A stretch of 64,000 nucleotides of DNA, taken from Candidatus Zixiibacteriota bacterium (GTDB lineage: Bacteria > Zixibacteria > MSB-5A5 > WJJR01). The notes beneath the pieces are model-generated. The model made no database searches. It was not told the origin of the DNA and saw only the letters and a list, made by a program, of their open reading frames with translations. A program made the position numbers and the translations under genes. Within the stretch, counting starts at the first letter, position 1. The number at the start of each line of letters is the position of its first letter. The stretch lies in assembly GCA_036397555.1 (NCBI GenBank), contig DASWIS010000031.1, forward strand, positions 80,052-144,051, in the 5' to 3' direction. Shown piece after piece: positions 1 to 64,000 of this stretch.

Positions 1-653
1 TCTCGTTTGACCATGAGGCCTCCAGTTTGCCCGAGGTCGGACCGTTGGGCGCCGCGATCGCCGACCACTGCTTCAGAAAGCGTATCAACGTCGTCGGGTT
101 GGCGCTCTTCGCTGAGGGGACCGCCGCCGGATATGAACTGCTCACCGAACGCGCCGGCGGTGCCGGAGCGCGCTATGGCGACGACTGGATATATCTCGGA
201 TTCCGTCCCCAATACACTGCCGCCATCCTCGGAATGGGTGAATCGATCCCCGATGTGTTCGCCGCTGATTACCGGGGGACCGAGATCGGAACCCTGCCTC
301 TGGGCAGAAGAGTCCTGGACTACAATGACATTGATTTGGTCGTTTCGGTCGCCGACGGTTCGATGCCGACATACTGGGTCGAGTACGCACAGGCGCGGTA
401 CGGGCAAAAGATCGTTGCCGCGCTGTCGGCGGTGATGGTGACATCATTTACTCCATATCTCGAAGCCGGACAATTGGCCGGGATTCTGCCGGGATTGCGC
501 GGCGCCGCCGCATACGAACAGTTGTTGAACTCGCCCGGCGCGGGATCGCGCGGCATGGATGCGATTTCCGGCGCGCATGTGCTGCTCGCCCTGTTGGTCG
601 TCGCCGGCAATATCCAACTGTGGCGATCGCGACGCCGTCGAAAGAACCCGTGA
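1..653 (+). CDS. 5'-truncated gene (frame open from the window edge, codons at 3-5 onward); hypothetical protein with a C-terminal TM helix and an RSRRRRK tail
   Basis: The frame of the 27..653 ORF stays open back to nt 3, and the first in-frame start-like codon is TTG at 27. Hydrophobic stretch AHVLLALLVVAGNIQLW near the C-terminus; no family recognised. Confidence 0.4.
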   Translation, partial: SFDHEASSLPEVGPLGAAIADHCFRKRINVVGLALFAEGTAAGYELLTERAGGAGARYGDDWIYLGFRPQYTAAILGMGESIPDVFAADYRGTEIGTLPLGRRVLDYNDIDLVVSVADGSMPTYWVEYAQARYGQKIVAALSAVMVTSFTPYLEAGQLAGILPGLRGAAAYEQLLNSPGAGSRGMDAISGAHVLLALLVVAGNIQLWRSRRRRKNP

Positions 654-658
654 TCGGC

Positions 659-1252
659 ATGAATCTGGAGACCTCCATAACAGCCCTGTTAACGCTGGCG
701 ATCTACTCGTTTCTGGCCGGAGACAATCCGATCTATCGCTTTGCCGAGCATCTCCTTGTCGGGCTGACATTGGGATACTCGCTGGTCATTACCGTCAGCT
801 CGATCATCATGCCCGAGGTGATATCGCCGCTGGCAACAGGAGAATGGCAGGCGGCCTTTCCCCTGTTGCTGGGGTCCATGATGTTCCTTCGTCTGGTGCC
901 GCGCGCGCGTGGCTGGTCGCAGATACCGATGGCGATCATCATCGGTTGCGGCGCCGGACTGGCGCTCCCCGCGATGCTCAAGGCGCGGGTCGTGCAGCAA
1001 CTGGGCGCGACCATTGAAGGCGTGGGTTCCGTCGATGGTATTCTCATCCTGATCGGCGTGGCGACGACCTTGGTGTATTTCATCTTCACGCGACGCGACA
1101 GCGGAGCTGCCGGCTTCACATCGCGCATCGGCCGGGTTTTCATGATGGTCTTCTTCGGCGCGACATTTGCCTACACCGTGATGTCGCGCATGACCCTGCT
1201 CATCGGCCGACTGGAATTCCTGTTGGGTGACTGGCTCGGCTTGCTCGGGTAG
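659..1252 (+). CDS. polytopic membrane protein, function unknown
   Basis: ATG at 659 lies just after the upstream stop (651-653); an alternative GTG at 620 would overlap it. About six hydrophobic helices. Confidence 0.45.
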   Translation: MNLETSITALLTLAIYSFLAGDNPIYRFAEHLLVGLTLGYSLVITVSSIIMPEVISPLATGEWQAAFPLLLGSMMFLRLVPRARGWSQIPMAIIIGCGAGLALPAMLKARVVQQLGATIEGVGSVDGILILIGVATTLVYFIFTRRDSGAAGFTSRIGRVFMMVFFGATFAYTVMSRMTLLIGRLEFLLGDWLGLLG

Positions 1253-1269
1253 CCGATCGGGAGACGACA

Positions 1270-1419
1270 ATGACCTGCCCGCGCTGCAAGATTGCCATGG
1301 TCGAGCAGAAACGGGTCTTCCATGGCCAACGCAAGTGGTTGTGCCCACGCTGCAAACGTGCCCGCTTTCAACAGGTTAAGAAGGGGCTAACCCCGCCGCC
1401 CACTCGGCCGCGCCGCTGA
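1270..1419 (+). CDS. 49-aa zinc-ribbon micro-protein (two CPRC pairs 20 residues apart, basic C-tail)
   Basis: ATG at 1270 preceded by GGGAG about 6 nt upstream; MTCPRCK...CPRCKRARF; TGA at 1417-1419. Below the ORF-track size cutoff; read by hand. Confidence 0.4.
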   Translation: MTCPRCKIAMVEQKRVFHGQRKWLCPRCKRARFQQVKKGLTPPPTRPRR

Positions 1420-1520
1420 CGGTCCCCACGCCATCTGCGTCGGCAATCTTCGCAATTGCCGATCCGTCAGATCACGTATAAGTTTCCTGTAGGGGGGGCT
1501 TTGCCGATCAATACACAGTG

Positions 1521-2471
1521 ATGATTCGTCGCGCGCTATTCAGCCTGCTGGCCGGGTTCGTCTTCTCGGCCATTTTCGTGTTCGCGCTCCCTCTGCCTCT
1601 GATTTCCGAGGGGGACTTTTCTCCGGATCTGATCCCGCCGGTCCAGGAGGCCGCGTGGACGATCCGCAGCGAGTTTCCCGACCCGCGTCTGGCCAAGGGG
1701 CCGCGTGTGCGCTGTGCCTCGGCGCTGGTTGTCGACAATGTGGCCGGGGAAATCCTCTACGAACGCGATGCCCACACGCGCCGTCCGATCGCCTCGCTGA
1801 CCAAGCTGTTGACCGCCATGGTCTTCCTCGAGTCGCGTGTCGATCTCGACTCGACCGCCCAGATCACGGACGAAGACGCCGCCAATTCCAGCCGCTCATA
1901 CCTTCGAAACGGCGAAATCCTCACGTTGCGCGAATTCCTCTATGCCGCACTGATGACATCCGACAACCGTGCCGCGCGGGTGTTGTCGCGCTCGGCGGGA
2001 ATCACGCAGGAGCAGTTCGTTGAACGCATGAATGAGAAGGTGCGCGAACTGGGATTGGACTCGACCTTCGTGGTCGAGCCGACCGGCCTCTCAGAACTGA
2101 ATGTATCAACCGCGTTCGATTGCGCGCGGCTCGTCAACGCCGCCGTGCAGAATCACCTGATCCGCCACATCACCCAGCAGCGCGAGTTCACGATTCAGGG
2201 GCGCGATCGCCGTCACCGTACGCACCGTCTCGCCAACACCAACCGGCTCCTGTATGCTGATTACCATTTCGCCTGCGCCAAGACCGGCTATATCCTCGAG
2301 GCCGGGTGGTGCATCGCCGCGCGCGCGACATCGCCGCAAGGCAACGATGTCACCACCGTCGTCCTCGGGGCGCCCAGCGACGGATTCCGCTTTGGGTCTC
2401 TGCGCAACGCGATCAATTGGGCATTCGCATTGCCCACACATCGAAGAGCCAACTCCCGCTCCGAGGGCTGA
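1521..2471 (+). CDS. D-alanyl-D-alanine carboxypeptidase (S11 family, PBP5/6-like) with signal peptide
   Basis: SxxK (SLTK), SxN (SDN) and KTG motifs in order; hydrophobic N-terminus; ATG at 1521 immediately after GTG at 1518. Confidence 0.8.
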   Translation: MIRRALFSLLAGFVFSAIFVFALPLPLISEGDFSPDLIPPVQEAAWTIRSEFPDPRLAKGPRVRCASALVVDNVAGEILYERDAHTRRPIASLTKLLTAMVFLESRVDLDSTAQITDEDAANSSRSYLRNGEILTLREFLYAALMTSDNRAARVLSRSAGITQEQFVERMNEKVRELGLDSTFVVEPTGLSELNVSTAFDCARLVNAAVQNHLIRHITQQREFTIQGRDRRHRTHRLANTNRLLYADYHFACAKTGYILEAGWCIAARATSPQGNDVTTVVLGAPSDGFRFGSLRNAINWAFALPTHRRANSRSEG

Positions 2472-2474
2472 GCG

Positions 2475-2723
2475 TTGACGAAGCCGCCGCCCGACCCCAC
2501 TCCTGATCTGGCCGCAACCATTGACACCGGCCTGGATCAACTTGCCGGCAGCTTCGAAGAGATTGAATCCCGCTTGACCCAACTGGCATTACAATCAGCA
2601 TCTCATTCGCGCGAAACCGCCGAACTGCGCGCCCAGATCGAGACCATTCAGGAGACATTGGAGTCGATTGTGCAACAGTTGGATCTGCTGGTACGGACGA
2701 GCGAGCACCGCACGGTCGCCTAA
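2475..2723 (+). CDS. small coiled-coil protein, hypothetical
   Basis: 82-aa ORF with a TTG start and heptad-like LxxL/E-rich composition; no family recognised. Confidence 0.3.
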   Translation: MTKPPPDPTPDLAATIDTGLDQLAGSFEEIESRLTQLALQSASHSRETAELRAQIETIQETLESIVQQLDLLVRTSEHRTVA

Positions 2724-2732
2724 GCGGTTCTG

Positions 2733-3542
2733 ATGATCACCAAGTCCAGGAAACGAATCGTCCCTTACAACGTCTACGCCCCGATCCGGGATGGATTACG
2801 GTATCTGCGATCGTTTCGTTATGCGGGGGGACGATACGAATGTCCACTTTGCAAGGGGCGGTTTTCGACTTTTCGTTCGACTGGGCAACGGGCCACGGTC
2901 CTGGCCGATAGGCAGGTCGTTGGCGCCGGGTACCGTCAGAATGCCAAATGCCCCCGCTGTCGTTGCGACGACCGGGAACGGCTTGTATATCTTTTTCTCA
3001 CTCGGCGCGCGGGCGATTTGCTCGCCCGGGGAATTAGGCTGCTCCATGTTGCGCCCGAGAAGAGACTCTGTACATGGCTGAGGTCTCATCCGAATATCGA
3101 CTACGTGTCGGTGGATCTGGACTCGCCGTTGGCGCAAATGCAGATGGACATCACCGACATCACCTTCGCCGACAACAGCTTTGAACTGATCATCTGTAAT
3201 CATGTGTTGGAGCACATCCCCGACGATGCCCAGGCGATGCGTGAACTGTTCCGGGTTCTCAAACCCGGAGGACTGGCAATTCTGCAAGTACCGATCTCCT
3301 ATGCGATCGATTCCACCTACGAGGATTTCACGATTGTGGATTCCGAAGCTCGTCTGGCGGCCTTCGGACAGCGTGACCATGTGCGAATCTATGGCCCCGA
3401 CTATCCCCAGCGCCTTGGGCGGGCGGGTTTTGCCGTGAAAGCTCATCCGGTCACCGAGATGTTCCGCGACGACGAAGTTGACCAATTCAGACTTCTCATA
3501 AACGAGAGGCTTTTTGAGTGTCGGAAACCAGAGCCATCGTAA
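2733..3542 (+). CDS. class I SAM-dependent methyltransferase with N-terminal Cys4 zinc-ribbon
   Basis: CPLCKG...CPRCRC N-terminal ribbon; LHVAPE, VDLD and LKPGG motifs typical of the Methyltransf_11/25 fold. Confidence 0.6.
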   Translation: MITKSRKRIVPYNVYAPIRDGLRYLRSFRYAGGRYECPLCKGRFSTFRSTGQRATVLADRQVVGAGYRQNAKCPRCRCDDRERLVYLFLTRRAGDLLARGIRLLHVAPEKRLCTWLRSHPNIDYVSVDLDSPLAQMQMDITDITFADNSFELIICNHVLEHIPDDAQAMRELFRVLKPGGLAILQVPISYAIDSTYEDFTIVDSEARLAAFGQRDHVRIYGPDYPQRLGRAGFAVKAHPVTEMFRDDEVDQFRLLINERLFECRKPEPS

Positions 3543-3674
3543 TCGGTACTCTTTCTTTCCCCCCCCAAAAGTGATTGAACCCCATCGGGTCACGGCGTAG
3601 ATTGCCGGGTCGCCGTGGATTGAGGGTCGAGCCGTTTCGGGCGGCGACGTGCGCCGTCGAACGGAGTATCCCGT

Positions 3675-5213
3675 ATGCTCGCCAAAATCACCTCATCGGC
3701 GGTCCTGGGCATCGACGCCTATTTGGTCGAGGTCGAGGCCGATATCTCGCCGTCACTGCCCGCTTTCGTAACGGTCGGGCTCCCGGAGGGCGCGGTGCGC
3801 GAGGCGCGTGAACGGGTCCAGGCGGCGATTAAAAACTCCGAGTTCATGTATCCCAACAAAAAGATTACGATCAACCTCGCCCCGGCAGACATCCGCAAGG
3901 AGGGCTCGGCCTTTGATCTGCCGATGGCGGTCGGGATCATGGCGGCGACCGGGCAGATTCTGCGCGAGGATTATTCCGAATACGTGCTCGTCGGGGAGCT
4001 TTCTCTCGATGGATCGCTCAAGCCGATTCACGGTGTCCTGCCCATGGCGCTCAAAGCGCTGGCCGATGGTAAGAAGGGATTTCTGGTCCCCGATGAAAAC
4101 GCGCGCGAAGCCGCCATCGCCAAGGGACTGAAGGTCTATCCGGTGCGCTCGTTGCGCGACACGGTCACTTTTCTGGAAAACGGCGACTCAGCGGTCCCGT
4201 ACGATCTCGACATCGACGAGGTCTTTGCCGAGGCGCGTGTCTACCCGGTCGATTTCACCGACGTCAAGGGACAGCAACTGGCCAAGCGCGCGCTCGAAGT
4301 CGCGGCCGCGGGCGGGCACAATGTCATCATGGTCGGGCCGCCGGGATCGGGCAAGACGATGCTGGCGCGACGTTTCCCCACCATCCTGCCCGACATGACG
4401 CTCGATGAAGCGCTCGAAACGACCAAGATTCACTCCGTATCCGGGACGCTCCAGGCCGGACGCGCTCTGATCGCAAATCGTCCCTATCGCTCGCCGCATC
4501 ACACGATTTCCAATGCGGGCCTGGTTGGCGGCGGCACGACGCCGCGTCCCGGCGAGGTCTCACTTGCGCACAATGGCGTGCTGTTCCTCGATGAGCTGCC
4601 GGAGTTTAACAAGGACGTCCTTGAAGTGTTGCGTCAGCCCATCGAAGACGGGCATGTCACCATCGCCCGCGCGGCGCTGACTTTGACGTTCCCGGCCCGC
4701 TTCATGCTGGTCGGCGCGATGAACCCGTGCCCCTGCGGGTACTACGGCTCGTCCCTTCACGACTGCACCTGCTCGCAGCAGCAGATCACGCGCTACATGT
4801 CGAAGATTTCTGGTCCGCTGATGGACCGCATCGACATCCACATCGAAGTGCCCGCCGTGAAGTTTAAGGAACTCTCGTCGGAGGAGGCGGGCGAGCCCTC
4901 GGCCGTCGTGCGCCAGCGTGTCAACACCGCCCGCAAGCGGCAAATCGAACGCTTCACCAAAGAACCGGGCATCCATTGCAATGCGCACATGGAGTCCAAA
5001 CACCTGCGCGAGTATTGCCCGATTTCCAATGAATCGCTTGATTTGATGCGCCGCGCGATCAACAAACTGGGGCTCTCGGCGCGCGCCTATGATCGCATTC
5101 TCAAAGTCTCGCGTACGATCGCCGACCTCGAAGGGACCGGGGACATTCACCCGCAGCACATTGCCGAAGCGATCCAATACCGCAATCTTGACCGCAACAT
5201 CTGGATGAACTGA
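3675..5213 (+). CDS. comM: YifB/ComM family Mg-chelatase-like AAA+ ATPase
   Basis: Walker A GPPGSGKT; Cys-rich insert CPCGYYG..CTC; full-length similarity to ComM/YifB (ChlI-like) family. Confidence 0.9.
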   Translation: MLAKITSSAVLGIDAYLVEVEADISPSLPAFVTVGLPEGAVREARERVQAAIKNSEFMYPNKKITINLAPADIRKEGSAFDLPMAVGIMAATGQILREDYSEYVLVGELSLDGSLKPIHGVLPMALKALADGKKGFLVPDENAREAAIAKGLKVYPVRSLRDTVTFLENGDSAVPYDLDIDEVFAEARVYPVDFTDVKGQQLAKRALEVAAAGGHNVIMVGPPGSGKTMLARRFPTILPDMTLDEALETTKIHSVSGTLQAGRALIANRPYRSPHHTISNAGLVGGGTTPRPGEVSLAHNGVLFLDELPEFNKDVLEVLRQPIEDGHVTIARAALTLTFPARFMLVGAMNPCPCGYYGSSLHDCTCSQQQITRYMSKISGPLMDRIDIHIEVPAVKFKELSSEEAGEPSAVVRQRVNTARKRQIERFTKEPGIHCNAHMESKHLREYCPISNESLDLMRRAINKLGLSARAYDRILKVSRTIADLEGTGDIHPQHIAEAIQYRNLDRNIWMN

Positions 5214-6004
5214 TGAGCAATCCCGAACTCAAAGACGCTGTCTGGCAGGTGCTTGAGCAGGCCGCCCGTCATCAGGAAAGCGGCGGCACGGTGCACTCCG
5301 ACTATATCATCCGCAAGTTCCCGCAGGTGAATGAAATCGAACTCATCAACGCCATCGGCGAGTTGGTCGAGGATGGAAAGGTTACGGTCAAGGCCGCCAC
5401 GATCGACGCGCATGGAAACGCCACGGCCTATCACATCCATGTGCGCGACGTCGGGGACCGTCCCGATGCGCCGCCGACTCGCGGGCCGCGCATCGCCTCC
5501 GGCAGCGTCGGCTTCGGGCCGGGCTCCGGGCCGCCGCCGCCGGAGCAGAAGCCGCCCGCCGATGAACCGAAAAAGTCCGCGGACAGAGCCGTCGAGCAGG
5601 CGTCGCGTGTCAGTGTCGGTTTTGGCGGCGATCAGCCCGCGCTGTCGAAGCAACCGCCGCCGGATGATCGTTCGGATCGTGTCAACGTCTCCGTGCCGGG
5701 CACCGTCGACAAGCGTTCGGCGATGCAAATGGAAGCCGAGCAAAACTTCGCCGACGAGATGGCGTCGTTCTTCGCCGAATTGGAGATGGCGGAAACCTCC
5801 GACCCCGATGCCCGCGACGAACTGACCAACCAATTGATGGTGCTGATGGCGATGTTCCAGATGGGCGAGACACGCGACTTCACCACCCCGATCAACAAAC
5901 TCGCCGCATTGAAGACCCGCGTCGCGCATGTCGTCCCCGACCTCGTCGGCGACTATGTCCTGCTCGTGCAGACCGCGGTCCGTGCGTGGCTGGGGCGGGT
6001 GTAA
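5213..6004 (+). CDS. hypothetical protein (structured N-domain, Pro/Gly-rich disordered linker, helical C-domain), translationally coupled to comM
   Basis: ATG at 5213 overlaps the comM TGA (5211-5213) as ATGA; low-complexity GPGSGPPPPEQKPP linker. Confidence 0.5.
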   Translation: MSNPELKDAVWQVLEQAARHQESGGTVHSDYIIRKFPQVNEIELINAIGELVEDGKVTVKAATIDAHGNATAYHIHVRDVGDRPDAPPTRGPRIASGSVGFGPGSGPPPPEQKPPADEPKKSADRAVEQASRVSVGFGGDQPALSKQPPPDDRSDRVNVSVPGTVDKRSAMQMEAEQNFADEMASFFAELEMAETSDPDARDELTNQLMVLMAMFQMGETRDFTTPINKLAALKTRVAHVVPDLVGDYVLLVQTAVRAWLGRV

Positions 6005-6020
6005 TGCCCGCTCAGGGATT

Positions 6021-6044
6021 CGTAGGGTGGGCTCAGCCCACCAA
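6021..6044. repeat. REP-like palindrome, GTAG-type (CGTAGGGTGGGCTCAGCCCACCAA)
   Basis: 5' GTAG followed by a perfect 7-bp stem GGTGGGC/GCCCACC with a TCA loop. Sits immediately 5' of the RAYT-like pseudogene; a near-identical copy is at 23461-23484. Confidence 0.55.
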
Positions 6045-6056
6045 TCCTTGACGGCC

Positions 6057-6609
6057 ATGTCAACAGATCGACGCCTCCGCATTGCAGGTGTGACGGATTT
6101 CTTCACTGTGGCGACCCATCAACATGGGCCGATCCTGACGCTCGACAGAATTCCGGAAATCTTGCTTGGGAGTTTCGAGAAGCACGGGATCGGGCGGAAT
6201 TCGACATGCTTGCGCCCGGCATCCTTCCCGAACACCTCCATTGCATATGGAAGATGCCCTCCGAATACTCCGACCTTTCCCGTATCTGGGCGCTCATCCA
6301 ACTTGGGCTCATCGAGCACATCAAAGACTTTTCAATCGTTATGAACCGTTCAGGAATGCAAGCCAGATCTCGAGTCAGCTGTGGCTACTGTGCAGTTTTG
6401 CAAAGAGATTCTGGGAAAACGCGATCCGTGACGATGAGGACCTGAGTCAGCACGTGGATTACGCTCATTACAACCCTGTCAAACATGGGCTTGTGACGAA
6501 TCCCCCGGAGTTGTCATATTCCAGCTTTCGGCGGTATGTTGACCAAGGGTATTATGAGTACGATTGGTCCGAAGAACTCGAGTTGACTGTCGAGGTCGGA
6601 TCGGAGTGA
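6057..6609 (+). pseudogene. REP-associated tyrosine transposase (RAYT, IS200/IS605 Y1 family), disrupted by two frameshifts
   Basis: Three consecutive reading frames carry consecutive RAYT segments. From ATG 6057: MSTDRRLRIAGVTDFFTV. Next frame: ARDRAEFDMLAPGILPEHLHCIW (HUH motif HLH). Third frame: RFWENAIRDDEDLSQHVDYAHYNPVKHGLV (catalytic Tyr region). Low GC (43% in a sampled line). Confidence 0.65.
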
Positions 6610-6644
6610 TAAACGCGAGCGGTGTTTCGCAGAATGGGACATCG

Positions 6645-6661
6645 GTGGGCTGAGACCACCT
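6645..6661. repeat. degenerate REP-like palindrome (GGTGGGCTGAGACCACC) 3' of the RAYT pseudogene
   Basis: GGTGG...CCACC arms around GCTGAGA; resembles the 6021-6044 REP core but lacks GTAG. Confidence 0.3.
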
Positions 6662-6697
6662 GACGAATCCTCTGCGGATGTTCCTATACCATTGAGC

Positions 6698-8095
6698 ATG
6701 AACAAACATCAGCGCACCATAAAGCAGTCCGCCGAATTCGCCGGCATCGGCTTGCACACCGGCAAGCCGTCGACCATCAGCTTTCATCCGGCCCCGGTCG
6801 GGACCGGGATTGTGTTTCGTGTCCCGTCCAACGGCGGCACCGTCGATCTGAAGGCGGACATCGGTTCGGTGATCGATGTTCATCGCGGTACGACCATTGC
6901 CCAGGGCGAAGCCAAGGTGCACACGGTCGAGCATGTGCTCTCGGCGCTCGCCGGGTTGGAAATCGACAACTGCGTCTGCACGCTCGACAATGTCGAGCCG
7001 CCGATCGGCGATGGTTCCAGCAAGCCGTATGTCGACGTGCTGCTGAAGGCAGGAATTCAGGGACAGGACGAGCCGAAGGTCTACTTCGAGCCGGATGCGC
7101 CGATCAACTACTCCGAACCGGGACGCGGCGTCGATCTGATCTGTCTGCCCTCCGACGATTTCCGCGTCACCTACATGGTCGATTACCGCAATCCGGCGCT
7201 CGGCACGCAATACACGACGTTGACATCGCTGGACGAGGAATACGCCCAGGAATTCGCCCCGGCGCGGACCTTCTGTTTTCTTTCGGAAGTCGAGCAGCTC
7301 CACCAGCAAGGACTGATCAAAGGTGGCTCGCTTGACAACGCCATCGTCATTTGCGATGACGGCTACACGCAGGCCGATGCCGAACGTCTTGGACGGATTG
7401 TCGGAATCGACAAACCGTTGCCGATCGGCACCAACGGCATCCTCAACAACGGCGATCTGCGTTTTCCCAACGAGCCGGTGCGTCACAAAGTGGTCGATCT
7501 GATCGGCGACTTGGCGTTGATCGGCCGTCCGCTGAAGGCACACATCCTGGCCGCACGCTCGGGGCATGCTGCCAACGTCGCCCTGGCCAAACGCATCAAG
7601 GCCGAAATCGACAAGAAGAAGTTAGGCGAGAAATACAAAGCGCCGACAACGGGCGGCACGCTCCAGCTCGATGCCGAGGCGATCGCGCGCATCCTCCCAC
7701 ACCGTTACCCGATGCTGCTGATCGACCGTATCCTCTCGCTGGAACCCGGCAAGCATGTCACCGCGATCAAGAATGTATCCTTAAACGAACCGTTCTTCAG
7801 CGGCCACTTTCCCGATCATCCGATCATGCCCGGCGTGCTGATTGTCGAGGCCATGGCACAGGCGGGGGGATTGATGCTGCTGAACATGATCCCGGAGCCG
7901 GAAAAGCAGGTTGTATACTTCATGGCCATCGACGATGCCCGTTTCCGCAAACCGGTGCGTCCCGGTGACCAATTGCGCTTCGAGGTCGAAATGCTGTCGT
8001 TCCGACGCGGCATGTGCAAGATCGCCGGCAAGGCATATGTCGATGACGCGCTGGTCACCGAGGCGACGATGATGGCGATGCTGATGGAACGATAA
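6698..8095 (+). CDS. lpxC-fabZ: bifunctional UDP-3-O-acyl-GlcNAc deacetylase / 3-hydroxyacyl-ACP dehydratase (LpxC-FabZ fusion)
   Basis: The N-terminal 300 aa align to LpxC (HTVEHVLSALAGLEIDN, HKxxD); the C-terminal 150 aa is a FabZ hot-dog (LPHRYPMLLIDRI, GHFPDHPIMPGVL). ATG at 6698 sits just inside the TTG-initiated ORF at 6692. Confidence 0.9.
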   Translation: MNKHQRTIKQSAEFAGIGLHTGKPSTISFHPAPVGTGIVFRVPSNGGTVDLKADIGSVIDVHRGTTIAQGEAKVHTVEHVLSALAGLEIDNCVCTLDNVEPPIGDGSSKPYVDVLLKAGIQGQDEPKVYFEPDAPINYSEPGRGVDLICLPSDDFRVTYMVDYRNPALGTQYTTLTSLDEEYAQEFAPARTFCFLSEVEQLHQQGLIKGGSLDNAIVICDDGYTQADAERLGRIVGIDKPLPIGTNGILNNGDLRFPNEPVRHKVVDLIGDLALIGRPLKAHILAARSGHAANVALAKRIKAEIDKKKLGEKYKAPTTGGTLQLDAEAIARILPHRYPMLLIDRILSLEPGKHVTAIKNVSLNEPFFSGHFPDHPIMPGVLIVEAMAQAGGLMLLNMIPEPEKQVVYFMAIDDARFRKPVRPGDQLRFEVEMLSFRRGMCKIAGKAYVDDALVTEATMMAMLMER

Positions 8096-8107
8096 GGGGC
8101 CGACGAC

Positions 8108-8929
8108 GTGAACACGCAGGCCACGACCATGACCGATCCCGGCGTTCGGCGGACCCAGACCGTAGTCCACCCGACTGCGATCGTCGATCCGCGCGCGCGC
8201 CTCGACATCGGCGTAACGGTCGAGCCCTATGCGATCATCGAAGGGGATGTGAGCATTGCCTCCGGGACTGTCATCGGTTCGCACTCCCGCATCGGCCCCG
8301 GAACGCACATCGGGCACGATGTCCGCATCTCGCACGGCGCCGTCGTCGGAACTGAGCCGCAGGACTTGAAATACGCCGGCGAGCCGACCGCGACACACAT
8401 TGGCGACCGCACCATCATCCGCGAATGCGCCACGGTGCACCGGGGCACGGCCAAGACCGGCCGGACCATTGTCGGCGCCGACTGCATGATTATGGCGTAT
8501 GCCCATGTCGCGCACGACAACACGCTCGGCCATCATGTCATCCTCGCCAACACGGTCCAGTTGGGCGGGCATGTCACGCTCGGCGATTGGGTGGTGATCG
8601 GCGGCGGCACGGTCGTCCATCAATTCACGCTGATCGGCCCCCATGCCATGGTCGGCGGCGGTTTTCGCGTAACTCAGGATATCATGCCGTATGTCGTTGT
8701 CGGCGGATACCCGTTGAAAACCCTGTCGCTGAACCGTGTCGGACTCCAACGTCGCGGATTCGCTCCGGACAAGATCGCCGAGCTGTCGCGCGCGTTTCGT
8801 ATTGTCTTTCGTTCCAAACTTAATTTTTCACAGGCCGCCGACGAGCTGCAACGCGCCATGCCCGACAGTGCCGTAGCACAACAGATGCGGGCATTCATCC
8901 TGCAATCCGAGCGCGGTCTTGTCCGCTGA
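8108..8929 (+). CDS. lpxA: acyl-ACP--UDP-GlcNAc O-acyltransferase
   Basis: Left-handed beta-helix hexapeptide repeats; VHPTAIV and DLKYAGEPT motifs as in LpxA. GTG 8108 with AAGGGG upstream; ATG 8126 is an alternative start. Confidence 0.85.
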   Translation: MNTQATTMTDPGVRRTQTVVHPTAIVDPRARLDIGVTVEPYAIIEGDVSIASGTVIGSHSRIGPGTHIGHDVRISHGAVVGTEPQDLKYAGEPTATHIGDRTIIRECATVHRGTAKTGRTIVGADCMIMAYAHVAHDNTLGHHVILANTVQLGGHVTLGDWVVIGGGTVVHQFTLIGPHAMVGGGFRVTQDIMPYVVVGGYPLKTLSLNRVGLQRRGFAPDKIAELSRAFRIVFRSKLNFSQAADELQRAMPDSAVAQQMRAFILQSERGLVR

Positions 8930-10074
8930 TGCCTGACACCTCATTGTGTGTCGTGGCCGGAGAACCATCCGGCGATCTGCACGGCGCGCGTCTGATCACC
9001 ACAATCAAGCAGCGTCATCCCGATTGGCGCATCTGGGGAGTCGGCTCCGCGCAGATGGCGGCCGCCGGATGTGAACTGTGGCAGGACGCCCGCGACTGGG
9101 GGCTCTCGGGGATCGTCGATGTCGTCCTGTCGCTCCCGCGCGTTCTGCGACGGTTGAGTCGATTGACCGATGCCATCGTCGAACGCAAACCGACCGGCGT
9201 TGTCCTGATCGACTATCCCGGATTCAATCTGCGCCTGGCCAAACGCATCCACGCGCACGGGGCGCGGGTACTCTATTACATCGTGCCGCAATTGTGGGCT
9301 TGGGGGCCGAATCGGATCAAGGTCTTTCAGGACTGCATCGACCGCGCGATCGTGGCATTCGGGTTTGAGCAGGAATACTTTCGGACGCACCATGTTACGG
9401 CCGATTGGGTCGGACATCCGTTGACCGACGTTGTGGCGGCCTCGGCCCCGCGTGAGATTGTGCGTCAACGGCTGAGGGTAGGCGCAGACGAACCACTCGT
9501 TACACTGCTACCGGGGGCGCGGCACGCCGAATTTCGATCACACTGGGATTTGTTCCGAACGGCGGCCCAGCTCATTGCCGCGTCTGTGCCACGCGCCCGC
9601 ATCGCGCTGGGACTGGCGCCGACCATTGCGGATCGGAACACGGTCGGAGACTTTGAAGACGGGATAATCGTCTCGTCCGATGTGTACGATTTGATCGCTG
9701 CGGCGGATCTGGTCATCACCAAACCGGGCACTGCCACGGTCGAATGCGCGCTGTTGAATACGCCGATGATCTCGGTATATCGCACCGGTTCGCTCAACTA
9801 CGCCATCGCCCGCCGTCTGGTCCGGATCGATCAGATGGCGATGCCGAATATTCTCCTGAAGCGCACGGTCGTGCCCGAGTTTCTCCAGAACGATGCGACC
9901 CCCGAAGGCATTGCGGCGTCGGCCCGTCAACTGCTCAACGACAAAGCCGCGCGGTCGCGGCAGTTGGCCGCCCTATCCGAGGTTCGCGACGCGCTCGGGT
10001 CACAGGGAGCGGTGGCGCGTGCCGCCGGGATCGTCGATGAATGGATTGGGGAACTGCGAGGGTCCCTCGGGTGA
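8929..10074 (+). CDS. lpxB: lipid-A-disaccharide synthase
   Basis: VVAGEPSGD N-terminus and GT-B fold signature of LpxB; ATGA overlap with the lpxA stop. Confidence 0.85.
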   Translation: MPDTSLCVVAGEPSGDLHGARLITTIKQRHPDWRIWGVGSAQMAAAGCELWQDARDWGLSGIVDVVLSLPRVLRRLSRLTDAIVERKPTGVVLIDYPGFNLRLAKRIHAHGARVLYYIVPQLWAWGPNRIKVFQDCIDRAIVAFGFEQEYFRTHHVTADWVGHPLTDVVAASAPREIVRQRLRVGADEPLVTLLPGARHAEFRSHWDLFRTAAQLIAASVPRARIALGLAPTIADRNTVGDFEDGIIVSSDVYDLIAAADLVITKPGTATVECALLNTPMISVYRTGSLNYAIARRLVRIDQMAMPNILLKRTVVPEFLQNDATPEGIAASARQLLNDKAARSRQLAALSEVRDALGSQGAVARAAGIVDEWIGELRGSLG

Positions 10075-10153
10075 GTTTGTCGATCCTGAAGCGTCGTTGG
10101 GGATCGTCTGTCAGCCGATATATATTCGGAATGTGACCAGCGAACGGGACACC

Positions 10154-11527
10154 ATGCACGGGCCGGAGTCAGATCATGGCCGCAGTAATCGGCGCGGGCA
10201 TCGCCCGTCTTTTTGGGCACGGCGTCTCACCGATTTGTACTCGGTCGGCGCATCCGGCGTGGCACGCGCCGGAAGTTGGTGGCAGAAGCGTGCCAATCGC
10301 TGGAATGACGAGGGCATCGCCCAGCGTCGCGGCGAACAATTGCCTGCCCCTCCCCCCGGACGTCCGATTTGGATTCATGCCGCCTCCGTCGGCGAGGTCC
10401 GCATCGGCGGATACTTCGCCGGGGCGCTGCGCGCGCGGGGTCACACGGTCATCGCCTCGGCGATGACCGAGACCGGGCTGCGTTTGTGCGCGGATGTCTA
10501 TCCCCAGGACACCGTTTGCTTCCGCGTTCCCTTCGATCTGCCGCAGGCGATGGAGAAAGTCTTCTCGCACTTCGATCCGCGCGCCGTCGTGCTGGTCGAG
10601 ACCGAGTGGTGGCCGAACTTTCTGACCGCTGCGGCCGACCATGATGTCCCGGTATTCGTTGTCAACGGACGCGTCTCCTCCGGCGCATTCGCCCGCTATC
10701 GGATCGGCGCTGCGTATTGGCGATCGCTGTTGCGTTGCGTGCGATTCTTCTTTATGCGAGCCGAGGACGACGCGCACCGAGTGTTGGCGCTCGGTGTCGA
10801 GCCGTGGCGGGTGCGCGCGGCCGGATCGCTGAAGCTGCCGCCCGAGGTCGATCGGAAAATGCCATCGGGCACGCCGGTGCGGGCCACTGGACCTGTCTGG
10901 ATCGCCGGATGCACTCGTCCCGGCGAGGAGAAAATAATCCTGTCGGCTTTCCGACAATTGCGCCGGGAGTATGCCGGGTTGCGGCTCTGGCTGGCGCCGC
11001 GTCACCCCGAACGATTCGACAAAGTCGAACGGCAGATCCGTCGGGGGGGCTGGGAGCCGTCGCGCTGGTCGCGGTTGCGCGAGTCGGCATCGGTCAGTTC
11101 CGACGTTCTCCTGATCGATCAGATAGGTGCCCTTGCGGGGCTGTACCAACATGCCGATGTGGCCTTCGTCGGTGGGAGCTTGCGTCCGTTTGGCGGGCAC
11201 AATCCACTGGAAGCCGCCGCCGCTGGAGTCCCGGTCGTGTTCGGTCCGTTCATGGAGAAGCAGTCAGAAGAGGCCCAACTCCTGCTGGAAATGGGCATGG
11301 CGCGACGGGTAGACGATCCGTCTCTGTTGCGTTCCGCCATCGCAACGATACTGCGCAATCCGCCCGACGCGGCGACGCGCCAGACACGGTCGGCCGAGTT
11401 GCGCGATCGTCTCGTCGGCATCCGGGAGGAGATTGCCGACGATCTGTGTGCGATGCTGCTGTCGCTGGAATCGCGCGCCGATGGTCCTCAGGCGGCTGTG
11501 CCGCATGCGGAGCCAGCCAAACATTGA
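10154..11527 (+). CDS. waaA: 3-deoxy-D-manno-octulosonic acid (Kdo) transferase
   Basis: PIWIHAASVGEV and HNPLEAAAAGVPV motifs align with E. coli KdtA. The long ORF from 9893 overlaps lpxB, so I chose the in-frame ATG at 10154 after the lpxB stop. Confidence 0.75.
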   Translation: MHGPESDHGRSNRRGHRPSFWARRLTDLYSVGASGVARAGSWWQKRANRWNDEGIAQRRGEQLPAPPPGRPIWIHAASVGEVRIGGYFAGALRARGHTVIASAMTETGLRLCADVYPQDTVCFRVPFDLPQAMEKVFSHFDPRAVVLVETEWWPNFLTAAADHDVPVFVVNGRVSSGAFARYRIGAAYWRSLLRCVRFFFMRAEDDAHRVLALGVEPWRVRAAGSLKLPPEVDRKMPSGTPVRATGPVWIAGCTRPGEEKIILSAFRQLRREYAGLRLWLAPRHPERFDKVERQIRRGGWEPSRWSRLRESASVSSDVLLIDQIGALAGLYQHADVAFVGGSLRPFGGHNPLEAAAAGVPVVFGPFMEKQSEEAQLLLEMGMARRVDDPSLLRSAIATILRNPPDAATRQTRSAELRDRLVGIREEIADDLCAMLLSLESRADGPQAAVPHAEPAKH

Positions 11528-12603
11528 TACGGTTGCTCAAACAAGCGTATCAGGATTGGTCCCTTGGCCGGCGTTCGCCCGGCCTGTTTTGTTATGGGGC
11601 ACTCGCCAAACCCGCCGCGTGGGTATATCAAGCGGCGAACTCGTTGGAACAGCGACGACGGGCGCGCGTGCTCCCGCCGCTGGCCAACGCAAGCTTGATC
11701 GTCGTTTCCTCCCCGACAGTTGGGGGCGCCGGCAAAACGCCCCTGACCGCTCACATTGTCTCAAAACTGAGAAGTCAGGGCATCGACACCGCGATTGTCA
11801 CCAGGGGATACGGACGCCGCGCGCACGGCACTTTTAGTCTCGATGACGAGCACGACGCCACTGCCGATCAGATCGGTGATGAAGCGTTAATGTTGCGACA
11901 GCAAACCGGGGCCGTCGTCGTCGTCGGCAAGGACCCGGCGCAAGTCATTGACGAGCTGGATCGGTCCGGCCGGTTTGGCGCGATCGTCCTTGACGACGGC
12001 GTCTCAACGCAATGGCAGAACGAATTCCGCATCGTCTGTCTTGCCGCCGCCGACTGCGAACATCCGGTCCGGTATCTTCCCGATGGCCGCTGGCGAGTAT
12101 CGCCGCACTCGATCCGGCACGCCACAGCGGTGATCGTGACCACCGATGGCGACATTTCGCACAATGTGCAAAAAATCCATCGGGAACGGCTGGGCACATG
12201 GGGGTATCGTGGTCCGATCGCGTGGTTTCGGCGTGTCACTGACGGAATCGTCGCCGTTGACGGGGCCACAGTCGGGGCGAAGTCCGTTCCGCCGCACGGC
12301 AGGCCGCTGGTCTTCTGCGGGATTGCCGTCCCACAACGCTTCTTCGAGCAGGTGTGCGCCTGGGGTGTGATACCCGCAGGCACCGTCTCCTTCCCCGATC
12401 ACCATCGTTACACCGGACGCGGCATCGAGAGATTGTTTCACCGGGCGGGAAACATCGGCGCGGATTATCTGTTGACCACGCACAAGGATGCCGTTAAGAT
12501 CGCCGGCTCCCGGCTGCGGGGACTGCCGCTCTATGTCCTCGCTACGCGACTTGAGTTCATTGCCGGGGACGACTTTTTCGAAGCCTGGCAACTGCCGTCA
12601 TGA
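11524..12603 (+). CDS. lpxK: tetraacyldisaccharide 4'-kinase
   Basis: P-loop VGGAGKTP and LpxK-like N-terminus LLKQAYQDW. TTG at 11524 overlaps the waaA stop; the upstream part of ORF 10717..12603 is an alternate frame of waaA. Confidence 0.7.
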   Translation: MIRLLKQAYQDWSLGRRSPGLFCYGALAKPAAWVYQAANSLEQRRRARVLPPLANASLIVVSSPTVGGAGKTPLTAHIVSKLRSQGIDTAIVTRGYGRRAHGTFSLDDEHDATADQIGDEALMLRQQTGAVVVVGKDPAQVIDELDRSGRFGAIVLDDGVSTQWQNEFRIVCLAAADCEHPVRYLPDGRWRVSPHSIRHATAVIVTTDGDISHNVQKIHRERLGTWGYRGPIAWFRRVTDGIVAVDGATVGAKSVPPHGRPLVFCGIAVPQRFFEQVCAWGVIPAGTVSFPDHHRYTGRGIERLFHRAGNIGADYLLTTHKDAVKIAGSRLRGLPLYVLATRLEFIAGDDFFEAWQLPS

Positions 12604-14225
12604 GTCAGCGTCGCTTTCGACTGTCACACATCGAAGAGCACGACTGCGACTTCCTGGTGATCGGCTCGGGGATTGCCGGACTGTGGACCGCGCTGTGCCT
12701 GGCGCCGCACGGAAATGTCCTGATCGTCACGAAGAAGGACGAAGTTGAATCGAATACCAATTACGCGCAGGGCGGCATCGCGGCGGTGGTCTCGAGTCTG
12801 GATTCGATCGCACAGCACGTCGAGGACACGTTGACCGCCGGGGCGGGGTTGTGCAAGCCGCGCGTCGTTCGTCATGTCGTTACCGAAGCACCCGCCATGA
12901 TTCGGGCGCTGATCGATGTGGGCGTGCAGTTTTCCTTTCGACGCGCCCGCCGCTCTCTGAACAATCTCGACGTCGGGCTGGAGGGCGGACACTCGGCGGC
13001 GCGGGTTGTGCACGCTTCCGATCTGACCGGCCGCGAGATCGAAGCCGCGCTCTTGCGCGCGCTGCGGAGCCAGAAATCGGTGATTCTTCTCGAGCATCAC
13101 ATTGCGATCGACCTGCTGACTCACAATCGCGGTTCGGCGCGTCGTTGTGTCGGCGCGATGATCTTCGACCGTCAACGCCGTGTACTCATGCGCGCCTCAT
13201 CGCCGGCGACCGTGCTGGCCACCGGTGGCGCCGGGCAGGTCTATCGGTTCACGACCAATCCGCGCATCGCGACCGGCGATGGGGTGGCGATGGCCTTCCG
13301 CGCCGGCTGCCGGGTCGCCAATATGGAGTTTGTCCAATTCCACCCCACGCGGCTGCACGTTCCCGGCTCGGGACGTTTCCTCATCTCCGAAGCGCTGCGC
13401 GGGGCAGGGGGGATTCTGCGCAACCGTCGCGGCGAGGCATTCATGGAGCATGTGCATCCGTTGGGCGATCTGGCGCCGCGCGACATTGTCGCCCGCGCCA
13501 TCATGGCCGAATGCCGACGCACCCGTTCGCGGTGCGCCTATCTGGACATGACCCACTTGAAGGCGGGCTTCATCCGGGAGCGGTTCCCCAATATCCACCG
13601 CCGCTGCAAACAGCTCGGACTGGACATGACCAGGGAACCGATTCCGGTGCTGCCGGCGGCGCATTACATGTGCGGCGGCATCATCACCGACTTGCGGGGC
13701 CAGACCGATATTGCCGGACTCTGGGCCGCCGGCGAAGTCGCATGCACCGGACTGCACGGCGCCAATCGCTTGGCCTCCAATTCACTCCTGGAAGCGATGG
13801 TGTTCGCACAGGCGGCGTCGCTGTCGGCCATCGGAATAATCAAGCGACTCAGAAAGACTCTGCCCCGCGCACCCCGGGATGTATCAGGGATGCGCATCGG
13901 TCACCGGTCTGGATCAAGCCGCGCCTGGACGGCACTGCGTCTGTTGATGTGGGATCGGGTCGGCATTCTGCGCGACGGGCAAGGGCTCACGTCGGCGGTT
14001 GCGACATTGCGACAACTCCGGAGCCGACTGGACTCTCAGATTCGACGAGAGGGGTTCAACGCCGACGCGCTGGAACTGCGTAATGCCATGCTTGTCAGCA
14101 TGCTCATCGCCGCCAGCGCCCTGAAACGGCGCGAATCGCGCGGGCTGCACGAACGGCTCGACTTCCCGCAAACCGATGACGATAATTGGCGACACGACAC
14201 GATCCTGAAGGGACCGCGCATTTGA
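12600..14225 (+). CDS. nadB: L-aspartate oxidase
   Basis: FAD-binding DFLVIGSGIAGL and succinate dehydrogenase/fumarate reductase flavoprotein fold with NadB-length C-terminus; ATGA overlap with the lpxK stop. Confidence 0.85.
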   Translation: MSQRRFRLSHIEEHDCDFLVIGSGIAGLWTALCLAPHGNVLIVTKKDEVESNTNYAQGGIAAVVSSLDSIAQHVEDTLTAGAGLCKPRVVRHVVTEAPAMIRALIDVGVQFSFRRARRSLNNLDVGLEGGHSAARVVHASDLTGREIEAALLRALRSQKSVILLEHHIAIDLLTHNRGSARRCVGAMIFDRQRRVLMRASSPATVLATGGAGQVYRFTTNPRIATGDGVAMAFRAGCRVANMEFVQFHPTRLHVPGSGRFLISEALRGAGGILRNRRGEAFMEHVHPLGDLAPRDIVARAIMAECRRTRSRCAYLDMTHLKAGFIRERFPNIHRRCKQLGLDMTREPIPVLPAAHYMCGGIITDLRGQTDIAGLWAAGEVACTGLHGANRLASNSLLEAMVFAQAASLSAIGIIKRLRKTLPRAPRDVSGMRIGHRSGSSRAWTALRLLMWDRVGILRDGQGLTSAVATLRQLRSRLDSQIRREGFNADALELRNAMLVSMLIAASALKRRESRGLHERLDFPQTDDDNWRHDTILKGPRI

Positions 14226-15769
14226 TGTCAGCAAGCCGATCAGAGGCCATCTGGATTCTCGACTTCGGGTCGCAGTACACGCAGTTGATCGCACGGCGCA
14301 TCCGTGAGCTGGGGGTCTTCTCGCGCGTCGTCGGGCCCGACATCAGGCCCGAGGCCATCGATTGGAACGAGGCCCGGGGGTTGATCTTCTCCGGCGGCCC
14401 GGCATCGGCCAACGATCCCGGAGCGCCGACATGCGATCCGTCGTTATTCGGGAAAGACTGTCCCAAGCTCGGCATCTGCTACGGACTACAACTGTATGCC
14501 ATCAGCCATGGGGGCCGATTGGCCGAGTCGACGCGACGTGAGTACGGGCGTGCGGTCATGACGCGTCAGGGCGACGACGCCCTCTGGGATGGACTGCCGC
14601 GACAGTTCAACGTTTGGATGAGCCACGGTGATTCGGTCGCGACACTACCTCCGGGCATGAAAGCCATCGGACAGACCGATGCGGTGCCGTTGGCGGCGAT
14701 GTCGGATGCGTCGCGCCGCTTCTGGGGGATTCAATTCCATCCCGAAGTCGAGCACACTGAGCATGGCCGCGAGATTCTCCGGGCCTTCGTCTACGATATC
14801 TGCCATTGCCAGGGCGGATGGGATGCCGGCGTGTTTACCGAGCAGGCAATCACCGAAGTCCGACAGCAGGTCGGCGACGGCCACGTACTGCTTGGTGTCT
14901 CCGGCGGGGTCGATTCCGCTGTCCTGGCCGTCCTGCTCAAGCGCGCCATCGGCACGCGCTCCCATCCGGTCTTCGTCGACACCGGACTGCTGCGCGACGA
15001 CGAGGCGACTGAGGTCACCGATGCGCTGCGTTCGGCGGGCGTCGAGATTCGACCTGTTGATGCCGGGCAACGCTTCCTGTCGGCTCTCGCGGGCGTTACC
15101 GATCCCGAGCTGAAGCGCAAGGCCATCGGTCGCGTCTTCATTGAAGTCTTCGAAGAAGAAGCCAAACGCATCGGCCCAATCGACTTTCTGGCGCAGGGAA
15201 CGCTTTATCCCGATTGGATCGAGAGCGTTTCAGTTGCGGGGCCATCGGCGGTCATCAAGTCGCACCACAACGTCGGCGGCTTGCCGGATCGCATGCACTT
15301 GAAACTGGTCGAACCGCTCAAATGGCTCTTCAAGGACGAGGTCCGCGCTGTCGGACGTACCCTCGGTCTTCCGGCGCCCGTCCTCGGACGGCACCCCTTT
15401 CCCGGACCCGGTTTGGCGGTCCGCATCCCTGGGTCGATCACCTCTCCCGATCTGGCGCTATTGCGCGCCGCCGACCGCATCTTCATTGCCGAACTGCGGA
15501 ACTCGGGATGGTACGACAAGGTCTGGCAGGCGTTTTGTGTCCTGCTCCCGGTGCACTCCGTGGGTGTCATGGGCGACCACCGCACCTATGAGAAGTCGCT
15601 GGCGCTGCGCGCGGTCACATCCGCCGATGGTATGACCGCTGACTGGGCCGAGCTGCCGTACGAGCTGCTCAAGCGTGTCTCGAATCGGATCATCAACGAG
15701 GTTCCCGGCATCAATCGCGTCTGTTACGACATTTCCTCCAAACCCCCGGCGACCATCGAATGGGAGTAG
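14225..15769 (+). CDS. guaA: GMP synthase (glutamine-hydrolysing)
   Basis: ILDFGSQYTQLIARR GATase N-terminus, SGGVDS PP-loop, C-terminal GMP synthase domain ending IEWE. ATG 14225 overlaps the nadB TGA. Confidence 0.9.
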   Translation: MSASRSEAIWILDFGSQYTQLIARRIRELGVFSRVVGPDIRPEAIDWNEARGLIFSGGPASANDPGAPTCDPSLFGKDCPKLGICYGLQLYAISHGGRLAESTRREYGRAVMTRQGDDALWDGLPRQFNVWMSHGDSVATLPPGMKAIGQTDAVPLAAMSDASRRFWGIQFHPEVEHTEHGREILRAFVYDICHCQGGWDAGVFTEQAITEVRQQVGDGHVLLGVSGGVDSAVLAVLLKRAIGTRSHPVFVDTGLLRDDEATEVTDALRSAGVEIRPVDAGQRFLSALAGVTDPELKRKAIGRVFIEVFEEEAKRIGPIDFLAQGTLYPDWIESVSVAGPSAVIKSHHNVGGLPDRMHLKLVEPLKWLFKDEVRAVGRTLGLPAPVLGRHPFPGPGLAVRIPGSITSPDLALLRAADRIFIAELRNSGWYDKVWQAFCVLLPVHSVGVMGDHRTYEKSLALRAVTSADGMTADWAELPYELLKRVSNRIINEVPGINRVCYDISSKPPATIEWE

Positions 15770-15806
15770 GGCATCGTGTGTCCCTGTCAGCACGGGGAGA
15801 ATCGGC

Positions 15807-15836
15807 TTGACTTCACCTTTCTGAGATTTTGATATT
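15807..15836 (+). promoter_or_regulatory. candidate sigma70-like promoter for the atp operon (TTGACT-N18-GATATT)
   Basis: The only AT-rich patch in the guaA-atpZ spacer; hexamers read by eye, and this lineage's consensus is unknown. Confidence 0.2.
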
Positions 15837-15914
15837 GGCGGTCCGCTTCGAGCCGCTTGCAGGTTCTGCGACAAAGAGTTGCATGGCTTGGGGCGTACCG
15901 GATCGGTGTGATTC

Positions 15915-16157
15915 ATGGGCCGACCGAACAGTTCGGAGACGGGTCGGTGGCTGCGGCCGATCGGGCTGTTGACCGCGATCCCGTTTGTATTACTGGTCGG
16001 ACCGCTGATCGGCTACTACCTCGGCGACTGGCTCGACCGCCGATACGGCACTGAGCCGTGGCTGATGGTGATCTTCATCGTGTTGGGATTTACAGCTTCC
16101 GGGCGTGAGGTTTACAAGTTGATCAAAAGTGCCGCGCGCGATACAAACGGCAACTGA
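15915..16157 (+). CDS. AtpZ/AtpR-like small 2-TM protein, first gene of the atp operon
   Basis: 80 aa, two TM helices; ...LGDWLDRRYGTEPWLMVIFIVLGF resembles the ATPase_gene1 family; position immediately upstream of atpI. Confidence 0.45.
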   Translation: MGRPNSSETGRWLRPIGLLTAIPFVLLVGPLIGYYLGDWLDRRYGTEPWLMVIFIVLGFTASGREVYKLIKSAARDTNGN

Positions 16158-16169
16158 CAGCCCCATCTC

Positions 16170-16577
16170 ATGGGACTTGACTTCCTCTCACGCGTGCAAC
16201 GAACGACGCTGATTCTCAGCGCGATCGTCTTCGTCTTTGTCGCCGTCTACCACGAGACGATGTTTGCGCTCGGATACTTGATCGGTGCGACGTGGAGCGT
16301 GGCCAATTTCTGGATGCTGGGACGCCTGATTCGTTCCGTGTTGACACCGCAGGAGGTCGCACCCCGCCTCACCGCCGCATTCGCTGCGGTCAAATTCCCA
16401 GTTCTGTATGTGGGCGGCTACCTTCTGCTCCGGTCCGAATGGTTCTCTCCCGTGGCGCTGCTTTCGGGATTTGCAACGCTTTTTCTTGTGGTGCTGCTCA
16501 AAGCTCTCGGGCGTGCATTCCTTCATCTTGATGATCAAGCGTCTGAATCCTCTTCCGTTTGCTCGCGGACTCAATGA
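16170..16577 (+). CDS. atpI: ATP synthase protein I-like (4-TM)
   Basis: 135 aa, four hydrophobic helices; location between atpZ-like and atpB. Confidence 0.5.
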   Translation: MGLDFLSRVQRTTLILSAIVFVFVAVYHETMFALGYLIGATWSVANFWMLGRLIRSVLTPQEVAPRLTAAFAAVKFPVLYVGGYLLLRSEWFSPVALLSGFATLFLVVLLKALGRAFLHLDDQASESSSVCSRTQ

Positions 16578-17422
16578 CACAACTGTTTCATTCCATCTGG
16601 GTCCCTCTGGCAACGGTGGCTTCGTCTGGCGATGGCCATGAGCCGGCGGCATCATCCGGCGCCCCGGAACTCCCGAACATCATCACGATCCTTTCGGGGT
16701 ACTTTCCAGGTCAAACGTGGGCGGAGTTTCTTCACCACTGGGAGAACGTGATCTACGCGTTTATCGTGGCCATCGGACTGTCGCTGGTGTCGTATTTTGC
16801 GACCCGTCGCGCGACAATGATGCCGGGCCGTCTGCAAAACCTGCTGGAGATGGCGGTGGAGGGGCTGGACAACTTCATCGGCGGGATTCTTGGCCCGCAC
16901 GGGCGACGTTTCACCCCGTTTCTCGGCACATTATTTCTCTACATCTGGTGCATGAACCTGTTCGGGTTGATCCCCGGCATGATGTCGCCGACCGGCGGAA
17001 AGAATGGAATCAACACCACCATCGCGCTGGCGGTGTGCGTGTTCTTTTATGTGCAGTATGCCGGAATCCGCCACATGGGTGTCTGGGGATACATCGACCA
17101 CATGATGGGAACACCGCGCAGCGTCATCCAGTGGGTTCTGGTGCCGCTGAACCTGCCAATCCACCTGATCGGCGAGTTGGCCAAGCCCATGTCGCTGTCG
17201 TTACGTCTGTTCGGCAACATCACCGGCGAGGACGTGCTGCTGGCGGCATTCGTCATGCTCGGGATCTCGGCGACCGCCTTCCTGCACGTCCCGGTTGGAC
17301 TGCCGTTGCATTTGCCGTTCATCTTCCTGGCGCTATTGACCGGCACGATCCAGGCGCTGGTCTTCACGTTGTTGTCGACCGTTTATTTTTCGATGATGCT
17401 ATCCGAACACGAGGGCCATTGA
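16574..17422 (+). CDS. atpB: F0F1 ATP synthase subunit a
   Basis: Conserved LSLRLFGNI with the essential Arg; ATG 16574 overlaps the atpI TGA. Confidence 0.9.
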   Translation: MTQLFHSIWVPLATVASSGDGHEPAASSGAPELPNIITILSGYFPGQTWAEFLHHWENVIYAFIVAIGLSLVSYFATRRATMMPGRLQNLLEMAVEGLDNFIGGILGPHGRRFTPFLGTLFLYIWCMNLFGLIPGMMSPTGGKNGINTTIALAVCVFFYVQYAGIRHMGVWGYIDHMMGTPRSVIQWVLVPLNLPIHLIGELAKPMSLSLRLFGNITGEDVLLAAFVMLGISATAFLHVPVGLPLHLPFIFLALLTGTIQALVFTLLSTVYFSMMLSEHEGH

Positions 17423-17475
17423 TCGCGACATAAACGCAGTGGGACAAAGGAACATTTCGTAAAGGAGCAGGAGTC

Positions 17476-17709
17476 ATGGACTTTCGTACCGCACTCTCGC
17501 TGGCGCTGCCGTTCGGACTGGCGCTGGCGGCCATCGGTTCCGGCATCGGCCTGGGCAAGGCCGTAGCCGCGGCGATGGAGGCGATGGGACGCCAGCCCGA
17601 AGCGGCCGGCAAAATCCAGACCGGCATGATCATCGGCGCAGCGCTCATCGAGGCGCTGACGATCTACGCGCTGGTGGCGTTTTTCATCTTGCAGGGACGC
17701 ATCCAGTAA
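17476..17709 (+). CDS. atpE: F0F1 ATP synthase subunit c
   Basis: 77 aa hairpin, GIGLG loop, conserved carboxylate (E) in helix 2, AGGAG RBS. Confidence 0.9.
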   Translation: MDFRTALSLALPFGLALAAIGSGIGLGKAVAAAMEAMGRQPEAAGKIQTGMIIGAALIEALTIYALVAFFILQGRIQ

Positions 17710-17809
17710 CGACACCGCGGACGCCGCGAACTCGGAGCGCAATCCCCTGCCGAATGGGAGGGGCCGCGGCGTGCATTGCGTTTCATCGTAATGGAGGACC
17801 GGACTTGGC

Positions 17810-18301
17810 ATGAACCCACAGTTGCAGCAAATCGCCACACATGTTGTCGGGTTTCTGATCGCATTGTGGATTCTCAGACGGTTCGCATGGAAACCGTTGC
17901 TGAATCTGCTCGAAGAACGGCGCGCGAAGATCAGGGCCGACTTCGATGCCGCCGAGGCCAAACGCAGGCAGTCAGAGAATCTCGCCGCACAATACCAACA
18001 ACGGCTCGATGCCATCGAGGCCGAGGCCCGTCAGAAGATTCAGGAGGCGGTCAACGAGGGTCGCCAGGTCGCCTCGGAACTGCGCGAGGAAGCCCGCGGC
18101 GAGGCCAAACGCATCATCGATAAGGCGCGCGCCGATCTCGATCGCGATCTCGCCAAGGCCCAGGTCGCGCTCAAGGAGCGCATGGTCGGCATGACGTTGT
18201 CGGCGACCGAGCGCATCCTCCGTCAGACGCTCGATCAGGAGGGACACCGGCGCCTGATTGCGGGTTTCATCGATGAATTGGAGCAGTCACAGACACGCTG
18301 A
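17810..18301 (+). CDS. atpF: F0F1 ATP synthase subunit b
   Basis: Single N-terminal TM followed by a long charged coiled coil; GGAGG RBS. Confidence 0.85.
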   Translation: MNPQLQQIATHVVGFLIALWILRRFAWKPLLNLLEERRAKIRADFDAAEAKRRQSENLAAQYQQRLDAIEAEARQKIQEAVNEGRQVASELREEARGEAKRIIDKARADLDRDLAKAQVALKERMVGMTLSATERILRQTLDQEGHRRLIAGFIDELEQSQTR

Positions 18302-18320
18302 CAGGGGTAGTTGACGGATC

Positions 18321-18881
18321 ATGACGGATGATACCCGCGTCGCTCGAAAGTACGCCACCGCGCTTTTTGATCTGGCAAATCGTCAGGGACAGTTGCGTCC
18401 CGTTTGGGGTGACCTCTCTGCGCTGGCGGCGGCCATCGAACAGGAGAGACGGCTGCTGCCGGTACTCTCCTCGCCCCAGTTGTCGCCGGAGCAGAAGAAA
18501 GAGTTGCTCGCCCGCGCCCTGGGTGCATCGGCGCACGCGTTGGTGAGGAACTTCCTGAATTTCTTAATCGACAAAGGCCGCACTTCGGCGTTGTTGCGTA
18601 TGATCCAAATCTATCGCGAGCTCCTCGACGAAATCGAAGGGATCGTGCGCGCGACGATCACCACGGCGGTTCCGCTGCCGGATGCCGAACGCGATCAGAT
18701 CATCACACGGCTGGAGAAGTTATCGGGCAAGTCCGTGCAATCCCACACGCTCGTCGACCCCGCGTTGTTGGGCGGCGTGGTTGTTCTCATGGGCGGCGAG
18801 ATGATCGATCATACGGTACGTCATGATTTGGAGCGATTGCGCGAAACACTGTCGGCCGTCAAAGTGCATCATGCCGCATAG
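18321..18881 (+). CDS. atpH: F0F1 ATP synthase subunit delta (OSCP)
   Basis: ARKYATALFDLA N-terminus typical of OSCP; operon position. Confidence 0.85.
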   Translation: MTDDTRVARKYATALFDLANRQGQLRPVWGDLSALAAAIEQERRLLPVLSSPQLSPEQKKELLARALGASAHALVRNFLNFLIDKGRTSALLRMIQIYRELLDEIEGIVRATITTAVPLPDAERDQIITRLEKLSGKSVQSHTLVDPALLGGVVVLMGGEMIDHTVRHDLERLRETLSAVKVHHAA

Positions 18882-18923
18882 AATGTCCGAGTATCGAAAA
18901 GACATATTGGAGAGTAGTCACTC

Positions 18924-20435
18924 ATGGCACTGAAACCTGAAGAAGTCTCCTCGGTCATCGCGCAGGAGATCGACAAATACGAAAGCAAGCTCGACATGGA
19001 GTCGGTTGGCACCGTGCTGCAGGTCGGCGACGGCATCGCCCGCGTCTGGGGACTCGAAGACGCGATGATGTCCGAGCTGGTTGTCTTCCCCGGCGACATC
19101 ATGGGGATGATCCTCAACCTCGAGGAAGACAACGTCGGCTGCGCCATCTTCGGCACCGACCGCATGATCAAAGAGGGCGACACCGTCCGTCGCACCGGCA
19201 AAGTCGCACAGGTCCCGGTCGGCGATGCACTCATCGGCCGCGTGGTCAATCCGCTGGGACAGCCGCTCGACGGTGCCGGGCCCGTTGTCACCGACAAGTT
19301 CCGCCCGCTCGAGGGCAATGCCCCTTCGGTGATCGACCGCCAGCCGGTCAAAGAGCCGGTGCAGACCGGGCTGAAGGCGATCGATTCGATGATTCCGATC
19401 GGACGCGGCCAGCGCGAACTGATCATCGGCGACCGACAGACCGGCAAGACCGCCATCGCCATCGACACGATCATCAATCAAAAAGGCACCGACTTGCACT
19501 GCATCTACGTGGCGATCGGCCAGAAGGCCTCGACTGTCGCACAGGTGGTCGAAGTGCTCAAGAAACACGGCGCCATGGAATACACGACCGTGGTCGTCGC
19601 CTCCGCGACCGATCCGGCGCCGCTGCAATTCATCGCGCCGTATGCCGGTGTGACGATGGGTGAGGAGTTCTTGCACTCCGGACGCCATGTGGTCTGCATA
19701 TACGATGACTTATCCAAGCACGCCACCGCATACCGCCAACTCGCATTGCTGCTGCGGCGTCCGCCGGGGCGCGAGGCGTTTCCCGGCGATGTCTTCTATC
19801 TGCACTCGCGCCTGTTGGAACGCGCCGCCAAGCTCTCCGACAAACTCGGCGGCGGTTCGTTGACCGCGTTGCCGATCATCGAAACGCAGGCCGGTGACGT
19901 GACCGCGTATATCCCGACCAACGTGATCTCGATCACCGATGGGCAGATTTTCCTCGAGGGCGACTTATTCTACGCCGGTATTCGCCCCGCGATCAACGTC
20001 GGAATTTCCGTGTCCCGTGTCGGCGGCAACGCGCAGACCAAGGCCATGAAAAAGATCGCCGGTTCGCTGCGGCTCGATCTGGCGCAGTATCGCGAACTGG
20101 CCGCGTTCGCACAGTTCGGTTCCGATCTCGACACCGCCACGCAGCAGCAATTGACGCGCGGCACGCGCATGGTCGAGCTGCTCAAGCAGGGACAGTATGT
20201 CCCGATGGCGGTCGAGGATCAGGTGATGGCGATCTGGGCCGGAACCAACGGCTACCTCGACAAAGTCCCTGTCGGCTCCGTACGCAAATACGAGACGGAA
20301 TTCTTGGCGTTCATGCACAACGACTACCCCGACACCTGCCACGCCATCAAGACCAAGGGCCAGATGACCGACGACATCAACTCCGAGATGAAGAAAGCGT
20401 GCGACCGCTTCGCGGGTGTGTTCAAGCCCGAGTAA
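18924..20435 (+). CDS. atpA: F0F1 ATP synthase subunit alpha
   Basis: GDRQTGKT P-loop and alpha-subunit signature; 503 aa. Confidence 0.95.
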
Positions 20436-20456
20436 TCGCGACGACCAAACGGACAC

Positions 20457-21326
20457 ATGCCCTCTTCACGCGACATCAAACGCCGTATTCGCTCGGTCAA
20501 ATCGACCCAGCAGATCACCAAGGCGATGGAGATGGTCTCGGCGGCGAAACTGCGCAAGGCGCAGATGCGCGCCGAGCAGGCGCGTCCCTATCGCGGCAAA
20601 CTCGAATTGATACTCTCGAACATCTCCGCCGCCGTCGTGCGGCCCGACCAGCCGCCGCCGCATCCGTTCTTTCAGGCGCGCACGCCGGTGAAGAAGTCGA
20701 CTCTGATCCTGGTCACCGCGGACCGCGGCCTCTGCGGATCGTTCAACGCATATTTGATCCGTCGCGCGCTCGTGTTTCTGAAGGATTACAATCCTGCGAA
20801 TGTCGAACTGATTTGCATCGGCAAACGCGGCTATGACTGGTTTCGCAAGCGCCAATGGCCGATTGCCGCGAAACATCTCGATTTCGGCGGCACCATCGGG
20901 TTCGCGCGCGTACGCGCCATCGCCGCTGACCTGACCGCACGGTTCCGCTCCGGCGAGACCGACGAAGTCCATCTGATCTATACACGTTTCATCACGACGG
21001 CGCGCAGCTCTGTCACACAGTCGCAGTATCTTCCGATCAAGCCGCACGAGGGCCGCGCAGACAAAAGCAGCGACTACATCTTCGAGCCCGCGCCCGCGGC
21101 GATCTTTGCCGACCTGATGCCGCGTTATGCGACGACTCTCCTGCAATCAGCGCTGGCCGAATCATTCGCGTCCGAACACGCGGCGCGCATGATGGCCATG
21201 GGCGCCGCGACCAGTGCGGCAGGGGATATGATCGATACGTTGACGTTGCAGTACAACAAAGCCCGGCAGGCCGCCATTACCAAGGAACTGCTCGACATCG
21301 TCGGCGGCGCCGAGGCGCTCAGATAA
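20457..21326 (+). CDS. atpG: F0F1 ATP synthase subunit gamma
   Basis: IKRRIRSVKSTQQITKAMEMVSAAKLRKAQ N-terminus and ITKELLDIVGGAEAL C-terminus. Confidence 0.9.
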   Translation: MPSSRDIKRRIRSVKSTQQITKAMEMVSAAKLRKAQMRAEQARPYRGKLELILSNISAAVVRPDQPPPHPFFQARTPVKKSTLILVTADRGLCGSFNAYLIRRALVFLKDYNPANVELICIGKRGYDWFRKRQWPIAAKHLDFGGTIGFARVRAIAADLTARFRSGETDEVHLIYTRFITTARSSVTQSQYLPIKPHEGRADKSSDYIFEPAPAAIFADLMPRYATTLLQSALAESFASEHAARMMAMGAATSAAGDMIDTLTLQYNKARQAAITKELLDIVGGAEALR

Positions 21327-21360
21327 TCGAATCGTCCGTTAAACTATCTCATCGCGCTAA

Positions 21361-22782
<1,422 letters not shown>

Positions 22783-23011
22783 CGAAGTCAGTGTGTGGCC
22801 CGGACCTTATTCACCTCAAGAGTTGGTCCGGGTTTCACACCTACCAGTGTGTGTCATGCTGAGCCGTATCTCGCCTCGGGCGGGATACAGGCGAAGCATC
22901 TGCTCTTCGAATTGCCGGCGATATGGAACCCACTCCTGAGACACAAAGCAGATTCTTCGGCCCTCGCGTTGCTCGGGACTCAGAATGACAGGTAACCGCC
23001 GAGTTTAGCAC

Positions 23012-23464
23012 ATGACCGAGTTCCAACTCTCCATCGTGACACCCGAAAAGACGATCTTCGATCAGAACGTCGTCTCGCTGATCGTGCCTGCCGCCGAGGG
23101 ATACCTCGGCGTCATGGCGCATCATGCCCCGCTCATCACCACATTGCAGCCGGGCAAGATCACGATCACTCTTTCAACTCGTGCCGAAGGTCACGATTCA
23201 GGTGTCGAGCTGCTGCTGGCAATTTCCGGCGGATTCCTCGAAGTCGCCGACAACCGCGCCACAATCCTTGCCGACACTGCCGAACAAGCGACTCAGATCG
23301 ACCGCGAACGCGCCCTGCAATCGCTCGAGCGCGCGCGCAATCGTGTCCACGAAGCCCGCACCGGCAACGGCGACTGGGATTTGGACCGCGCGCTCGGCGC
23401 ACTCCACCGCGCCGAAAACCGCGTTCGTGTTGCGGATGCGTCGCTCGCCGAAGTCGAACGGTAG
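23012..23464 (+). CDS. atpC: F0F1 ATP synthase subunit epsilon
   Basis: 150-aa beta-sandwich plus helical hairpin pattern; separated from atpD by a 229-nt structured spacer. Confidence 0.85.
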   Translation: MTEFQLSIVTPEKTIFDQNVVSLIVPAAEGYLGVMAHHAPLITTLQPGKITITLSTRAEGHDSGVELLLAISGGFLEVADNRATILADTAEQATQIDRERALQSLERARNRVHEARTGNGDWDLDRALGALHRAENRVRVADASLAEVER

Positions 23465-23484
23465 GGTGGGCTCTGCCCACCATT
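23461..23484. repeat. REP-like palindrome, second copy (GTAGGGTGGGCTCTGCCCACCATT)
   Basis: Identical to 6021-6044 except the loop base (A to T) and one 3' base. Overlaps the atpC stop. Confidence 0.55.
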
Positions 23485-23509
23485 CTGCCGCAAGTGCAGC
23501 AACGCATGT

Positions 23510-23549
23510 GCCACTGACCCCTGTGCCCCGAAGGGGTATGGTCAGTGGC
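23510..23549 (+). terminator. strong hairpin downstream of atpC (perfect 10-bp inverted repeat GCCACTGACC / GGTCAGTGGC with a nested CCCC-GAA-GGGG)
   Basis: Read directly. No U-run follows, so it may be a Rho-independent-like or processing structure rather than a canonical terminator. Confidence 0.35.
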
Positions 23550-23708
23550 CTTGAAAGACACCAATGACTAAAATCAGTGGCACACAAGAACGATTCGCTC
23601 GGTGGTCCACAGCTTACTGCGGGATGGCCGGACTCGCGAATTGAATCTCTCCCAGAGCAGAACTGTGGGGCACCGGTGCGAGCGATCTTGATTTGTGACT
23701 GTTACGTC

Positions 23709-24218
23709 TCAATCAGTCTTGTTATACATCTCTACTGCTGTGACATGGCGATCATAGGAAGATCTCAGCCGCGATACTTCCTGACTGAAGGTAATCAGAT
23801 TACCTCTTGGTCGTTGAATCAGATTGAACATTTCCTTCTGATCGAGGTACGCCCCCTCTAGTTCGCTTGTGACGGTCTTAGAGCATCTTCTGCCATCTCT
23901 GAATTTTCCTATATGGATTGGGATTGTATCAAGTATACCCCCGATCGCGTTCAATACCGAATCGGGTGTGAGTTTTCTATAGTCTTGAGAAAACCACGAA
24001 GGGCCGTATTCTGACCAAATGTAGAGATACCCCGATAAGACCGTTGATTGGATGATGTCTACCATTTGCAGATCCGTGGTGACGATGAGACACCAATTCT
24101 CGCATGAAAGAGAATCGCCCCGTCGTAAAAGCTCCTTTACGCTCTCATCGGCGGATGCCCGGATCGGTAAACTTGCCAAACAGCTAATGACCAGCGGGAT
24201 GAGTAATTTGTACTTCAT
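23709..24218 (-). CDS. secreted hypothetical protein (signal peptide MKYKLLIPLVISCLASLPIRASA), low-GC orphan
   Basis: ATG with GGAAGGA 8 nt upstream on the minus strand; AT-rich codon usage unlike the neighbours; no family recognised. Confidence 0.5.
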   Translation of the reverse strand: MKYKLLIPLVISCLASLPIRASADESVKELLRRGDSLSCENWCLIVTTDLQMVDIIQSTVLSGYLYIWSEYGPSWFSQDYRKLTPDSVLNAIGGILDTIPIHIGKFRDGRRCSKTVTSELEGAYLDQKEMFNLIQRPRGNLITFSQEVSRLRSSYDRHVTAVEMYNKTD

Positions 24219-24452
24219 GGGGTGGGTCCTTCCTGAGGGTTCTACTTTCTAATTAGTATGCCACTCATGGCAGCCACTTAGCAACCGCTCTTGCCACTAA
24301 TAGTCGGTAGATGACTACAGGCTCTCCGTCTTCTTTGGTCTGCCGCGTGAAACCGAAGCCGCCCAAATCACTACAGTTGAACTGTCTACTTGACGAGGAG
24401 GTTTACATAATGTACGCTAGGACCAGCCTCATTTGTCATGCGTTCACGCAAA

Positions 24453-25067
24453 TCACCGATTCGTCAGCGCTTCTCCGATAGCCTCAATCATTCGACCGAC
24501 CAGCTTGAACCAATCCCGCACTATCTCCTGATTCATCCAGATATCAGTTCCGACGCACAGATCCGGTATCCTTTTGGCCAGATCGTCGTCGACGCGACCG
24601 TCATTATGCGCAATGCAGTTGCGCAGTGCACAGAAGTTACTCAATGCATCCCTGTCCTCGTCGGAGAGAACCTGGGGCTGTACGCCGACGCTATGTAATA
24701 GATCGTCCGCGGATTTCCAATTCGGCTTTTCCGCTCCCGGGATACGTTTTGCTTGCGCTTCCACAAGACCCTTCAACCGAAGGAAGAAAGCGTCGCACAC
24801 CTCTCGCTCTACTCGTTCGAAGTCTGAGTCCGACTCGAAGCACACATGTCCGAACCAGAAAGTGTATTGCTTGGGAGGCTGCTCTTTCAGCGGCATCAGC
24901 GCGATTTCGAAAGCTACAAGTGCCACCTCCAAGAGACGATGGCTTTCGCGCGACCATTCAGCTACCTCCTCAGACGGTCTTGCCAATGTCTCCCCCAGTT
25001 CCTTCTGAGTTCTTTCCGCTGCCCCATCGGCCGGCTGCCCGTGTACGAGTTGTTGTGTGCCCGCCAC
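24453..25067 (-). CDS. HEPN-like protein candidate (C-terminal ALRNCIAHND = Rx4HN motif; about 200 aa, RiboL-PSP-HEPN-like size)
   Basis: GTG start (no in-frame ATG near the N-terminus); balanced composition; R-x4-H-N motif at residues about 146-152 of 204 inside a predicted helical C-terminal domain. Confidence 0.45.
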   Translation of the reverse strand: MAGTQQLVHGQPADGAAERTQKELGETLARPSEEVAEWSRESHRLLEVALVAFEIALMPLKEQPPKQYTFWFGHVCFESDSDFERVEREVCDAFFLRLKGLVEAQAKRIPGAEKPNWKSADDLLHSVGVQPQVLSDEDRDALSNFCALRNCIAHNDGRVDDDLAKRIPDLCVGTDIWMNQEIVRDWFKLVGRMIEAIGEALTNR

Positions 25068-25172
25068 ATTTGTGGCGGAATATCCGTGCCTCTCGACTCC
25101 CGATGTCCGATATGGACCTGCCCCGAATCATACTCGATCAGAGGCAGGAACTCATCGGTGTTTTTGCACATC

Positions 25173-25201
25173 AAAAAAAGGGGAGGCCCTTCGGCCTCCC
25201 C
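25173..25201 (-). terminator. intrinsic terminator of gdhA (GGGGAGGCC-CTTC-GGCCTCCCC followed by a U-run on the minus strand)
   Basis: Perfect 9-bp GC stem with a 4-nt loop, flanked by A7 on the plus strand (T7 on the minus strand) 48 nt after the gdhA stop. Confidence 0.8.
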
Positions 25202-25248
25202 CTTCGTTACGGCGAGATATTGTTGCAGGCTTGTCCGCCCAAGGCGGG

Positions 25249-26775
<1,527 letters not shown>

Positions 26776-27099
26776 TTATTTGCTCGGCTGTCTGAAACTC
26801 CCGCTTGAGGAACGGGCACCGACCGCCCAGCGGGGGGCCAATTTAGCACCCCATCGGGGCAGTCGCCACACAATCTACGATTCCGTTGGTCCGGCGCTGT
26901 CAAATTGGGCCTTTTGCACGCTGAAACCTGTCCAAATCATCTGCCAAATGCGTGGCACGTTCGGGCTTAGTCGGTGTATCACACACAGATCGGTCGTAGG
27001 TCCCCTTTTGGGGGGCGGACCGGGACTTTAGACCTTGCCTGCCGGTAGGGCGCCGGGTTTATTCCGCAGAACTCTGGACAGATTAAATGGAGGCAAAAG

Positions 27100-27993
27100 A
27101 TGCGTAGGTTGAGAGTCTTCTTGGTGTTGGGTCTGATCGTTGGGTTTACGACGACGGCCGCATCGCAATCCGACACCGCAAAGGACACCACGATGAAGTC
27201 GGCCCCGTCCGAAGCACCGACAACGGCCGCGACGTCAGCACAGATGAGCGACACCGCCGGGAGAATCTCAGACACGGCGGCGAAGATAACGGATACGACG
27301 CCGAAGACGGCTGATACGGCGGCGGCTTCCGCCCAAGACGAGGCGCAGGACACGACGGTGTCTGAGGCGGTGCAGGAAGCCAAAGAAGCCGAGATGGAAG
27401 GCGCAACTGACCAGGGGGCCGCTGAGTCTCCGGACACGACCATGACAGAGGAGACGCCAATGACCGAGGCCGCCGATCCCAGCGCGCCGTACGCCGATGT
27501 CAAGTTTGCCAGCGGCGAAAAGCCGCGCATCCGCATGGAGACCTCAATGGGCACGGTCGTGCTGGAATTGTGGCCCGATGTCGCCCCAAAGCATTGCCAG
27601 AGCTTCGTCTACCTGACCAACAAGGGCTTCTACGACTCGCTGACCTTCCACCGCATCGTGCCGAATTACGTGATTCAGGGCGGCGACCCGGTCGGCAATG
27701 GCACTGGCGGTCCGGGCTACAATGTGCCCGCCGAGTTCAACAGCAATCTCCATGAGGACGGGGTCCTCTCGATGGCGCGCGCTCCCGATCCGAATTCCGC
27801 CGGTTCGCAATTCTTCATTTGCCTGGGACGGCTGACGTCGCTGGATAACCAATACACGGTCTTCGGCAAAGTGGTTGAGGGGTTGGACGTGGTGCACAAG
27901 ATCGAAAAGGTCCCCGTCAACAACGAGCGCCCGGTGACCCCGGTCGTCATGACCAAAGTGGAAGTGGTCGCAGCGGCGGCTCCATCAGAGTGA
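27100..27993 (+). CDS. cyclophilin-type peptidyl-prolyl cis-trans isomerase, exported, with a long acidic Thr/Ala/Asp-rich low-complexity linker
   Basis: GGAGG RBS; signal peptide; C-terminal 165 aa HRIVPNYVIQGGDP...SQFFI cyclophilin fold; residues about 25-130 are repetitive (DTAGRISDTAAKITDTTPKTADTAAAS). Confidence 0.8.
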   Translation: MRRLRVFLVLGLIVGFTTTAASQSDTAKDTTMKSAPSEAPTTAATSAQMSDTAGRISDTAAKITDTTPKTADTAAASAQDEAQDTTVSEAVQEAKEAEMEGATDQGAAESPDTTMTEETPMTEAADPSAPYADVKFASGEKPRIRMETSMGTVVLELWPDVAPKHCQSFVYLTNKGFYDSLTFHRIVPNYVIQGGDPVGNGTGGPGYNVPAEFNSNLHEDGVLSMARAPDPNSAGSQFFICLGRLTSLDNQYTVFGKVVEGLDVVHKIEKVPVNNERPVTPVVMTKVEVVAAAAPSE

Positions 27994-28099
27994 GTATTGC
28001 TGCACCGACGGTTTATGCGGGCGGGCTGGTTGCCAAAACAGCCCGCCCGTTGTGTCTTATCATTGGGGAGCGTCTCGCGATCGCCGTTGTACGGATCAG

Positions 28100-29311
28100 A
28101 TGAGTGATCCATTGAACATCTGCATTGTCGGGTCGACCGGATCCATCGGCCGAAGCACGCTGGAGGTTGTCCGGCGATACCGTGGCCGCCTGCGGGTCGT
28201 CGGTCTGACAGCCGGAACGAATGTCGAGAAGCTCATCGAGCAGGCGCTGGCGTTTCGACCCGAGATCGTGGCCATCCGCGACGAGGCCGGCTGCCGGCGG
28301 CTGCGCGATGCACTCGCGCACACGGACATCGTCGTCCTCAGCGGAGATGAGGGAGTCTGCTCGGTCGCTGCCCACGTCTCTGCCCGAACGACTGTCATCA
28401 GCGTCGTCGGTTTCGCCGGTGTCCGTCCGACGCTCGCTGCGATTACTGCCGGTAAGACCGTTGCTCTCGCCAATAAGGAATCGGTTGTTGCAGCGGGTCC
28501 GGTCGTGATGCCGCTGGCTCAAGAGCATCGGGTGCCGATCATTCCCATCGACTCAGAACATTCCGCGATCCATCAGTGCCTGCGGGTGGGCAGAACCGAC
28601 GAGGTCGCACGCATTATCCTGACCGCGTCCGGCGGGCCGTTTCGACAACGTCCCGCAGGCGCCTTCGACACAATCACGCCACAGGAGGCGTTGGCGCATC
28701 CCACATGGCGCATGGGTCCGCGCATCACCATCGATTCGGCGACGCTGATGAACAAGGGATTTGAGATCATCGAGGCGGCCTGGCTCTTCGGCATCGATCC
28801 GGATCGCATCGATGTTGTCATTCATCCGCAGTCGATTGTACATTCTCTGGTGGAGTTTCATGACGGCTCCACCATGGCGCAGCTTGGCGCACCCGACATG
28901 ACCGTTCCCATCGCCTACGCACTGTTCTATCCGGAGCGACCGGAGCCGACGGCGCGGCCTCCGATTTTCGATCCGCTGACGACGGCGCGGCTGGACTTTG
29001 AGCAACCCGATGCGGAGCGTTTTCCTGCTCTCGCACTGGCACGGCGGGCGCACGCCATGGGGGGGACCGGAGGCGCCGTGCTCAATGCCGCCGACGAGGT
29101 CGCGGTCGGGGCGTTCCTGAATGGGACGGTTCGGTTTCCACAAATCACGGAGTTCGTCTCGGATGCCTTGGATGCGCATCGAGTCCCCGGCACGATCGAC
29201 ATTGATGCTTTGGAAAATGCCGATCGCTGGGCACGGCAATATGTGACGTCACGAATTGAACAGCCGAAGCCACGCGCATCGCGTGAAACCCGGATCACCG
29301 AACTTCGTTAA
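28100..29311 (+). CDS. dxr: 1-deoxy-D-xylulose 5-phosphate reductoisomerase
   Basis: IVGSTGSIGRSTLEVV NADPH motif, LANKESVV, PIDSEHSAI; ATG 28100 (the ORF-track start 28052 is upstream and out of context). Confidence 0.9.
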   Translation: MSDPLNICIVGSTGSIGRSTLEVVRRYRGRLRVVGLTAGTNVEKLIEQALAFRPEIVAIRDEAGCRRLRDALAHTDIVVLSGDEGVCSVAAHVSARTTVISVVGFAGVRPTLAAITAGKTVALANKESVVAAGPVVMPLAQEHRVPIIPIDSEHSAIHQCLRVGRTDEVARIILTASGGPFRQRPAGAFDTITPQEALAHPTWRMGPRITIDSATLMNKGFEIIEAAWLFGIDPDRIDVVIHPQSIVHSLVEFHDGSTMAQLGAPDMTVPIAYALFYPERPEPTARPPIFDPLTTARLDFEQPDAERFPALALARRAHAMGGTGGAVLNAADEVAVGAFLNGTVRFPQITEFVSDALDAHRVPGTIDIDALENADRWARQYVTSRIEQPKPRASRETRITELR

Positions 29312-29333
29312 TGACTGGCATGGGAGCGCATAC

Positions 29334-30401
29334 TTGACCACGGCATTGGCCGCCATCTTTGTGCTCGGAGTCCTCGTCTTCGTCCACGAACTGGGTCACT
29401 TTCTTGTGGCCAAGTGGGCGGGTATCAAGGTCGAGCGCTTCTCGCTGGGATTTCCGCCGAAGATGGTTGGGATTACCATCGGCGAAACCGAGTACTGCAT
29501 CTCGTGGTTGCCATTGGGCGGGTACGTCAAGATGGCCGGTGAGAATCCGGAGGATGGCGAGTCGACCGGCGATCCGCGCGAGTTCATGTCCAAGAGCATC
29601 GGCGCGCGCGCGGCCGTCATTGTCGCCGGACCGCTGATGAACTTCATCGCTGCCATCCTGGCGTTTTCGCTGGTGTTAATGTTTTGGGGACGTCCCACGC
29701 TGGACACCGAACACGTTCTCATCGGCCCGGTGCTGGAAGGCAGCCCGGCCGACAGCATCGGTTTGCGCAACGGCGATGTGATCCTCGCCGTGGATCATGA
29801 GACCGTCGCGACGTTTGAAGAGATGGCGTCTCGGGTGCAAACGAGAGCCGGGCAGAGTCTTGAGTTGCTCTGGCGACGCGACGGAGAACTGTATTCGGCC
29901 ATGATCACGCCCAAGACCGATACGTTGCGCGATTCCGCCGGTGCCGACAGCGTCATTGTGGGACGAATCGGTGTCGGGCTGGGGTACACCTACGAACCGG
30001 TCGGTGTCTTGGCGTCGATTGTCGAGGGGACCAAACAATCGATTACGGTCACCGCGACCATGTTCGGATTTCTGGGCGGACTGTTTTCCGGCGATGTCTC
30101 GATCAAGATGGTGTCGGGGCCCGTGGGCATCGTGCGCTTCGCCGGCACCGCCGCGCGCGAGGGATTCGACATGCTGCTGAATTTCATGGCGATTCTCTCG
30201 GTCAATCTGGCGATACTCAATGTGCTGCCGATCCCGATCCTCGACGGTGGCCATTTGGTGTTTCTGGCGATGGAGAAGCTGCGCGGACGACCGCTGACCA
30301 TCCGGCAGCGGGCGATCGCGCAACAGGTCGGATTCGCGCTGTTGCTACTGCTGATTGTCACAGTGACGTATCACGATATTCTGCGGCTGCTCACGGGGTA
30401 G
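29334..30401 (+). CDS. rseP: RIP site-2 metalloprotease (RseP family) with PDZ domain
   Basis: HELGHF zinc site 17 aa after the TTG 29334 start, PDZ (GSPADSIGLRNGDVILAVD) and LDGG motif. The ATG at 29256 would overlap dxr by 56 nt, so TTG is preferred. Confidence 0.75.
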   Translation: MTTALAAIFVLGVLVFVHELGHFLVAKWAGIKVERFSLGFPPKMVGITIGETEYCISWLPLGGYVKMAGENPEDGESTGDPREFMSKSIGARAAVIVAGPLMNFIAAILAFSLVLMFWGRPTLDTEHVLIGPVLEGSPADSIGLRNGDVILAVDHETVATFEEMASRVQTRAGQSLELLWRRDGELYSAMITPKTDTLRDSAGADSVIVGRIGVGLGYTYEPVGVLASIVEGTKQSITVTATMFGFLGGLFSGDVSIKMVSGPVGIVRFAGTAAREGFDMLLNFMAILSVNLAILNVLPIPILDGGHLVFLAMEKLRGRPLTIRQRAIAQQVGFALLLLLIVTVTYHDILRLLTG

Positions 30402-30482
30402 CGGAAACGAAGTCCCCGGCCGGAACCTATAAGGTCTTCCGCCGTACACAGATGCTGAGTGAACAATCGGAGATTGCCGACC

Positions 30483-31223
30483 ATGACATCGACGACGAGT
30501 CAGAATCCGCCCCGCCCCAAAACCCCCGAACGCCACGGCTTCGGTCGTACGGTCTGGGAGTACACCAAATCGTTGGGTATCGCCCTGGTTCTGGCGATTG
30601 TGATCAAGACATCGATCGTGGAGGCGTACAAGATCCCGTCCGGTTCGATGGAAGACACGCTTCTGGTCGGCGACTTTCTGCTCGCCAACAAATTCGTGTA
30701 TGGATCCCGGATACCCCTCCTGGACATCCGACTCCCGGCGTTGCGTGATCCGAAGCCCGGCGACGTTGTGATCTTCAAGTTTCCGCGCGACCCCTCGGTC
30801 AACTATATCAAGCGCTGCATCGCGACCGGGGGACAAACCGTCGAAGTTCGCAACAAACGTCTCTATGTCGACGGCGACTATGTGCCCTTGCCCCCGGAGG
30901 GAAAGTACACCAGCGGCGAACAGATCGAACCGGCGGGGCGCAGCCCGCGCGACAACTTCGGCCCCTATACGGTTCCCGAAAACAGCTTCTTCATGATGGG
31001 GGACAACCGCGACAACTCATTTGACTCACGCTTCTGGCTGGCGGTGCCGCGCGATCTGATTCAGGGACAGGCGATGGTCATCCACTGGTCCTGGTCCCAG
31101 GACGAGGACGCGCCGGAGTGGACGTGGAGCAACCCGGCATCGCTGGCGGGTGCGCTGCTGTACAACAGCGTTCACTTCATCGAGAGAGTGCGATGGAACC
31201 GCTTCGGGCAGATCATTCGCTGA
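30483..31223 (+). CDS. lepB: signal peptidase I
   Basis: SGSMEDTL (catalytic Ser) and KRCIA/GDNRDNS boxes; ATG 30483 (GTG 30459 is an alternative). Confidence 0.8.
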   Translation: MTSTTSQNPPRPKTPERHGFGRTVWEYTKSLGIALVLAIVIKTSIVEAYKIPSGSMEDTLLVGDFLLANKFVYGSRIPLLDIRLPALRDPKPGDVVIFKFPRDPSVNYIKRCIATGGQTVEVRNKRLYVDGDYVPLPPEGKYTSGEQIEPAGRSPRDNFGPYTVPENSFFMMGDNRDNSFDSRFWLAVPRDLIQGQAMVIHWSWSQDEDAPEWTWSNPASLAGALLYNSVHFIERVRWNRFGQIIR

Positions 31224-31254
31224 TGCCCTTCGGCAGGAAACGCCGGAAGACGAA

Positions 31255-32727
31255 TCACAGTTCGGTGTGGGACAGATCGTAGTCTTTAATCTTGTACAGC
31301 AGTGAACGGTAGCTGATTTCCAGTATCTCCGCCGCTTTACGGCGATTCCAGTTCACCTTCCTCAGCACCTCGGCAATCAGCCCGCGTTCCTCTCGTTCCA
31401 CGGCGGCGGAGACGCGCTTTTTCAACGAGTACCCGAAGTCCTCCTGCGGCCCGGTGGGATTGAAGTTTCGCGCCGCCGCCTGAGTCCGCGGCCCGCGCGC
31501 CGCGCTGGTCAGCAGTTCTTCGATGATCGACTCGTCGCTGCGGACGACAACCTGTTTGATCAAGTTTTCCAATTGGCGGACGTTTCCGGGCCACGCGTAT
31601 TCCATCAGCTTGCGCATCGTTGTCGCCGACAGACCCGGCAGCGACCGATTGTAAACACCGTTGTACTTATCGAGAAAGAACTGCATCAGCAGCGGAATGT
31701 CTTCGACACGCTCCCGCAGCGGCGGCAGCGTAACCGTGACCTCGTTGAGGCGGTAGTACAAATCCTCGCGCATGGCGCGCTCGGCGATGGCGTCTTCCAG
31801 GTCGCGGTTGGTGGCGCAGACGATGCGAACATCGACTTTGATCGTGGTCAGTCCGCCGACGCGGACGAATTCCTGCTGCTCAAGCACCTGCAAAAGCTTC
31901 GGCTGCAATTCTAACGGCATGTCGCCGATCTCATCGAGAAACATCGTGCTTTTGTCGGCGGTCTCAAAGCGCCCCGGTTTGGTCTTGTGCGCGCCGGTGA
32001 AGGCGCCGCGCTCGTAGCCGAACAACTCGGCTTCGAGCAAATCACGAGGAATCGCTGCACAGTTGACCTTGGTGAACTCGCGGTCGGATCGCGCGGACGC
32101 AGTATGGATCATGCGGGCGACGACTTCCTTGCCGGTGCCGCTCTCGCCGCGAATGAGCACCGTCAGATCGCTGTCGGCGATCTCGTCGAGCGTTTCTTTG
32201 ACTCTTTGAATCACCGGTGAGTCGCCGACGAGATTCTCGAATCGGTTTTGCAGCCGTAGCTTCAGACGCGCGTTTTCATCGATGATTGCGACGCGCTCGA
32301 ATGCCTTCTCCAGATGGATGGCCACTTCCTGCGAGTCGAACGGCTTGCTGATAAACTCCATGGCCCCAAGCTGGATCGCCGCGGCGACCGTATCCGATTC
32401 CCCGTGCCCGGAGAGCATGATGACGGGCAGAGATTCCTTGGCCGAACGCAGCCGTTCGAGAACATCCAGCCCCGACAGACCGGGCATCCGGACATCCAGC
32501 AGGATCAGGTCGGGATGCCGCTGCGAGGCCATCTGGATGCCCTCGTAGCCGTCGTTCGCTTCGAGAATCTCGTAACGGTCGGACAACTGCTCGGAGAGAA
32601 TCCAACGGACCTTCGGGTCATCGTCGATGACCAGAATCTTGCGGCGATTCTCGTCCACCGCACCCTCGGCGGGTCCGCCGGGCATGGCCGAAGGTCCTCT
32701 TGGGAGGGTTGAATTCTTCTGCATCAT
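31255..32727 (-). CDS. sigma-54-dependent response regulator (NtrC family): REC + AAA+ + Fis HTH
   Basis: REC DDD/K pattern, GESGTGKE Walker A, GAFTGA, C-terminal HTH. Confidence 0.85.
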   Translation of the reverse strand: MMQKNSTLPRGPSAMPGGPAEGAVDENRRKILVIDDDPKVRWILSEQLSDRYEILEANDGYEGIQMASQRHPDLILLDVRMPGLSGLDVLERLRSAKESLPVIMLSGHGESDTVAAAIQLGAMEFISKPFDSQEVAIHLEKAFERVAIIDENARLKLRLQNRFENLVGDSPVIQRVKETLDEIADSDLTVLIRGESGTGKEVVARMIHTASARSDREFTKVNCAAIPRDLLEAELFGYERGAFTGAHKTKPGRFETADKSTMFLDEIGDMPLELQPKLLQVLEQQEFVRVGGLTTIKVDVRIVCATNRDLEDAIAERAMREDLYYRLNEVTVTLPPLRERVEDIPLLMQFFLDKYNGVYNRSLPGLSATTMRKLMEYAWPGNVRQLENLIKQVVVRSDESIIEELLTSAARGPRTQAAARNFNPTGPQEDFGYSLKKRVSAAVEREERGLIAEVLRKVNWNRRKAAEILEISYRSLLYKIKDYDLSHTEL

Positions 32728-32805
32728 TTGGATTATCGGCTGCCGCGTGTACGATCTGTACCAGATTCTGCAATCGGCCGCAGCCGCCCGCGATTCTGGG
32801 GATCG

Positions 32806-34986
32806 TCAGCGAACCGGGAAGCGAATCGTAAACGTCGTTCCCTGCCCCGGCGTGCTGGCGACACTGATCTGTCCGTCGAAGGCATTGACGATCCGTTGCA
32901 CGATCGGCAGCCCCAGCCCGGTCCCGCTCTCTTTGGTGGAATAGTAACGTTCGAAGATGCGATCGAGCTCGCGTTGCGAGAGTCCCGGCCCCGTGTCGGC
33001 GATGGCGATGACGACCTGGTCGGTGCCGCCGTTGTATCCCGGTTCCGTATAGGCGAGAACCGTGAGCGTGCCGCCGTCGGACATCGCATCGACCGCGTTC
33101 ATCAGCACGTTGAGGAGCGCTTCGGTCAGTTTATTGTCGTCGCAGAATATCGAGGGCAGCGTGGAGGGGATGTCAGGTCGAATCTCGATCCGGTTGCGCC
33201 GTGCCGACGACTCCGCCAGATCGATCGCGCGCAGGATGATGGGGCGCGGATCACGACGATGCGTGCGGTAGCGACGCGGATTGGAGAAGTCGACCAATTC
33301 CGTGACCAGTCCCGCCAGCCGCACGATCTCGCGCTCGGTGTCGGCGAGTATTTCGCGCGCCTTCGGGTTGGTCGGAAACTGCTGCATGAGCACCTGCAGA
33401 CTGCCGCGGATGCTGGTCAGCGGCCGGCGCAAATCGTGTGAGATCTCCGAGATCATGTTGCCCATCGTGACCAGGCGCGACGCGTTCAGGAGCGCACGCT
33501 GCCGCTCGAATATGCGCTCGGCCTGTGCGCCGACCAGCTCGGCCAGGCGACGTTCTTCTTCCGTGAAGGGCCGGTCATTATGGCGGATGATCGCAAAGAC
33601 GCCCAACGGCTGGTCGGCCGATCGCACGGGGACGGTCAGCAATGCCCCGGCCTCCGGCTTCCATTCGGCCTGTGCGAGTGCCCGCGCCACTGCGCCCTCG
33701 CAAGTTTCGTGATCGTTTACGGTATTCGGCTCCAGCGCCTCGGACATCGGGACCGACGCATACTCTCCCGCCGGATGCAACGTGTCGGTATCCAGCCGCA
33801 GGATCTGCTCGGCCTGATCCCAACGCCACCACTGCAGGCAATCCGACAACAAGAGGTCATCGAATGCGGCGAAGACGGCCATCACCATCTGTCCGGTGCG
33901 TTCGACACGCGACAGCCGTTCGGCGAGCAAGTGGATCGCCGAGACTTCGTTGAGTCGCTGTCGCAACTCCTGATAATGACGGGCGTCGTCGATGGCGATA
34001 GCGACTTGCGACGCCAGCGTTGCCAGCAATCGCAAATCATCGGGGCAGAATGCGGTTCGATTCAGCCGATCGGAAAGACAGATGACGCCGAGCGTTGAGT
34101 TGGGCGTCTTCAACGGCGCCGCGATGAGCGACTTGGTCTCGAATTGCGGCCGGTTCTTGTGCCCGAATCGTTCGTCCGTTTCGACGTCTTCGACAAGGAT
34201 CGGCTCGCCGCTGGCGGCCACCAGCCCGGCCACCGACGATCCCAGCGGTATCTCGACCTGCGGGAAGCGCGTTGCATAGGCGCCGGTTGCCGCCTCGACC
34301 GTCAGCACGTCGCGTTCGCGGTCCAGCAACAAAATCGACCCGTACCCGGCCCCGACAACGGCCGTTGCCCGTCTGAGAATCGACTCGAGCAGTTCCGGAA
34401 GCTCGGCCGTGCTCGACAAGGTCTGTGATACTTCGTGGATGGCATTGAGCTCGGCGACGCGGCGACGGAGCCCGTCGTTGGCACTCGTCAACTGTACCGT
34501 CAGTTCGAGCTGGGTCGCATATAGACGTCGCTGCTGCGTCGCGCGCCGGATTACCGAGCGCAGATTGTTTGCATTGATCGGTTTGAGGAGACAATCGTAG
34601 ATGTGCAGCCCGACCGTATTCATGACTGCCTCGGTGTCATCCGCCGATGAAACGACGATCAGCGGCAGCCAGGCGTCGAGATTGCGCAGGTTCTCAATCA
34701 ATCCCTCCAGCCGGGAGCGGGCGGACTCCGAATCGATCAGCACGACATCGATGGGACAATCAGCTTGTTGGACGGTTTGCAATGCGGCGGCCGGATTCCC
34801 GGATCGCAAGAGCGTGTGCCCGTCGGCCTGCAGTATCTCGGACATCCGCACGCCCGCCGGCGAGTCGCCGCAGACGAACAGAACACGGCTGCGCGCCGAT
34901 TGCATGTCTGTGCCCGTGAAAGGGACCGGGGCGACTGGCTGTAGCGGTTGTGGCATGCCGATAACGGTGTCCCACGCGGAGGACAC
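32806..34986 (-). CDS. hybrid sensor histidine kinase (REC-like N-domain, GAF, HisKA, HATPase_c)
   Basis: H-box ISHDLRRPLTSI, N/G boxes (NAVDAM, DTGPGL, GTGLGL); GAF between; an N-terminal receiver-like domain is included. Confidence 0.8.
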   Translation of the reverse strand: MSSAWDTVIGMPQPLQPVAPVPFTGTDMQSARSRVLFVCGDSPAGVRMSEILQADGHTLLRSGNPAAALQTVQQADCPIDVVLIDSESARSRLEGLIENLRNLDAWLPLIVVSSADDTEAVMNTVGLHIYDCLLKPINANNLRSVIRRATQQRRLYATQLELTVQLTSANDGLRRRVAELNAIHEVSQTLSSTAELPELLESILRRATAVVGAGYGSILLLDRERDVLTVEAATGAYATRFPQVEIPLGSSVAGLVAASGEPILVEDVETDERFGHKNRPQFETKSLIAAPLKTPNSTLGVICLSDRLNRTAFCPDDLRLLATLASQVAIAIDDARHYQELRQRLNEVSAIHLLAERLSRVERTGQMVMAVFAAFDDLLLSDCLQWWRWDQAEQILRLDTDTLHPAGEYASVPMSEALEPNTVNDHETCEGAVARALAQAEWKPEAGALLTVPVRSADQPLGVFAIIRHNDRPFTEEERRLAELVGAQAERIFERQRALLNASRLVTMGNMISEISHDLRRPLTSIRGSLQVLMQQFPTNPKAREILADTEREIVRLAGLVTELVDFSNPRRYRTHRRDPRPIILRAIDLAESSARRNRIEIRPDIPSTLPSIFCDDNKLTEALLNVLMNAVDAMSDGGTLTVLAYTEPGYNGGTDQVVIAIADTGPGLSQRELDRIFERYYSTKESGTGLGLPIVQRIVNAFDGQISVASTPGQGTTFTIRFPVR

Positions 34987-35081
34987 CCCTGATCTTTATC
35001 GGCTGATTACGGTCGGGACCCGACACCGGGACGCGCCGTCAGGACGCGCTAAGACGGAGCGGTACAACAGCAGGAAGGCGG

Positions 35082-35498
35082 CTACACAGAGTCTGAGACG
35101 GCGGGTGAGGCGTGCGGATTCTCCTCCTCGGCCTCTTCTAAGCCCTGGTATTTGGACGGGCATTTGACAAGGAGCTGTTCGGCGACAAAAGTCCCGTGCT
35201 CAAATCGGCCGCGACAGACGACATCTTTGGCCTGATCGAAGTTCCCCGGCGTGACACCCTGGTACGCCACCGGCATCATGTGCCCCTCTTCATCGACGAT
35301 GGAAAAGTGCAATGTCCCGTTGGCGTGGTCGTACCGCACTTGGTCCTTGTCGATCTCTCCCATGACCTGGCACGATCGATCCAACCCCTTGGCTTGGGCG
35401 ATGCTGACGTACGGCGTCACCGACCCGCGAAAGGCCACCGCGGCAACTGCGCCGCAAACCGCGATGATGGAGAGACCGACAACGTAACGCTTGTTCAT
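35082..35498 (-). CDS. ccmE: cytochrome c-type biogenesis heme chaperone CcmE
   Basis: N-terminal TM anchor, OB fold, LVKCPSKY C-terminal heme-binding region; AAAGGA RBS; ATG 35498 (the ORF-track start 35564 adds an unlikely 22 aa). Confidence 0.75.
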   Translation of the reverse strand: MNKRYVVGLSIIAVCGAVAAVAFRGSVTPYVSIAQAKGLDRSCQVMGEIDKDQVRYDHANGTLHFSIVDEEGHMMPVAYQGVTPGNFDQAKDVVCRGRFEHGTFVAEQLLVKCPSKYQGLEEAEEENPHASPAVSDSV

Positions 35499-35605
35499 TC
35501 CGAGTCCTTTCGTCTGTTGATACGACGGTCGACGCGCAGAAGATACCAAACGACGCCTGTCCATGTCACCAGGACTGCCACCATCGCGGACATTGTGTCA
35601 TTCAT
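35495..35605 (-). CDS. ccmD: heme exporter protein D (tiny single-TM CcmD)
   Basis: 36-aa ORF MNDTMSAMVAVLVTWTGVVWYLLRVDRRINRRKDSE, 8-nt overlap with the ccmC stop and ATGA overlap with the ccmE start. Confidence 0.4.
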   Translation of the reverse strand: MNDTMSAMVAVLVTWTGVVWYLLRVDRRINRRKDSE

Positions 35606-36275
35606 CGGTTGCCGCTCCAACTGTATCGCCCACCCTCGCCGCGGCTGTTCCAAGATCAAGCAGCCATACGTAGAGTAATGCAAATCCGATTATTGAACTG
35701 GCAAAAACCGCTCCCACGGCTCCGGACATGTTGGAACTGCCGGCCGAGAGGACCACTTGATTGGCATCACCGTGCAAAGAGGTATAAAGCCGGGGGAGCA
35801 CGAAATACAAGAACGGTGAGATGGCTCCGGCCATGATCAGATAGACTGCGGACAGACGGCGTCGGACTTCGACATCACCCGTGGCCTGTCTGAGGGCAAA
35901 AAACGCCCCGTAGATGAGGATCATCACAAAGAGAAACAACTGACGCGGATCCCAGTTCCAATAGGCGCCCCATGCCTGCCGCGCCCACAAGGCACCGGTG
36001 ATACTGGCGACGATGGAGAAGGTCAGTCCCAGTTCTGCCGAGGTCGCCGCCCGATGGTCGTGAGACACCCGACGCGTACGCAGGTATGAGACTCCGTAAA
36101 CGGCGGCCACGATGAACGCGACAAACGACATTTGTGCCATCGGGACGTGGAAGAAGAAGATACGTGAAGCCTCCTTGCCCGATTGCATGGAAGCCAGCGG
36201 CGGCGGCATCGTAAACGCCAGCACGACCACCGCCGTGATCAGCACGATCGCGCCTGCGCGAATCAAATCCATCAT
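35598..36275 (-). CDS. ccmC: heme exporter protein C
   Basis: WGAYWNWDPRQ tryptophan-rich (WWD) motif; 6-TM pattern. Confidence 0.85.
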   Translation of the reverse strand: MMDLIRAGAIVLITAVVVLAFTMPPPLASMQSGKEASRIFFFHVPMAQMSFVAFIVAAVYGVSYLRTRRVSHDHRAATSAELGLTFSIVASITGALWARQAWGAYWNWDPRQLFLFVMILIYGAFFALRQATGDVEVRRRLSAVYLIMAGAISPFLYFVLPRLYTSLHGDANQVVLSAGSSNMSGAVGAVFASSIIGFALLYVWLLDLGTAAARVGDTVGAATDE

Positions 36276-36377
36276 GAGGTCATTATCCCGTCATGTCACG
36301 ACGCCCGGTCGCCCGGTGTCACAATTATACTCTAAAAACCGGATGATCTCTGTCAACATATGCCGGATTTGACAGCT

Positions 36378-37037
36378 TCATCCTCGCCATACGAACGGAA
36401 ACAACAGCCATCCAGCCGTCGTGGTCACGACCGCGTAAGCCCCCAGCACCATCAACGAGTCGCCGACCGACGAGCCGGGGTCACCGCCGAGCGCAAATTC
36501 GGTCGCACGGATCGCTACAATCAACAAGGGGAGAAGCAGCGGCAGCGCCAGAACTGAAAAGAGCGCCCCACGAACGTTTGCGGCGGCAACCACGGCGCCC
36601 AGCAGTGTCACGATTGAGACCAGGCCGACGCCACCGAGAGCCATTGTGACCGACCAGACTATCCAATCGTCAACCGTCAGCCCAAGCAGGAGGGGCGAGA
36701 GCAGCGACAAAATCACCTGCAGACCGATCACCAGAACCATGTTAAATGCCCACTTGCCGAAGAAAACGGCATCGGCCGAGGCGGTCAGCTTCAAAAACGT
36801 CTCTGTCTTAGTCTCCGATTCTTTGACAAACGCATGGGCCAACGATGACAGCGCCGAAAACATCGTGATAATCCACACAAACACAGCCGCCCACATCGGA
36901 GTCAGTCCGATGCCGCCCGACGCAAACGACAAAGCCGCCATCGTCGCCAGCGCAAAAAGCAATAGCCCGTTGAGCGCATAGCGGGTCCTGCACTCCGACC
37001 GCAGATCCTTCTGGAAGATCGCCAAAAACTCAATCAT
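36378..37037 (-). CDS. ccmB: heme exporter protein B (ABC permease)
   Basis: 6-TM CcmB-like; ATG 37037 (MIEFLAIFQKDL) overlaps the ccmA end by 8 nt; the long ORF-track N-extension is Arg/Pro-rich and overlaps ccmA. Confidence 0.7.
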   Translation of the reverse strand: MIEFLAIFQKDLRSECRTRYALNGLLLFALATMAALSFASGGIGLTPMWAAVFVWIITMFSALSSLAHAFVKESETKTETFLKLTASADAVFFGKWAFNMVLVIGLQVILSLLSPLLLGLTVDDWIVWSVTMALGGVGLVSIVTLLGAVVAAANVRGALFSVLALPLLLPLLIVAIRATEFALGGDPGSSVGDSLMVLGAYAVVTTTAGWLLFPFVWRG

Positions 37038-37692
37038 CGGTTTCCCAGCCGCCAACCGGACCCATGCGCACACGCCGTGAGGCACGGCGGGCCTCCGCGA
37101 CGTCGTTGGTGGCAAACAGGATCGCAGCCCCGCTCGCCAGCGCCTGGCGCCACACGAGCTCGACTCCCTCCGGATCGAGACCAGTGGTCGGCTCATCGAG
37201 GAGCAACAGGGAGGGTCGCTTCAGGAGTGCCACGCACAACTTGAGACGTTGCTTCATTCCCGATGAGTAGGTGGCGACACGTTCGTCGCCTCGCCCCGCC
37301 AATCCGAACTCAGCGAGTGCATCGCCCAACTGCTTGTAATCCTGGTGCATTCGACTGAGTCGAGCCGCCAACCTCAGGTTTTCCAACGCGGTGAGTTCAT
37401 CGTAGAGAGCCAGATCCGCGGAGACCATGCCGACCGATTTGTGGAGACGATTCGACGACAAAACCTGCCCCGCGTAACGGTGCGATACTGAGCCGCTGTC
37501 GGGACGCGTCAATCCCGCAATTATTCTCAGGAATGTCGATTTTCCCGATCCGTTTGGCCCGACGACCGCAACCAGCTCGCCCGGCGCCGCGGTCAGATTG
37601 ATGTCGTGGCAGATGACCCGGCGGCCATAGGATTTTGAGAGATTCTCGACTTCGAGATTGTAGTTGGTCACCGGTCCCGTTCCCATCGCCAC
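37030..37692 (-). CDS. ccmA: heme exporter ATP-binding protein CcmA
   Basis: Walker A GPNGSGKST, ABC signature YSSGMKQR, Walker B LLLLDEP; heads the ccmABCDE cluster. Confidence 0.8.
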   Translation of the reverse strand: MAMGTGPVTNYNLEVENLSKSYGRRVICHDINLTAAPGELVAVVGPNGSGKSTFLRIIAGLTRPDSGSVSHRYAGQVLSSNRLHKSVGMVSADLALYDELTALENLRLAARLSRMHQDYKQLGDALAEFGLAGRGDERVATYSSGMKQRLKLCVALLKRPSLLLLDEPTTGLDPEGVELVWRQALASGAAILFATNDVAEARRASRRVRMGPVGGWETDD

Positions 37693-37903
37693 CTCCGATT
37701 CGGCCCCGGCAGACCTACGCGGACCTGAAGGTCACCCAATGTACTGTGAGCCGCTCGCGATGAAAAGGGAACACCCACGCGGTTGTTCCTCGTATCATGG
37801 GACAGCCATTGCACGCTGGCGACCGGGTTCTTGACAAACCGGACGTCGGTAAGGTGATTGGGCCGGCAAGCGATAGTCGGGGGCCATCAGAACAAGGCGA
37901 TCG

Positions 37904-40822
37904 ATGCCAGAGAAAAGCCTCGTCGGACAGACAATTAAGCACTACGAGATTACCGAACGGCTCGGCGCTGGCGGGATGGGCGAGGTCTATCTGGCCACCG
38001 ATGCCAAGCTGAGACGCAAAGTTGCGCTGAAATTCCTGCCACGTGAATTCGCCGACGATCCCGAACGCCGTCGTCGTTTGGAGATCGAAGCCACATCGGC
38101 GTCGTCGCTGGATCACCCGAACATCATGACGATTTACGAGATCGACGAGTGCGACGGTCGGCCGTTCATCGCGATGTCGTATGTCGAAGGCATGACGCTG
38201 CGCGAGACAATCGACGCGGGCGTCACGCTCGAAGACGCGGTGCGCTACGGTGTGCAGTTGGCCGCCGCATTGGCCGCGGCCCACGCACAGGGCATCGTCC
38301 ACCGCGATGTCAAACCCGCCAACGTCATCATCGGCAACGACCGCCGTCTGCGGCTGGCCGACTTTGGGCTCGCGCGCCTGAAGGAGTCCTCGGGGATCAC
38401 CACCGAGGGGAGCACAGTCGGCACGGTGGGCTACATGTCCCCGGAGCAGGCGCAGGGAATGGCCGTCGACAGCCGTTCCGATGTTTTCTCACTCGGAGTC
38501 ATCCTCTACGAGATGTTGGCCAGGGAGCGGCCGTTTGCGGCGGAACATGCCGCCGCGGCACTGTATTCCATCGTACACGAGAATCCCCAGCCGCTACGGG
38601 ATCGTAATCCTGATGTCCCACCCGAACTGGCCGCCATCGTCGAACGAGCATTGGTGAAGGATCCTCGCGGACGGTTCGCGGACGGGTCGGAAATCGAGTC
38701 CGCATTGCGTCTGTCCGCGCAGTCGCTGGAGATTTCCCGATTGTCATCGGGCAACATTGCCGCCTTCAAAGCGGCGCGTCGTACACGGATCGGCTGGGCG
38801 GTCGCGGGTGTGACCGCCATCCTCATTGGATTGGCCGGGGCCGCTCTGGGGCTGATACCGGCAGTCATCTCGCCGCAGACCGAGACGGCGCAGGCGAGTC
38901 TGAGCACCGTCGCCGTCATGCGATTCGAGAACTTAAGCGAAGCCGATGATCCCGATCGCCTGGGCGATATCATCGCCGAACTGCTGACGACCGATCTGTC
39001 CGGTTCATCCTACGTCACCGTCGTTTCCAGCCAATTGCTCTTTGATCTGATGCGCAAAGAATCGCCCGAGCGCGCCGCCGCCGATCGCGCGACCGACCTG
39101 CGTGTGGCGCGCCGCGCCGGTGCCGATCGCATGCTGACCGGTTCGCTGTCACGGCTGGGAGGACGCACGATCATCACGGCCCAGATCGTCGATTGCGAGT
39201 CCGGAGACGTGCTCGGGTCGGAAAGAGTCGACGGCGACGATGTCTTTGCGATGATCGACAACCTCTCGATCCGCATCAAACGTCGACTGGGTCTCACCGA
39301 CGTTGAAGCGGCAGCGGGTGACATGCCCGTCGCCGAGGCGACCACGAGCGACCCTGAGGCGTACCGCGCCTATGTCAGCGGCATGGATCACTACCACGCC
39401 CTGGAGTGGCAGGAGGCGCACGAGGAGTTCGATCGCGCGCTGGCACGCGACTCGGGATTCGCGCTCGCCTACCTGCGCAAGGGGGTCGCCTACTTCTCCG
39501 ATGGGCAGCAGGCAAGGGGATTTCAGACGATGGCGCAGGCCCGGCACCACATGGAGCGGACCACCGGGTGTGACCGGCTTATTTTTAAGGCGATGGTCGT
39601 CGAATGGTGCGGCAATCTGGACATGAAAGCGGCGATGAAAACGTTGAAGCAGGCGACCGTCGAGTTTCCGACCCAGAAAGAGGCGCCCTTCTGGGTGGCC
39701 AATTTCTCACTGGGAGAAAACCAGTTCGACTCGGCCATCCACTACTCGCAAAAGGCGCTCGCCCTGGACCCCGACTATCCCTTCGCGCTGTTGACGGAAA
39801 CCGTGGCCCTGATCGAACAGCAGCGTTATTCCGAGGCGCGTCGTGTGGCGGAACACTTTCGCCAGGTGCGTCCGGAGGACGCATTGCCGTATGAGTTGCT
39901 CGGCGACATCTGGCGAAAAAAAGGCAACCTCGACTCAGCGCGTGTCTACTACATGCAGACGGTGACGGTCGCGCCCGACAGCCGCGACGGATACCGTGAA
40001 ATGGCGCGCATTCACATGCTTCAGGGACGCCCTGATTCGGCCATCGCCTGGAGTGAGCGGATGCTGAAGCAGGACAATCCATTCACGCGCGTCGTCGCGC
40101 TGCGCAACATCGCTTCGATCCACAAGGCCTGGGGACGCTTTGACGAAGCGCTGAAGTACTACAAATGGTCCGACGCCCTTTGTGACTCCGCCGAGTTGAG
40201 GAATCAGCGTGCGGTCACGCACAACAGCATCGCCAGTCTGTACTTTGACGCCGACCACCTTGACGAGGCGGTTCGCTATGCGCAGGCGACCGCCGAGTTC
40301 GACACCATCAATCCGTCCGGGCTCTATTTTGAGGCATACATGCAGGCGATTCGCGGTAACAAGGAGCGTGCGCAGTTCCTGGTCGATTCGCTCAACGCCA
40401 AATGGACCGGCCGGTTCGAAGACTTCTTCCTGCAATCGGCCACTCACACGATCGCCGCACACGAGGCCGTCTTGTCCGGACGCTATCAAGTCGCGATCCA
40501 GGAGTTCCTCGAAGGGCGACGGCTGCGGCGAGACTCGACCGATGCCCGCATCTACCTCGGCGAAGCGTATCTGCTGGCCGGACAAATCGACGATGCCGTC
40601 CGCGAACTGGAAGCCAACCGCCGCGAGGCCGAAATCGAGTGGATTTCCGGCGAATACCTGCGCGGATTGTATCTGTTAGCCCAGGCCTATCAAGCCGACG
40701 GGCGCCAGCAGGATGCAGTCACCACGCTCGAACGGCTCCTCGCATTCTGGGGCGAAGCTGACTGGAATGTGCCGTGGATGCTAAACGCCAAGCGGCTATA
40801 TGGCAGTCTGACCGCGCAGTGA
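37904..40822 (+). CDS. Ser/Thr protein kinase with TM segment, TolB-like region and C-terminal TPR repeats
   Basis: Hanks motifs GAGGMGEVY, VALK, HRDVKPAN, DFG, SPE; TM around WAVAGVTAILIGLAGAALGLI; TPR-like repeats in the C-terminal 550 aa. Confidence 0.85.
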   Translation: MPEKSLVGQTIKHYEITERLGAGGMGEVYLATDAKLRRKVALKFLPREFADDPERRRRLEIEATSASSLDHPNIMTIYEIDECDGRPFIAMSYVEGMTLRETIDAGVTLEDAVRYGVQLAAALAAAHAQGIVHRDVKPANVIIGNDRRLRLADFGLARLKESSGITTEGSTVGTVGYMSPEQAQGMAVDSRSDVFSLGVILYEMLARERPFAAEHAAAALYSIVHENPQPLRDRNPDVPPELAAIVERALVKDPRGRFADGSEIESALRLSAQSLEISRLSSGNIAAFKAARRTRIGWAVAGVTAILIGLAGAALGLIPAVISPQTETAQASLSTVAVMRFENLSEADDPDRLGDIIAELLTTDLSGSSYVTVVSSQLLFDLMRKESPERAAADRATDLRVARRAGADRMLTGSLSRLGGRTIITAQIVDCESGDVLGSERVDGDDVFAMIDNLSIRIKRRLGLTDVEAAAGDMPVAEATTSDPEAYRAYVSGMDHYHALEWQEAHEEFDRALARDSGFALAYLRKGVAYFSDGQQARGFQTMAQARHHMERTTGCDRLIFKAMVVEWCGNLDMKAAMKTLKQATVEFPTQKEAPFWVANFSLGENQFDSAIHYSQKALALDPDYPFALLTETVALIEQQRYSEARRVAEHFRQVRPEDALPYELLGDIWRKKGNLDSARVYYMQTVTVAPDSRDGYREMARIHMLQGRPDSAIAWSERMLKQDNPFTRVVALRNIASIHKAWGRFDEALKYYKWSDALCDSAELRNQRAVTHNSIASLYFDADHLDEAVRYAQATAEFDTINPSGLYFEAYMQAIRGNKERAQFLVDSLNAKWTGRFEDFFLQSATHTIAAHEAVLSGRYQVAIQEFLEGRRLRRDSTDARIYLGEAYLLAGQIDDAVRELEANRREAEIEWISGEYLRGLYLLAQAYQADGRQQDAVTTLERLLAFWGEADWNVPWMLNAKRLYGSLTAQ

Positions 40823-40868
40823 GGCAACCTCATGTTGGGTCACCATCCCGCATTGTTCGCAGAATCAG

Positions 40869-40943
40869 CGTCCCCAACGAGATTCGAACTCGTGTTACCG
40901 CCGTGAAAGGGCGGTGTCCTAGACCGGGCTAGACGATGGGGAC
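40869..40943 (-). tRNA. tRNA-Glu (anticodon TTC)
   Basis: The reverse complement reads GTCCCCATCGTCTAG...CGCCCTTTCACGGCG...GGTTCGAATC...TGGGGACG. Cloverleaf with 7-bp acceptor; anticodon loop CTTTCAC; no encoded CCA. Confidence 0.8.
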
Positions 40944-41127
40944 GCGCCGCTTCAGCCCGCCTTGGGCGTTCTGAGACCCGCCAGATAACCGCCCAACCGC
41001 TTGTCTGTCAAGCGGAATGCCGCCACGGAGCCGGTTCCCAAACGTGCCCGTCAGTGTGAGACCGTCTTGCGCCTCCGCCAAAACAGCGTTTGAACAACAC
41101 ATTATCGCATAATAGATTATCCGGCGG

Positions 41128-41153
41128 ACGTGATCCGATCAAACAGGTCACGT
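41128..41153 (+). promoter_or_regulatory. near-palindromic site ACGTGATC-N10-GGTCACGT upstream of def (candidate operator)
   Basis: 8-bp arms with one mismatch, 14 nt before the def ATG, next to an AT-rich TTGAAC...TAGATT patch. Confidence 0.2.
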
Positions 41154-41166
41154 TCACGGCATACCT

Positions 41167-41706
41167 ATGGCCATCCTCAAAGTCGCCAAACTCGGACACC
41201 CGGTGCTGCGACGTGTCGCCGAACCGATCAAGTCCGGCGACATCGGCGACGCCGGCCTCCAGCGCCTGATCGAGGACATGTTCGAGACAATGGCCGAATA
41301 CTCCGGCGTCGGACTGGCTGCGCCCCAGGTGCACCATTCGATTCGCCTGTTGGTGACCGAAGATATTCCCGACCCAGAGCGTGAAGGGAAACTTCTCGCG
41401 GTTCGCAGCGCGGTCATCAATCCGGAGATCACATTTCTGACCGACGAGCAGATCGCCTACTTCGAGGGTTGCCTGTCGATTCCCGATCTGCGCGGCCGCG
41501 TGCCGCGCATCCGGCACATCCGTCTGCGTGGCTTGGATCGCGAGGGTCAGCCCTTCGATCGCGAAGTCGAAGGATTTCCGGCGGTGGTGGTCCAGCACGA
41601 GGTCGACCATCTCAATGGAGTCGTTTTTCTTGATCGGATGACCGATTTGTCGACATTGACCTATCTGACGGAATATGACCGTTACTTTGCATCACAGGAT
41701 TTGTAG
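41167..41706 (+). CDS. def: peptide deformylase
   Basis: GVGLAAPQ, EGCLS and HEVDH motifs. Confidence 0.9.
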   Translation: MAILKVAKLGHPVLRRVAEPIKSGDIGDAGLQRLIEDMFETMAEYSGVGLAAPQVHHSIRLLVTEDIPDPEREGKLLAVRSAVINPEITFLTDEQIAYFEGCLSIPDLRGRVPRIRHIRLRGLDREGQPFDREVEGFPAVVVQHEVDHLNGVVFLDRMTDLSTLTYLTEYDRYFASQDL

Positions 41707-41723
41707 TCACAGGCAGGAGTGAG

Positions 41724-44546
41724 ATGACCACTCAGTTGGTAGCGGCCCAGCGCAGTCACACGCCCGTCGTTGACGACACCGCGTTCGCGCGTCTCCTCGA
41801 TTCCGTCGAGAAACCGGCGCGGTATATCGGCGGCGAGCTGCATTGCGTGCGCAAAGACCCGGCGACGGTCCCGGTGCGTGTCTGCCTGGCGTTTCCCGAT
41901 TCGTATGAAATCGGCATGTCGCATTTGGGGCTGCGCATTCTCTATGCGCACCTGAACAAAGACGAACGCATTTACGCCGAACGCGCCTACTGCCCGTTCC
42001 CCGACATGGAGGCGCAGTTGCGCACACACCAGTTGCCGCTGTTTTCCATCGAGACCCGCACTGCGCTGGGCGATTTCGGCGTCGTCGGTTTCTCGCTGCA
42101 GTCGGAGATGAGCAATTCCAATGTGCTGACCATGCTCGATCTGTCGTGCATCCCGCTCCGGCGAGAGGACCGTCGCGAGGGCGATCCGATCATCATGGCG
42201 GGCGGACCGGTCGTCTTCAATCCCGAGCCGATGAGCGATTTCATCGATGCGTTCCTGATCGGAGACGGCGAAGAAGCGTTCGCGCAGTTCCTCCTGCGCA
42301 ACGATGCGCTCAAACGCGACGGCATCGTTCGCTCCGAACGCCTGCGCCTTCTCGCCGATCAAATCGACGGCATTTACATCCCGGCGCTGTACGATGTCGA
42401 AGTCGATCGCGGCACGGGGTTCCTTCACGTTCGTCCCACCGCTGGCGCGCCCTATCCGGTGCGCAAGGCGTTGCTCGACGATGTCAATCGCTTTCCGTTT
42501 CCGTCGGATATCCTCGTCCCGCAAAGCGAAATCGTGCACGACCGTGTGGCCGTCGAAATTGCGCGCGGCTGCACCGAGGGGTGCCGGTTCTGTCAGGCGG
42601 GGATCATCTATCGTCCGGTGCGCGAACGCACGCCGGAGTCGATCGTTAACACGATCATCGACGGGATCGACAAGACCGGTTTTGAAGAAGCGTCGCTGAC
42701 CGCGCTGTCCACAGCCGATTATTCCTGCATCACCCCGTTGGCCAAGGCGGTCATGGCCGAACTGCAGATGCGACGCGCGGCCATGTCGGTATCGTCGCTG
42801 CGCGTTTACGGCGTCACCGAAGAGCTCGCGCGCGAGATCGCCAAGGTCCGCAAGACCGGGTTCACCATTGCGCCGGAGGCGGGCACGCAGCGCATGCGCG
42901 ACGCGATCAACAAGGGCATCACCGACGAGAACATCGATACCGCGACCGAGATCGCCTTTGCCAACGGTTGGAAACGGCTCAAGCTTTATTTCATGATCGG
43001 ACTCCCGACCGAAACCGACGAAGATGTAATCGGCATTGCCGAGACCGCCCTTCGGGTTTTGAAGATCGGCCAGAAACATGCCGGACGCGGTATCAAGATT
43101 GTCGTCTCCGTCTCGTCGCTGGTGCCCAAGGCGCACTCGACGTTCCAGTGGGTGCCGTTCAACGATCCCGCCGAACTCCTACGCAAGCAGCGAATGCTCG
43201 CCGAGCGTCTGCGTCCGTTTAAGGGCATCGATTTGAAGATGCACGAGGTCCGATTGTCGCGATTGGAAGCGGTATTCTCGCGCGGCGACCGGCGACTTGG
43301 CCGTGTCATCGAAACCGCGTGGCGTAAAGGCGCGCGTTTCGATGAATGGAGCGACTGGTTTAAGGAGGAAATCTGGCTTGAATCATTCGCCGCATGCGCC
43401 ATCGATCCCGATCAATTCCTGCCCGCGCTGCCGACCGACGCGCCTCTGGTTTGGGACCACATCGATTCGCGCGTGACCAAAGAGTTTCTGCTGAAGGATT
43501 TGAAAAAGGGGCTCGCGTCGCGTTTCTGGCATCCGTGCGAAAAGCCGTATCTGCCCAAACGGCACAATCCGCCGAAGTCCAAAGACGGCATCACCAAGCT
43601 GGTCTGCTACGACTGCGGCGTCGATTGCGACTTAAAGAGCATCGCCATCGAACGCGATGTCGCCGCCGAGGAGGCCGGACGACTGGTAAGCGAAAAACTC
43701 GCATTACTGGAGCGCTCCGGCGCGCGCAACATCCCGATTCCCGTCGTGACCGATTCGGGCGAATTCCACGAGGGCTCCACGGGCGTGCGCGAGCGCGACA
43801 CGGCCGGCTCCGCATCGCAGCCCTTTGAGCCGACCGCGGGGCCGTTGTATCGCCATCGCGTCTGCTACGCCAAGTCCGGGATGTCACGCTACCTGTCTCA
43901 TCTCGATGTCGCGCGCGTGATCGACCGCGCGTCGCGTCGCGCCAAATGCCCGGTGGCCTACACCGGCGGTTTCCATCCGCATCCCAAGATTTCGTTCGGA
44001 CCGGCCCTGCCGGTCGGTGTCGCCGGCGAGAGAGAAGTTTTCGATATCGAGCTGTACGAAGACTGGACGTGCGAGGAGTTGGCCGAACGGTTGCGCACGA
44101 ATCTGCACGAGGGATTCCGGCTCCATGACGTGCGCCGCTTGCCGCCCGAGGCGGGCTCCATCGATTCGGTCGTCAATCGCTTCGAGTACCTTGTTCGCTT
44201 TGACACCGGCCAACTCGCCGGTTCAGGCGGAGCCGATGGCATCGCACACCGACTGTCGGAGCGCCTTTCCAACGGCGGCTGGCTGATCGAGCGCACGGTC
44301 AAAAACAGGCGCCGCTCGATCAACGCGGCGGAGTTTGTCGCCGACTCGAAGTTTGTCTGCGACAACGGCACGACAGACTGGCAACTGACGCTCGTCTCCA
44401 ACGACGAAGGACGCTCCGTGCGACCACGCGAACTGGTCGAGTCGTTGTTTGCGGGCTGGCCAGAGGGCACGCAGATCACCCGATTGCGCATGGGGCTGCT
44501 TATCGACGGCCGCTGGGTCACGCCGATGGAGGCCGCGACCGCGTGA
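41724..44546 (+). CDS. large radical-SAM protein: B12-binding-like/radical SAM N-terminal half (TIGR03960-like) fused to a DUF2344-like C-terminal half (TIGR03936-like)
   Basis: CTEGCRFCQAG = CxxxCxxC cluster; 940 aa with two recognisably different halves that are separate genes in many genomes (family names from memory). Confidence 0.75.
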   Translation: MTTQLVAAQRSHTPVVDDTAFARLLDSVEKPARYIGGELHCVRKDPATVPVRVCLAFPDSYEIGMSHLGLRILYAHLNKDERIYAERAYCPFPDMEAQLRTHQLPLFSIETRTALGDFGVVGFSLQSEMSNSNVLTMLDLSCIPLRREDRREGDPIIMAGGPVVFNPEPMSDFIDAFLIGDGEEAFAQFLLRNDALKRDGIVRSERLRLLADQIDGIYIPALYDVEVDRGTGFLHVRPTAGAPYPVRKALLDDVNRFPFPSDILVPQSEIVHDRVAVEIARGCTEGCRFCQAGIIYRPVRERTPESIVNTIIDGIDKTGFEEASLTALSTADYSCITPLAKAVMAELQMRRAAMSVSSLRVYGVTEELAREIAKVRKTGFTIAPEAGTQRMRDAINKGITDENIDTATEIAFANGWKRLKLYFMIGLPTETDEDVIGIAETALRVLKIGQKHAGRGIKIVVSVSSLVPKAHSTFQWVPFNDPAELLRKQRMLAERLRPFKGIDLKMHEVRLSRLEAVFSRGDRRLGRVIETAWRKGARFDEWSDWFKEEIWLESFAACAIDPDQFLPALPTDAPLVWDHIDSRVTKEFLLKDLKKGLASRFWHPCEKPYLPKRHNPPKSKDGITKLVCYDCGVDCDLKSIAIERDVAAEEAGRLVSEKLALLERSGARNIPIPVVTDSGEFHEGSTGVRERDTAGSASQPFEPTAGPLYRHRVCYAKSGMSRYLSHLDVARVIDRASRRAKCPVAYTGGFHPHPKISFGPALPVGVAGEREVFDIELYEDWTCEELAERLRTNLHEGFRLHDVRRLPPEAGSIDSVVNRFEYLVRFDTGQLAGSGGADGIAHRLSERLSNGGWLIERTVKNRRRSINAAEFVADSKFVCDNGTTDWQLTLVSNDEGRSVRPRELVESLFAGWPEGTQITRLRMGLLIDGRWVTPMEAATA

Positions 44547-45862
44547 TCCGTGCCGCGACTGCTCCCCAACGGCGGGCATCATTCTACACGCTCGGCTGCC
44601 GTCTGAATCACGCCGAGACCGCGCTGATCGCCCAACGCTTCGTTCAGGCGGGATACGCCATCGCCGAACACGGTGAGCCGGTCGATGTCGCGGTCATCCA
44701 CACCTGCTCGGTGACCGAACGCGCCGATGCGCGGTGCCGTCAGGAGATCCGCAAAGTCCGACGCGGCTCCCCCGATGCGGTCGTCTGTGCGGTCGGCTGC
44801 TATGCGCAGGCCGAACCGGCGACGGTCGCGGCACTGGGCGGAGTCGATTTTGTCGTGGGCAATGACCGCAAATACGATCTGGTCAATCTGATCGGCGACG
44901 TCTCACCGAGGGACACACCGCGGATCGACGTGTCGCGCCGCGTCGACTTGACGTATGTCGAGTATCCTGTATCGGGATACTATGCCCGTGAAACCCGCGC
45001 CAACATCAAGATTCAGGACGGTTGTAATTTCTGCTGCGCGTTTTGCATCCTGCCGCGCATTCGCGGACGCGCCCAATCGCGACGGTTAGGGGACATCATA
45101 GCCGAAGGCCACGAACTGGCCCGACGCGGCCACAAAGAGCTGGTGATCACCGGCGTGAACATCGGCACTTATACGCATGACCGCTACACGATTGCCGATG
45201 TCGCACGCGCGCTCTCGGCGATTCCCGATGTGCAACGCGTACGCATTTCGTCGGTCGAACCCACGACCGTCAGCGATGACCTGCTCGACTGGATGGCGAA
45301 CGACCCCAGGGCATGTCGTCACCTGCACCTGCCGTTGCAGGCCGGATCCGATTCGGTTCTGTCGAAAATGAAACGCGTGTACACCGTGAGCGACTACGTC
45401 CGCTTTATTGAGAAAGCGATGCGGATGATTCCCGATCTCGGATTGGGAACCGACATCATCGTCGGGCATCCCGGTGAGGGGGATGCGGAGTTCACCGAGT
45501 CAGTCCGTTTCGTCGAGGCAATGCCGTATTCATACCTGCACGTCTTCTCATACTCCGAGCGGCCCAAAACGGCGGCCGCATTTTATGATGACAAGATTGA
45601 CCCTCGGGTGATCAAAGAGCGCTCCGAAATCATGCACGAGATCGGGCGGCGTAAGCGGCAGCAGTTCTTCGAACGCCATATCGGCCGCACCGTCGATGTC
45701 CTGTTCGAATCAGTCGACGATGACGGTTGGTGCAAGGGATTTACCGGCTCGTATGTCCGCGTCGGGATACTCGGCTCCGAGGCGCCGACCAATGAGATCC
45801 GTGCGGTGGAAGTTCAGGGGCGTACGGATGAGTATTGCTTGGGAGTGCTGAAGGCAGCGTGA
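44543..45862 (+). CDS. mtaB: tRNA methylthiotransferase, MtaB-like (MTTase N-domain + radical SAM + TRAM)
   Basis: LGCRLNHAET N-terminal MTTase cysteines, CNFCCAFC radical-SAM cluster; GTG start overlapping the upstream TGA. Confidence 0.65.
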   Translation: MIRAATAPQRRASFYTLGCRLNHAETALIAQRFVQAGYAIAEHGEPVDVAVIHTCSVTERADARCRQEIRKVRRGSPDAVVCAVGCYAQAEPATVAALGGVDFVVGNDRKYDLVNLIGDVSPRDTPRIDVSRRVDLTYVEYPVSGYYARETRANIKIQDGCNFCCAFCILPRIRGRAQSRRLGDIIAEGHELARRGHKELVITGVNIGTYTHDRYTIADVARALSAIPDVQRVRISSVEPTTVSDDLLDWMANDPRACRHLHLPLQAGSDSVLSKMKRVYTVSDYVRFIEKAMRMIPDLGLGTDIIVGHPGEGDAEFTESVRFVEAMPYSYLHVFSYSERPKTAAAFYDDKIDPRVIKERSEIMHEIGRRKRQQFFERHIGRTVDVLFESVDDDGWCKGFTGSYVRVGILGSEAPTNEIRAVEVQGRTDEYCLGVLKAA

Positions 45863-45879
45863 AGAATAGCGGACTGACC

Positions 45880-47265
45880 ATGACATCGACAATACTTCGG
45901 GCCCGCATCGATCCTGCTGAGACGTTCCCCGTGGGACCGATTCGATCATCGCGCGCAACCATCAACCTCCAGACCTTCGGCTGCCAGATGAACGAGTACG
46001 ACTCGGAACTGGCGCGCTCGATTCTGCAAAAACGCGGCTACTCGTTCACAGACGACGAAGACGGCGCCGACATCGTCTTGTTCAACACCTGTGCGATTCG
46101 CGAGACAGCCCACACGCGCATCTATGCTCGTCTCGGGGACTTGGCCAACGAAAAGAAATCACGCGATGGTTTGGTCGTCGGCGTGCTGGGTTGTATGGCG
46201 CAGAATCTCAAAGAAGACATCCTCCTGCGTTTTCCCGCAGTCGATTTCATCTGCGGGCCGGATGCCTACCGGACCCTGCCCGACCTGATTGACCGCGCTC
46301 GCGGCTTGCGCGAACGCGGCGTGTCGATCGATCTTTCCGAGTACGAAACCTACGACGACATCGCGCCGACCCGCGTCGACGGCGTCAACGCCTGGATCGC
46401 AATCATGCGCGGCTGCGACAATTTCTGTACGTTCTGTGTCGTGCCGTACACGCGCGGACGCGAACGCTCGCGCGATCCCCACGGCGTTGTCGAGGAGACG
46501 CGCCGTCTGGCCGCCGACGGCTACAAGCAGGTGACTTTGCTGGGGCAGAATGTCAACTCATACAGGTTCGACGGCGCCGATTTCGCTGATTTGATGCTGC
46601 GTGTCGCCGAAGTGACCGGTATCCAACGGGTCCGCTTCACATCGCCGCATCCGAAAGACTTTCCGGCAAAGCTGCTCCACGTAATCGCCGATCACCCGCA
46701 TCTCTGCAAACACATTCACCTGCCGCTGCAAGCGGGGTCCGATCGCGTGCTGCGCAAGATGAATCGCGACTACACACGGGCCGCCTTCCTGAAACTTGTC
46801 GATCAGATTCGCGCGATCATTCCCGATGTGACCCTGACGACCGACATCATCTGCGGCTTCCCGACCGAAACGCGTGAGGAATACCTCGAGACCGAGCGCG
46901 TGATGCGCGCCGTCGAATTCGACTCGGCCTTCATCTTCAAATACTCCGAACGCCAGGGCACCATCGCGCAGAAGCTCTGGAACGATGATGTCCCCGACGA
47001 GGATAAAGCAGAACGCGTGAGCCGTCTGGTCGCATTGCAGCGCGCAATCTCACTGGAGCGCCATCGCGCGATGATCGGCCGCACCGTCCGTGTCCTGATC
47101 GAAGGTGAGAGCCGCAAGCGCTCCAGCGAGTGGAAAGCCCGAACCGACGGCAACACGATCGTCGTTTTCGCCGATCCGTCGGCGGCAGTCGGCGATTTCC
47201 GCGACGTCCTCATCACCGATGCCACGCCCAACACGCTGTTGGGCCGTTGCGTCGATCGCAGTTAG
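45880..47265 (+). CDS. miaB: tRNA-2-methylthio-N6-dimethylallyladenosine synthase
   Basis: FGCQMNEYDSE, CDNFCTFCVVP and TRAM-like C-terminus as in MiaB; ATG 45880 downstream of the mtaB stop. Confidence 0.85.
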   Translation: MTSTILRARIDPAETFPVGPIRSSRATINLQTFGCQMNEYDSELARSILQKRGYSFTDDEDGADIVLFNTCAIRETAHTRIYARLGDLANEKKSRDGLVVGVLGCMAQNLKEDILLRFPAVDFICGPDAYRTLPDLIDRARGLRERGVSIDLSEYETYDDIAPTRVDGVNAWIAIMRGCDNFCTFCVVPYTRGRERSRDPHGVVEETRRLAADGYKQVTLLGQNVNSYRFDGADFADLMLRVAEVTGIQRVRFTSPHPKDFPAKLLHVIADHPHLCKHIHLPLQAGSDRVLRKMNRDYTRAAFLKLVDQIRAIIPDVTLTTDIICGFPTETREEYLETERVMRAVEFDSAFIFKYSERQGTIAQKLWNDDVPDEDKAERVSRLVALQRAISLERHRAMIGRTVRVLIEGESRKRSSEWKARTDGNTIVVFADPSAAVGDFRDVLITDATPNTLLGRCVDRS

Positions 47266-47400
47266 ACGGCGACCGGCACGTCCCCCTCGGTATCTCACTG
47301 TTCAATTCCTGAACACCTGTATCCCCCGACCGGGCATGCATCAGGTTCCGGTTCTTGCCGATACACTGCATAAGCCGCCTCACGCAGGGGAATGTGCGTC

Positions 47401-48486
47401 ATGGCCAAGATCGACCAACTGTTGACAATCGTACGCTCCGCGGGAGCCACCGATCTGCACCTGTCGCCCGGTTCGGTGCCGATCATTCGCGTCGCCGGGC
47501 AACTGCAAAAGACGCGTCATCGCCATCTCACCGAAGAGGAAGTGCGGCAGCTCGCCTTCGAGTTGCTCAGCGACGAACAGATTCGCCGATTCGAAAAGGG
47601 CGGCGATATCGATTTGGCCTATGGTCTGCCCGGTGTCGCGCGCTTTCGGATCAACATTTATCGGTCGCAGTCGGGCGTCTCGGCGGCGTTTCGTCTGATC
47701 CCCGATGACATCCCCGATCTGGTCTCCCTGGGGTTCTCCGAGGCGGTCGCGCAACTGGCCGAAAGCAAGTCGGGCCTCGTGCTGGTGACCGGCCCGACCA
47801 ATTCGGGCAAATCGACCACGCTGGCGGCGATGCTCGATCACATCAACACCCGCTTCGCGCGACATATCGTGACGATCGAAGACCCGATCGAGTATGTTCA
47901 CAACAATAAGAATTCGCTGATATCGCAGCGCCAGGTTGGACTGCACGCCGAATCGTTTCCGTCGGCGCTGCGGGCCGCGCTGCGCGAAGACCCCGATGTT
48001 GTCTTGGTCGGCGAGATGCGTGATACCGAAACGATCTCGCTGGCCGTCACCGCCGCGGAAGTCGGACTGCTCGTGATGGGAACGCTGCACACGGTCACCG
48101 CCGCCGCGACGGTGGACCGCATCGTGGACGTCTTTCCGCCGTCGCAGCAGGCGCAGGTGCGCATTATGCTCGCGGATTCGCTGACCGGCATCGTCTCGCA
48201 GCAGCTCTTGCGGCGCGCCGAAAGCCGCGACCGGGTCGTGGCGTTCGAGCTGCTCCGCCGGACCACGTCGGTCAGTACCCTGATCCGCGAGGGAAAGTCA
48301 TACCAAATCCCGACGGCCATCCAAACCGGACGCAAATACGGCATGCAACTGCTCGACAACCACCTGCGCGAACTGCTCGACGCCGGCGTCATCACGGTTG
48401 CCGAAGCGATACGCTGCGCCAGCGACCCGGGACGGTTTGTCGATCGCTCCGTCGTCGAAGAGCCGGTCGCCGAGGTGACCGCGTAA
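47401..48486 (+). CDS. pilT: twitching-motility ATPase PilT
   Basis: ASDLHLSPG N-terminus, Walker A GPTNSGKST, Asp box, Walker B and His box typical of PilT/PilU. Confidence 0.85.
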   Translation: MAKIDQLLTIVRSAGATDLHLSPGSVPIIRVAGQLQKTRHRHLTEEEVRQLAFELLSDEQIRRFEKGGDIDLAYGLPGVARFRINIYRSQSGVSAAFRLIPDDIPDLVSLGFSEAVAQLAESKSGLVLVTGPTNSGKSTTLAAMLDHINTRFARHIVTIEDPIEYVHNNKNSLISQRQVGLHAESFPSALRAALREDPDVVLVGEMRDTETISLAVTAAEVGLLVMGTLHTVTAAATVDRIVDVFPPSQQAQVRIMLADSLTGIVSQQLLRRAESRDRVVAFELLRRTTSVSTLIREGKSYQIPTAIQTGRKYGMQLLDNHLRELLDAGVITVAEAIRCASDPGRFVDRSVVEEPVAEVTA

Positions 48487-50628
48487 ATGGCCTCGCGCCA
48501 AGCCAAACGTCGTCTCGACGAAATCCTCGTCAGCGAGGGGCTGGTCTCCGAGCAGGAGATCCGGGATGCCCTGCTGCGTCAAAAAGCGGAGGGCGGCAAA
48601 TTCGGGTCGCAGCTTCTGTATCATCGCACCATCGACGAAGCGACGCTCGTCAAGGCGCTGGCGATTCAGTTCGGCTGCGAGGGCGTCGTGCTCTCCGACC
48701 GCGCCATCCTGCCGTCGGTCGTCGCCATGGTCCCCGCCAAAGTCGCGACCGCCAGACGGGTGATGCCGTTCGACTTCGACCGCAGGCAGAACGTGCTCAA
48801 GATCGCCTGCGAAAACCCCGGCGATGAGAATCTGATCAAGGAGCTGAACTTTGTCGTCGGCGGAAAGCAGATTCGCCTCTTTGTCGCCGCCGAAATCGCG
48901 CTGAGCACCGCCATCGCTCGCTATTATCTCGGACGCGACATCTCGCTGGCCGACCAGCAGCTATTGGATATTCCCGATGGCGCCACCGACACTGGCAAGA
49001 TCGCCATCGGCGAGAAGGGGCAGTTGCCCGACTCGGTCGCCGATGTGCGCCCGGCGCTGCTGTTGGTCACCGATGAGATCTATACCGCGCCGTTGATCCA
49101 GTCGCTCTTCGAACGCGACGGCTACCATGTCGAAATCTGCGAATCGGCCGATGACGCGCTGGAGCTCGTCGGTAACCGGCGATTCCAGGCGCTGTTTATC
49201 CGCAGTTCGGTTTCGGGGGACTACATTCATCTCATCGATCGCGCCCGCCGCATCTCGGCGCGCACCGTGATCCGGTTTTATTCCTCGGCCTCCGACCTGA
49301 TGCTGAGCAAGGGCGTGCTCTCGACGCCGGCGGAACTGCTCATTTCCAATCTCGAGTTGTTCACCTCGCTTCTGTCGTCGAAGGCACGGCTGCCCGTCAA
49401 TCACGGCGCCCGCGTCGGCCAATACGCCGACCGTTTGTGCCGCAAACTGGAAATCCCCGACAAGGACCGCGTGATGATCAGCAACGCGGCGTATGTCCAC
49501 GATCTGGCGCGCTACTACTACAGCAGCGATCAGGTGCAGGACAACCGCAGCGTTGTGCGGATGACCGTCAAGCTGCTCACCTCGCTGAACTATTCGGCGG
49601 TCGTGCTGGAAATGCTGCGGCGGATGTACGCCGACGTCGCGGGCAAGTACACCGCGCGCCTTCCCATCGAGGTTTTGGGCGGCAACATTCTGACCATCGT
49701 CGATGTCTTCTGCGACAGCGTTACCCCCAATGACCGCCTGTCGCTGGACCGCTTCGATGCGGTCAAAAAAAAGCTCCGCGACCAGGTTGGATCGATGTTC
49801 TTGCTGGAAGTGGTCGAGGCATTCATCGAGATGATCCAGGAGGAATTGCTCGACCAGCGGACGACGCGCAGTCTCAGGCAGGTCATGATCTTCGCCGAGG
49901 ATCTCGCGCGCCAGCAATCGCTGGAGATGCGATTGCGCAACGAAGGGTATCCGACCGTATCACAGAACTCGATCAATGCCGTCGTCGAGCTGATCAGCCG
50001 CCGCGAACCCGACGTGCTGATTCTCGCGATTCCCGGTGATGTCGAGGCCATCAACATCATGGTCTCACAGTTGGAATCTTCCGGGATCGACTTCGGTCGA
50101 ATCCCCACCCTGCTGCTGACCGACGCATCGTCCCTGACCGCGATGACCGGGCTGTTGGAGCGCGGACTCGAAGACATCATCGCTCTCGAAGACAACCTGG
50201 ACCTGTTGGTGAGCAAACTGCGCAAGCTGGAAGGCAAAATCCTGGCCGCCCGCAAGCAGCAATCCGGCAATCTCGCCGACGCAGTCGGCGCGCGTGGACG
50301 CCTCGCCGACATGAATCTGATGGATTTGCTTCAGGTTCTCGGTCCGGGACGCAAGACGGTGCGCGTGACGGTCGAACCGAACGGTCCCGACAAGTCCAAA
50401 CTGCGCATCTACCTGAATGCCGGTGTGCTCACGTTTGCCAAATCCGCCGAAACCGAGGGACCGGATGCTGTCTACGAAGGACTGACGTGGACCGACGGCA
50501 CCTGGACGGTCGAGCCGGTCGATACCGACGTATTGCCGCCGCCCAATAACCAACTCTCCAACGAGTCGATCCTCATGGAGGGTTGCCGACTGCTCGATGA
50601 ACGTGTCCGCTCCGGACAACTGCTGTAG
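48487..50628 (+). CDS. multidomain regulator: two T2SSE_N/MshEN-like modules, two degenerate REC-like domains, an HD-like domain and C-terminal DUF4388
   Basis: N-terminus RRLDEILVSEGLVSEQEIRDALLRQ fits the MshEN c-di-GMP-binding motif RLGxxLLxxGLxxxxxLxxALxxQ with Gly to Asp; NHGARVGQYADRL...AAYVHDLAR gives H...HD; C-terminal LADMNLMDLLQVLGPGRKTVRVTVEP fits DUF4388. Starts 1 nt after the pilT stop. Confidence 0.55.
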   Translation: MASRQAKRRLDEILVSEGLVSEQEIRDALLRQKAEGGKFGSQLLYHRTIDEATLVKALAIQFGCEGVVLSDRAILPSVVAMVPAKVATARRVMPFDFDRRQNVLKIACENPGDENLIKELNFVVGGKQIRLFVAAEIALSTAIARYYLGRDISLADQQLLDIPDGATDTGKIAIGEKGQLPDSVADVRPALLLVTDEIYTAPLIQSLFERDGYHVEICESADDALELVGNRRFQALFIRSSVSGDYIHLIDRARRISARTVIRFYSSASDLMLSKGVLSTPAELLISNLELFTSLLSSKARLPVNHGARVGQYADRLCRKLEIPDKDRVMISNAAYVHDLARYYYSSDQVQDNRSVVRMTVKLLTSLNYSAVVLEMLRRMYADVAGKYTARLPIEVLGGNILTIVDVFCDSVTPNDRLSLDRFDAVKKKLRDQVGSMFLLEVVEAFIEMIQEELLDQRTTRSLRQVMIFAEDLARQQSLEMRLRNEGYPTVSQNSINAVVELISRREPDVLILAIPGDVEAINIMVSQLESSGIDFGRIPTLLLTDASSLTAMTGLLERGLEDIIALEDNLDLLVSKLRKLEGKILAARKQQSGNLADAVGARGRLADMNLMDLLQVLGPGRKTVRVTVEPNGPDKSKLRIYLNAGVLTFAKSAETEGPDAVYEGLTWTDGTWTVEPVDTDVLPPPNNQLSNESILMEGCRLLDERVRSGQLL

Positions 50629-50779
50629 GCGATCAACTCACGCGCGAGACGCCGTCTCGTTCCGGGATATGCGGTCTCACCCGCCCCCGGATGCACCAGG
50701 CAAACTTATAAAAGCGACTCTGATGAGAGTGCCCACGTGGTTACCGACCAGAGCGTTCCGGCTTCGATGGTAACGATCG

Positions 50780-51196
50780 CTACGAGGTGGTCGCCGGTTT
50801 GTAGATCGCCGCGATCACCACACCGGCCAGCATCAGTTCGATCAAGTACCCGATGATCCATGCCGCCGTCAGACTGCCGGGCCATGGCTGGACGGCATAG
50901 TTGATGATCATGGTAGAAGCCATGAATGCGATGCCGGCGTAGAGGCCGAAGCGGACTCCCTCGGCGACTCCTCGTCCTTCATAACCCTTGATGAAGATGT
51001 AGCAAAAGCCAAACGCCAGCATCAACTCACCGAGAACGACCCAGAAAAAGAACCGGACAAAGCTTTCCTCCGGGCGCAGCAAATGCCTTACGCCTTCGTA
51101 CATGCCTTTCAGCAGCATCCCGTGAAATACGAACTCGAACAAGAAGATCATGACCCAGACCGCCAGACTCCCGATCACGTAACGTTTCACATTCAT
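50780..51196 (-). CDS. small 4-TM membrane protein, hypothetical
   Basis: 138 aa with four hydrophobic helices; no family recognised. Confidence 0.45.
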   Translation of the reverse strand: MNVKRYVIGSLAVWVMIFLFEFVFHGMLLKGMYEGVRHLLRPEESFVRFFFWVVLGELMLAFGFCYIFIKGYEGRGVAEGVRFGLYAGIAFMASTMIINYAVQPWPGSLTAAWIIGYLIELMLAGVVIAAIYKPATTS

Positions 51197-51385
51197 GCGA
51201 CCCTCCCTGTCGACTGTGACGCGGTTTTCCGGTCAAACGGTTTCGGTGCGAGCAACGCATCGAACAAAGCTTGGCCTGCTGTGACCCGCAAGACAAAATC
51301 GGCTGCTGGACTCAGGGTAAAGACAAAGGCCCCGGCCGACGGCCGGGGCTCCAGGAATGCACGATGTCGGTTCTCCGGATTCGGC

Positions 51386-51961
51386 TCAGTTAATGCCGTA
51401 CTTCGAGAAGTGGTGGATTTCGAATGAGATTTTGCCGTGCGCGTCAACGAACGCGGTTTGCTGATATTCCCACGATCCGGTTGCCGGATTGAGCCACCAA
51501 AGCCGTCGTAATGTGCCTTCCGCCTGACCGGTTTCTAACGTCAAAGTTGCCGGTTTCTGGAACGTCAGCCCGTCAGGGCCGAAGTCGAAGATGTAGACAT
51601 CGAGGATTCTCAAATCGACGTGAGTCGCAGTCCCGGTGACCATCGTCAGTAGTCTCAGCGCGCCAGCCGGGATAGTCAAGGTCGCGCTTTCTTCGCCGAA
51701 GTCGAAGTTCAGGGTCCCGCCGAGCAGGCCGATCAGCACTTGTTCGGTCGTGGTAATCAGCCAGCCGATAACCTGTTCCGGCGACTCCGCCGCACTGTCG
51801 AGCTGGGCCTGCGCCCAAATCAAATCTTGCAGCCCGTCGTCTGCGTTGGGCGAAACCACCCGCTCTCCGCAGCCGACTAAAAACAGCCCGATGCCGAAAA
51901 TCCCGATCAGCACCAGCCCTTTCAGCCAGCCGCGCTGCAACGCTGATTTACGATTTAACAT
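51386..51961 (-). CDS. lipoprotein, hypothetical (lipobox LVGC)
   Basis: ATG 51961 with GAGAGGG RBS gives MLNRKSALQRGWLKGLVLIGIFGIGLFLVGCGER; the 67-aa ORF-track extension lacks signal features. Confidence 0.5.
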   Translation of the reverse strand: MLNRKSALQRGWLKGLVLIGIFGIGLFLVGCGERVVSPNADDGLQDLIWAQAQLDSAAESPEQVIGWLITTTEQVLIGLLGGTLNFDFGEESATLTIPAGALRLLTMVTGTATHVDLRILDVYIFDFGPDGLTFQKPATLTLETGQAEGTLRRLWWLNPATGSWEYQQTAFVDAHGKISFEIHHFSKYGIN

Positions 51962-52420
51962 TGCGGAACCCTCTCGTTCTGGTCGCCATCGGCACTTTAG
52001 CCGCCTCTTCCTGCCGCACGTGCCGTGCCCAGACAGCGCAGATCTGACACAGTGATATAACATGTTGTTGTCCAGCGGGATGCGGCGACACGGCACGGCC
52101 CGCTGTTCAAAGCCCACACACTGTCCTCCTGATTTGGGGACGACAAACTGTGGGGGGGCGCCCAACAGTGGGGGAGGCGGGCCATGCGGTTGGCCGGCTT
52201 CGGACGGGAATCGATGTGGCTGACGATGGCTGCCTTGGAGAGAACGACGACAGCCCAGGCCGGTTTGTGTATCCGCGAAAAAGTTGATTCATTTGTGACG
52301 TCGTGTCGCTGTATGATGCACGACGACGGAAGCAATGAACGGCGGAATCCAAGTCACTGTGTTTGACGTACCACGAACACGTACCACACATGCCGCAGAG
52401 TTTCGCAGAGGGAGGAAGTC

Positions 52421-53122
52421 GTGAAGAAGACCGCGTCAAAGTCCAGAGCGAAGACAAGACCGAAGTCGAAACCGTCGACGAAGAAACCGATGAGAAAGAC
52501 GGCGAAACCGAAGGCGAAAGCCGCCAGGCGCGTGGCCAAGGCGAAGCCGAAGATGACAGCGCAAGCCGGTCCGTCGGCCAGGGCAAAGTTCGCCTACAAG
52601 CCCGTGGATCCGCAAACGATGATGGAGCAGTGGATGAAGCTTGCTGCACCGGGTCAGCCGCATGCCCGGTTCAAGAAGCTGCAGGGACGTTGGAACGCGA
52701 CCGTCAGATTCTGGATGGACCCGACCGCGCCGGCACAGGAGAGTACCGGCGAGGCGGAGTTTACGTTGTTTCATGGCGGACGATTCATGCGCCAGGACTA
52801 CAAAAGCACATCGCCTCAGATGCCGTTCGAGGGCCTGGGCCTGACCGGCTTCGACAACTTTCGCAAGGAGTATGTCGACATCTGGACCGATTCGATGAGC
52901 ACGGCATTCACCATCAGTCGGGGGCGCGAAGAGTCATCCACCGGAGCGGTCAATTTTAAGGCGTTGGCGGACCGTCCCACCGTAGGTCAGAAGGATGTCC
53001 CGATGCGCTCCATCACCCGCTTTGATGGCGACGACACGCACGTAATCGAGATGTTCAGCCCGGGACCCAGCGGAAAAGAATTCCGCAACATGGAGATTGT
53101 CTACAAACGTGTGAAGTCATGA
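52421..53122 (+). CDS. DUF1579-like protein with a Lys/Ala/Pro-rich histone-H1-like N-terminal tail
   Basis: GTG start with GGAGG 10 nt upstream; the N-terminal 50 aa are KAKP/KSKP repeats; C-terminal GFDNFRKEYVDIWTDSMST fits the DUF1579 signature (from memory). Confidence 0.55.
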   Translation: MKKTASKSRAKTRPKSKPSTKKPMRKTAKPKAKAARRVAKAKPKMTAQAGPSARAKFAYKPVDPQTMMEQWMKLAAPGQPHARFKKLQGRWNATVRFWMDPTAPAQESTGEAEFTLFHGGRFMRQDYKSTSPQMPFEGLGLTGFDNFRKEYVDIWTDSMSTAFTISRGREESSTGAVNFKALADRPTVGQKDVPMRSITRFDGDDTHVIEMFSPGPSGKEFRNMEIVYKRVKS

Positions 53123-53165
53123 CGAAATGGCGGCTGACGCAGCGCCGAAGGTGATTCCGGCAAGA

Positions 53166-53243
53166 TGGGGTGGGTGAAGGGATTTGAACCCTTGGCCCCC
53201 AGGGCCACAACCTGGTGCTCTAACCAACTGAGCTACACCCACC
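53166..53243 (-). tRNA. tRNA-His (anticodon GTG) with genome-encoded G-1 and 3' CCA
   Basis: The reverse complement reads GGTGGGTGTAGCTCAGTTGGTTAGAGCACCAGGTTGTGGCCCTGG...GGTTCAAATCCCTTCACCCACCCCA. 8-bp acceptor including G-1:C73. Confidence 0.85.
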
Positions 53244-53340
53244 ATCGCGGCAGCGGCATAAACTACGATTGACGCGACCGCCGTGTCTACAGCAATTGGC
53301 GTTCGCACCCCACCGCATTGCAGCGGTCACCATCACCGAG

Positions 53341-53370
53341 AAAAAAAACGGCCCCCGAATTCGGGGGCCG
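53341..53370 (-). terminator. intrinsic terminator (CGGCCCCCG-AATT-CGGGGGCCG then U8 on the minus strand) after the AhpD-like gene
   Basis: Perfect 9-bp GC stem, A8 on the plus strand adjacent; 24 nt downstream of the stop at 53394. Confidence 0.75.
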
Positions 53371-53393
53371 TTCGTGTTGAACTGAGCCGCTGT

Positions 53394-53888
53394 CTATTTT
53401 CCTTGTGCGGCCGACGCTGACCGGACGTGACCACAGATCATATCCACTTCCTTGCAGAACTGGTCGTAGTCGAGTTGCATCCCGTTGATATAGGCGCTCC
53501 ATCCCGCGCTCGATTTGGCGTAATGCAGGGCATCTTCGATTTCGGCATCCGTTGCGCCATTGAGCTTGGCGAACTGGGTATGAAAGTACGCGCAATAGCG
53601 GCACTTGGTGATCCCGGAGATCGCGACGCCGATCAGCTCGCGATACTTGTTGGGGATCGCGCCCGGCGCCATCTGGACCTGTTTGAGCAGGTTCCATTCG
53701 AGCTCAAGTGAGTTGTCGGGGACGGTCTTCATGAATGTCGGAACCAGACCGAGCGTCGCTTCCATGTCTTTGTAGATTTCCTCGCGGGACATCGGTTCGG
53801 CGCCCGTCTGTGCATCGGACTGGCTGAGGCCCAGCAGCGCTAAGACCCCGATCGCAACGACCGCAGCCCATAAAACGCGCCTACTCAT
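53394..53888 (-). CDS. exported carboxymuconolactone-decarboxylase-family (AhpD-like) protein
   Basis: ATG 53888 with GGAGG RBS gives signal peptide MSRRVLWAAVVAIGVLALLGLSQSDA; CRYCAYFH = CxxCxxxH AhpD-like core. The ORF-track 66-aa N-extension is rejected. Confidence 0.6.
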   Translation of the reverse strand: MSRRVLWAAVVAIGVLALLGLSQSDAQTGAEPMSREEIYKDMEATLGLVPTFMKTVPDNSLELEWNLLKQVQMAPGAIPNKYRELIGVAISGITKCRYCAYFHTQFAKLNGATDAEIEDALHYAKSSAGWSAYINGMQLDYDQFCKEVDMICGHVRSASAAQGK

Positions 53889-54053
53889 TGCTTCCTCCTG
53901 CTGTGATAGATGTTGGTTGTGCTGCCTGACCCCACCCCGACCGGGTGTGTCAGAGTTCGCACCTAAATAACAGTCGCGAATCAGCCATGCGGTCAGTTCG
54001 ACGTCAAGTTTAATGTGCGATCGATTCCGTATATCTTTGGAGTAGAATGAACC

Positions 54054-54126
54054 GTACCCCCGGCAGGATTCGAACCTGCGACCCACAGCTTAGAAGGCTG
54101 TTGCTCTTCCTATTGAGCTACGGGGG
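54054..54126 (-). tRNA. tRNA-Arg (anticodon TCT)
   Basis: The reverse complement reads GCCCCCGTAGCTCAATAGGAAGAGCAACAGCCTTCTAAGCTGT...GGTTCGAATCCTGCCGGGGGTA. 73 nt; anticodon loop CTTCTAA. Confidence 0.8.
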
Positions 54127-54163
54127 CAATGGCGGCTTTGCCGTTCAAGTCTGTGTGCAACAA

Positions 54164-54237
54164 TCGGGGTGAGAGGATTTGAACCTCCGGCATCTTGCTC
54201 CCAAAGCAAGCGCGCTACCAGGCTGCGCTACACCCCG
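54164..54237 (-). tRNA. tRNA-Pro (anticodon TGG)
   Basis: The reverse complement reads CGGGGTGTAGCGCAGCCTGGTAGCGCGCTTGCTTTGGGAGCAAG...GGTTCAAATCCTCTCACCCCGA. 74 nt. Confidence 0.8.
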
Positions 54238-54314
54238 TTTGCGGCAATCAGTCCATTGATGGTACCAGACGGACGCAACAACATGACAAAATAAGGCGCC
54301 CGCCCGCCCGGCCG

Positions 54315-54932
54315 TCACGAACTTTTGACCGCTAGTTCTCGCAGTCGTTGCGCGGCCTTGCGAAAGGCCACGCCTCGGTGCGACAGCCCATTCTTCTCGG
54401 CGGGCGTGGCTTGGGCGAACGTCCTGCCCAGTTCGGGAACAAAAAATATCGGATCATACCCGAAGCCGCCTGGCCCGCGTGGTTCCCTCGTGATCCTGCC
54501 TTCAATTATCCCGACAAACACATCGGCGTCCCGTTGGTGTCCGATCAGCGCCGCGGCACAAACAAACCGGGCCGTGCGCTTCACATCGGCAACATCGTCC
54601 AGCAATTGCAGCACCTTGGCGTTGTTGTCGGCGAATGAACACGCCGGGCCGGCGTAACGCGCCGAGAACACACCCGGCGCGCCGTCGAGGGCATCGATTT
54701 CCAGCCCCGAATCATCGGCCAAAGTCCACAAGCCGGTCGCGTGGTGAACGGCACGGGCCTTGATCAACGCATTCTCTTCCAGCGTCGCCCCCGTCTCCTC
54801 GGGAGATGCGATCCCGCCGATTTGCAGTATGTCGGTGATGTCGATTGGCATGTGGCCCATAATCGCGCGGATTTCGGCGATCTTGTGCCCATTGGCCGTT
54901 GCCAGCACCAGTCTGGGGTTTGCAGGGTTCAA
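54315..54932 (-). CDS. rdgB: non-canonical purine NTP pyrophosphatase (RdgB/HAM1)
   Basis: LVLATANGHK, SPEETGATLEENALIKA, FGYDPIFF motifs; TTG start 54932 (GTG 54908 is an alternative); the ORF-track upstream extension is Cys/Arg-rich junk overlapping murI. Confidence 0.7.
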   Translation of the reverse strand: MNPANPRLVLATANGHKIAEIRAIMGHMPIDITDILQIGGIASPEETGATLEENALIKARAVHHATGLWTLADDSGLEIDALDGAPGVFSARYAGPACSFADNNAKVLQLLDDVADVKRTARFVCAAALIGHQRDADVFVGIIEGRITREPRGPGGFGYDPIFFVPELGRTFAQATPAEKNGLSHRGVAFRKAAQRLRELAVKSS

Positions 54933-54961
54933 CCCGGAATCCGGTAGAGTCGGAGGGCTCG

Positions 54962-55807
54962 TCAAACGGCAACATCGGCCTTGTGGCCGAGGGATTCCAG
55001 TTCGACAACATGAACAATGCCTAGTTCGTGACCGAGGAAACGGGCGCCGACACGTCGAAAACGATCCGGAGTGTCGGAGACATAGAAGTGTCGCAGCGGC
55101 GCAGATCGACTGTTGCTTCGAAGATCGTGCTCGTCCAGCAATGCCCCGACACTCCGTGCCACGGCATCGGCGGAATCGACCAGACCGATCGCGTCTCCGC
55201 ACACGGCCGCAATGTCGTCTCTCAGCAGCGGGTAGTGAGTGCAGCCAAGGACCAGCGTATCGATCTGAACTTCGTTCACCATCGGCCGCAGGTATTCCTC
55301 GGCGACTGTCCTGGTCACACGATGCCCGGCGTAGCCTTCCTCCGCCAAGGCCACAAACAGGGGACAGGCCCGTGCCGTCACGGCGACATTTGGGTTCAGC
55401 TTACGAATCGCTGCCTGATACGCCCCTGAGTTAATCGTCGCCTCGGTGCCGATCACACCCACATGCCCATTGCGCGTCTGCGCCACCGCTTGTTTTGCTC
55501 CCGGTTCGATGACACCGATGGCCGGAATCGAGGCGATTGCCACGATGTCCTCCATGGCCGCCGCCGACGCCGAGTTACAGGCGACGACAATCAACTTGCA
55601 GCGCTGTTCTTCGAGAAAGGCGGTAATCTGCCGCGCGAATCCGGCAATGACGGCGTTGGAACGAACCCCGTAGGGATAGCGCCCCGTGTCGCCGAAATAC
55701 ACCAATGACTCGTCGGGCGCCGTGCGTGCGATCGACGCAAGCACTGTCAGTCCGCCGACGCCGGAATCGAAGATGCCGATGGGATTGTCGCGGAATTCCG
55801 CCGGCAT
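54962..55807 (-). CDS. murI: glutamate racemase
   Basis: IGIFDSGVGGLTV, VVACNSAS (catalytic Cys) and LGCTHYP motifs. Confidence 0.9.
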   Translation of the reverse strand: MPAEFRDNPIGIFDSGVGGLTVLASIARTAPDESLVYFGDTGRYPYGVRSNAVIAGFARQITAFLEEQRCKLIVVACNSASAAAMEDIVAIASIPAIGVIEPGAKQAVAQTRNGHVGVIGTEATINSGAYQAAIRKLNPNVAVTARACPLFVALAEEGYAGHRVTRTVAEEYLRPMVNEVQIDTLVLGCTHYPLLRDDIAAVCGDAIGLVDSADAVARSVGALLDEHDLRSNSRSAPLRHFYVSDTPDRFRRVGARFLGHELGIVHVVELESLGHKADVAV

Positions 55808-57309
55808 CAGGGCTCCAACTCGGTGTGGGCGATATAGTCGAGAATCCCGCGACAGATCGCCTCGGCCGCATCGCGATGGTACGACTCGCGCCGCAGTTGA
55901 TTCTCATCCTGACGGTTGCCCAAGAACCCCAGAAAGACGGCCACCGACGGCATCTGCAATCCCGAAAGCATCGTCAAATCCGCTTGATCGACGCCGCGTC
56001 CCGGCAGCTTCAACTCTCGTTCCAGCGCATTCTGGATCGACTGCGCCAGGTCGGCCGACGCCTGCTGATATGTCGGTGCGGTCAGTGCGGGCAGGGAAGC
56101 ACTTGCCCCGTTACCGGCCAGTTGTGCCGCATCCGCCGGGTCGTAGTTTTCCCGCTCGGCGGTCGCCACGGCATCGACATTCCCCGCCCGACCCCAGAAC
56201 ATTGTCTGCGTTCCCGAAGTATTGGGGTCCGAAGATCGATCAACGTGAATCGAAACGAACAAATCGCCGCGATCGTCATTGGCGCCGGCCATCCGCTGCT
56301 GCATCGGTACGCTCGCGTCGTCCCAGCGGGTCATAACGACCCGGAAACGATCATCATTCTCCAAACGCTCCCGCAGGAATAGGGCCACCGACAGCGCGAC
56401 ATCCTTTTCCGTCCAACGGCTCCCGTGCACGGTCGCCCCGCTGTCGATGCCGCCGTGGCCGGGATCGATGACGATCACATTCAACGGGTCGCGAGAGCGA
56501 CGGCCGCCGATCGGCTCCACGGGGTCGTCGAGCCCTTCGACCTCTGCGTTTCCATCCCGGATCATGATCGTCAAACGGGGTGGGTGCTCCTCCGTGTTCA
56601 CAAAGCAGGTCGAATAGGACTGTCGCAGGCGAAACGACAACTGCGCGGACCCGTCGAACTGATGCGTGCGCACTTCGCGCAAGACCGGATCGCGCCCCGA
56701 CAGCTTCATCGCGTCGACATCGACACGGGCATCGTAGAGCGAAATGTTGATCCAGTTGCCTTCCGAACGGCTCCACTCGACGGGCAAGGGTTCGGCGAGA
56801 TCGATCTCGATCAATGTCCCGTTCTCTCGATTCTGCACGGCAAATCCGGTCACGTTGTACTGCCCGCCGCGGATATCGAGGCGGTCGCCCTCCCAGTACA
56901 GGCGGCGATGGGAGTGGTTGTTCAGCAGGGTGACGATGGCGTCGACCGAGGCGGCCGCTGAGTGGTCGATCAGGCGCACCGGACCGGCGAGCATGATGGC
57001 GTCGTCGTCGCGGCCCACAATCGCCGAGTTGCACCAGAATGACCAGATCTGGCCGTCGAGCTCGACACGCAAATGCCCGGTGGTGCCGTCCCAGCGCATC
57101 GGGGCGGCCAGAGCGGCGAAGAGTCCCTGCAGGGAGACATAATCCCGTCCATCAACGCGATACGCCTCGATCCGCACAGGGTTGCCGTCCAGTTCGATGT
57201 CGATCGAACGCCCCGTGGCATCGGAAGCCAGCAGAATGAATAGCGCGCTCACAACGAGCGTCCACCGTGCGATAAATCCCCTGGCATTTTCTGCAGTCAC
57301 AATGTCCAC
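55807..57309 (-). CDS. N-acetylmuramoyl-L-alanine amidase (Amidase_3) with N-terminal AMIN-like domain
   Basis: VIVIDPGHGGIDSGA, SIHVD and GxxE motifs; GTG start 57309; stop overlaps the murI ATG by 1 nt (TGATG). Confidence 0.8.
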   Translation of the reverse strand: MDIVTAENARGFIARWTLVVSALFILLASDATGRSIDIELDGNPVRIEAYRVDGRDYVSLQGLFAALAAPMRWDGTTGHLRVELDGQIWSFWCNSAIVGRDDDAIMLAGPVRLIDHSAAASVDAIVTLLNNHSHRRLYWEGDRLDIRGGQYNVTGFAVQNRENGTLIEIDLAEPLPVEWSRSEGNWINISLYDARVDVDAMKLSGRDPVLREVRTHQFDGSAQLSFRLRQSYSTCFVNTEEHPPRLTIMIRDGNAEVEGLDDPVEPIGGRRSRDPLNVIVIDPGHGGIDSGATVHGSRWTEKDVALSVALFLRERLENDDRFRVVMTRWDDASVPMQQRMAGANDDRGDLFVSIHVDRSSDPNTSGTQTMFWGRAGNVDAVATAERENYDPADAAQLAGNGASASLPALTAPTYQQASADLAQSIQNALERELKLPGRGVDQADLTMLSGLQMPSVAVFLGFLGNRQDENQLRRESYHRDAAEAICRGILDYIAHTELEP

Positions 57310-57321
57310 AAGCTTGTAGTC

Positions 57322-57792
57322 TCAACGGCGTCGGAAGGTTTCGCGTTCAACCTGACGGTCGCTCTCGCGTCGCAGGATCGTCTGGCGTTTGTCGTAGAGC
57401 TTCTTGCCCCGTGCCAGCCCCAATTCGACCTTGGCGACCCGTCCGCTAAAGTACAGGCGCATCGGAACCAGCGTCAGCCCTTTCTGGTGAAGCTGCCCGT
57501 TGAAGTAGCGCAATTGACGTTTGGTGAGTAACAGCTTACGCCGGCGTCGGGGATCATGGTTGAAACGGTTGCCCTCGGTGTACTCGGGAATGTGTATGTT
57601 AACGAGCCAGGCCTCTTCGTTCTCGACCGTGGCGTATCCCTCTCCGAGACTGCACTTGCCGGTGCGCAGCGATTTGACCTCGGTCCCGGTCAATACCAGT
57701 CCCGCCTCGACGGTTTCGAGGATTTCATAACGGAATCGCGCCTGCCGGTTGGTCGTCACCGGATGGACGGCCTTGTCCTTATTTTGATTCAT
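57322..57792 (-). CDS. smpB: SsrA-binding protein
   Basis: NRQARFRYEI, GTEVKSLR and KLLLTKRQL motifs; ATG 57792 (MNQNKDKAV). Confidence 0.9.
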   Translation of the reverse strand: MNQNKDKAVHPVTTNRQARFRYEILETVEAGLVLTGTEVKSLRTGKCSLGEGYATVENEEAWLVNIHIPEYTEGNRFNHDPRRRRKLLLTKRQLRYFNGQLHQKGLTLVPMRLYFSGRVAKVELGLARGKKLYDKRQTILRRESDRQVERETFRRR

Positions 57793-57932
57793 TTCACATG
57801 CTCCCACCGTATGGGCCATCATGAATTAAACCCTGTCCGCGGACTCTCACCAACCAAAACCGCCTTGCCCTGAGTCGGGCCAATCGCCATAATCGCCCCT
57901 TGCGGCCCTGATGTGTGTCACGCAGACAGGGT

Positions 57933-58020
57933 GCCGAAGTGGTGGAACTGGCAGACACGCTGTGTTCAGGGCGCAGTGCTCTTACGGGCGTGAGGGTTCG
58001 AATCCCTCCTTCGGCACCAA
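57933..58020 (+). tRNA. tRNA-Leu (anticodon CAG) with encoded CCA
   Basis: GCCGAAGTGGTGGAACTGGCAGAC...CTGTGTTCAGGGCGCAG...long variable arm...GGTTCGAATCCCTCCTTCGGCACCA; 88 nt. Confidence 0.85.
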
Positions 58021-58176
58021 AAATTGTCCCGGCCACGGCTGTTCGTCGTAACCGCCCCACGCTCTTTGATCTGCTCGGACAACTGAACAGTTGAAACCCG
58101 ACGGACGCCCTCCCGTATCCCAGAGAGTCAGGCGCGGCCGGTGACTCGCCAGGGGTCGCACAGCGAAAGGGACCGT

Positions 58177-58992
58177 ATGGCAAAGAATTTCGGACGGATC
58201 GGCAGTCTGACCCTGATGCTCGTGGGGGTGCTTGTGATCGACGCCTTCGGCGGCATCTGGGACCGCCGCGAGACTATCAGGGGCTCCGGCATTGAGGGCA
58301 GCGAAACGCGCAATATCTCCGGCGCCACTGAAATCGAGCTGGCCACCATCGGCGAGCTGACCATCGAAATCGGCGATCGCGAGGAACTGACCATCGAGGC
58401 GGATGACAACCTCCTGGAACACTTTATCACCGATGTCACCCGTGGACGACTGCGGATCACCACCTCCGACGGCGTCAGTCTCCGTACGCGCCGCCCGGTG
58501 CGGTTCACGGTTGTCATCAAGCGGCTGGAGGCAATCGCCATCACATCCAGCGGCGACGTTCTCGTCGTCTCCGATCTGAACGCCATTGATTTTGAAATCT
58601 TTTCGATCAGCTCCGGTGACCTGGAAATGGAAGCGCTGCATTGCGAAGGCGACGTGCATGTCGAACTGGAGAGTTCCGGCGACGTCTATATTCGCCGGGT
58701 CGCAGCGGAGCGCCTCGATGCGCGGCTCAGCAGTTCCGGCGATCTGGAAATCGACGGCGGCGCGGTTCCCGCACTCCACGTTGCGATCAGCAGTTCGGGC
58801 GATTTCGTCGGAGACGGGCTCACATGCGATCAGGCGGTCGTTCGGACTTCAAGCAGCGGCGATGCGCATGTCCGGGTCACAGGACGGCTCGATGCCCGCT
58901 GCTCCAGCAGCGGTGATGTCATCTATTACGGCAACCCCGATGTCAACAGCCGCGAGTCCAGTTCCGGCGACATCTATCGGGCCGGCGGCTGA
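58177..58992 (+). CDS. DUF2807-like (GIN head-domain-like) beta-repeat protein with N-terminal TM/signal anchor
   Basis: AAAGGGA RBS; about nine repeats of a roughly 20-aa unit containing SSSGD/TSSGD; immediately follows tRNA-Leu. Confidence 0.55.
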   Translation: MAKNFGRIGSLTLMLVGVLVIDAFGGIWDRRETIRGSGIEGSETRNISGATEIELATIGELTIEIGDREELTIEADDNLLEHFITDVTRGRLRITTSDGVSLRTRRPVRFTVVIKRLEAIAITSSGDVLVVSDLNAIDFEIFSISSGDLEMEALHCEGDVHVELESSGDVYIRRVAAERLDARLSSSGDLEIDGGAVPALHVAISSSGDFVGDGLTCDQAVVRTSSSGDAHVRVTGRLDARCSSSGDVIYYGNPDVNSRESSSGDIYRAGG

Positions 58993-59073
58993 CTGCGACG
59001 TAAGGATTTCAAGCCGGGAGACAACGGCTATTCCTGACTAAATGGCCGATCGGAGTTGTCTGGAATCTCCCGA

Positions 59074-59484
59074 TCAGCGCCACAATCCGAGGATGACACC
59101 CATCACGGCGAATGTCACCAGCTTGTAGCCCGCGTTCACGAAGTACAAACTTCGGGGGCGTCCCTCCATGACATCATCAACCGCCGCCGGTGCGGCGACC
59201 AGACAGACCGCCGCCAGCACACCGATCATCAGCCCGTCTGCCAGCGAGTCGGCGGCCACCCAACTGAGGATCCTGCCCAGACCATAAGCTGCGATCAGGT
59301 ATCCCAGCAGCGCCCAGACGAGGTTGACCGGGGAATAGTCCTTCTCGACTTGCTCTTTGGTCTTCCCGATACCCGCCATCCACGTCTTGCCGAACAGCAG
59401 CGGCGTATACCAGAGTGCTCCCAGAATCCATGCGGCCGCACCCGCAATGAGGATCGCCCAGTAGTTCATACCGGTTTCCAGCAT
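59074..59484 (-). CDS. DUF1761-like small membrane protein
   Basis: ATG 59484 with GGAGG 7 nt upstream; LGALWYTPLLFGKTWM motif as remembered for DUF1761; four TM segments. Confidence 0.5.
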   Translation of the reverse strand: MLETGMNYWAILIAGAAAWILGALWYTPLLFGKTWMAGIGKTKEQVEKDYSPVNLVWALLGYLIAAYGLGRILSWVAADSLADGLMIGVLAAVCLVAAPAAVDDVMEGRPRSLYFVNAGYKLVTFAVMGVILGLWR

Positions 59485-59718
59485 GTCCCGACCTCCTGCG
59501 TGAGGATTCAACCACCCGAGTTCTCTCGAGCGTATCAGATCGCATCGTCGAATAATCGACTGCGATCCGAGACCGCGCAAGAGTTAGTAATCCCTTCAGG
59601 GTCGGTGACTTGCGCTACCAGGTGTGTTTGCGGGACGTATTAGTTGCAGACAACCTGCCGATCCCGTGTAATTATTACCGGTGTCGGGATTGCTCCTTAA
59701 TCTCTGGCGATAACACCC

Positions 59719-61146
59719 ATGAATCTACGACGCGTGAATCTGCCGATTCTGGCCGTCCTCTTCCTGTCCGGATGCGGCTCGACATTGCCCCTCCCCGGCG
59801 AGCGCCCCCCGTTGACCGATCGCCAGAGGGATGCTGCCCTCAAGGCGCTGCTGGGACAGGACGACTATGCCGAGTATGTCTTGATTGCCGACACACTCGA
59901 ATCGGCCGAGTGGCTGCGCAAGTTTTGGGTCAGCCACGACCCGACACCCGCTTCAACCGAAAACGAATTCAGGGACGAGCACGAACGGCGCGTCTACCAC
60001 GCGATCTATCTGTTCGGCAGCCATTCCGGCGGGCCGCCGTGGGATGAACGGGGAGAGGTATACATCCGCTATGGCCAGCCCGACGAGCGCCTGATCCGCC
60101 GCGGGGTCGATGACGATCCAACTTCGGCTTTCCGGCGCGAACAGGACGACAGATTCGACGACCCATTAGACAACGTCAACACGGCTACGGAAGTCTGGAC
60201 CTATTACCGCTGGAACCAGACATTTCAATTCGAGGACAAACGTGGCTGGGACAGCTTCGAGATGGTCCCGGTGACCGACCCGTTTTCGGAGCGTCAGGAC
60301 CTCGCCGAGTTCTATCAGAATCGTCTGCGTGCGGTCGATCTGCAGCCGGCGATCTACTACCACGAGTACGGCCGCAACCTGATCGATTACTCCCTCGACG
60401 TGGTGCGCTTCCGTGGCGAGGACGGCAATTGGCGGGTCGATATCAATCTTGGCTACCCGCTCTCCGAGCTCGAGCGTGCCGAAGACTCCGTATCCATCAC
60501 CATCCAACGCACCGTCATCGTCCGAGACGACGAGCAACGCGATGTCTACGCAGAGGGAGGGCGCATCCAACGGATTGTCGGCAACCAGTCCGACAATCGC
60601 CTGATGGTCGAGCAGAAGGTGCTCGACCTGGCGCCGGGAGCATACGCGCTCATTGTGCGTGTCGACGATTTGATCTCCGGGAAGTCGGGAACGTACATCA
60701 AAAACTTCAGACTGCCCGAGTTCATCGTCCCGGAAGTGCAGGAAATCTCGGACATCGAGCTGGCGTCGTATGTCTGGTCCATCTTCGAGCCGGGCGCCTC
60801 GTTCGTCAAAAGTGACCGCGTGGTGGTGCCGTTGCCGTCACGTGTCTATCTGCCGGGGCAACCGCTGTCATTCTATTTTGAGGTTTACAATCTTCTCTTA
60901 AACGACGACGGCCAATCCCACTTCTCGATCTCCTACGAGATTTCGGGAATCGAACGCCGCGAGAAGAAATCCTACGATGCGGCCCACAGCGGGCCGCGCA
61001 CGGGGAATTCACGCCACGTCAGCCATGTCGATTCATTTGACATCGACGATCTGGCTGCGGGAGAATACGTCCTGACCGTCCGTGTCAACGATCTCCTCGG
61101 AAAGCACGAAAAGACGACAGCGGTACAATTCAAGAAATCGGGCTGA
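59719..61146 (+). CDS. GWxTD-domain lipoprotein
   Basis: Lipobox LFLSGCGS; WDERGEVYIRYGQPDER matches the GWxTD-domain core (from memory of TIGR04514). Confidence 0.55.
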   Translation: MNLRRVNLPILAVLFLSGCGSTLPLPGERPPLTDRQRDAALKALLGQDDYAEYVLIADTLESAEWLRKFWVSHDPTPASTENEFRDEHERRVYHAIYLFGSHSGGPPWDERGEVYIRYGQPDERLIRRGVDDDPTSAFRREQDDRFDDPLDNVNTATEVWTYYRWNQTFQFEDKRGWDSFEMVPVTDPFSERQDLAEFYQNRLRAVDLQPAIYYHEYGRNLIDYSLDVVRFRGEDGNWRVDINLGYPLSELERAEDSVSITIQRTVIVRDDEQRDVYAEGGRIQRIVGNQSDNRLMVEQKVLDLAPGAYALIVRVDDLISGKSGTYIKNFRLPEFIVPEVQEISDIELASYVWSIFEPGASFVKSDRVVVPLPSRVYLPGQPLSFYFEVYNLLLNDDGQSHFSISYEISGIERREKKSYDAAHSGPRTGNSRHVSHVDSFDIDDLAAGEYVLTVRVNDLLGKHEKTTAVQFKKSG

Positions 61147-61174
61147 AGAGACAGGGTTCGGGCCATCCGCGCGT

Positions 61175-61594
61175 TCAGTTGTCCAGGGCGCCCTCATCGA
61201 TCCATGTGCGGATAATCTGAATCAACGTATCCGCCAGCGGTGCGCGGCCGAACGGCATGCGCGGCGTGACCGTTCCTTCGAGAATCAGGATGATGTAGCT
61301 ATCGTCGGCGCTGCCGGGAATCACGACCGGACCGCTCACCGAGGCGCCCGACATCAGCGACTCGTAGCTGGCCAGACTCAGCCCATTTGCCGCACTGCCG
61401 ATATGACACCCTGCACCGGAACAATTGGATTGGAAGATCGGTAAGACTTGGGCGCTGAAAGACACGAACTCCCTCTGCGGACGGGTGCCGGTTCCCAGGT
61501 CGGTACAAGCGGATATCGTCGCGAGGGTTACAAGAGCCAATACCCGACAGCCGGCACGTCGCCTCAGTTGAGGTCTGGAGTACGGAACGGTCAC
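61175..61594 (-). CDS. lipoprotein with PSCyt1-like (planctomycete cytochrome c-like) domain, variant heme motif CSGAGCH
   Basis: Lipobox LATISAC; VLPIFQSNCSGAGCH...LSLASYESLMSG...GPVVIPGSADDSYIIL...MP...IIRTWIDEGA follows the PSCyt1 pattern (VxPILxxxCxxCH...PG...S.L...MP...I..WI..GA) but with CX4CH. Confidence 0.45.
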   Translation of the reverse strand: MTVPYSRPQLRRRAGCRVLALVTLATISACTDLGTGTRPQREFVSFSAQVLPIFQSNCSGAGCHIGSAANGLSLASYESLMSGASVSGPVVIPGSADDSYIILILEGTVTPRMPFGRAPLADTLIQIIRTWIDEGALDN

Positions 61595-61627
61595 AACGCT
61601 CAGTGCGCGGCGCAGCCAGGGTGACGG

Positions 61628-62752
61628 TTAGTAGTATCCGTGCAGAATGATCTCGACGCGGCTGTTGGTCCTACGCCCCGGTACGGTTTCACCTTCCTCG
61701 TAACGTACCAGCGGTTCAAGCTTCAGATAGTGGCGCAGGTAAACACGTGTGCCGAGCGTGATTTGAGTCTGTGTACCGGTTGCAAAGTCAAGATCGGGGT
61801 CTAAGTAATCCCATGCCACATACACGTCGACGCCATCGCGTACAAGCAAATCCAGCTCCTGCGTGAACAGCCACGACCGGAACACGGCGTTCTCATCGCG
61901 GACATCTTCCATGCGACGCTTGTAGAAATCTCCCACATATGTCAAGGGGCCCCACCGCCCCTGGGCAAGGATGCCCCATAGCTTTTCGCGGAATGTGCTG
62001 CCGCGATTGACCCGCGCGCTTGCGCCCAATGCGGCTTGCGCCGACTGTCCCAGTGCCATCCGATAAAGCCCACGGCCGACGAACTCCTTTTGCGAATTGT
62101 CGTCGAGACTGCCGAACCCGCCGCTGGAGCCGTTGAACACCCCGGCCGAGAAGACCAACGGTCCCGGCCGGACCCCCACCTCGATCCCCGCTTGCGCCGC
62201 CCCGGGAAAATCCAATCCCAGCTTCTCGCGCGTGTAGTGGTTGTGGTCATCCCAACGCCAGCCGATGTCGGGGGCAAAGTGTCCGACCTTCAGATAGCCA
62301 TGTTCCGGAAGGAAACGACCCAGCATGAAGACTTCATATCCGCCCTGAATCCCGCGATCCAGATACAGCACAAACTCCCGGCTCGGCTCAAACGCAAGGT
62401 AGACATCGCCCTGCATCTGAAAAAAAGTATTCTTGAGCGCACCGCGAGACTGCGTCGCGACATCGTCGGTCGCCAGATACAAAAAGCGGATGTCGGTGCC
62501 GATTCGAATCTGCTCGTTGAGCTTGGGCTCCGGCCATCGTGTCCGCTCGTGCGCTGCCAGCGGTTTCAGCGTCAGTTCGGTCGGACCGACATACTTGTTC
62601 ACGTAGTCGTTCCGCAGTCCGCCGCCTGTCGGATTGACGTGGCAGAGATGACAATCCTGACCGTAAGAGGCGGACAAACGCGGGGTGGCGTGGGCCGATA
62701 TACCGATACTGAGGAATGCCGAGAGAACCGTGGGCGTCAACAACCGGCGCAT
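61628..62752 (-). CDS. Cyc2-like fused monoheme cytochrome c / outer-membrane beta-barrel porin candidate
   Basis: Signal peptide, CHLCH (CxxCH) 10 aa into the mature protein, then about 330 aa with alternating-hydrophobic beta-strand pattern ending ...ILHGYY (aromatic C-terminus typical of OMPs). Confidence 0.45.
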   Translation of the reverse strand: MRRLLTPTVLSAFLSIGISAHATPRLSASYGQDCHLCHVNPTGGGLRNDYVNKYVGPTELTLKPLAAHERTRWPEPKLNEQIRIGTDIRFLYLATDDVATQSRGALKNTFFQMQGDVYLAFEPSREFVLYLDRGIQGGYEVFMLGRFLPEHGYLKVGHFAPDIGWRWDDHNHYTREKLGLDFPGAAQAGIEVGVRPGPLVFSAGVFNGSSGGFGSLDDNSQKEFVGRGLYRMALGQSAQAALGASARVNRGSTFREKLWGILAQGRWGPLTYVGDFYKRRMEDVRDENAVFRSWLFTQELDLLVRDGVDVYVAWDYLDPDLDFATGTQTQITLGTRVYLRHYLKLEPLVRYEEGETVPGRRTNSRVEIILHGYY

Positions 62753-62790
62753 GGATGGATTAACCGCTCCGACGGCCGGTTTCGCAATGA

Positions 62791-62826
62791 CAGAAAAATG
62801 AAATCCTCCGCAGAGCGGAGGATTTC
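62791..62826 (-). terminator. intrinsic terminator after the 63027..63914 gene (perfect 12-bp stem GAAATCCTCCGC-AGA-GCGGAGGATTTC, then AUUUUUCUG on the minus strand)
   Basis: Read directly; lies between the hypothetical exported protein and the Cyc2-like gene. Confidence 0.6.
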
Positions 62827-63026
62827 ATCACCCAGGTTTAAAGGAGGGATTGTATGCGGCTTGCCCTGAGGGCGTAGAAGCGAAGTTCGGTCTACATATT
62901 GCTGGCTCCGGTCGGACAGGGCACATGGCCCCGACCCGTCTCCTTGTGTCTCTGACTGACTGCAAACTAAAGGGTCTGCTCGGATGCGCAATAGCTTTTT
63001 TGAAGCCGCTGGCTGGCCCCCGACAG

Positions 63027-63914
63027 TTACAGGCCGTCTTCAATCTCGTCTAACAAGGCGTTGGCGCGCCGCACATGAAGCAACGCCCGCAGGAATCGGC
63101 CCGAACCCAGGGCATCGGCTGCCGTGTCGAGGTTGTTCCCGGCTTGGTCCAGCCCGACTTCGATGTCCGCTGAGCCGGGAGGGCCGACACGGGCGGCAAT
63201 CGCCAGCCAGCGCTCCCGGGATTCCCCGATGAGTGCGGCCACCGCGTCGGCATTGATGGATTCATCGCCGGACAACAGCAGTTCACGCAACGCAGCGCGC
63301 GCATGCCGGAGATGATCGGACGCAGAACGCCAATCGCCGCTTTCCATGGCACGACGCGCCGCCGCGTGGGCGTCGCCCGCCCGCTTCAGCGTTTCCATCG
63401 CTCCGGCATCGGTCCGGTCGATCAGGGATTCCGAACGCGTAATCGCCGCGCCGATACGATCCGCCTGCCGATCAATCCGCAACGGCTCTTGTCCGCGATC
63501 GGGGCGGCGTCGCTCCATTCCCCGTGCGGGCAAACTCAGCAGGTCCCTGGCCGCGAGGGTTCGACGCAACGCGCGCAGTGGACTGTTGCCGCGGTAATCG
63601 TGCCATGCGTCGCCCTGCATCCGCTGCGCCTCGCGCACACGATTCTGCAGGAAGGGGACCGGCCGCCGCGTCACTCGGTCGGTCCATTGCCGGATCAACT
63701 GGTCTGTCGCGACCAGTTCATCGCGGACTGTGGCCAGATGCTCGCTGTCGGTAAGATCGGCGGAGCGGAGACTGTCCTGCGCGACAGCGACTGCTGCCCA
63801 CAAGAGTCCGGTCAGCACGGCGATGGCACAAGACGGGATTATGAATCGGCCGGCGGCGTGGGTGAGCGGCCGTGTCCTGCCTGGCGGTGTGAATGCTGCC
63901 GGGTGGGATCGCAT
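63027..63914 (-). CDS. exported alpha-helical hypothetical protein
   Basis: ATG 63914 directly abuts the upstream TAG; hydrophobic N-terminal segment; Arg/Ala/Leu/Asp-rich helical composition; no family recognised. Confidence 0.45.
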   Translation of the reverse strand: MRSHPAAFTPPGRTRPLTHAAGRFIIPSCAIAVLTGLLWAAVAVAQDSLRSADLTDSEHLATVRDELVATDQLIRQWTDRVTRRPVPFLQNRVREAQRMQGDAWHDYRGNSPLRALRRTLAARDLLSLPARGMERRRPDRGQEPLRIDRQADRIGAAITRSESLIDRTDAGAMETLKRAGDAHAAARRAMESGDWRSASDHLRHARAALRELLLSGDESINADAVAALIGESRERWLAIAARVGPPGSADIEVGLDQAGNNLDTAADALGSGRFLRALLHVRRANALLDEIEDGL

Positions 63915-64000
63915 CTACTCCAGCCCATGCTTTCTCAGGCGCGCATACAGCACGCGCCGGGTGATTTTCAATGCGCGTGCCGCCCTGCTCTTGTTTCCGC
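63915..64000 (-). CDS. 3' end (C-terminal Fis-type HTH) of a transcriptional regulator, truncated by the window edge
   Basis: Translates ...AARALKITRRVLYARLRKHGLE*, the classic C-terminal HTH of NtrC/Fis-family regulators. Confidence 0.4.
   Translation of the reverse strand, partial: GNKSRAARALKITRRVLYARLRKHGLE

Follow-up and report, generated by a model that had tools for sequence, protein, structure and literature searches.

A twice-frameshifted RAYT gene between inverted REPs in a Zixibacteria genome, a probable REPtron in decay

INTRODUCTION

In the 64-kb stretch of Zixibacteria DNA analyzed here (from now on, the window), the space between a gene coding for a 263-aa protein and lpxC-fabZ contains three short pieces of coding sequence in three successive forward frames, each of which resembles a different part of a REP-associated tyrosine transposase (RAYT). 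The locus raises the question of whether these pieces are the remains of a single gene that has stopped working, or whether the broken frames are an artefact or a gene that the cell can still use, and of what has happened to the REPs around it. A previous sequence-only reading had proposed a RAYT pseudogene with two −1 frameshifts, low in GC and decaying, bracketed by a GTAG-type REP on the left and a degenerate REP-like palindrome on the right, and belonging to a system with few surviving REPs. Our analysis indicates that the locus is very probably a REPtron, that is, a single-copy RAYT between inverted cognate REP hairpins, which has lost its function and is eroding.

RESULTS AND DISCUSSION

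A RAYT of the Escherichia coli type

The gene occupies positions 6057 to 6609 of the forward strand, is coded in three successive frames, and belongs to the RAYTs of the E. coli type (TnpA_REP). Its pieces are the following.

6057 to 6181, forward strand: RAYT pseudogene segment 1 (N terminus), positions 3 to 40 of the profile NF047646
6182 to 6408, forward strand: RAYT pseudogene segment 2, one frame over, profile positions 34 to 89 (E = 1.1e-9)
6409 to 6609, forward strand: RAYT pseudogene segment 3, in the third frame, profile positions 105 to 146 (E = 8.3e-14)

The sole model matched by all three pieces is NF047646 of NCBIfam, "REP-associated tyrosine transposase." An alignment of the three segments to such a profile had been suggested as a way of locating the frameshifts, and in it they are collinear. 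Unjoined, the pieces score 12.6, 38.3, and 51.7 bits, and the frames have to be joined to obtain the full match, which covers positions 3 to 146 of the 146 in the profile with 111.8 bits (curated cutoff, 80). The joined protein also matches the structure of the E. coli TnpA_REP (PDB 4ER8) with an E value of 2e-20, and the proposed identity of the gene is demonstrated by these results. We were unable to find a match to the Pfam domain Y1_Tnp (PF01797), at E ≤ 1, in either the pieces or the rebuilt protein; the Pfam scan of these sequences yielded only a chance-level match to STIV_B116. PF01797 is present in many homologues.

The residues typical of these enzymes are easily recognized. In an alignment of 33 sequences of the family, both histidines of the HUH motif PEHLHCIW (H60 and H62) fall in invariant columns, and the same holds for Y136, N140, P141, V142, K143, and H144 of the catalytic tyrosine motif Y-x-x-x-N-P-V-K-H, which here reads VDYAHYNPVKHG. 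The EHLH, WE, and YxHYNP motifs of the window RAYT match those of subclass 2.2 as defined by Quentin 2018 (PMC6006769), which is equivalent to Bertels group 2.

The HUH/Y1 fold is common to RAYTs and the transposases of the IS200/IS605 type (e.g., IS608), which also use subterminal DNA hairpins, and the fragment is labeled "putative transposase" in public annotations, one of which calls segment 3 alone as a 120-aa protein (P0002). These points would fit a dead IS200/IS605 insertion sequence, with a TnpA_IS200 in place of a RAYT, but we regard this as exceedingly improbable. The RAYT equivalog model is matched above its cutoff, the tyrosine is followed by an asparagine (Y-x-x-x-N) as in TnpA_REP and not by the glutamine (Y-x-x-x-Q) of the IS200/IS605 TnpA, and WE and YxHYNP are class 2.2 signatures. 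While those insertion sequences are multicopy, mobile, and often accompanied by tnpB, there is a single RAYT copy in the 64 kb, REP associated and fixed at one chromosomal site across strains, with no adjoining tnpB (its neighbors are the 263-aa gene and lpxC-fabZ). Besides, the GTAG-headed REPs that flank it also occur alone elsewhere in the window.

Two single-base deletions

Segment 1 begins with MSTDRRLRIAGVTDFFTV, from the ATG at 6057, and its last two bases (6180 and 6181) are those left over from the codon damaged by a first deletion. Segment 2 contains LPEHLHCIW at 6224 to 6250, with the HUH histidines within 6233 to 6241 (His at 6233 to 6235, Leu, and His at 6239 to 6241), and closes with the remains of the codon damaged by a second deletion (6407 and 6408). 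Segment 3 contains FWEN, the catalytic tyrosine codon (6460 to 6462) in HVDYAHYNPVKHG, and a TGA stop codon at 6607 to 6609; HVDYAHYNPVKHGLV, at 6451 to 6495 in this third frame, includes the same tyrosine codon. All the peptides on which the original proposal was based are present in the three-forward-frame translation of 6018 to 6664, and the order of the frames (0, 2, 1, as start positions modulo 3) is consistent with two 1-nt deletions.

The position of both lesions was established by comparison with an uninterrupted version of the gene. When the rebuilt RAYT was used as a protein query, a single close relative (P0001) was recovered, and all other hits had 44% identity or less. P0001 corresponds to an unbroken ORF that a sister strain (JGI 3300030606, contig Ga0299906_10000002), represented here by L007 and L008, has at this same site, flanked by the 263-aa gene and lpxC-fabZ; its frame is still open over 184 codons. 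The DNA alignment of the window with this syntenic ORF (94% nucleotide identity) has exactly two gaps, each of them one base absent from the window, and places the two −1 frameshifts after 6181 (GAGAA^GC in the window and GAGAGTGC in L007/L008) and after 6406 (AAAGA^GATTC in the window and AAAGAGGATTC in L007/L008). A scan of metagenome contigs for alleles of the second frameshift site, with the missing base set as optional, returned only the L007 contig and no intermediate with a single frameshift. As the N-terminal strand, the HUH motif, and the catalytic tyrosine are in three different frames, no such protein can be made.

Single-base indels are a frequent artefact, and the sequence-only reading had itself raised the possibility that the frameshifts were sequencing or assembly errors in a gene that is really intact. 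However, a region of 711 nt covering the REPs and the gene is 100% identical in L001 to L004, which belong to four other sample accessions (JGI 3300033417, 3300037518, and 3300030620 and ENA ERZ27256875) with underlying read sets that are possibly not fully independent. Sequencing error is effectively excluded because of this identity under four other sample accessions. In addition, there is no homopolymer run at either deletion site (GAGAA^GC and AGA^GA), and the even spread of substitutions over codon positions and the omega of 0.92 (see below) are those of a real pseudogene, so we give next to no credence to an intact gene misread. The neighboring proteins at the locus are available at NCBI as HEX9751555, HEX9751557, and HEX9751559.

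A RAYT still in use would also be conceivable if the frameshifts were reversible (phase variation) or read through (programmed ribosomal frameshifting). In Neisseria, RAYT frameshifts are found in short homopolymer tracts, with an on/off switching that is perhaps adaptive, and phase variation has been suggested for the RAYTs of Neisseria meningitidis (Bertels & Rainey, bioRxiv 10.1101/2021.07.10.451892). In the window, by contrast, neither site has a homopolymer or repeat tract, the four assemblies covering the gene show no allele heterogeneity, and there are two separate lesions to bypass. The gene has also evolved neutrally and has lost residues that contact GTAG, as described below. Programmed frameshifting was rejected, as reading the sequence by eye revealed no slippery heptamer (X XXY YYZ) in the frame needed for it. 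A gene that is still switched or read through seems, all in all, very improbable.

REP elements around the gene and in the rest of the window

Four elements of one REP family were found in the window.

6016 to 6045, forward strand: left REP, exact match, left arm of a 30-nt inverted repeat (I1, 87% complementary)
6641 to 6670, reverse strand: degenerate right REP in inverted orientation, differing from the left REP at 3 positions, right arm of I1
23461 to 23484, forward strand: isolated, intact member of the same REP family, GTAGGGTGGGCTCTGCCCACCATT, with a single mismatch located in the loop
1489 to 1512, forward strand: probable decayed REP relic, intergenic, GTAGGGGGGGCTTTGCCGATCAAT, 4 mismatches over 22 specified bases

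The two arms of the inverted repeat enclose the gene. The GTAG-type REP that had been noticed on the left has a perfect core, GTAGGGTGGGCTCAGCCCACC, at 6022 to 6042, 18 nt past the stop codon of the 263-aa gene that lies upstream, and as single-stranded DNA it folds with −14.2 kcal/mol (z = −4.1) into a hairpin whose stem has a CGTAG bulge at its foot. The degenerate palindrome on the right turned out to be an inverted copy of this REP, with its core at 6644 to 6664 (GTCAGGTGGTCTCAGCCCACC on the minus strand), in which GTCA has replaced the GTAG head, the stem is disrupted, and folding is weak (−6.6 kcal/mol; z = −1.8). The arrangement known as a "REPtron" in E. coli and other species (PMC6006769) consists of a gene enclosed by inverted REPs, and the locus has this architecture, with a GTAG head on the left and a head mutated to GTCA on the right. 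The same layout, REP(+)-RAYT-REP(−) with the same 21-mer, is also found in L057, L067, L129, and L138.

The other two REPs lie away from the gene. The TAG of the one at 23461 doubles as the stop codon of atpC (ORF at 23012 to 23464), and this REP is identical in 10 assemblies, one of which has 9 differences from the window over 2,620 bases. The element at 1489 has lost the palindrome and has no fold, and its sequence is the same at every base in the sister strain (L007). There are three REP matches in the window with at most 3 mismatches, vs 0.00 expected, and four elements with at most 5 mismatches over the 22 specified bases, vs 0.11 in 200 shuffles. The claim that few REPs survive stands within these 64 kb only, with four elements, two of them degenerate. 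Rfam, run on the whole window at gathering thresholds, found five tRNAs and nothing at the REPs, and a scan of 5800 to 6900 for promoters and terminators gave counts at chance level, with no REP called as a terminator.

Occurrence of the REP 21-mer in other genomes

The exact REP 21-mer was also found in at least 120 stretches from a collection with one genome per species, vs about 2 expected by chance (an estimate from the size of the collection). Among the matches listed there are Planctomycetota, Desulfobacterota, Gallionella, Nitrosomonadales, several Gammaproteobacteria, Nodosilinea (Cyanobacteria), Poribacteria, Schekmanbacteria, Acidobacteriota, Chloroflexota, and other Zixibacteria. 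Also among the matches listed, many copies form inverted pairs 37 to 54 nt apart, similar to REPINs, and conservation ends at the edges of the 21-mer, except for a weak A-T-T on the 3′ side. L057, L065, L067, and L085 each have a copy of the 21-mer a few hundred bases or less from a RAYT with only 33 to 43% identity to that of the window.

In the literature, we found this motif described as a REP only in Haemophilus (Nunvar et al. 2010, PMC2817692). The REP of Haemophilus influenzae Rd, GTAGGGTGGGCTT[CT]AGCCCACC (Table 1 of that work), shares with the window REP the GTAG head and the GGTGGGC/GCCCACC stem; it differs in a loop that is one base longer, and its host belongs to another phylum.

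Relaxed selection and the onset of decay

The substitutions that separate the window gene from the sister ORF are those expected of a gene that evolves without constraint. Of the differences, 22 are nonsynonymous and 7 are synonymous, which gives an omega (dN/dS) of 0.92, and the substitutions are spread over the three codon positions as 8/12/10. The four neighboring genes have omega values of 0.01 to 0.29 at similar dS. The difference between the RAYT and the pooled flanking genes is significant (Fisher P = 8e-7), and an omega of 0.3 or less is rejected (P = 0.005). As the dN/dS is based on 29 substitutions, an omega of 0.5 is still compatible with the data (P = 0.10), and the sister ORF may have kept some constraint. 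The gene is thus in decay, as had been proposed from its broken frames, but the onset of the process can be refined, as residue losses and a REP relic shared with the sister strain indicate that it is probably older than the frameshifts.

The window and sister alleles share five losses at sites with a conservation of 90% or more in the 33-sequence family alignment: R23 is replaced by H, L67 by M, K82 by Q, W115 by L, and H122 by N. Two of these losses affect the GTAG-recognition region, W-Q-x-R-F-W-E-H-x-I-R, which is not intact in either strain: the hallmark WQRRFWEH reads LQR(G)FWEN in both alleles, and the whole region reads LQR(G)FWENAIR. W115 and H122 correspond to W94 and H101 of the E. 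coli TnpA_REP, which are among the residues that contact GTAG (PMC6006769); these are replaced by L and N, and the equivalents of Q95, E100, and R104 are kept. Such losses would count against a current function and not against a RAYT ancestry. Other losses are private, namely, W153 to L in the window only and a change of F15 in the sister only.

Because the residue losses and the relic at 1489 are common to both strains, and given the omega of 0.92, the constraint had probably disappeared, or at any rate become weaker, by the time the two strains diverged, and the frameshifts would have come later. The ORF of the sister strain is probably an open but impaired relic. Its 184 codons are still open and no stop codons have been acquired, which argues that its neutral phase has been short.

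Base composition and history of the site

The low GC of the gene was confirmed, with 52.3% compared to 60.6% for the window; GC drops from about 0.62 in the flanks to 0.49 to 0.52 inside the gene and is exactly 43% in the line from 6300 to 6359. There are 23 sites at which the window has A or T and L007 has G or C, against 9 of the opposite kind (P = 0.02). This composition was considered as a sign of recent horizontal arrival and rejected, because the RAYT has a GC3 about 10 points lower than the host genes also in lineages in which it is intact.

We inspected the same intergenic position in Zixibacteria with an LpxC-FabZ 75 to 80% identical to that of the window, with the following results.

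L129 (GCA_027349185.1): intact 181-aa RAYT between inverted copies of the same REP 21-mer
L138 (GCA_040752595.1): intact 184-aa RAYT, with five copies of the same REP 21-mer, on both sides
L132, L134, and L139: empty site, with 16 to 36 nt between the two genes
L136 and L137: unrelated genes, which in L136 include a DNA methyltransferase

Neither tblastn nor a search with at most 4 mismatches found RAYT or REP remnants in L132, L134, L136, L137, and L139, so either the losses were clean or these sites were never occupied. In a neighbor-joining tree of a single protein, LpxC, the window lineage is basal and the occupied and empty lineages are interleaved. The RAYTs of L129 and L138 are reciprocal best hits, at 55% (vs about 50%, a small margin, in a set chosen as hits to the window RAYT), and the best match of the window-type RAYT is that of L138, at 42%. 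The three RAYTs found at the site also have similar C termini (...VGSE, ...VGSE, and ...IGNE). The RAYT is present in one copy in the window and occupies the same site in the sister strain, L129, and L138, and its orientation is the same in the three lineages.

Most likely, the RAYT is an old resident of the site between the 263-aa gene and lpxC-fabZ that has been lost independently in several lineages. This is the simplest reading, although on the single-protein tree an ancestral residency would require at least four losses. The published description of RAYTs as single copy, stable at their site, and vertically inherited (Bertels & Rainey, bioRxiv 10.1101/2021.07.10.451892) agrees with an old resident.

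The alternative is that the REPtron arrived recently, by horizontal transfer, in the ancestor of the window and sister strains, seeded the few nearby REPs, and then died, with the other RAYTs at the site being separate arrivals. Several observations go in this direction. Apart from the low GC, the nearest RAYT beyond the sister strain is only 40 to 44% identical, occupied and empty sites are mixed in the LpxC tree, and the same REP 21-mer is found in many phyla. REPs are also known to cluster near horizontally acquired rayt genes (Nunvar 2010, PMC2817692), and Quentin 2018 (PMC6006769) argues for transfer followed by loss. Against this, three lineages have a RAYT in exactly the same intergenic space and orientation and with similar C termini, the best hits connect L129 with L138 and the window type with L138, the GC3 deficit extends to the intact lineages, and the REP relic located 4.5 kb away had decayed before the two strains split. 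We therefore consider a recent arrival unlikely and retain the reading of an old resident.

Comparison with known systems

One of the closest known counterparts is the E. coli REPtron, in which a single gene is likewise enclosed by inverted REPs headed by a 5′ GTAG. The two proteins belong to the same family, with the HUH motif, an asparagine four residues after the tyrosine, and a length of about 180 aa. However, the window protein has an identity of only about 35% with its E. coli counterpart, with L and N in place of W94 and H101, its REP is a short 21-nt hairpin of a different sequence, and its gene is twice frameshifted. The host is also different, a Zixibacteria metagenome-assembled genome in contrast to the mainly proteobacterial distribution of subclass 2.2 (PMC6006769).

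[quoted passage not shown] In both cases, a group 2 RAYT inactivated by frameshift is fixed in the lineage and the REPs are losing their match to the master sequence. The window differs in having two lesions, neither of them in a homopolymer tract, and the Zixibacteria offer in addition a sister strain with an open, apparently impaired ORF and relatives that are intact or empty at the same site.

Putting these data together, we can propose a course of events. By homology to the E. coli TnpA_REP, a working enzyme would be an HUH/Tyr single-strand DNA nuclease that would recognize the GTAG head and hairpin of the REP, cut it, and rejoin it, an activity believed to disseminate REPs and REPINs throughout the chromosome. 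The constraint on this function would have disappeared in the common ancestor of the window and sister strains, probably before the frameshifts, and from then on the RAYT, the right-hand REP, and at least one dispersed REP would have drifted neutrally, with the window copy moving toward A+T. The two single-base deletions (after 6181 and 6406) would then have left the HUH motif in a frame different from those of the N-terminal part and the catalytic tyrosine. The window would accordingly offer one RAYT loss caught part-way, among what may be several independent losses in the clade.

Implications

This decay process has already been described in other bacteria, and the Zixibacteria case extends RAYT loss and REP decay to an uncultured lineage. 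The spread of an identical REP 21-mer across phyla is a more interesting lead than the pseudogene, although it is only a lead. It is possible, if somewhat doubtful, that a single REP class, GTAGGGTGGGCTC[N]GCCCACC, is kept nearly unchanged beside RAYTs that are 33 to 55% identical in Zixibacteria, Planctomycetota, Desulfobacterota, Cyanobacteria, and Gammaproteobacteria and is dispersed in more phyla. If this is true, either a RAYT clade reads the stem sequence and keeps it frozen or REPtrons cross phyla often, and such frequent transfer would exceed what the picture of a "vertically inherited, lineage-specific REPIN" allows. The Zixibacteria site would then be a natural one-locus series, which at a single fixed position comprises an intact gene, an open but impaired ORF, a doubly frameshifted gene, and a clean absence. 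Such a comparative series could serve to time the erosion of the REP population after the failure of its RAYT.

Distribution of the REP sequence

The exact REP 21-mer (GTAGGGTGGGCTC[AT]GCCCACC) is widespread: a scan of genome contigs, taking one genome per species, found it in at least 120 stretches from many phyla, when about 2 would be expected by chance. Among the matches listed, inverted pairs of the 21-mer with a spacing of 37 to 54 nt are frequent, and the RAYTs that adjoin its copies are only 33 to 43% identical to the RAYT of the window. Examples of loci with an exact match are the following:
L013, 1184-1204
L057, 3400-4047
L067, 2426-3089

At one of the matched loci, in the Deltaproteobacteria MAG H41-bin279_1 (L115, 4909-5276), the RAYT is present as a C-terminal fragment only (residues 104 to 171), which is flanked by one intact and one degenerate REP and has six further REP copies within 2 kb. 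This looks like another decaying RAYT, in a genome unrelated to that of the window.

In the sister strain (L007), the left of the two flanking REPs (9996-10016) has its GTAG head mutated to GCAG, and the right one carries 4 mismatches. The flanking REPs of this strain are eroding although its RAYT ORF remains open.

The atpC REP

The solitary REP of the window (23461-23484) overlaps the 3' end of atpC, which codes for the epsilon subunit of ATP synthase, so that the TAG within its GTAG head serves as the atpC stop codon. Ten assemblies are identical in sequence at this REP. A second strong hairpin lies 30 nt downstream of it:
23510-23549, hairpin with arms GCCACTGACC...GGTCAGTGGC and an inner CCCC/GGGG stem

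The 77-nt stretch that contains it (23484-23560) has a folding energy of -16.7 kcal/mol, and a partial third copy of its arm (AATCAGTGGC) lies further downstream. This hairpin is unrelated to the atpC REP and does not belong to the GTAG type of REPs.

Other genes of the window and its relatives

Rfam matches in the window are limited to five tRNA genes:
40869-40943, tRNA
53169-53242, tRNA
54055-54127, tRNA
54164-54237, tRNA
57933-58016, tRNA

A Gfo/Idh/MocA-family oxidoreductase gene lies between lpxA and lpxB in all seven Zixibacteria relatives examined (L129, L132, L134, and L136 to L139); the window lineage (8108-10074) and the sister strain lack it, with lpxA directly abutting lpxB. One of these relatives, L129 (GCA_027349185.1), also codes for a second Y1-type gene (1084-1686; 200 aa, PF01797, HVH motif), distantly related to the RAYTs (about 24 to 27% identity) and located 3.7 kb upstream of its intact RAYT.

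The intergenic site upstream of lpxC-fabZ, which in the window is occupied by the RAYT pseudogene, contains no RAYT or REP trace in L136 or L137. An N6/N4 DNA methyltransferase and two unknown genes are inserted there in L136 (711-3004), and two unknown genes, together with a 670-nt gap without called genes, are found in L137 (914-3004). This position may be a hot spot for insertions.

What the first reader, a model, noticed from the sequence alone, without database searches (positions are those of the whole stretch)
23560..25215. Low-GC islet between the convergent atp operon and gdhA, carrying a secreted orphan plus an HEPN-like gene
Two essential, highly conserved transcription units converge here (atpC from the left, gdhA from the right). 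Between them the GC content drops sharply: sampled lines are 40% and 50% against 77% in gdhA. The segment carries two minus-strand genes with no housekeeping relatives. The left edge is marked by a GTAG-type REP palindrome and a 10-bp perfect hairpin; the right edge is the gdhA terminator. This is the classic footprint of horizontally acquired accessory DNA at a convergent-terminator insertion hotspot. The cargo (an Rx4HN protein plus a small exported protein) is not a textbook pair, so it could be an undescribed toxin or abortive-infection-type module.
Basis: partly seen in the sequence, partly recalled or inferred. Interest (0 to 1): 0.75.

Follow-up and report, generated by a model that had tools for sequence, protein, structure and literature searches.

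The report
Strain-variable islet carrying a solo HEPN gene
A 1.7-kb piece of foreign, low-GC DNA sits between the ATP-synthase operon and gdhA of an uncultured Zixibacteria strain, carrying a rare stand-alone HEPN (predicted RNase) gene and an unrelated exported orphan gene, in a slot where a sister strain carries a restriction-modification system; this is a typical defence-type hotspot with a new but unsurprising cargo.

Summary
Window 23441-25179 (1739 bp) has 51.8% GC against 60.5 +/- 2.0%, the lowest stretch in the 64 kb (z = -4.4). Both genes use atypical codons.

A sister strain has flanks 96.9% identical and the same atp...atpC | X | gdhA-ppi-dxr order. Its slot holds a BsoBI-type restriction enzyme plus methyltransferase. 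Homology breaks at the atpC stop/REP element and at the base of the gdhA terminator. More distant Zixibacteria go straight from atpC to ppi, so gdhA is itself an older insertion.

Gene 2 (23709-24218, minus strand) is a true ORFan with a Sec signal peptide and 46% GC. It is never found beside other family members, so the proposed two-gene module is not supported.

Verdict: a new member of a known kind, of moderate to low interest.

The parts
23012..23464 (+). atpC (ATP synthase epsilon subunit), the conserved left flank. Its last ~8 codons already differ from the sister strain.
   Evidence: ORF. Pfam ATP-synt_DE. 100% identical to a protein of a Zixibacteria MAG. Homology with L025 ends at 23440.
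23441..25179 (.). Strain-specific cassette (1739 bp, 51.8% GC). A sister strain has an unrelated 2542-bp R-M cassette in its place.
   Evidence: blastn breakpoints and junction alignments. GC z = -4.4. No cross-similarity between the two cassettes.
23461..23481 (+). REP element (GTAG head plus 7-bp palindrome) overlapping the atpC stop codon. The sister strain keeps a degenerate 5' half, so the left breakpoint lies at or within this REP.
   Evidence: 3 loci in the window, 7 strand matches against 0.2 expected. A RAYT pseudogene lies between the other two copies. Alignment.
23507..23584 (.). Strong hairpin region between the convergent atpC and orphan genes. It has a 10-bp perfect stem (23510-23519 / 23540-23549) and an alternative 11-bp partner at 23574-23584. 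There is no U-tract on either strand. It is probably a bidirectional 3'-end structure.
   Evidence: I7, I10. Fold z-scores of -3.7 on the plus strand and -4.8 on the minus strand. Not repeated elsewhere in the window.
23709..24218 (-). ORFan of 169 aa with a Sec-type signal peptide (MKYKLLIPLVISCLASLPIRASA|DES). The mature protein is ~146 aa, acidic (pI 5.4) and predicted all-helical. The gene has 46% GC and GC3 of 0.51.
   Evidence: only itself among 5.8 billion proteins; no family; no plasmid or viral hit; low-reliability four-helix-bundle model with only generic matches.
24219..24452 (-). 234-bp spacer between the two genes. It contains the direct repeats ATGAGTGGCA and ATTAGTGGCA, 33 bp apart and 41-83 nt upstream of the orphan ATG, and the SD sequence GGAAGGA. 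No terminator, tandem repeat or Rfam match was found.
   Evidence: motif TGCCACTNAT found 3 times against 0.28 expected.
24453..25067 (-). Solo HEPN-superfamily gene. The longest ORF gives 204 aa from GTG 25067. The probable true start is TTG 24986, preceded by GGGGGAG, giving 177 aa like the homologues. Catalytic constellation: E103-x3-K107 and R149-N150-x3-H154.
   Evidence: family and conservation; AF2 pLDDT 89.5; residues 1-30 have low confidence; HEPN structural matches; weak hits to many HEPN models; start.
25176..25205 (-). gdhA intrinsic terminator (13-bp stem, GC-rich, T-run). The hairpin is conserved in the sister strain, but the T-run side is not. This is the right breakpoint.
25249..26724 (-). 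gdhA (glutamate dehydrogenase), the right flank. Both strains share it, but more distant relatives lack it at this locus.

Best explanation
Window 23441-25179 is a strain-specific accessory cassette in a recombination/insertion hotspot of an uncultured Zixibacteria population. The slot lies between the REP-tagged 3' end of atpC and the gdhA terminator.

Shown:
- The cassette is compositionally foreign.
- A strain of the same species-level group (flanks 97% identical) has an unrelated BsoBI-type restriction-modification cassette in its place.
- The ancestral arrangement is atpC-ppi, with neither gdhA nor any cargo.

The functional cargo is a stand-alone HEPN-superfamily protein of a rare, uncurated family.

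Inferred:
- It is a latent, metal-independent endoribonuclease. Its R-N-x3-H and E-x3-K residues would form a composite active site in a homo-oligomer.
- It acts as a single-protein abortive-infection or toxin effector that is switched on by an infection or stress cue. It would work like solo HEPN defence proteins such as HepS or the AbiV and AbiD/F-type proteins, without being a member of those families.
- It spreads as a single-gene low-GC islet.
- The neighbouring exported ORFan is an independent passenger of different origin, a small periplasmic or surface helical protein and conceivably a superinfection-exclusion-type factor. It is not a partner of the HEPN protein.
- Cassettes are probably exchanged between strains by homologous recombination through the conserved flanks, because no integrase, transposase or target duplication is present.
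For: Hotspot:
- Flanks are 96.9% identical to L025. Homology breaks at 23440 and 25180, and a 2542-bp cassette lies in between.
- That cassette encodes Endonuc-BsobI (E = 3e-78) and a type II MTase (E = 1.7e-139).
- Four distant relatives have atpC-ppi-dxr-rseP.

Foreignness:
- GC z = -4.4. GC3 and CAI are outliers.

HEPN assignment:
- R149, N150, H154 and E103 are near-invariant in 28 family sequences.
- In a pLDDT 89.5 model, RNxxxH sits at the C-terminal end of helix 136-155, E103-x3-K107 lies in helix 80-107, and there is an insert between these helices. This matches the published definition (PMC3710099).
- 8 of 28 members weakly hit HEPN_RiboL-PSP and 3 hit HepT. Single members hit Apea, Csm6, LA2681, Swt1 and MAE_28990. 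12 of 28 hit PADLOC RTasHEPN.

Solo, mobile nature:
- Neighbours differ in every context: housekeeping genes, a NucC-like DUF6602, a Mu-like prophage end, and an integrase fragment.
- The gene's GC is below that of its flanks in all four other hosts.
- A precedent exists for partner-less HEPN abortive infection: HepS (PMC13043305).
Against: - No HEPN model reaches its curated threshold. The best score for the window protein is 14 bits against a cut-off of 23.5.
- RNase activity, oligomerisation, toxicity and anti-phage effect are all untested.
- The protein is acidic (pI 4.9), which is unusual for a non-specific RNA binder.
- No relatives were found in phage, plasmid or viral-contig collections.
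- Only two alleles of the slot were found, so 'hotspot' rests on one comparison plus the ancestral empty state.
- The locus is clonal across 12 contigs, so selection on either gene could not be measured. The orphan could be a non-functional ORF.
Confidence: 0.6

Rival explanations
1. The HEPN-like gene and the exported orphan form one undescribed two-gene toxin or abortive-infection module.
For: The two genes are adjacent on the same strand inside one strain-specific cassette. No terminator is predicted between them.
Against: - The orphan has no homologue anywhere, including next to the family members whose contexts could be read.
- GC is 46% for the orphan against 55% for the HEPN gene, which suggests separate origins.
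- A 234-bp spacer with its own SD sequence and repeated upstream motifs separates them.
- One product carries a signal peptide and the other is cytoplasmic, so direct neutralisation is unlikely.
Confidence: 0.08
2. The gene is the toxin of a HepT/MNT-type (type VII) or other toxin-antitoxin pair whose antitoxin has not been recognised. The antitoxin could be a small ORF or an RNA in the 190-nt leader or the 234-bp spacer.
For: - There are weak HepT-like hits (Pfam E = 0.041; NCBIfam HepT_toxin in 3 of 28 members, best E = 8.9e-4).
- One homologue (L017) lies 41 bp from a solitary, convergent MNT nucleotidyltransferase gene.
- A 53-aa ORF (24970-25131, minus strand) overlaps the probable start.
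Against: - No MNT/NTP_transf_2 gene lies in the cassette or in five of the six readable contexts.
- The H-x-Y tyrosine that MntA AMPylates in HepT is absent: the sequence reads H154-N-D (the role of the tyrosine is from the literature, from memory).
- Upstream small ORFs are not conserved between hosts.
- The spacer has no tandem repeats and no Rfam hit.
Confidence: 0.15
3. The cassette is decaying junk. The HEPN gene is a non-catalytic or inactive remnant and the orphan is a chance ORF in AT-richer DNA, with no current function.
For: - The orphan has no homologues, and its structure model is reliable in only 1 of 5 runs.
- No sigma-70-like promoter is predicted upstream of either gene.
- The clonal locus gives no evidence about selection.
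Against: - The HEPN ORF is full length with every family-invariant residue intact.
- At this base composition, a 169-codon ORF has a chance of about 1e-4 per start position (my estimate). It also has an SD sequence at the correct spacing and a canonical signal peptide with an A-x-A cleavage site.
- The cassette is identical in 12 independent assemblies.
Confidence: 0.12

Closest known systems
HepS, the 'HEPN Solo' abortive-infection protein of Salmonella prophage Gifsy-1 (Nature 2026, PMC13043305; PDB 9OIJ/9OIK)
   Same: It is a small stand-alone HEPN protein with a canonical Rx4H motif, no conserved partner or inhibitor gene, and a place among accessory or mobile DNA. This is the best functional analogy. 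HepS is a latent oligomeric RNase that is activated directly by a phage cue.
   Different: - The window family has an extra beta-hairpin between helices 1 and 2, and a strongly conserved ERE-x2-DAFFLRLKG helix.
- Only one of six contexts is a prophage.
- The trigger, target and oligomeric state are unknown.
HepT/MntA type VII toxin-antitoxin toxins (Pfam PF01934; PDB 5yep, 7ae2, 8xdj)
   Different: Scores are below the family thresholds. There is no adjacent MNT gene, and no tyrosine two residues after the histidine.
RiboL-PSP-HEPN (Pfam PF18735) and the RT-associated HEPN of DRT/UG systems (PADLOC RTasHEPN)
   Same: These are the HEPN models most often touched by family members: 8 of 28 (best E = 2.6e-4) and 12 of 28 (best E = 7.9e-4).
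   Different: All hits are sub-threshold and cover only the C-terminal motif region. No L-PSP or reverse-transcriptase gene is nearby in any context.
Defence hotspots: variable cargo between conserved core genes, as described for P2/P4 hotspots and E. coli pangenome islands (PMC9122126 and PMC9519451, listed)
   Same: The flanks are conserved, related strains carry alternative unrelated cargos, and one cargo is a classical defence system (R-M). The cargo has low GC.
   Different: The slot is chromosomal, lies between housekeeping genes in an uncultured phylum, and has no associated mobile-element genes. Only two alleles have been seen.

Membership tests
HEPN superfamily (definition of Anantharaman et al. 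2013, PMC3710099) | Conserved Rx4-6H motif | tested here: met
   R149-N-C-I-A-H154. R149 and H154 are present in at least 90% of 28 family sequences.
HEPN superfamily (definition of Anantharaman et al. 2013, PMC3710099) | Polar residue (N, D or H) immediately after the arginine | tested here: met
   N150 is near-invariant. The criterion is quoted.
HEPN superfamily (definition of Anantharaman et al. 2013, PMC3710099) | [quoted passage not shown] | tested here: met
   In the AF2 model, helix 136-155 ends with the motif, and helix 80-107 carries E103-A-Q-A-K107. E103 is near-invariant.
HEPN superfamily (definition of Anantharaman et al. 2013, PMC3710099) | Four-helix up-down bundle with an insert between helices 2 and 3, and fold similarity to solved HEPN domains | tested here: inconclusive
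   [not shown]
HEPN superfamily (definition of Anantharaman et al. 2013, PMC3710099) | Significant match to a curated HEPN profile | tested here: not met
   All Pfam, NCBIfam and PADLOC hits fall below the cut-offs. However, hits to seven different HEPN Pfam models recur across members.
HEPN superfamily (definition of Anantharaman et al. 2013, PMC3710099) | Metal-independent RNase activity | not testable with these tools
   Requires biochemistry.
HepT/MntA type VII toxin-antitoxin system | Adjacent MNT (NTP_transf_2) antitoxin gene | tested here: not met
   None in the cassette or in five of six contexts. Only L017 has a convergent solitary MNT gene.
HepT/MntA type VII toxin-antitoxin system | HepT profile above threshold, and an RX4HXY motif with the AMPylated tyrosine | tested here: not met
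   14 bits against 23.5 (Pfam) and 11.5 against 60 (NCBIfam). The sequence after H154 is N-D-G.
HepS-like solo HEPN abortive-infection proteins | Stand-alone HEPN gene with no conserved neighbouring partner | tested here: met
   Six contexts with six different neighbourhoods.
HepS-like solo HEPN abortive-infection proteins | Sequence or structural homology to HepS (9OIJ) | tested here: not met
   [not shown]
HepS-like solo HEPN abortive-infection proteins | Anti-phage abortive-infection phenotype triggered by a phage protein | not testable with these tools
   The host is uncultured. Heterologous assays are needed.
Defence or variable-cargo hotspot | Conserved flanks with alternative unrelated cargos in close relatives, at least one being a known defence system | tested here: met
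   The window cassette against the L025 BsoBI R-M cassette, with flanks 96.9% identical. An empty ancestral state is seen in 4 relatives.
REP/RAYT repeat system (left-edge palindrome) | GTAG-headed palindrome present in several copies, plus a REP-associated tyrosine transposase in the genome | tested here: met
   3 loci. Three frame fragments at 5928-6609 map to consecutive parts of NF047646 REP_Tyr_transpos (E = 7e-14, 5e-7 and 0.2).

The most novel reading that the evidence does not exclude
The 177-aa protein founds a new single-protein abortive-infection family. In this reading an HEPN RNase core is gated by a family-specific helix-1/beta-hairpin/helix-2 module that senses a phage component. 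The exported ORFan is a newly arisen or newly captured surface (superinfection-exclusion-type) factor. The 1.7-kb cassette would then give two-layer phage protection, and the atpC-gdhA slot would be a defence hotspot for Zixibacteria, a phylum with no characterised immunity.
Probability: 0.12. Interest if true: 0.6.

Novelty: new member of a known kind. Interest (0 to 1): 0.35.

Why it matters
If the inference holds, this adds one more very rare family to the solo HEPN effectors. It also gives a concrete variable slot (atpC | X | gdhA) for mining accessory and defence cargo in Zixibacteria, an uncultured phylum whose phage-defence repertoire is essentially unknown.

It is also a clean small example of three things:
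- A REP-tagged 3' end and a terminator hairpin delimiting an exchangeable cassette.
- A housekeeping-looking gene (gdhA) that is itself an older insertion.
- A public gene call that picked the antisense ORFs instead of the real gene.

None of this overturns current understanding. The concepts of HEPN RNases, defence hotspots and ORFans in islets are all established.

Tried and rejected
- Pfam, NCBIfam, PADLOC and PHROGs on both proteins gave nothing above threshold.
- Rfam on 22.5-25.5 kb at E <= 1 gave no match. Tandem repeats: none. A ToxI-like RNA antitoxin was therefore rejected.
- Phage and plasmid BLAST (DNA and protein) and viral-contig scans for both genes gave no relatives. Only three insignificant Streptomyces hits appeared.
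- A profile search of PDB sequences returned only a designed repeat protein and shikimate kinase, both spurious.
- I looked for an empty-site allele or a third allele. The genome contigs and metagenome-contig scans with AtpC added only the already known sister contig and distant relatives.
- I looked for relics of the R-M genes in the window cassette and of the HEPN or orphan genes in L025. None were found.
- The population comparison for dN/dS was not possible: 12 contigs are identical, apart from one SNP in each of two contigs.
- I searched for similarity among the unknown neighbours of family members. None was found, except that the L014 upstream gene carries its own RNIVAHN motif.
- The lipoprotein reading of the orphan (VIS|C13) was considered and set aside. 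The cysteine is too close to the N-terminus, and a canonical ASA|D signal-peptidase I site follows.
- afdb50 was unavailable.
- The last two context look-ups (P0012, P0013) returned contigs of about 1 kb.
Full report
**1. What is in the sequence**

The window averages 60.6% GC. Between atpC (23012-23464, +) and gdhA (25249-26724, -), the GC content falls to 44-55% in 200-bp windows.

The gene order is as follows.
- atpD, then a 229-bp spacer, then atpC.
- A REP palindrome overlapping the atpC TAG stop (23461-23481).
- A strong hairpin region (23507-23584).
- A 169-aa ORF on the minus strand (23709-24218).
- A 234-bp spacer.
- A 204-aa ORF on the minus strand (24453-25067).
- The gdhA intrinsic terminator (25205-25176, minus strand; 13-bp stem plus T-run).
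- gdhA.

gdhA, the HEPN-like gene and the orphan are therefore all on the minus strand. The true convergence point is between the orphan and atpC.

The cassette as delimited below (23441-25179) has 51.8% GC, against 60.5 +/- 2.0% for all 1739-bp windows. That gives z = -4.4, the lowest value in the 64 kb. GC3 is 0.51 for the orphan and 0.60 for the HEPN gene, against 0.70-0.82 in host genes. A CAI-like index built on 20 long host genes gives 0.38 and 0.48, against 0.589 +/- 0.067 for 26 other genes. The gene is 60.8% GC, and only its third codon positions reach about 81%.

**2. Source and comparative test**

AtpC is 100% identical to a protein that NCBI names from a 'candidate division Zixibacteria' MAG. 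The same locus occurs, essentially without any substitution, in 12 contigs from JGI, ENA and Logan assemblies.

The nearest different relative is L025 (JGI Ga0299906_10000002), whose AtpC is 92% identical. Its DNA is 96.9% identical to the window across 20001-23440 and 25180-28000, but it shows no similarity in between.

In L025 the slot holds a 2542-bp cassette (48-55% GC). It encodes a BsoBI-family restriction endonuclease (Pfam E = 3e-78; PADLOC REase_II E = 3.9e-77) and a type II methyltransferase (PADLOC E = 1.7e-139). Neither cassette contains relics of the other.

The junction alignments place the breakpoints as follows.
- **Left:** in the last codons of atpC and the REP. L025 keeps a degenerate REP 5' half, TTAGGGTCGGT against GTAGGGTGGGC.
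- **Right:** exactly at the base of the gdhA terminator stem. The hairpin is conserved but the T-run side is not.

Runs from one SRA series carry one allele or the other: SRR8537877 has the R-M cassette, and SRR8537878 and SRR8537879 have the HEPN cassette. The strains therefore probably co-occur, which is an inference.

In four more distant Zixibacteria (AtpC 54-65% identical), atpC is followed directly by ppi-dxr-rseP. The ancestral state therefore has neither the cargo nor gdhA, and gdhA is an older, compositionally ameliorated insertion at the same junction.

No integrase, transposase or target-site duplication is present. I infer that cassettes are exchanged by homologous recombination through the conserved flanks. 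The original insertion mechanism is unknown, and the REP and terminator hairpins may be relevant to it.

**3. The HEPN-like gene**

The word-indexed search of 5.8 billion proteins found only 10 relatives (48-59% identical, 176-235 aa). An exhaustive HMMER profile search of 1.84 billion representatives found 21 clusters at E <= 1e-3. The family is real but very rare.

The homologues begin 8-10 residues before the conserved Trp38, and two have in-frame stops just upstream. Residues 1-30 of the window protein are modelled with low confidence. A TTG at 24986, preceded by GGGGGAG, would give a 177-aa product of typical length. I take this as the likely start.

The alignment of the 10 closest sequences has 35 invariant positions. 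Across 28 sequences, only E103, R149, N150, H154 and G157 remain near-invariant.

An AF2 model built with the alignment is confident (pLDDT 89.5, pTM 0.78). Its elements are:
- helix 31-61;
- beta-hairpin 66-77;
- helix 80-107;
- an insert containing a short helix;
- helix 136-155;
- helix 180-203.

Measured against the published definition of HEPN (PMC3710099, read), every sequence hallmark is met.
- Rx4H is present.
- A polar Asn follows the Arg.
- The motif sits at the end of helix 3.
- An acidic residue lies within an E-x3-K in helix 2.
- An insert separates helices 2 and 3.

No curated model is passed. Even so, family members repeatedly touch HEPN models: RiboL-PSP-HEPN in 8 of 28, HepT in 3 of 28, single hits to Apea, Csm6, LA2681, Swt1 and MAE_28990, and PADLOC RTasHEPN in 12 of 28.

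I conclude, with confidence of about 0.85, that this is an uncurated family of the HEPN superfamily with a catalytically competent motif.

**4. Is there a partner?**

The surroundings of six family members differ completely.
- **Window:** the gdhA terminator upstream and the ORFan downstream.
- **L012:** alone, as a low-GC islet of about 0.8 kb between a Cys/Met-metabolism PLP enzyme gene (Pfam Cys_Met_Meta_PP) and an oxidoreductase gene. The gene has 52.7% GC against 67.3% for the rest of the locus.
- **L014:** preceded by another small gene with its own RNIVAHN motif, and followed by a DUF6602 protein that PADLOC scores as a PD-DExK/NucC-like nuclease.
- **P0004:** at the end of a Mu-like prophage (transposase, TniB-like ATPase, Gam, Lar), next to DUF4238 and an S24 repressor.
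- **L017:** convergent with a solitary MNT nucleotidyltransferase gene.
- **L018:** near an integrase fragment.

In all four other hosts with DNA available, the gene's GC is below that of its flanks.

The gene therefore travels alone. This matches the recently characterised solo HEPN abortive-infection protein HepS, which has no partner gene, is often found on prophages, and is a latent tetramer opened by a phage tail-tip protein to become an anticodon nuclease (PMC13043305). No sequence or structural link to HepS was detected.

I therefore propose that the protein works like a solo HEPN abortive-infection or toxin effector, but I do not file it in the HepS family or the HepT family. For HepT, three features fail: there is no adjacent MNT gene, the scores are sub-threshold, and there is no Tyr two residues after the His.

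**5. The orphan**

The 169-aa ORF has no relative in the 5.8-billion-protein search other than itself. It also has none in any family library, in phage or plasmid records, or in viral contigs.

It has an SD sequence (GGAAGGA) 8 nt upstream of the ATG and a canonical Sec signal peptide with an ASA|D cleavage site. The mature protein is an acidic 146-aa chain with three cysteines. It is predicted to be all-helical, but the model is unreliable and its matches are generic.

At 46% GC it differs from the HEPN gene (55%). Its upstream region carries two copies of A[TG][TG]AGTGGCA spaced 33 bp apart, and a third copy lies in the downstream hairpin (3 matches against 0.28 expected).

I treat it as a separately acquired passenger. 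Its function is unknown. My best guess is a periplasmic or surface protein, possibly of the superinfection-exclusion kind, and this is inference only.

**6. The edges**

GTAGGGTGGGCTC[A/T]GCCCACC occurs at 6022-6042 and 23461-23481, with a degenerate copy at 6644-6660. The stretch between the first pair holds a frameshifted REP-associated tyrosine transposase. Three frame fragments map to consecutive parts of NF047646, with E = 7e-14, 5e-7 and 0.2.

The 244 bp between atpC and the orphan fold far better than shuffled sequence (z = -3.7 and -4.8). Neither strand has a U-tract, so the region is probably a bidirectional 3'-end structure, which is an inference.

**7. Verdict**

- **Observation:** confirmed.
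- **Interpretation:** partly supported. The islet, the hotspot and the HEPN assignment hold. The two-gene module does not.
- **Novelty:** a new, very rare family within a well-known superfamily, placed in a known kind of genomic setting.
- **Interest:** moderate to low (0.35). The finding is tidy and well supported, but a specialist would not be surprised, and the host is uncultured.

Noticed in passing
window 5928-6660: REPtron-like locus. A frameshifted REP-associated tyrosine transposase (RAYT) is split into three frame fragments that map to consecutive parts of NF047646. It is flanked by the REP palindromes GTAGGGTGGGCTCAGCCCACC (6022-6042) and a degenerate inverted copy (6644-6660). The same REP tags the atpC stop codon.
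   Followed up: yes
window 22783-23011: An unusually long (229-bp) atpD-atpC spacer, also present in the sister strain L025. Distant relatives have about 20-160 bp. It is not repeated elsewhere in the window and has no Rfam hit. Its predicted fold is -85 kcal/mol, which was not compared with shuffles.
   Followed up: partly
window 25249-26724 and loci L019, L029, L031, L032: gdhA is absent from the atpC-ppi junction in four more distant Zixibacteria. It is therefore an older insertion at the same junction, although its composition is now host-like (GC3 of 0.81).
   Followed up: partly
window 25061-25078: A perfect 8-bp inverted repeat with a 2-nt centre, CCGCCACA-TT-TGTGGCGG. It overlaps the annotated GTG start of the HEPN ORF and lies about 80 nt upstream of the likely TTG start. 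It could be an operator or could arise by chance.
   Followed up: no
window 24259-24268, 24292-24301, 23573-23582: The motif TGCCACTNAT occurs three times, all inside the cassette (0.28 expected). Two copies are direct repeats 33 bp apart in the region upstream of the orphan gene. The third lies in the hairpin downstream of that gene.
   Followed up: partly
L014 5387-5929 and 6609-7514: Next to the HEPN-family homologue P0003 lie two genes. One is a second small gene with its own RNIVAHN (Rx4H) motif and no family hit. The other is a DUF6602 protein that PADLOC scores as a PD-DExK/NucC-like nuclease (E = 2.8e-27). Together they look like a small defence cluster.
   Followed up: partly
L017 3326-4311: Homologue P0008 lies 41 bp from a convergent, solitary MNT-type nucleotidyltransferase gene (NTP_transf_2, E = 1.4e-11) that has no canonical HEPN partner. 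This is the only hint of a HEPN-MNT link for this family.
   Followed up: partly
L006 4967-5781 (= window about 24438-25252, + strand): In one public assembly (Ga0214471_10000019) the gene caller annotated two antisense ORFs (202 aa and 86 aa) instead of the HEPN gene. Other assemblies of the identical DNA call the 204-aa HEPN ORF. The antisense 208-aa ORF has the worst codon index of all the ORFs tested (0.31).
   Followed up: partly
L025 11025-11065: Between the gdhA terminator and the gdhA stop codon, the sister strain has an extra 19 nt that partly repeats the preceding CTTGTCCGCC motif. The window lacks it.
   Followed up: no

Follow-up and report, generated by a model that had tools for sequence, protein, structure and literature searches.

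The locus studied here is a two-gene islet of low GC content (positions 23465–25248) lying between the genes for the ATP synthase epsilon subunit and glutamate dehydrogenase, within a 64-kb window, by which we mean the whole stretch of DNA analysed. The flanks consist of housekeeping genes, with ATP synthase alpha, gamma, beta and epsilon on one side and glutamate dehydrogenase, peptidyl-prolyl isomerase and DXP reductoisomerase on the other. At 52.2% GC, compared with 60.5% for the window, the islet is the lowest 1.8-kb segment of the 64 kb (z −4.2), which bears out the low-GC islet described in the original prediction. GC3 is 0.60 in the HEPN-like gene that is our subject and 0.51 in its neighbour, a 169-aa ORF, versus 0.68–0.82 in the flanking genes. 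The islet was probably acquired horizontally. A 13-nt inverted repeat flanking it was considered as a pair of transposon ends and rejected, about one such repeat being expected by chance in a region of this size (a rough estimate).

The glutamate dehydrogenase gene upstream ends in an intrinsic terminator (25176–25205, minus strand; a 13-bp stem with 8 GC pairs, then a T-run), and the HEPN-like gene is therefore isolated from upstream transcription. Between this terminator and the probable start codon stretches a structured 5′ leader of 189 nt (24987–25175, minus strand), for which the MFE is −69.6 kcal/mol and z is −3.29, with 2 of 200 shuffles folding as well. This structure is not family-wide, upstream z values in the homolog loci ranging from −3.7 to +2.3, and neither Rfam families nor repeats were found at the locus.

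An ORF of about 200 aa with a GTG at its 5′ end had been predicted at 24453–25067; it is indeed present, on the minus strand, comprises 204 codons and encodes the sequence ALRNCIAHND. The GTG start itself is doubtful. Homologs are mostly 173–187 aa long and start 7–17 residues ahead of a conserved Trp, residues 1–30 of the 204-aa product (whose numbering is used below unless stated otherwise) have a pLDDT of 55–61 and align with no homolog, and the GTG at 25067–25065 falls within the 3′ arm of a hairpin (25078–25061). Homolog lengths, low pLDDT and hairpin overlap all favour an in-frame TTG at 24986, corresponding to L28 of the annotated ORF, so that the annotated start is probably wrong and the likely CDS (24453–24986, minus strand) encodes a single-domain HEPN-like protein of 177 aa, for which AlphaFold2 gives a pLDDT of 96.3 and a pTM of 0.89. 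The N-terminal extension of the annotated ORF (24987–25067, minus strand) is then probably untranslated leader.

Metagenome annotations of DNA that is 100% identical to this gene sometimes call antisense ORFs instead, and we therefore tested the strand directly. Across seven homologs, only the proposed minus-strand frame is free of stops, and pairwise differences at codon positions 1, 2 and 3 are 0.44, 0.34 and 0.66, the signature of a coding sequence. The minus-strand ORF, whose homologs match at E values of 1e-40 to 1e-57, encodes a conserved protein and evolves under purifying selection. That the plus-strand antisense ORFs (202/208 aa and 86 aa) are the real gene in its place, as some annotations would have it, is vanishingly improbable, since their frames carry one to eight stops across the homologs against none on the minus strand, the substitution pattern by codon position refutes the antisense reading, the minus-strand product has a confidently predicted fold, and the 208-aa ORF would cross the terminator of the upstream gene. 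Automated annotation thus sometimes miscalls the strand or the start of this gene.

The family to which the gene belongs is very rare, comprising about 40 proteins in all. Word seeding against 5.8 billion protein clusters recovered 10 proteins, exhaustive comparison of a profile with 1.84 billion representatives recovered 21, and a broader profile (A2) found approximately 25, none of which carries a Pfam annotation. Among 185,579 species genomes the family occupies one locus, in an uncultured Ignavibacteria MAG, whose homolog also has TTG as its start codon, and JGI metagenome contigs contain three occurrences. No relatives were detected among IMG/VR viral contigs; tblastn searches gave nothing against GenBank phages and, against plasmids, no match other than a remnant with a broken frame on Streptomyces megaplasmids (E 0.04). 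The HEPN-like gene is identical in sequence in every metagenome contig of the source organism that was examined.

The residues that first drew attention to the protein, R149-N-C-I-A-H154 (codons 24606–24623, minus strand; R122 to H127 in the 177-aa numbering), form an Rx4H motif that lies where helix 3 ends and is predicted to be catalytic; the arginine and histidine had originally been misnumbered as R147 and H152. On its own such a motif says little. Within the stop-free stretches of 150 aa or more that the six frames of the window contain, we counted 192 instances of Rx4H, 19 of R[NDH]x3H and 5 of RNx3H; the Rx4H motif alone is not above chance, carrying little information in GC-rich, Arg-rich DNA. 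The putative HEPN signal comes instead from conservation. The claim that RNCIAHN fits the HEPN Rx4-6H signature accordingly holds in that the motif is present and its R, N and H are invariant, and fails in so far as the bare motif was meant to carry the argument. In a 26-sequence alignment that extends to relatives at only 16–23% identity, R149, N150 and H154 are the only invariant columns (26/26), followed by G157 (25/26). Among the 22 full-length members, E89, E103 and F94 are invariant and R97 is retained in 21, while position 107 is K in 17 members, R in three and H in three. Two blocks are invariant in the core family, ERExxDAFFLRLKG and CALRNCIAHNDG. The first of these corresponds at our locus to a family-specific block in helix 2 (R85–K99, codons 24771–24815, minus strand; ERExxDAFFLRLK), which includes the invariant E89, and the C-terminal end of the same helix carries E103-x3-K107 (codons 24747–24761, minus strand), an Ex3[KR] motif. 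The Rx4HxY form of the catalytic motif can be read in three distant members only (P0016, P0017 and P0019).

Two AlphaFold2 models, with pLDDT values of 89.4 and 96.3, agree on four long helices (residues 31–61, 80–107, 136–155 and 180–203). They place RNxxxH at the end of helix 3 (136–155), in the C-terminal half of the protein, as had been anticipated when the motif was assigned to a helical C-terminal part. Helices 2 and 3 are separated in both models by residues 108–135, which form a loop and a short helix (120–126). Between helices 1 and 2 sits a beta-hairpin (residues 66–77, codons 24837–24872, minus strand; DSSP strands 66–70 and 73–77 in both models, pLDDT >90), an unusual position for an HEPN insert, inserts in this superfamily being typically found between helices 2 and 3 (PMC3710099, Anantharaman et al. 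2013). The protein is predicted to be one helical domain of approximately 177 aa, for which reason the earlier suggestion that its length matches two-domain RiboL-PSP-HEPN proteins does not hold; no L-PSP domain accompanies it.

As described in PMC3710099, HEPN domains have an up-down fold of four helices, arranged as two alpha-hairpins, and often carry inserts between the second and the third helix; the conserved Arg is directly followed by a polar residue (N, D or H), and helix 2 contains another conserved acidic residue, which typically falls inside Ex3[KR]. Our protein shows four long helices in both models and an insert at residues 108–135; R149 and H154 are conserved in 26 of 26 sequences with helix 3 ending at 155, a position of Rx4H that matches the published description (PMC3710099). 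The polar residue N150 follows the Arg in all 26, and E103 (22/22), together with K107, lies within predicted helix 2 (80–107). With helices, insert, motif position, polar residue and acidic residue all present, five published HEPN features are found together.

Curated models and structure searches remain below their thresholds. No Pfam, NCBIfam or PADLOC model reaches threshold for the protein, a Foldseek search of 350,542 PDB chains gave no significant match, and so no significant profile or structure match ties it to a recognised HEPN family; we therefore infer its superfamily membership rather than regard it as formally demonstrated. Sub-threshold matches are mostly to HEPN families: in Pfam, HepT-like (0.041), as well as MAE_28990, LA2681 and Apea; HEPN_RiboL-PSP in five of the ten core members (best 6e-4) and in P0019 (2.6e-4) and P0029 (0.0098); in NCBIfam, HepT_toxin (0.2); and in PADLOC, RTasHEPN (0.0072 and 7.9e-4) and Csm6 (0.021). 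The Foldseek ranking is headed by 1ylm (E 0.065, probability 0.93), and HepT/HEPN toxin chains account for six of the first 10 matches and 12 of the first 50, with target-normalised TM-scores of 0.41–0.52. The structural check proposed with the original prediction thus yielded the expected four helices, the motif where helix 3 ends, and HepT/HEPN chains at the top of the ranking, without the significant match. No unrelated family gave a confident profile match, all matches lying below threshold. PDB sequence profile searches matched only a designed repeat protein, which is spurious, and no HEPN chain. Two further routes to known families were tried and rejected: P0029, considered as a bridging sequence towards Pfam-annotated RiboL-PSP-HEPN proteins, is a singleton in the homolog search, and annotated plasmid HEPN proteins beside MNT genes, used as hhalign references, are HEPN-T clade members whose motif is degenerate, and they score no better than negative controls.

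These results bear on whether the protein might be a four-helix protein unrelated to HEPN, in which RNxxxH would do something else, for instance bind a ligand or a metal, and the matches to HEPN families would be a coincidence driven by the motif. Every database match is below threshold, the HMM alignments mostly span some 35–70 residues around the motif, and Foldseek TM-scores of 0.38–0.52 are typical of generic helical bundles, designed bundles being among the matches. We nevertheless consider such a coincidence improbable, given that five independent published HEPN features occur together, that three independent HepT-type crystal-structure families appear in the top 10 of 350,542 chains and that no alternative family recurs among the weak matches.

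Within the HEPN superfamily, the best structural, Pfam and NCBIfam matches are to the HepT toxins of type VII HEPN/MNT TA systems (PF01934, NF047751; 5yep, 6m6u, 7ae8, 1ylm), likewise small single-domain HEPN proteins with Rx4H at the end of helix 3. Our protein differs from them in scoring 14 bits against a cut-off of 23.5 for the Pfam HepT-like model and 11.5 against 60 for NF047751, in having no adjacent co-oriented MNT gene, in being approximately 40 residues longer with extra inserts, and in the Asp of RNCIAHND at H+2, where the HepT-type Rx4HxY has Tyr. A HepT/MNT module was rejected on three of these grounds, namely the missing adjacent MNT gene, scores far under the cut-offs and the Asp at H+2.

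RiboL-PSP-HEPN (PF18735) is the Pfam family most often matched among members (five of ten core members plus P0019 and P0029); in both families the motif has the R[ND]xxxH form and a single terminal helix comes after it. The HEPN-like protein scores 11.6 bits against this model, whose gathering score is 28.4 bits, and the matches of all members fall below 28.4. RiboL-PSP-HEPN proteins are fused to endoRNase L-PSP and have a ParB operon partner (PMC3710099 Table 1); a two-domain protein of this type was rejected here, there being a single domain, no L-PSP domain and no ParB partner. The Abi HEPN proteins (AbiD/AbiF/Abi_2, AbiJ, AbiU2, ApeA) resemble ours in standing alone and carrying RNxxxH-type motifs, and differ from it in being generally larger or endowed with extra N-terminal domains. 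Single-gene HEPN Abi proteins are stand-alone defence effectors, often found on mobile elements (PMC3710099 Table 1). The Abi_2, AbiJ and AbiU2 models gave no match, one distant relative has a weak Apea match (0.053), and no abiF-type RNA motif was found at the locus.

The genomic surroundings of the family vary from locus to locus, and roughly half of the neighbourhoods can be classed as related to conflict or to mobile elements. P0004, at the edge of a Mu-like prophage, is flanked by a Mu-type transposase and an HTH-S24 repressor and adjoins a DUF4238 gene; the gene after P0003 encodes a DUF6602 protein with a match to PD-(D/E)xK/NucC-like nuclease models (2.8e-27); P0019 is found within a HicA/RelE island, P0042 beside a FitA/PIN pair and SbcCD-like genes, and P0006 has an integrase fragment nearby. 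At the remaining loci, the source locus included, a small insertion sits where a housekeeping operon ends, as in Ignavibacteria (L008), where the gene lies just downstream of sdhAB; at L001 the neighbours are aminotransferase and oxidoreductase genes. It is possible that the gene belongs to a small mobile cassette which has inserted again and again at the 3′ ends of strongly expressed housekeeping operons (ATP synthase at the source locus and sdhAB in Ignavibacteria).

The frequent proximity to core metabolic operons (ATP synthase and glutamate dehydrogenase at the source locus, sdhAB at L008, metabolic genes at L001) would also suit a non-toxic HEPN-type protein that processes or binds RNA in a housekeeping or accessory role, outside any conflict system. 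Some HEPN proteins, such as Las1, process RNA, and the unchanged sequence in all examined contigs of the source organism would be in keeping with a benign function. Against this speak the very sparse and patchy distribution, with one locus in 185,579 species genomes, the foreign GC and codon composition, and neighbourhoods that differ per organism and frequently include TA, prophage or nuclease genes. Since sparse distribution, foreign composition and variable neighbourhoods make up the pattern of a mobile accessory gene, not that of a housekeeping one, we regard a benign role as unlikely.

If the protein is a toxin or a defence effector, the question of a partner arises. The original prediction had noted the absence of an MNT-type neighbour, which we can confirm, the neighbours being glutamate dehydrogenase, the 169-aa ORF and the ATP synthase genes. 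In 13 of 14 other loci an MNT (NTP_transf_2) neighbour is likewise absent, and the sole one, at L006, is convergent. The 169-aa ORF (23709–24218, minus strand; GC 46%), which resides in the same islet and had been put forward as a possible partner, belongs to no family in Pfam, NCBIfam, PADLOC or PHROGs. It always adjoins the HEPN-like gene in the source organism. Because its product has an export-type N-terminus and it is absent from all other loci of the family, we do not regard it as the partner. In an all-versus-all BLASTP comparison of ORFs within 3 kb at nine core loci, only the gene itself and its shadow frames matched; neither the tenth core locus (P0004, represented by a gene table, not DNA) nor the four sister-clade loci have a neighbour in common with the others. 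No neighbour gene is conserved across the 14 loci. Of the two arrangements originally envisaged, a solitary system fits these data better than a novel-partner one, no partner being conserved among the 14.

The gene could still encode the toxin of a two-part TA system with an unrecognised antitoxin, be it a fast-evolving upstream ORF, an ncRNA as in AbiF/RCd22, or the 169-aa neighbour. Several loci do have an unrelated small or medium-sized ORF directly upstream (45 aa at L001, 56 aa at L020, 134 aa at L007 and 180 aa at L003, with an ORF abutting the start codon at L027), the 5′ leader of the source locus is unusually structured (z −3.3), AbiF is known to be neutralised by RNA, and no terminator is predicted between the HEPN-like and 169-aa genes. 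However, the upstream ORFs (45, 56, 134, 180 and >82 aa) have no detectable similarity to one another, and the source locus, L006, L008 and L021 have no same-strand ORF upstream. The export signal of the 169-aa protein would suit a cytoplasmic antitoxin poorly, and this protein is present in no other locus. An RNA antitoxin was rejected too, as no Rfam family or repeat was found and leader structure varies between loci. The two-part arrangement is therefore, in our estimate, not a likely one. Separately, the 180-aa protein upstream at L003, which contains EIRNIVAHN, was examined as a possible paralogue and rejected, with an hhalign probability of 4%, the motif alone aligned and no Pfam match.

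With these alternatives weighed, we favour, with moderate confidence, the view that the protein is an RNase of the HEPN type which works on its own as a toxin or defence effector. The core of the original prediction, a candidate HEPN-type RNase or toxin in an acquired islet with no MNT partner, is supported by conservation, predicted helix layout, genomic context and low GC content. The closest parallel in lifestyle is HepS ('HEPN Solo'), an abortive-infection protein of the Salmonella Gifsy-1 prophage (PDB 9OIJ/9OIK), which is made constitutively as an autoinhibited tetramer, is opened by a phage tail-tip protein, a trigger that it binds via a beta-sheet, and then cleaves tRNA anticodons; it carries an R100-N101-x3-H105 motif and has no conserved gene partner (PMC13043305). 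Like HepS, our protein is a small stand-alone protein with a single HEPN domain and an R-N-x3-H motif, without a conserved partner or inhibitor gene and with variable, often mobile-element-associated neighbourhoods; at 177 aa it falls under the upper limit of 250 aa taken for HepS-type solo proteins, and it combines a single predicted domain with the lack of a conserved partner in 14 loci. The two differ in the position of the motif (residue 100 in HepS versus 122 of 177 here), in the beta-hairpin between helices 1 and 2, a feature of the HEPN-like family, and in their hosts, HepS being found in Enterobacteria and the HEPN-like family in uncultured environmental bacteria. Neither tblastn against phage records nor the PDB sequence profile search disclosed sequence similarity to HepS, no ORF in the Gifsy-1 LT2 record matches the published HepS residues, and 9OIJ/9OIK are not among the top 50 Foldseek PDB matches, the presence of these entries in the searched set not being certain. 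HepS is the best model of a solo HEPN protein that can both sense and kill.

HEPN proteins are typically dimers that join two Rx4-6H motifs in one active site (PMC13043305). In the mechanism that we propose by analogy, two copies of the protein would come together as a pair, their RNxxxH motifs jointly building a composite RNase site that is independent of metal (from PMC3710099, PMC13043305), in which His would activate the 2′-OH and Arg and Asn would hold the phosphate or base, leaving a 2′,3′-cyclic phosphate product. Since no antitoxin gene accompanies the HEPN-like gene, the oligomeric state of the enzyme itself probably keeps it inactive; on the same ground, the HepS model is the most economical one. 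A trigger, for example a phage protein, would then switch the enzyme on, and the active form may cut tRNA, rRNA or mRNA, so that growth stops. Overall, the gene would represent a solo sensor-effector element of the abortive-infection or toxin type, like HepS, ApeA and the single-gene Abi HEPN proteins. More tentatively, the family could constitute a structurally distinct new class of self-contained HEPN immune sensor-effectors, with the conserved hairpin and the invariant helix-2 ERExxDAFFLRLK surface serving as a trigger-binding or autoinhibitory module, by analogy with the beta-sheet that HepS uses to bind its trigger; a protein of 177 aa would then recognise infection and also cleave RNA, with no partner needed. 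We consider this reading possible, if doubtful.

What we describe is a rare, unmodelled single-domain family (~177 aa) of the HEPN superfamily that escapes the present models of Pfam, NCBIfam and PADLOC. The kind of system is a known one, the solo HEPN lifestyle having been described already; what is new is the family itself, and its rarity limits its general importance. The family stands out by being extremely rare and compact, by its beta-hairpin between the first two helices, and by a strongly conserved helix-2 surface that might take part in sensing or autoinhibition. Solo HEPN proteins such as HepS and ApeA have recently been shown to provide complete one-protein immunity by sensing a phage component and shutting down translation, and the present family adds a very compact, unmodelled solo HEPN example from uncultured environmental bacteria. 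With its unusual insert and the strongly conserved second surface, it could serve as a minimal model in which to study autoinhibition and triggering.

The low-GC islet that holds the HEPN-like gene also carries an ORF of 169 aa (window 23709-24218, minus strand; GC 46%), whose N-terminus resembles a signal peptide (MKYKLLIPLVISCLASLPIRASA/DE) with a lipobox-like VISC and an AxA site. It matched nothing in Pfam, NCBIfam, PADLOC or PHROGs and, judged from its sequence, is an orphan predicted to be exported. The HEPN-like gene has a 189-nt leader (window 24987-25175, minus strand) 5′ of its probable TTG start. The fold of this leader is more stable than that of shuffled controls (z −3.3) and contains a long hairpin as well as one of 7 bp spanning the annotated GTG; no Rfam family matched the leader, and among the homolog loci it shows no conservation. 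An imperfect 13-nt inverted repeat (window 23579-23591 and 25049-25061, GGCACACAAGAAC / GTTGTTGTGTGCC) encloses the islet almost exactly. Since about one such repeat would be expected by chance in a region of this size, by our own rough estimate, it is probably coincidental.

For DNA that shares 100% identity with the window, some metagenome pipelines annotate antisense ORFs (202 and 86 aa) instead of the HEPN-like gene. These calls (window 24438-25252, plus strand; also in the compared loci L022, L025 and L026) are an annotation artefact, because long shadow ORFs arise in GC-rich DNA. The five tRNA genes of the window (40869-40943, 53169-53242, 54055-54237 and 57933-58016), three of which form a cluster at 53-54 kb, are ordinary and unconnected with the HEPN-like gene.

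Several homologs lie among genes of toxin–antitoxin or defence type. The homologs P0016, P0017 and P0019 form a subclade with the motif RNxxAHNYG, which is the HepT-type Rx4HxY. P0019 (L027 250-807) is surrounded by a toxin–antitoxin island of HicA/DUF1902 and RelE/HTH genes, and an upstream ORF of >82 aa has its end exactly at the start codon of P0019; an MNT gene was not seen around it on the 3-kb contig. An orphan MNT-type nucleotidyltransferase of 105 aa (L006 3994-4311, minus strand) is oriented convergently with respect to the P0008 homolog, whose stop codon is 42 nt away, and no HepT gene belonging to this nucleotidyltransferase appears in the gene table of the locus. As this is a single case, a functional link between the two genes is unproven.

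The locus of the P0003 homolog comprises genes at L003 5387-5929 (plus strand), 6001-6531, 6609-7514 and 7604-8182. The protein encoded 5′ of the homolog (180 aa) carries its own RNxxxH motif, EIRNIVAHN; it had no match in Pfam, and hhalign gave a probability of 4% against the HEPN-like family. On the 3′ side, a DUF6602 protein matching models of PD-(D/E)xK/NucC-like nucleases (2.8e-27) is accompanied by a methyltransferase. The locus may constitute a small defence island of several genes, two of them HEPN-like and arranged in tandem.

On the Streptomyces sp. NBC_01590 plasmid NZ_CP109331.1 (L017 4001-4289) and on two related megaplasmids, tblastn gave a marginal match (E 0.04; 31% identity over residues 78-176). 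Broken over two frames and lacking an intact ORF, it may represent, in Actinomycetota, a relative of the family that has decayed.

In the P0004 locus (JGI 3300075153), read from its gene table only, without DNA, the homolog has a Mu-type transposase/MuB/Gam/Lar block on one side and an HTH-S24 repressor on the other, with a DUF4238 protein of 391 aa following; this position is moron-like within a Mu-like prophage. The prophage itself adjoins a cluster of cell-division genes (Methyltransf_5 and PBP). The homolog of an Ignavibacteria MAG directly follows, on the 3′ side, sdhA and sdhB, which encode succinate dehydrogenase (L008 2165-5522). This parallels the window, where the ATP synthase operon has the HEPN-like gene at its end. 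The clear cases, only two in number, hint that the 3′ end of a highly expressed operon is a favoured landing site of the HEPN-like gene.

Follow-up and report, generated by a model that had tools for sequence, protein, structure and literature searches.

A cytochrome-porin related to Cyc2 and an adjacent FoxE-type lipoprotein cytochrome form a candidate outer membrane electron transfer module in Zixibacteria

Results

We analyzed a stretch of 64,000 nucleotides (the window) in which a first-pass annotation had proposed a two-gene module for extracellular electron transfer or iron oxidation. The host is a soil Zixibacteria genome. Both open reading frames (ORFs) of the proposed module are present on the minus strand and encode proteins of 374 and 139 amino acids (aa), with a gap of 33 bp between the stop codon of the first and the start of the second. 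The larger protein is 100% identical to a protein from a Zixibacteria MAG. The features of the locus, with the basis for each call, are as follows.

61175..61594, minus strand: gene for a 139-aa lipoprotein monoheme cytochrome with a PSCyt1/FoxE-type domain (ORF, Pfam, and FoxE profile matches)
61256..61258, minus strand: M113 of the RMP motif, likely the distal heme ligand (invariant in alignments A2 and A5)
61403..61423, minus strand: CSGAGCH (CX4CH) heme site, aa 58 to 64
61505..61507, minus strand: lipobox cysteine C30 (TISAC)
61628..62752, minus strand: gene for a 374-aa fused monoheme cytochrome-porin (ORF, family alignments, AlphaFold2 model, and hhalign to strict-motif Cyc2)
61631..62509, minus strand: 16-strand beta-barrel, aa 82 to 374 (DSSP strands, Foldseek, and barrel-only hhalign)
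62510..62686, minus strand: N-terminal cytochrome domain, aa 23 to 81, with the family motif TPRLSASYGQDCHLCHVNPTGGGLR (motif logo of 195 sequences)
62639..62653, minus strand: putative CHLCH heme c attachment site, aa 34 to 38 (C34, C37, and H38; alignments A1 and A3)
62687..62752, minus strand: signal peptide, aa 1 to 22, cut after AHA (read from the sequence)
62797..62829, minus strand: terminator- or attenuator-like hairpin (15-bp stem, then a T-run), located 45 nt upstream of the porin ATG
63027..63914, minus strand: gene for a 295-aa helical protein, secreted or anchored, with no assigned function; abuts the regulator gene
63915..64000, minus strand: 3′ end of a sigma54-dependent (NtrC-type) response regulator gene (gene table of loci L001 to L003)
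~35082-37686, minus strand: ccmABCDE (confirmed with Pfam), 24 to 26 kb from the gene pair

The sigma54 regulator had been described as adjacent to the module. Positions 63915 to 64000 do encode its C-terminal end, but two elements that the first-pass annotation overlooked, the 295-aa gene and the hairpin, intervene before the porin gene. The hairpin has a z-score of −4.8 and is unique within the window; an Rfam scan of positions 60900 to 63200, which include it, gave no match. The 295-aa protein had no match in Pfam or NCBIfam, and its upstream position is conserved in Zixibacteria, as illustrated by a protein with 29% identity (E = 7e-18) at the equivalent position of locus L004 (28-837). 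The regulator's partner histidine kinase is encoded outside the window. About 10 other loci have genes for a histidine kinase and a sigma54 response regulator in the vicinity of the porin gene. A search for a sigma54 −24/−12 promoter (TGG-N9-TGC) in the 275 bp upstream of the porin gene yielded no match, with only a weak GG-N10-GC visible by eye, and direct sigma54 control of the porin gene is therefore unsupported. The ccmABCDE cluster was likewise found where it had been reported, about 25 kb away; it is generic housekeeping and lies outside the two-gene module. Its presence in the window represents maturation machinery consistent with heme c proteins.

The 374-aa protein starts, as annotated, with a signal peptide (MRRLLTPTVLSAFLSIGISAHA|TPRLSASYGQDCHLCH, with cleavage after AHA). 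The single CHLCH motif was also correctly identified, although its first cysteine is residue 12 of the mature protein and not roughly residue 10. Residues C34, C37, and H38 are invariant in two sets of 42 and 114 aligned relatives (24 to 62% identity) and in 195/195 motif-bearing family sequences, a degree of invariance far beyond chance. Exactly one CxxCH was present in 196 of 200 family sequences, the remaining four being truncated. Upstream of the first cysteine, the family shows a fixed register (A at −12, P at −10, an aromatic residue at −8, A/S at −7, and Y/T at −4) that agrees with the published Cyc2 motif; the alanine at −12 is A22, a residue shared by ≥90% of relatives. Other invariant features of the family (HVNPTGGG[ML]R, FFQMQGD, GWRxDDH, and a C-terminal H..Y) are absent from Cyc2. 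The protein had no confident match in Pfam or NCBIfam (OMP_b-brl, E = 0.003, below the cutoff), and all named family members are annotated as "hypothetical protein."

The beta-strand body described by the first-pass annotation is borne out by the structural model. AlphaFold2 predicted 16 strands over residues 82 to 373 with high overall confidence (pLDDT, 88.9; pTM, 0.86), and the pLDDT over residues 31 to 80 was 86 to 91. In Foldseek searches, the best solved-structure matches of the model were OprP (2o4v) and then OprO (4rjw), which are the published templates for the Cyc2 porin. The barrel has a conserved long loop 3 (aa 160 to 186, GWRWDDHNHY), and the protein has the aromatic C terminus ILHGYY. 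The porin-family profile gave nothing significant against PDB sequences.

We compared the protein with the published definition of Cyc2 (Keffer et al. 2021; FeGenie), which consists of a signal peptide and a single N-terminal CXXCH with AXPXFAR[Q/K][T/Y] upstream. The definition also includes PXL 4 residues after CXXCH, a length of at least 365 aa, and a 16-strand OprP/OprO-like porin domain (Keffer et al. 2021). The signal peptide, the single CXXCH, and the 374-aa length with an OprP/OprO-like barrel of 16 strands all conform to this description. Both sequence motifs differ. The upstream motif reads A-T-P-R-L-S-A-S-Y, in which only A, P, and Y match, and the family consensus at these positions is A-x-P-R-[YF]-[AS]-A-R-Y. 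The arginine at −6 occurs in almost none of the 195 family members and is not among the five commonest residues at that position. Downstream of the heme site, PXL is replaced by H-V-N-P-T-G-G-G-L-R, with the proline at +3 followed by an invariant GGG.

For comparison at the profile level, we used as the Cyc2 reference 52 strict-motif sequences recovered by a metagenome scan, from which we built our own HMM (distinct from that of FeGenie). With this HMM, the 374-aa protein scored 10.3 bits, and no family member exceeded 20 bits (median for shuffled sequences, −2.9). Profile-profile alignment with hhalign, on the other hand, matched the porin family to the 52 Cyc2 sequences over its full length (99.1% probability; E = 9e-19; 342 columns), and a probability of 98% was obtained with only four strict-motif sequences. 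The signal came from both parts of the protein, as the barrel alone (96.9%; E = 2e-10) and the N terminus alone (97.9%; E = 5e-13) each aligned to Cyc2. Generic barrel periodicity was rejected as an explanation because reversed and column-shuffled controls gave 1% or less. In the opposite direction, the porin-family HMM matched strict-motif Cyc2 proteins at 25 to 35 bits in two collinear segments. One porin-family gene, at locus L073, adjoins a Cyc2-like gene with a near-canonical motif; a homologue search with this Cyc2-like neighbor returned only five proteins.

By sequence and profile comparison, the 374-aa protein is a full-length remote homologue of Cyc2 within a Cyc2 superfamily, and it does not qualify as a Cyc2 under the published definition. 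The first-pass label of a Cyc2-like cytochrome-porin therefore holds for architecture and full-length profile homology and fails for the PXFAR[Q/K][T/Y] and PXL motifs. As both defining motifs are absent and the Cyc2 HMM scores only 10.3 bits, function is not transferable by simple orthology. The resemblance to Cyc2 (Acidithiobacillus ferrooxidans Cyc2, Mariprofundus Cyc2PV-1, and Leptospirillum Cyt572; FeGenie clusters 1 to 3) includes a single CxxCH early in the mature chain behind a signal peptide, a P-to-Cys spacing of 10, a cytochrome domain of ~60 residues fused to the barrel, and a [YD]F.DP segment near the C terminus that is common to both. In contrast, the protein in the window lacks FAR (A for R at −6; PRLSASY), carries NPTGGG[ML]R in place of PXL, and belongs to a family of shorter proteins (~370 aa versus mostly 400 or more in Cyc2) whose usual neighbor is a PSCyt1/FoxE-type cytochrome and not Cyc1.

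The porin family can be described as an unnamed sister family of Cyc2 with 2,000 to 3,500 clusters at 50% identity. It is found mainly in Zixibacteria, Eisenbacteria, Krumholzibacteria, Bacteroidota, Ignavibacteria, and Nitrospirota, as well as in Latescibacteria, Fibrobacteres, and others, and is concentrated in uncultured phyla of soil, sediment, and the subsurface. No cultured iron oxidizer was among the genomes found to carry it.

The 139-aa ORF begins at a GTG codon; alternative gene calls are 121 or 96 aa long. Its N terminus, RRRAGCRVLALVTLATISAC, contains a lipobox that, read by eye, fits [LVI][ASTVI][GAS]C, and all six of the closest relatives share the lipobox cysteine C30 (lipoboxes IIGC, MIAC, and ISAC). 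The reported description of a PSCyt1-like lipoprotein with an unusual CX4CH site is consistent with these data. Whether CX4CH is conserved in orthologs had been posed as a check: it is present in the six closest relatives, while more distant relatives have CxxCH in the equivalent columns and carry the Pfam PSCyt1 domain. The CX4CH site thus corresponds to a 2-residue insertion relative to CxxCH, and CX4CH and CX3CH variants recur among the partner cytochromes of other phyla.

PSCyt1 domains are widespread in proteins of unknown function and are usually part of large multidomain proteins. The 139-aa protein belongs to the same domain family as PF07635, but it is a stand-alone lipoprotein and scores below the Pfam gathering threshold (19.2 bits, E = 0.0019; threshold, 22). 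Relatives at E values of 1e-21 to 1e-8 (P0126 and P0128 to P0131) do carry PF07635. The family profile (A2) matched FoxE (PDB 5MAB) at an E value of 4.6e-16 over both FoxE heme domains, and a profile restricted to CX4CH sequences (A5) matched at 2.5e-5. The single sequence had no match in the PDB, FoxE included, and Foldseek with the 139-aa model returned only nonsignificant matches (FoxE, E = 0.16); the FoxE link rests on profile searches. FoxE of Rhodobacter ferrooxidans SW2 is a putative periplasmic diheme Fe(II) oxidase, and its hemes are His/Met ligated (PMC10654088). The heme site of the 139-aa protein aligns with those of FoxE, and the RMP segment containing M113 aligns with the RMPLG and RMPPG methionine segments. 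Unlike FoxE, the protein is single-domain and lipoprotein anchored, has CX4CH instead of CxxCH, and lacks foxY/foxZ neighbors; its pairing with an outer membrane cytochrome-porin is also not known for FoxE.

The gene pair had been said to mirror the cyc2-cyc1 arrangement of iron oxidizers, which our data do not support beyond a functional analogy. Cyc1, a diheme c4 cytochrome, was rejected as the identity of the 139-aa protein, which has one heme site and no Cytochrome_CBB3 or Cytochrom_C match in Pfam. From its sequence, the protein is best described as a monoheme PSCyt1/FoxE-type domain and not as Cyc1.

We investigated the genomic context of the porin family in 79 loci. A PSCyt1-like cytochrome gene adjoins the porin gene in 54 of them, across phyla, compared with 2 of 70 canonical Cyc2 loci. 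Of the 68 PSCyt1-like copies at porin loci, all except two share the strand of the porin gene and lie within 1.5 kb of it. The proposal that the two genes belong to one candidate electron transfer module is thus strengthened by their synteny. In the two closest Zixibacteria representatives, the partner slot is occupied by a cupredoxin (L004, Pfam Copper-bind, E = 5.6e-11; L005, copper-site motif only). Elsewhere, the porin gene is flanked by two cupredoxin-like ORFs (by motif) and by four diheme c4-type cytochromes (by Pfam; L055, L066, L073, and L077), and in about a quarter of the loci no neighboring redox carrier was found. The exchange of single-electron carriers in one slot suggests that this position serves to encode a redox partner in the periplasm. 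As in the cyc2-cyc1/rus operon of A. ferrooxidans, a gene for an outer membrane monoheme cytochrome-porin lies beside genes for periplasmic one-electron carriers, and in relatives the likeness extends to the carrier itself, where this is the cupredoxin or the diheme c4-type cytochrome. The carrier in the window, in contrast, is neither Cyc1 (c4) nor a cupredoxin, and no oxidase genes are linked.

Known outer membrane electron conduits also combine a barrel with c-type heme. In MtrAB/MtoAB/PioAB and the Geobacter PCCs, a separate decaheme or multiheme protein is threaded through a 26-strand barrel, whereas the protein in the window has one heme fused to a barrel of 16 strands. Heme number and domain type rule out an MtrAB/PioAB-type complex as its identity.

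Discussion

The gene pair with its conserved motifs, the barrel fold, the remote homology to Cyc2, the FoxE-domain homology of the partner, and the conserved synteny with periplasmic one-electron carriers are directly evident from the data. Taken together, they lead us to favor, with somewhat better than even confidence, an outer membrane module for one-electron transfer, most plausibly from dissolved Fe(II), that delivers electrons to a periplasmic carrier. The 374-aa protein would be exported and matured by the Ccm system and would form a porin-like barrel of 16 strands in the outer membrane, with its N-terminal monoheme c domain of ~60 residues probably located at or inside the periplasmic mouth. 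A small dissolved redox species, Fe2+ being the most plausible candidate, would enter the pore from outside and pass a lining to which the conserved, acidic, histidine-rich loop 3 (WRWDDHNH) and loop 7 (DPDLD) may contribute. There, it would donate one electron to the heme presumed to be attached to the porin. The electron would then pass to the cotranscribed 139-aa lipoprotein (FoxE/PSCyt1-type, with a predicted His/Met monoheme at CX4CH) and from this carrier to the respiratory chain. This scheme follows the published Cyc2 model, in which a heme plugs the periplasmic side, Fe2+ enters the pore, and the electron leaves to a periplasmic carrier. We infer iron oxidation by the gene pair from these relationships.

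Electron flow might also be reversed or reversible, so that the periplasmic carrier supplies a soluble acceptor outside the cell (e.g., chelated Fe(III), humic quinones, or flavins). A monoheme conduit is presumably reversible by nature, and Zixibacteria and Ignavibacteriales MAGs have been reported with oxidation and reduction genes alike. Nevertheless, we regard this direction as unlikely, since oxidase function is attributed to both characterized homologues (Cyc2 and FoxE), known reducers have multiheme conduits, and no CymA/NrfH-type quinol dehydrogenase was indicated in the neighborhood. A similarly low probability applies to an outer membrane oxidase of a small reductant other than iron (e.g., Mn2+, Cu+, sulfide or polysulfide, or reduced humics), in which case the divergence from Cyc2 may stem from the different substrate. 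The invariant features foreign to Cyc2 (HVNPTGGG[ML]R, FFQMQGD, GWRxDDH, and the C-terminal H..Y) and the distinct type of partner (54/79 versus 2/70 loci) fit such an enzyme, and the adjacency to a Cyc2-like gene at L073 suggests nonredundant roles. Yet the neighborhoods show no recurrent sulfur, manganese, or copper metabolism gene, and the acidic, His-rich pore loops suit a divalent metal cation, without discriminating among metals.

The porin could, alternatively, have a nonrespiratory role in redox or gas sensing, in peroxide or superoxide detoxification at the outer membrane, or as a structural plug that gates solutes. YceI-like neighbors (~30 loci) and the two-component regulators (~10 loci) would fit envelope stress or sensing, and a quarter of the loci are without an adjacent carrier. 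We consider this quite improbable because the tight cross-phylum link to one-electron carriers, which are interchanged among cytochrome c, cupredoxin, and c4 types, is predicted by an electron transfer chain and not by a sensor or gate. Finally, FeGenie-based studies have reported cyc2 in Zixibacteria, Ignavibacteriales, and Krumholzibacteria MAGs, and Cyc2 clusters share just 17 to 20% identity with one another; the protein might accordingly be an ordinary Cyc2 orthologue within reach of existing Cyc2 markers, with nothing new about it. There is very little chance of this, given that the published Cyc2 tree left out sequences without PXFAR[Q/K][T/Y] and that the arginine at −6 is almost never found in the family. 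The low strict-motif HMM scores, the absence of a Pfam/NCBIfam match, and the "hypothetical protein" annotation of all named members also speak against it.

To our knowledge, a relative of Cyc2 and a relative of FoxE have not been reported together before, and their conserved pairing unites relatives of two iron oxidases. We found no description of the CH[VI]NPTGGG[ML]R porins, which we place as a sister family of Cyc2; as a tentative proposal, they may constitute, with their FoxE-type cytochrome or cupredoxin, a second widespread pathway for the oxidation of dissolved Fe(II) or for another extracellular one-electron reaction. Cyc2 is the main genetic marker for inferring microbial iron oxidation in metagenomes. 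Because the motif filter excludes the porin family and the strict-motif HMM misses it, Cyc2 markers may undercount the iron-cycling potential of soils and sediments. The gene pair is a compact two-protein system that is open to heterologous expression, and the recurrent CX4CH and CX3CH sites of the partners offer naturally occurring variants with which to probe how tolerant the Ccm system is of its substrates. Activity of the porin family on Fe(II) would widen the phylogenetic and environmental range of iron oxidizers, while activity on another substrate would give insight into the retuning of the Cyc2 scaffold.

A gene pair encoding a predicted cytochrome-porin and a cytochrome lipoprotein

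On the coding strand, the locus reads histidine kinase, sigma54-type response regulator, 295-aa protein, 374-aa protein (the porin), and 139-aa protein, followed by a convergent GWxTD gene. The window belongs to a Zixibacteria (candidate division) genome, and its relevant features are as follows.

61628-62752, minus strand: 374-aa ORF (ORF call), cytochrome-porin
61175-61594, minus strand: 139-aa ORF (ORF call), cytochrome lipoprotein, starting 33 bp past the 374-aa ORF
63027-63914, minus strand: gene for a 295-aa helical protein, adjoining the regulator gene
63915-64000, minus strand: final 86 bases of a sigma54-type response regulator gene, upstream of the 295-aa gene
62797-62829, minus strand: hairpin with a T-run; perfect 15-bp stem, GATGAAATCCTCCGC TCT GCGGAGGATTTCATT, then TTTTTCTG
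59719-61146, plus strand: convergent GWxTD-domain gene (TIGR04514; E = 7e-13)
35082-37686 (~35.1 to 37.7 kb), minus strand: ccmABCDE (Pfam)

The first-pass annotation had counted ccmABCDE and an adjacent sigma54-family regulator among the surroundings of the pair. Pfam confirms the ccm cluster, which is housekeeping context outside the cytochrome-porin module. The regulator tail is present as well, but it does not adjoin the porin gene, as the 295-aa gene and a 275-bp spacer intervene. ccmABCDE has immediate neighbors of its own, namely, a further sigma54-type response regulator plus a GAF-domain histidine kinase (31255-34986, minus strand).

The 374-aa protein begins with a 22-residue signal peptide ending in AHA, followed by TPRLSASYGQDCHLCHVNPTGGGLR. 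It is recognized by neither Pfam nor NCBIfam, is 100% identical to an NCBI-named Zixibacteria MAG hypothetical protein, and is encoded on soil-metagenome contigs from JGI, the longest being 292 kb. A word-indexed search returned 120 relatives, none with a Pfam domain and all of the named ones hypothetical. In an exhaustive profile search, 3,499 cluster representatives (50% identity) had E ≤ 1e-3, 1,982 of them E ≤ 1e-10. When one genome per species was scanned, at least 496 relatives were confirmed among the first 600 pattern matches listed. Among these listed matches, the hosts included Zixibacteria, Eisenbacteria, Krumholzibacteria, Latescibacteria, Bacteroidota, and Ignavibacteria, and further Fibrobacteres, Nitrospirota, Methylomirabilota, and some Proteobacteria.

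In an alignment of 114 family members (23 to 62% identity), P24, C34, C37, H38, P41, R47, G85, D87, R89, G157, G164, G307, and D318 (porin numbering) were invariant, and G43-45, M113, Q114, D169, H170, R175, and H371 were kept in ≥90%. The AlphaFold2 model built from this alignment was confident (pLDDT, 88.9; pTM, 0.86) and bears out the proposed beta-barrel: three short N-terminal helices precede 16 beta strands running from residue 82 to the C terminus, with short turns at one side of the barrel and long loops at the other. Loop 3 spans 27 residues (160-186) and holds GWRWDDHNHY, the most conserved segment of the barrel. Foldseek ranked the phosphate porins OprP (2o4v) and OprO (4rjw) at the top of its PDB matches to the model.

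A sister family of Cyc2

As published, Cyc2 is defined by a signal peptide, one CXXCH, an upstream AXPXFAR[Q/K][T/Y], a PXL four residues downstream, a length of ≥365 aa, and a 16-strand porin modeled on OprP/OprO (Keffer et al., PMC8406198). A motif logo of 195 family sequences matches the Cyc2 register at A -12, P -10, an aromatic residue at -8, A/S -7, and Y/T -4, but position -6 is A in the family and R in Cyc2, and the haem site is followed by V-N-P-[TS]-G-G-G-[ML]-R rather than x3-P-x-L. The window protein reads PRLSASY at the upstream motif and belongs to a family without PXL; it therefore lacks both Cyc2 sequence motifs, while the architectural features are all present. It thus falls outside Cyc2 as published.

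Reference sequences were obtained with an ORF bearing AIPAFARRE...CHRCHDSWPRL, which lies beside the family gene in a Nitrospirae relative (locus L073). A search with this ORF recovered proteins bearing the exact published motif, and a metagenome scan with these gave 80 loci and 52 references that satisfy P.FAR[QK][TY]-x3-CxxCH-x3-PxL and are ≥365 aa long. An HMM of the 52 did not support a direct Cyc2 assignment: it gave the window protein 10.3 bits and no family member more than 20, against a median of -2.9 for shuffled sequences. Profile-profile alignment (hhalign) linked the family to the 52 references over the full length (99.1%; E = 9e-19; 342 columns), the barrel only (96.9%; E = 2e-10), and the N terminus only (97.9%; E = 5e-13), and reversed or column-shuffled Cyc2 profiles gave ≤1%. 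Conversely, the family HMM scored strict-motif Cyc2 proteins at 25 to 35 bits in two collinear segments. The description "Cyc2-like" hence holds for architecture and full-length remote homology, not for the two defining motifs, and the profile alignments argue that the family is a distinct sister family inside a Cyc2 superfamily. At L073 (6062-10225), the family gene is flanked by a dihaem c4-type cytochrome gene and the Cyc2-like gene, whose motif is near canonical, placing cytochrome-porins of two different subfamilies in tandem.

The partner has a FoxE-type haem domain

At the N terminus of the 139-aa protein (GTG start), basic and then hydrophobic residues lead up to the lipobox TISAC. Its six nearest relatives keep both the lipobox C30 and CSGAGCH as CX4CH; remoter relatives have CxxCH at the same columns and a Pfam PSCyt1 domain, which scores 19.2 bits on the window protein (cut-off, 22). 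The earlier reading of a PSCyt1-like lipoprotein with a conserved CX4CH site is thus upheld. M113, in an RMP motif, is invariant in the family. The AlphaFold2 model is of moderate confidence (pLDDT, 74.7) and has four helices.

In Rhodobacter ferrooxidans SW2, FoxE is a putative Fe(II) oxidase of the periplasm. The family profile matched it (PDB 5MAB; E = 4.6e-16) across its two haem domains and also matched hydrazine synthase alpha (5C2V; E = 1e-9) at the C-terminal haem domain. When the profile was restricted to the six CX4CH sequences, FoxE was again on top (E = 2.5e-5). The RMP methionine lines up with RMPLG and RMPPG in FoxE, the haems of which are His/Met ligated (PMC10654088). Judged by these profiles, the PSCyt1-type domain is homologous to both FoxE haem domains and to the hydrazine synthase domain. 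A Cyc1-type c4 cytochrome is ruled out as the identity of the partner by this PSCyt1/FoxE-type domain with its single haem site, and the suggested likeness to cyc2-cyc1 is one of functional analogy.

Different carriers occupy one slot beside the porin gene

We called ORFs in 79 genome loci carrying porin-family relatives and searched them with the profiles of both families. A PSCyt1-like gene neighbors the porin gene in 54 of the 79 loci, and all but two of the 68 copies, which are sometimes paired, share its strand and are no more than 1.5 kb away. At Cyc2-motif loci, in contrast, PSCyt1-like neighbors occur in 2/70 and other c-type cytochromes in 12/70. CX4CH and CX3CH variants turn up independently (CVNAGCH among Bacteroidota; CTTICH and CALGCH in other loci), so that noncanonical haem sites evolved more than once in this domain family; CTDGCH is a further CX3CH form near the porin. 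In Bacteroidota/Ignavibacteria, two PSCyt1-like genes often follow the porin gene (L036, L039, L040, L042, L047, L050, L051, and L078), the first with CX4CH (CVNAGCH, CVNVGCH, CTDAGCH, or CAIPSCH) and the second with CLPCH.

In the two nearest Zixibacteria representatives, L004 and L005, a cupredoxin replaces the PSCyt1-like cytochrome after the porin gene.

L004:3949-4377: cupredoxin gene, candidate lipoprotein (Pfam Copper-bind, E = 5.6e-11; motif YFCQPHELMGM)
L005:9276-9695: cupredoxin gene (copper-site motif only)
L004:4492-5955: GWxTD-like convergent gene (N-terminal sequence likeness, by eye)

This looks like nonorthologous replacement of the electron carrier. The carrier slot in L004 lies between the porin gene and the GWxTD-like gene, which by likeness apparently still follows the carrier gene, as in the window; this points to local Zixibacteria synteny and not to a functional link. 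In L066 and L077, the porin gene is preceded by a cupredoxin-like ORF (by motif) and followed by a gene for a dihaem c4-type cytochrome, and c4-type cytochromes also neighbor it in L055 and L073. The exchange of unrelated one-electron carriers at one slot is the strongest contextual argument for a role in electron transfer.

In about 30 loci, the porin gene is followed by one with a YceI domain, and a histidine kinase and sigma54 response regulator are found near it in ~10. The YceI-like gene (e.g., L029:9035-9661, immediately 3′ of the porin gene; PF04264, E = 1.8e-24) occurs in Eisenbacteria, Krumholzibacteria, Latescibacteria, LCP-89, Fibrobacteres, and one Zixibacteria locus and is absent from the window.

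Upstream genes and putative regulation

The 295-aa protein is conserved in Zixibacteria without a family assignment, with a homologue at the same position in L004 (L004:28-837; 29% identity; E = 7e-18). An extra ~450-aa protein is encoded between this homologue and the porin in L004 (928-2310) and L005 (6114-7454; 44% mutual identity); its gene is absent from the window.

The hairpin lies 45 nt before the porin ATG and 198 nt past the 295-aa gene stop, leaving almost no promoter space before the ATG. It is unique in the window, greatly exceeds shuffled sequences in stability (z-score, -4.8), and has no match in Rfam. Its role could be that of a terminator for the regulator operon or an attenuator for the porin operon. 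A search of the 275-bp spacer turned up no sigma54 -24/-12 element. A perfect match to this consensus, TGGCACATGCGTTGC, occurs at 23499-23513 (minus strand), in the interval separating the ATP synthase operon from a minus-strand gene; it faces the atpC 3′ end and may be due to chance.

A possible route for electrons

In the published Cyc2 model, the haem domain acts as a plug at the barrel's periplasmic mouth, Fe2+ has to enter the pore, and the electron exits to a periplasmic carrier. The 374-aa protein has the same topology. Going by strand order, loop 3 (D168, D169, H170, and H172) and loop 7 (D318-P-D-L-D) would be extracellular or pore lining, and, being acidic and histidine rich, they would suit a divalent cation, whereas OprP has an arginine ladder for phosphate. 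The sixth haem ligand could be H371, near the periplasmic end of the final strand, H170, or the conserved M113. Haem attachment, substrate identity, and the direction in which electrons would move are all inferred.

FeGenie-based surveys have already assigned cyc2 to MAGs of Zixibacteria, Ignavibacteriales, and Krumholzibacteria, and these assignments may or may not represent this family; in the literature, we found no description of the family, its motif, or a pairing of its genes with FoxE-type cytochromes. Cytochrome-porin fusions are a known scaffold, and what appears to be new is a large, divergent clade that has a signature and a partner of its own. The finding is not categorically surprising, but it is directly testable and useful to researchers of iron cycling.
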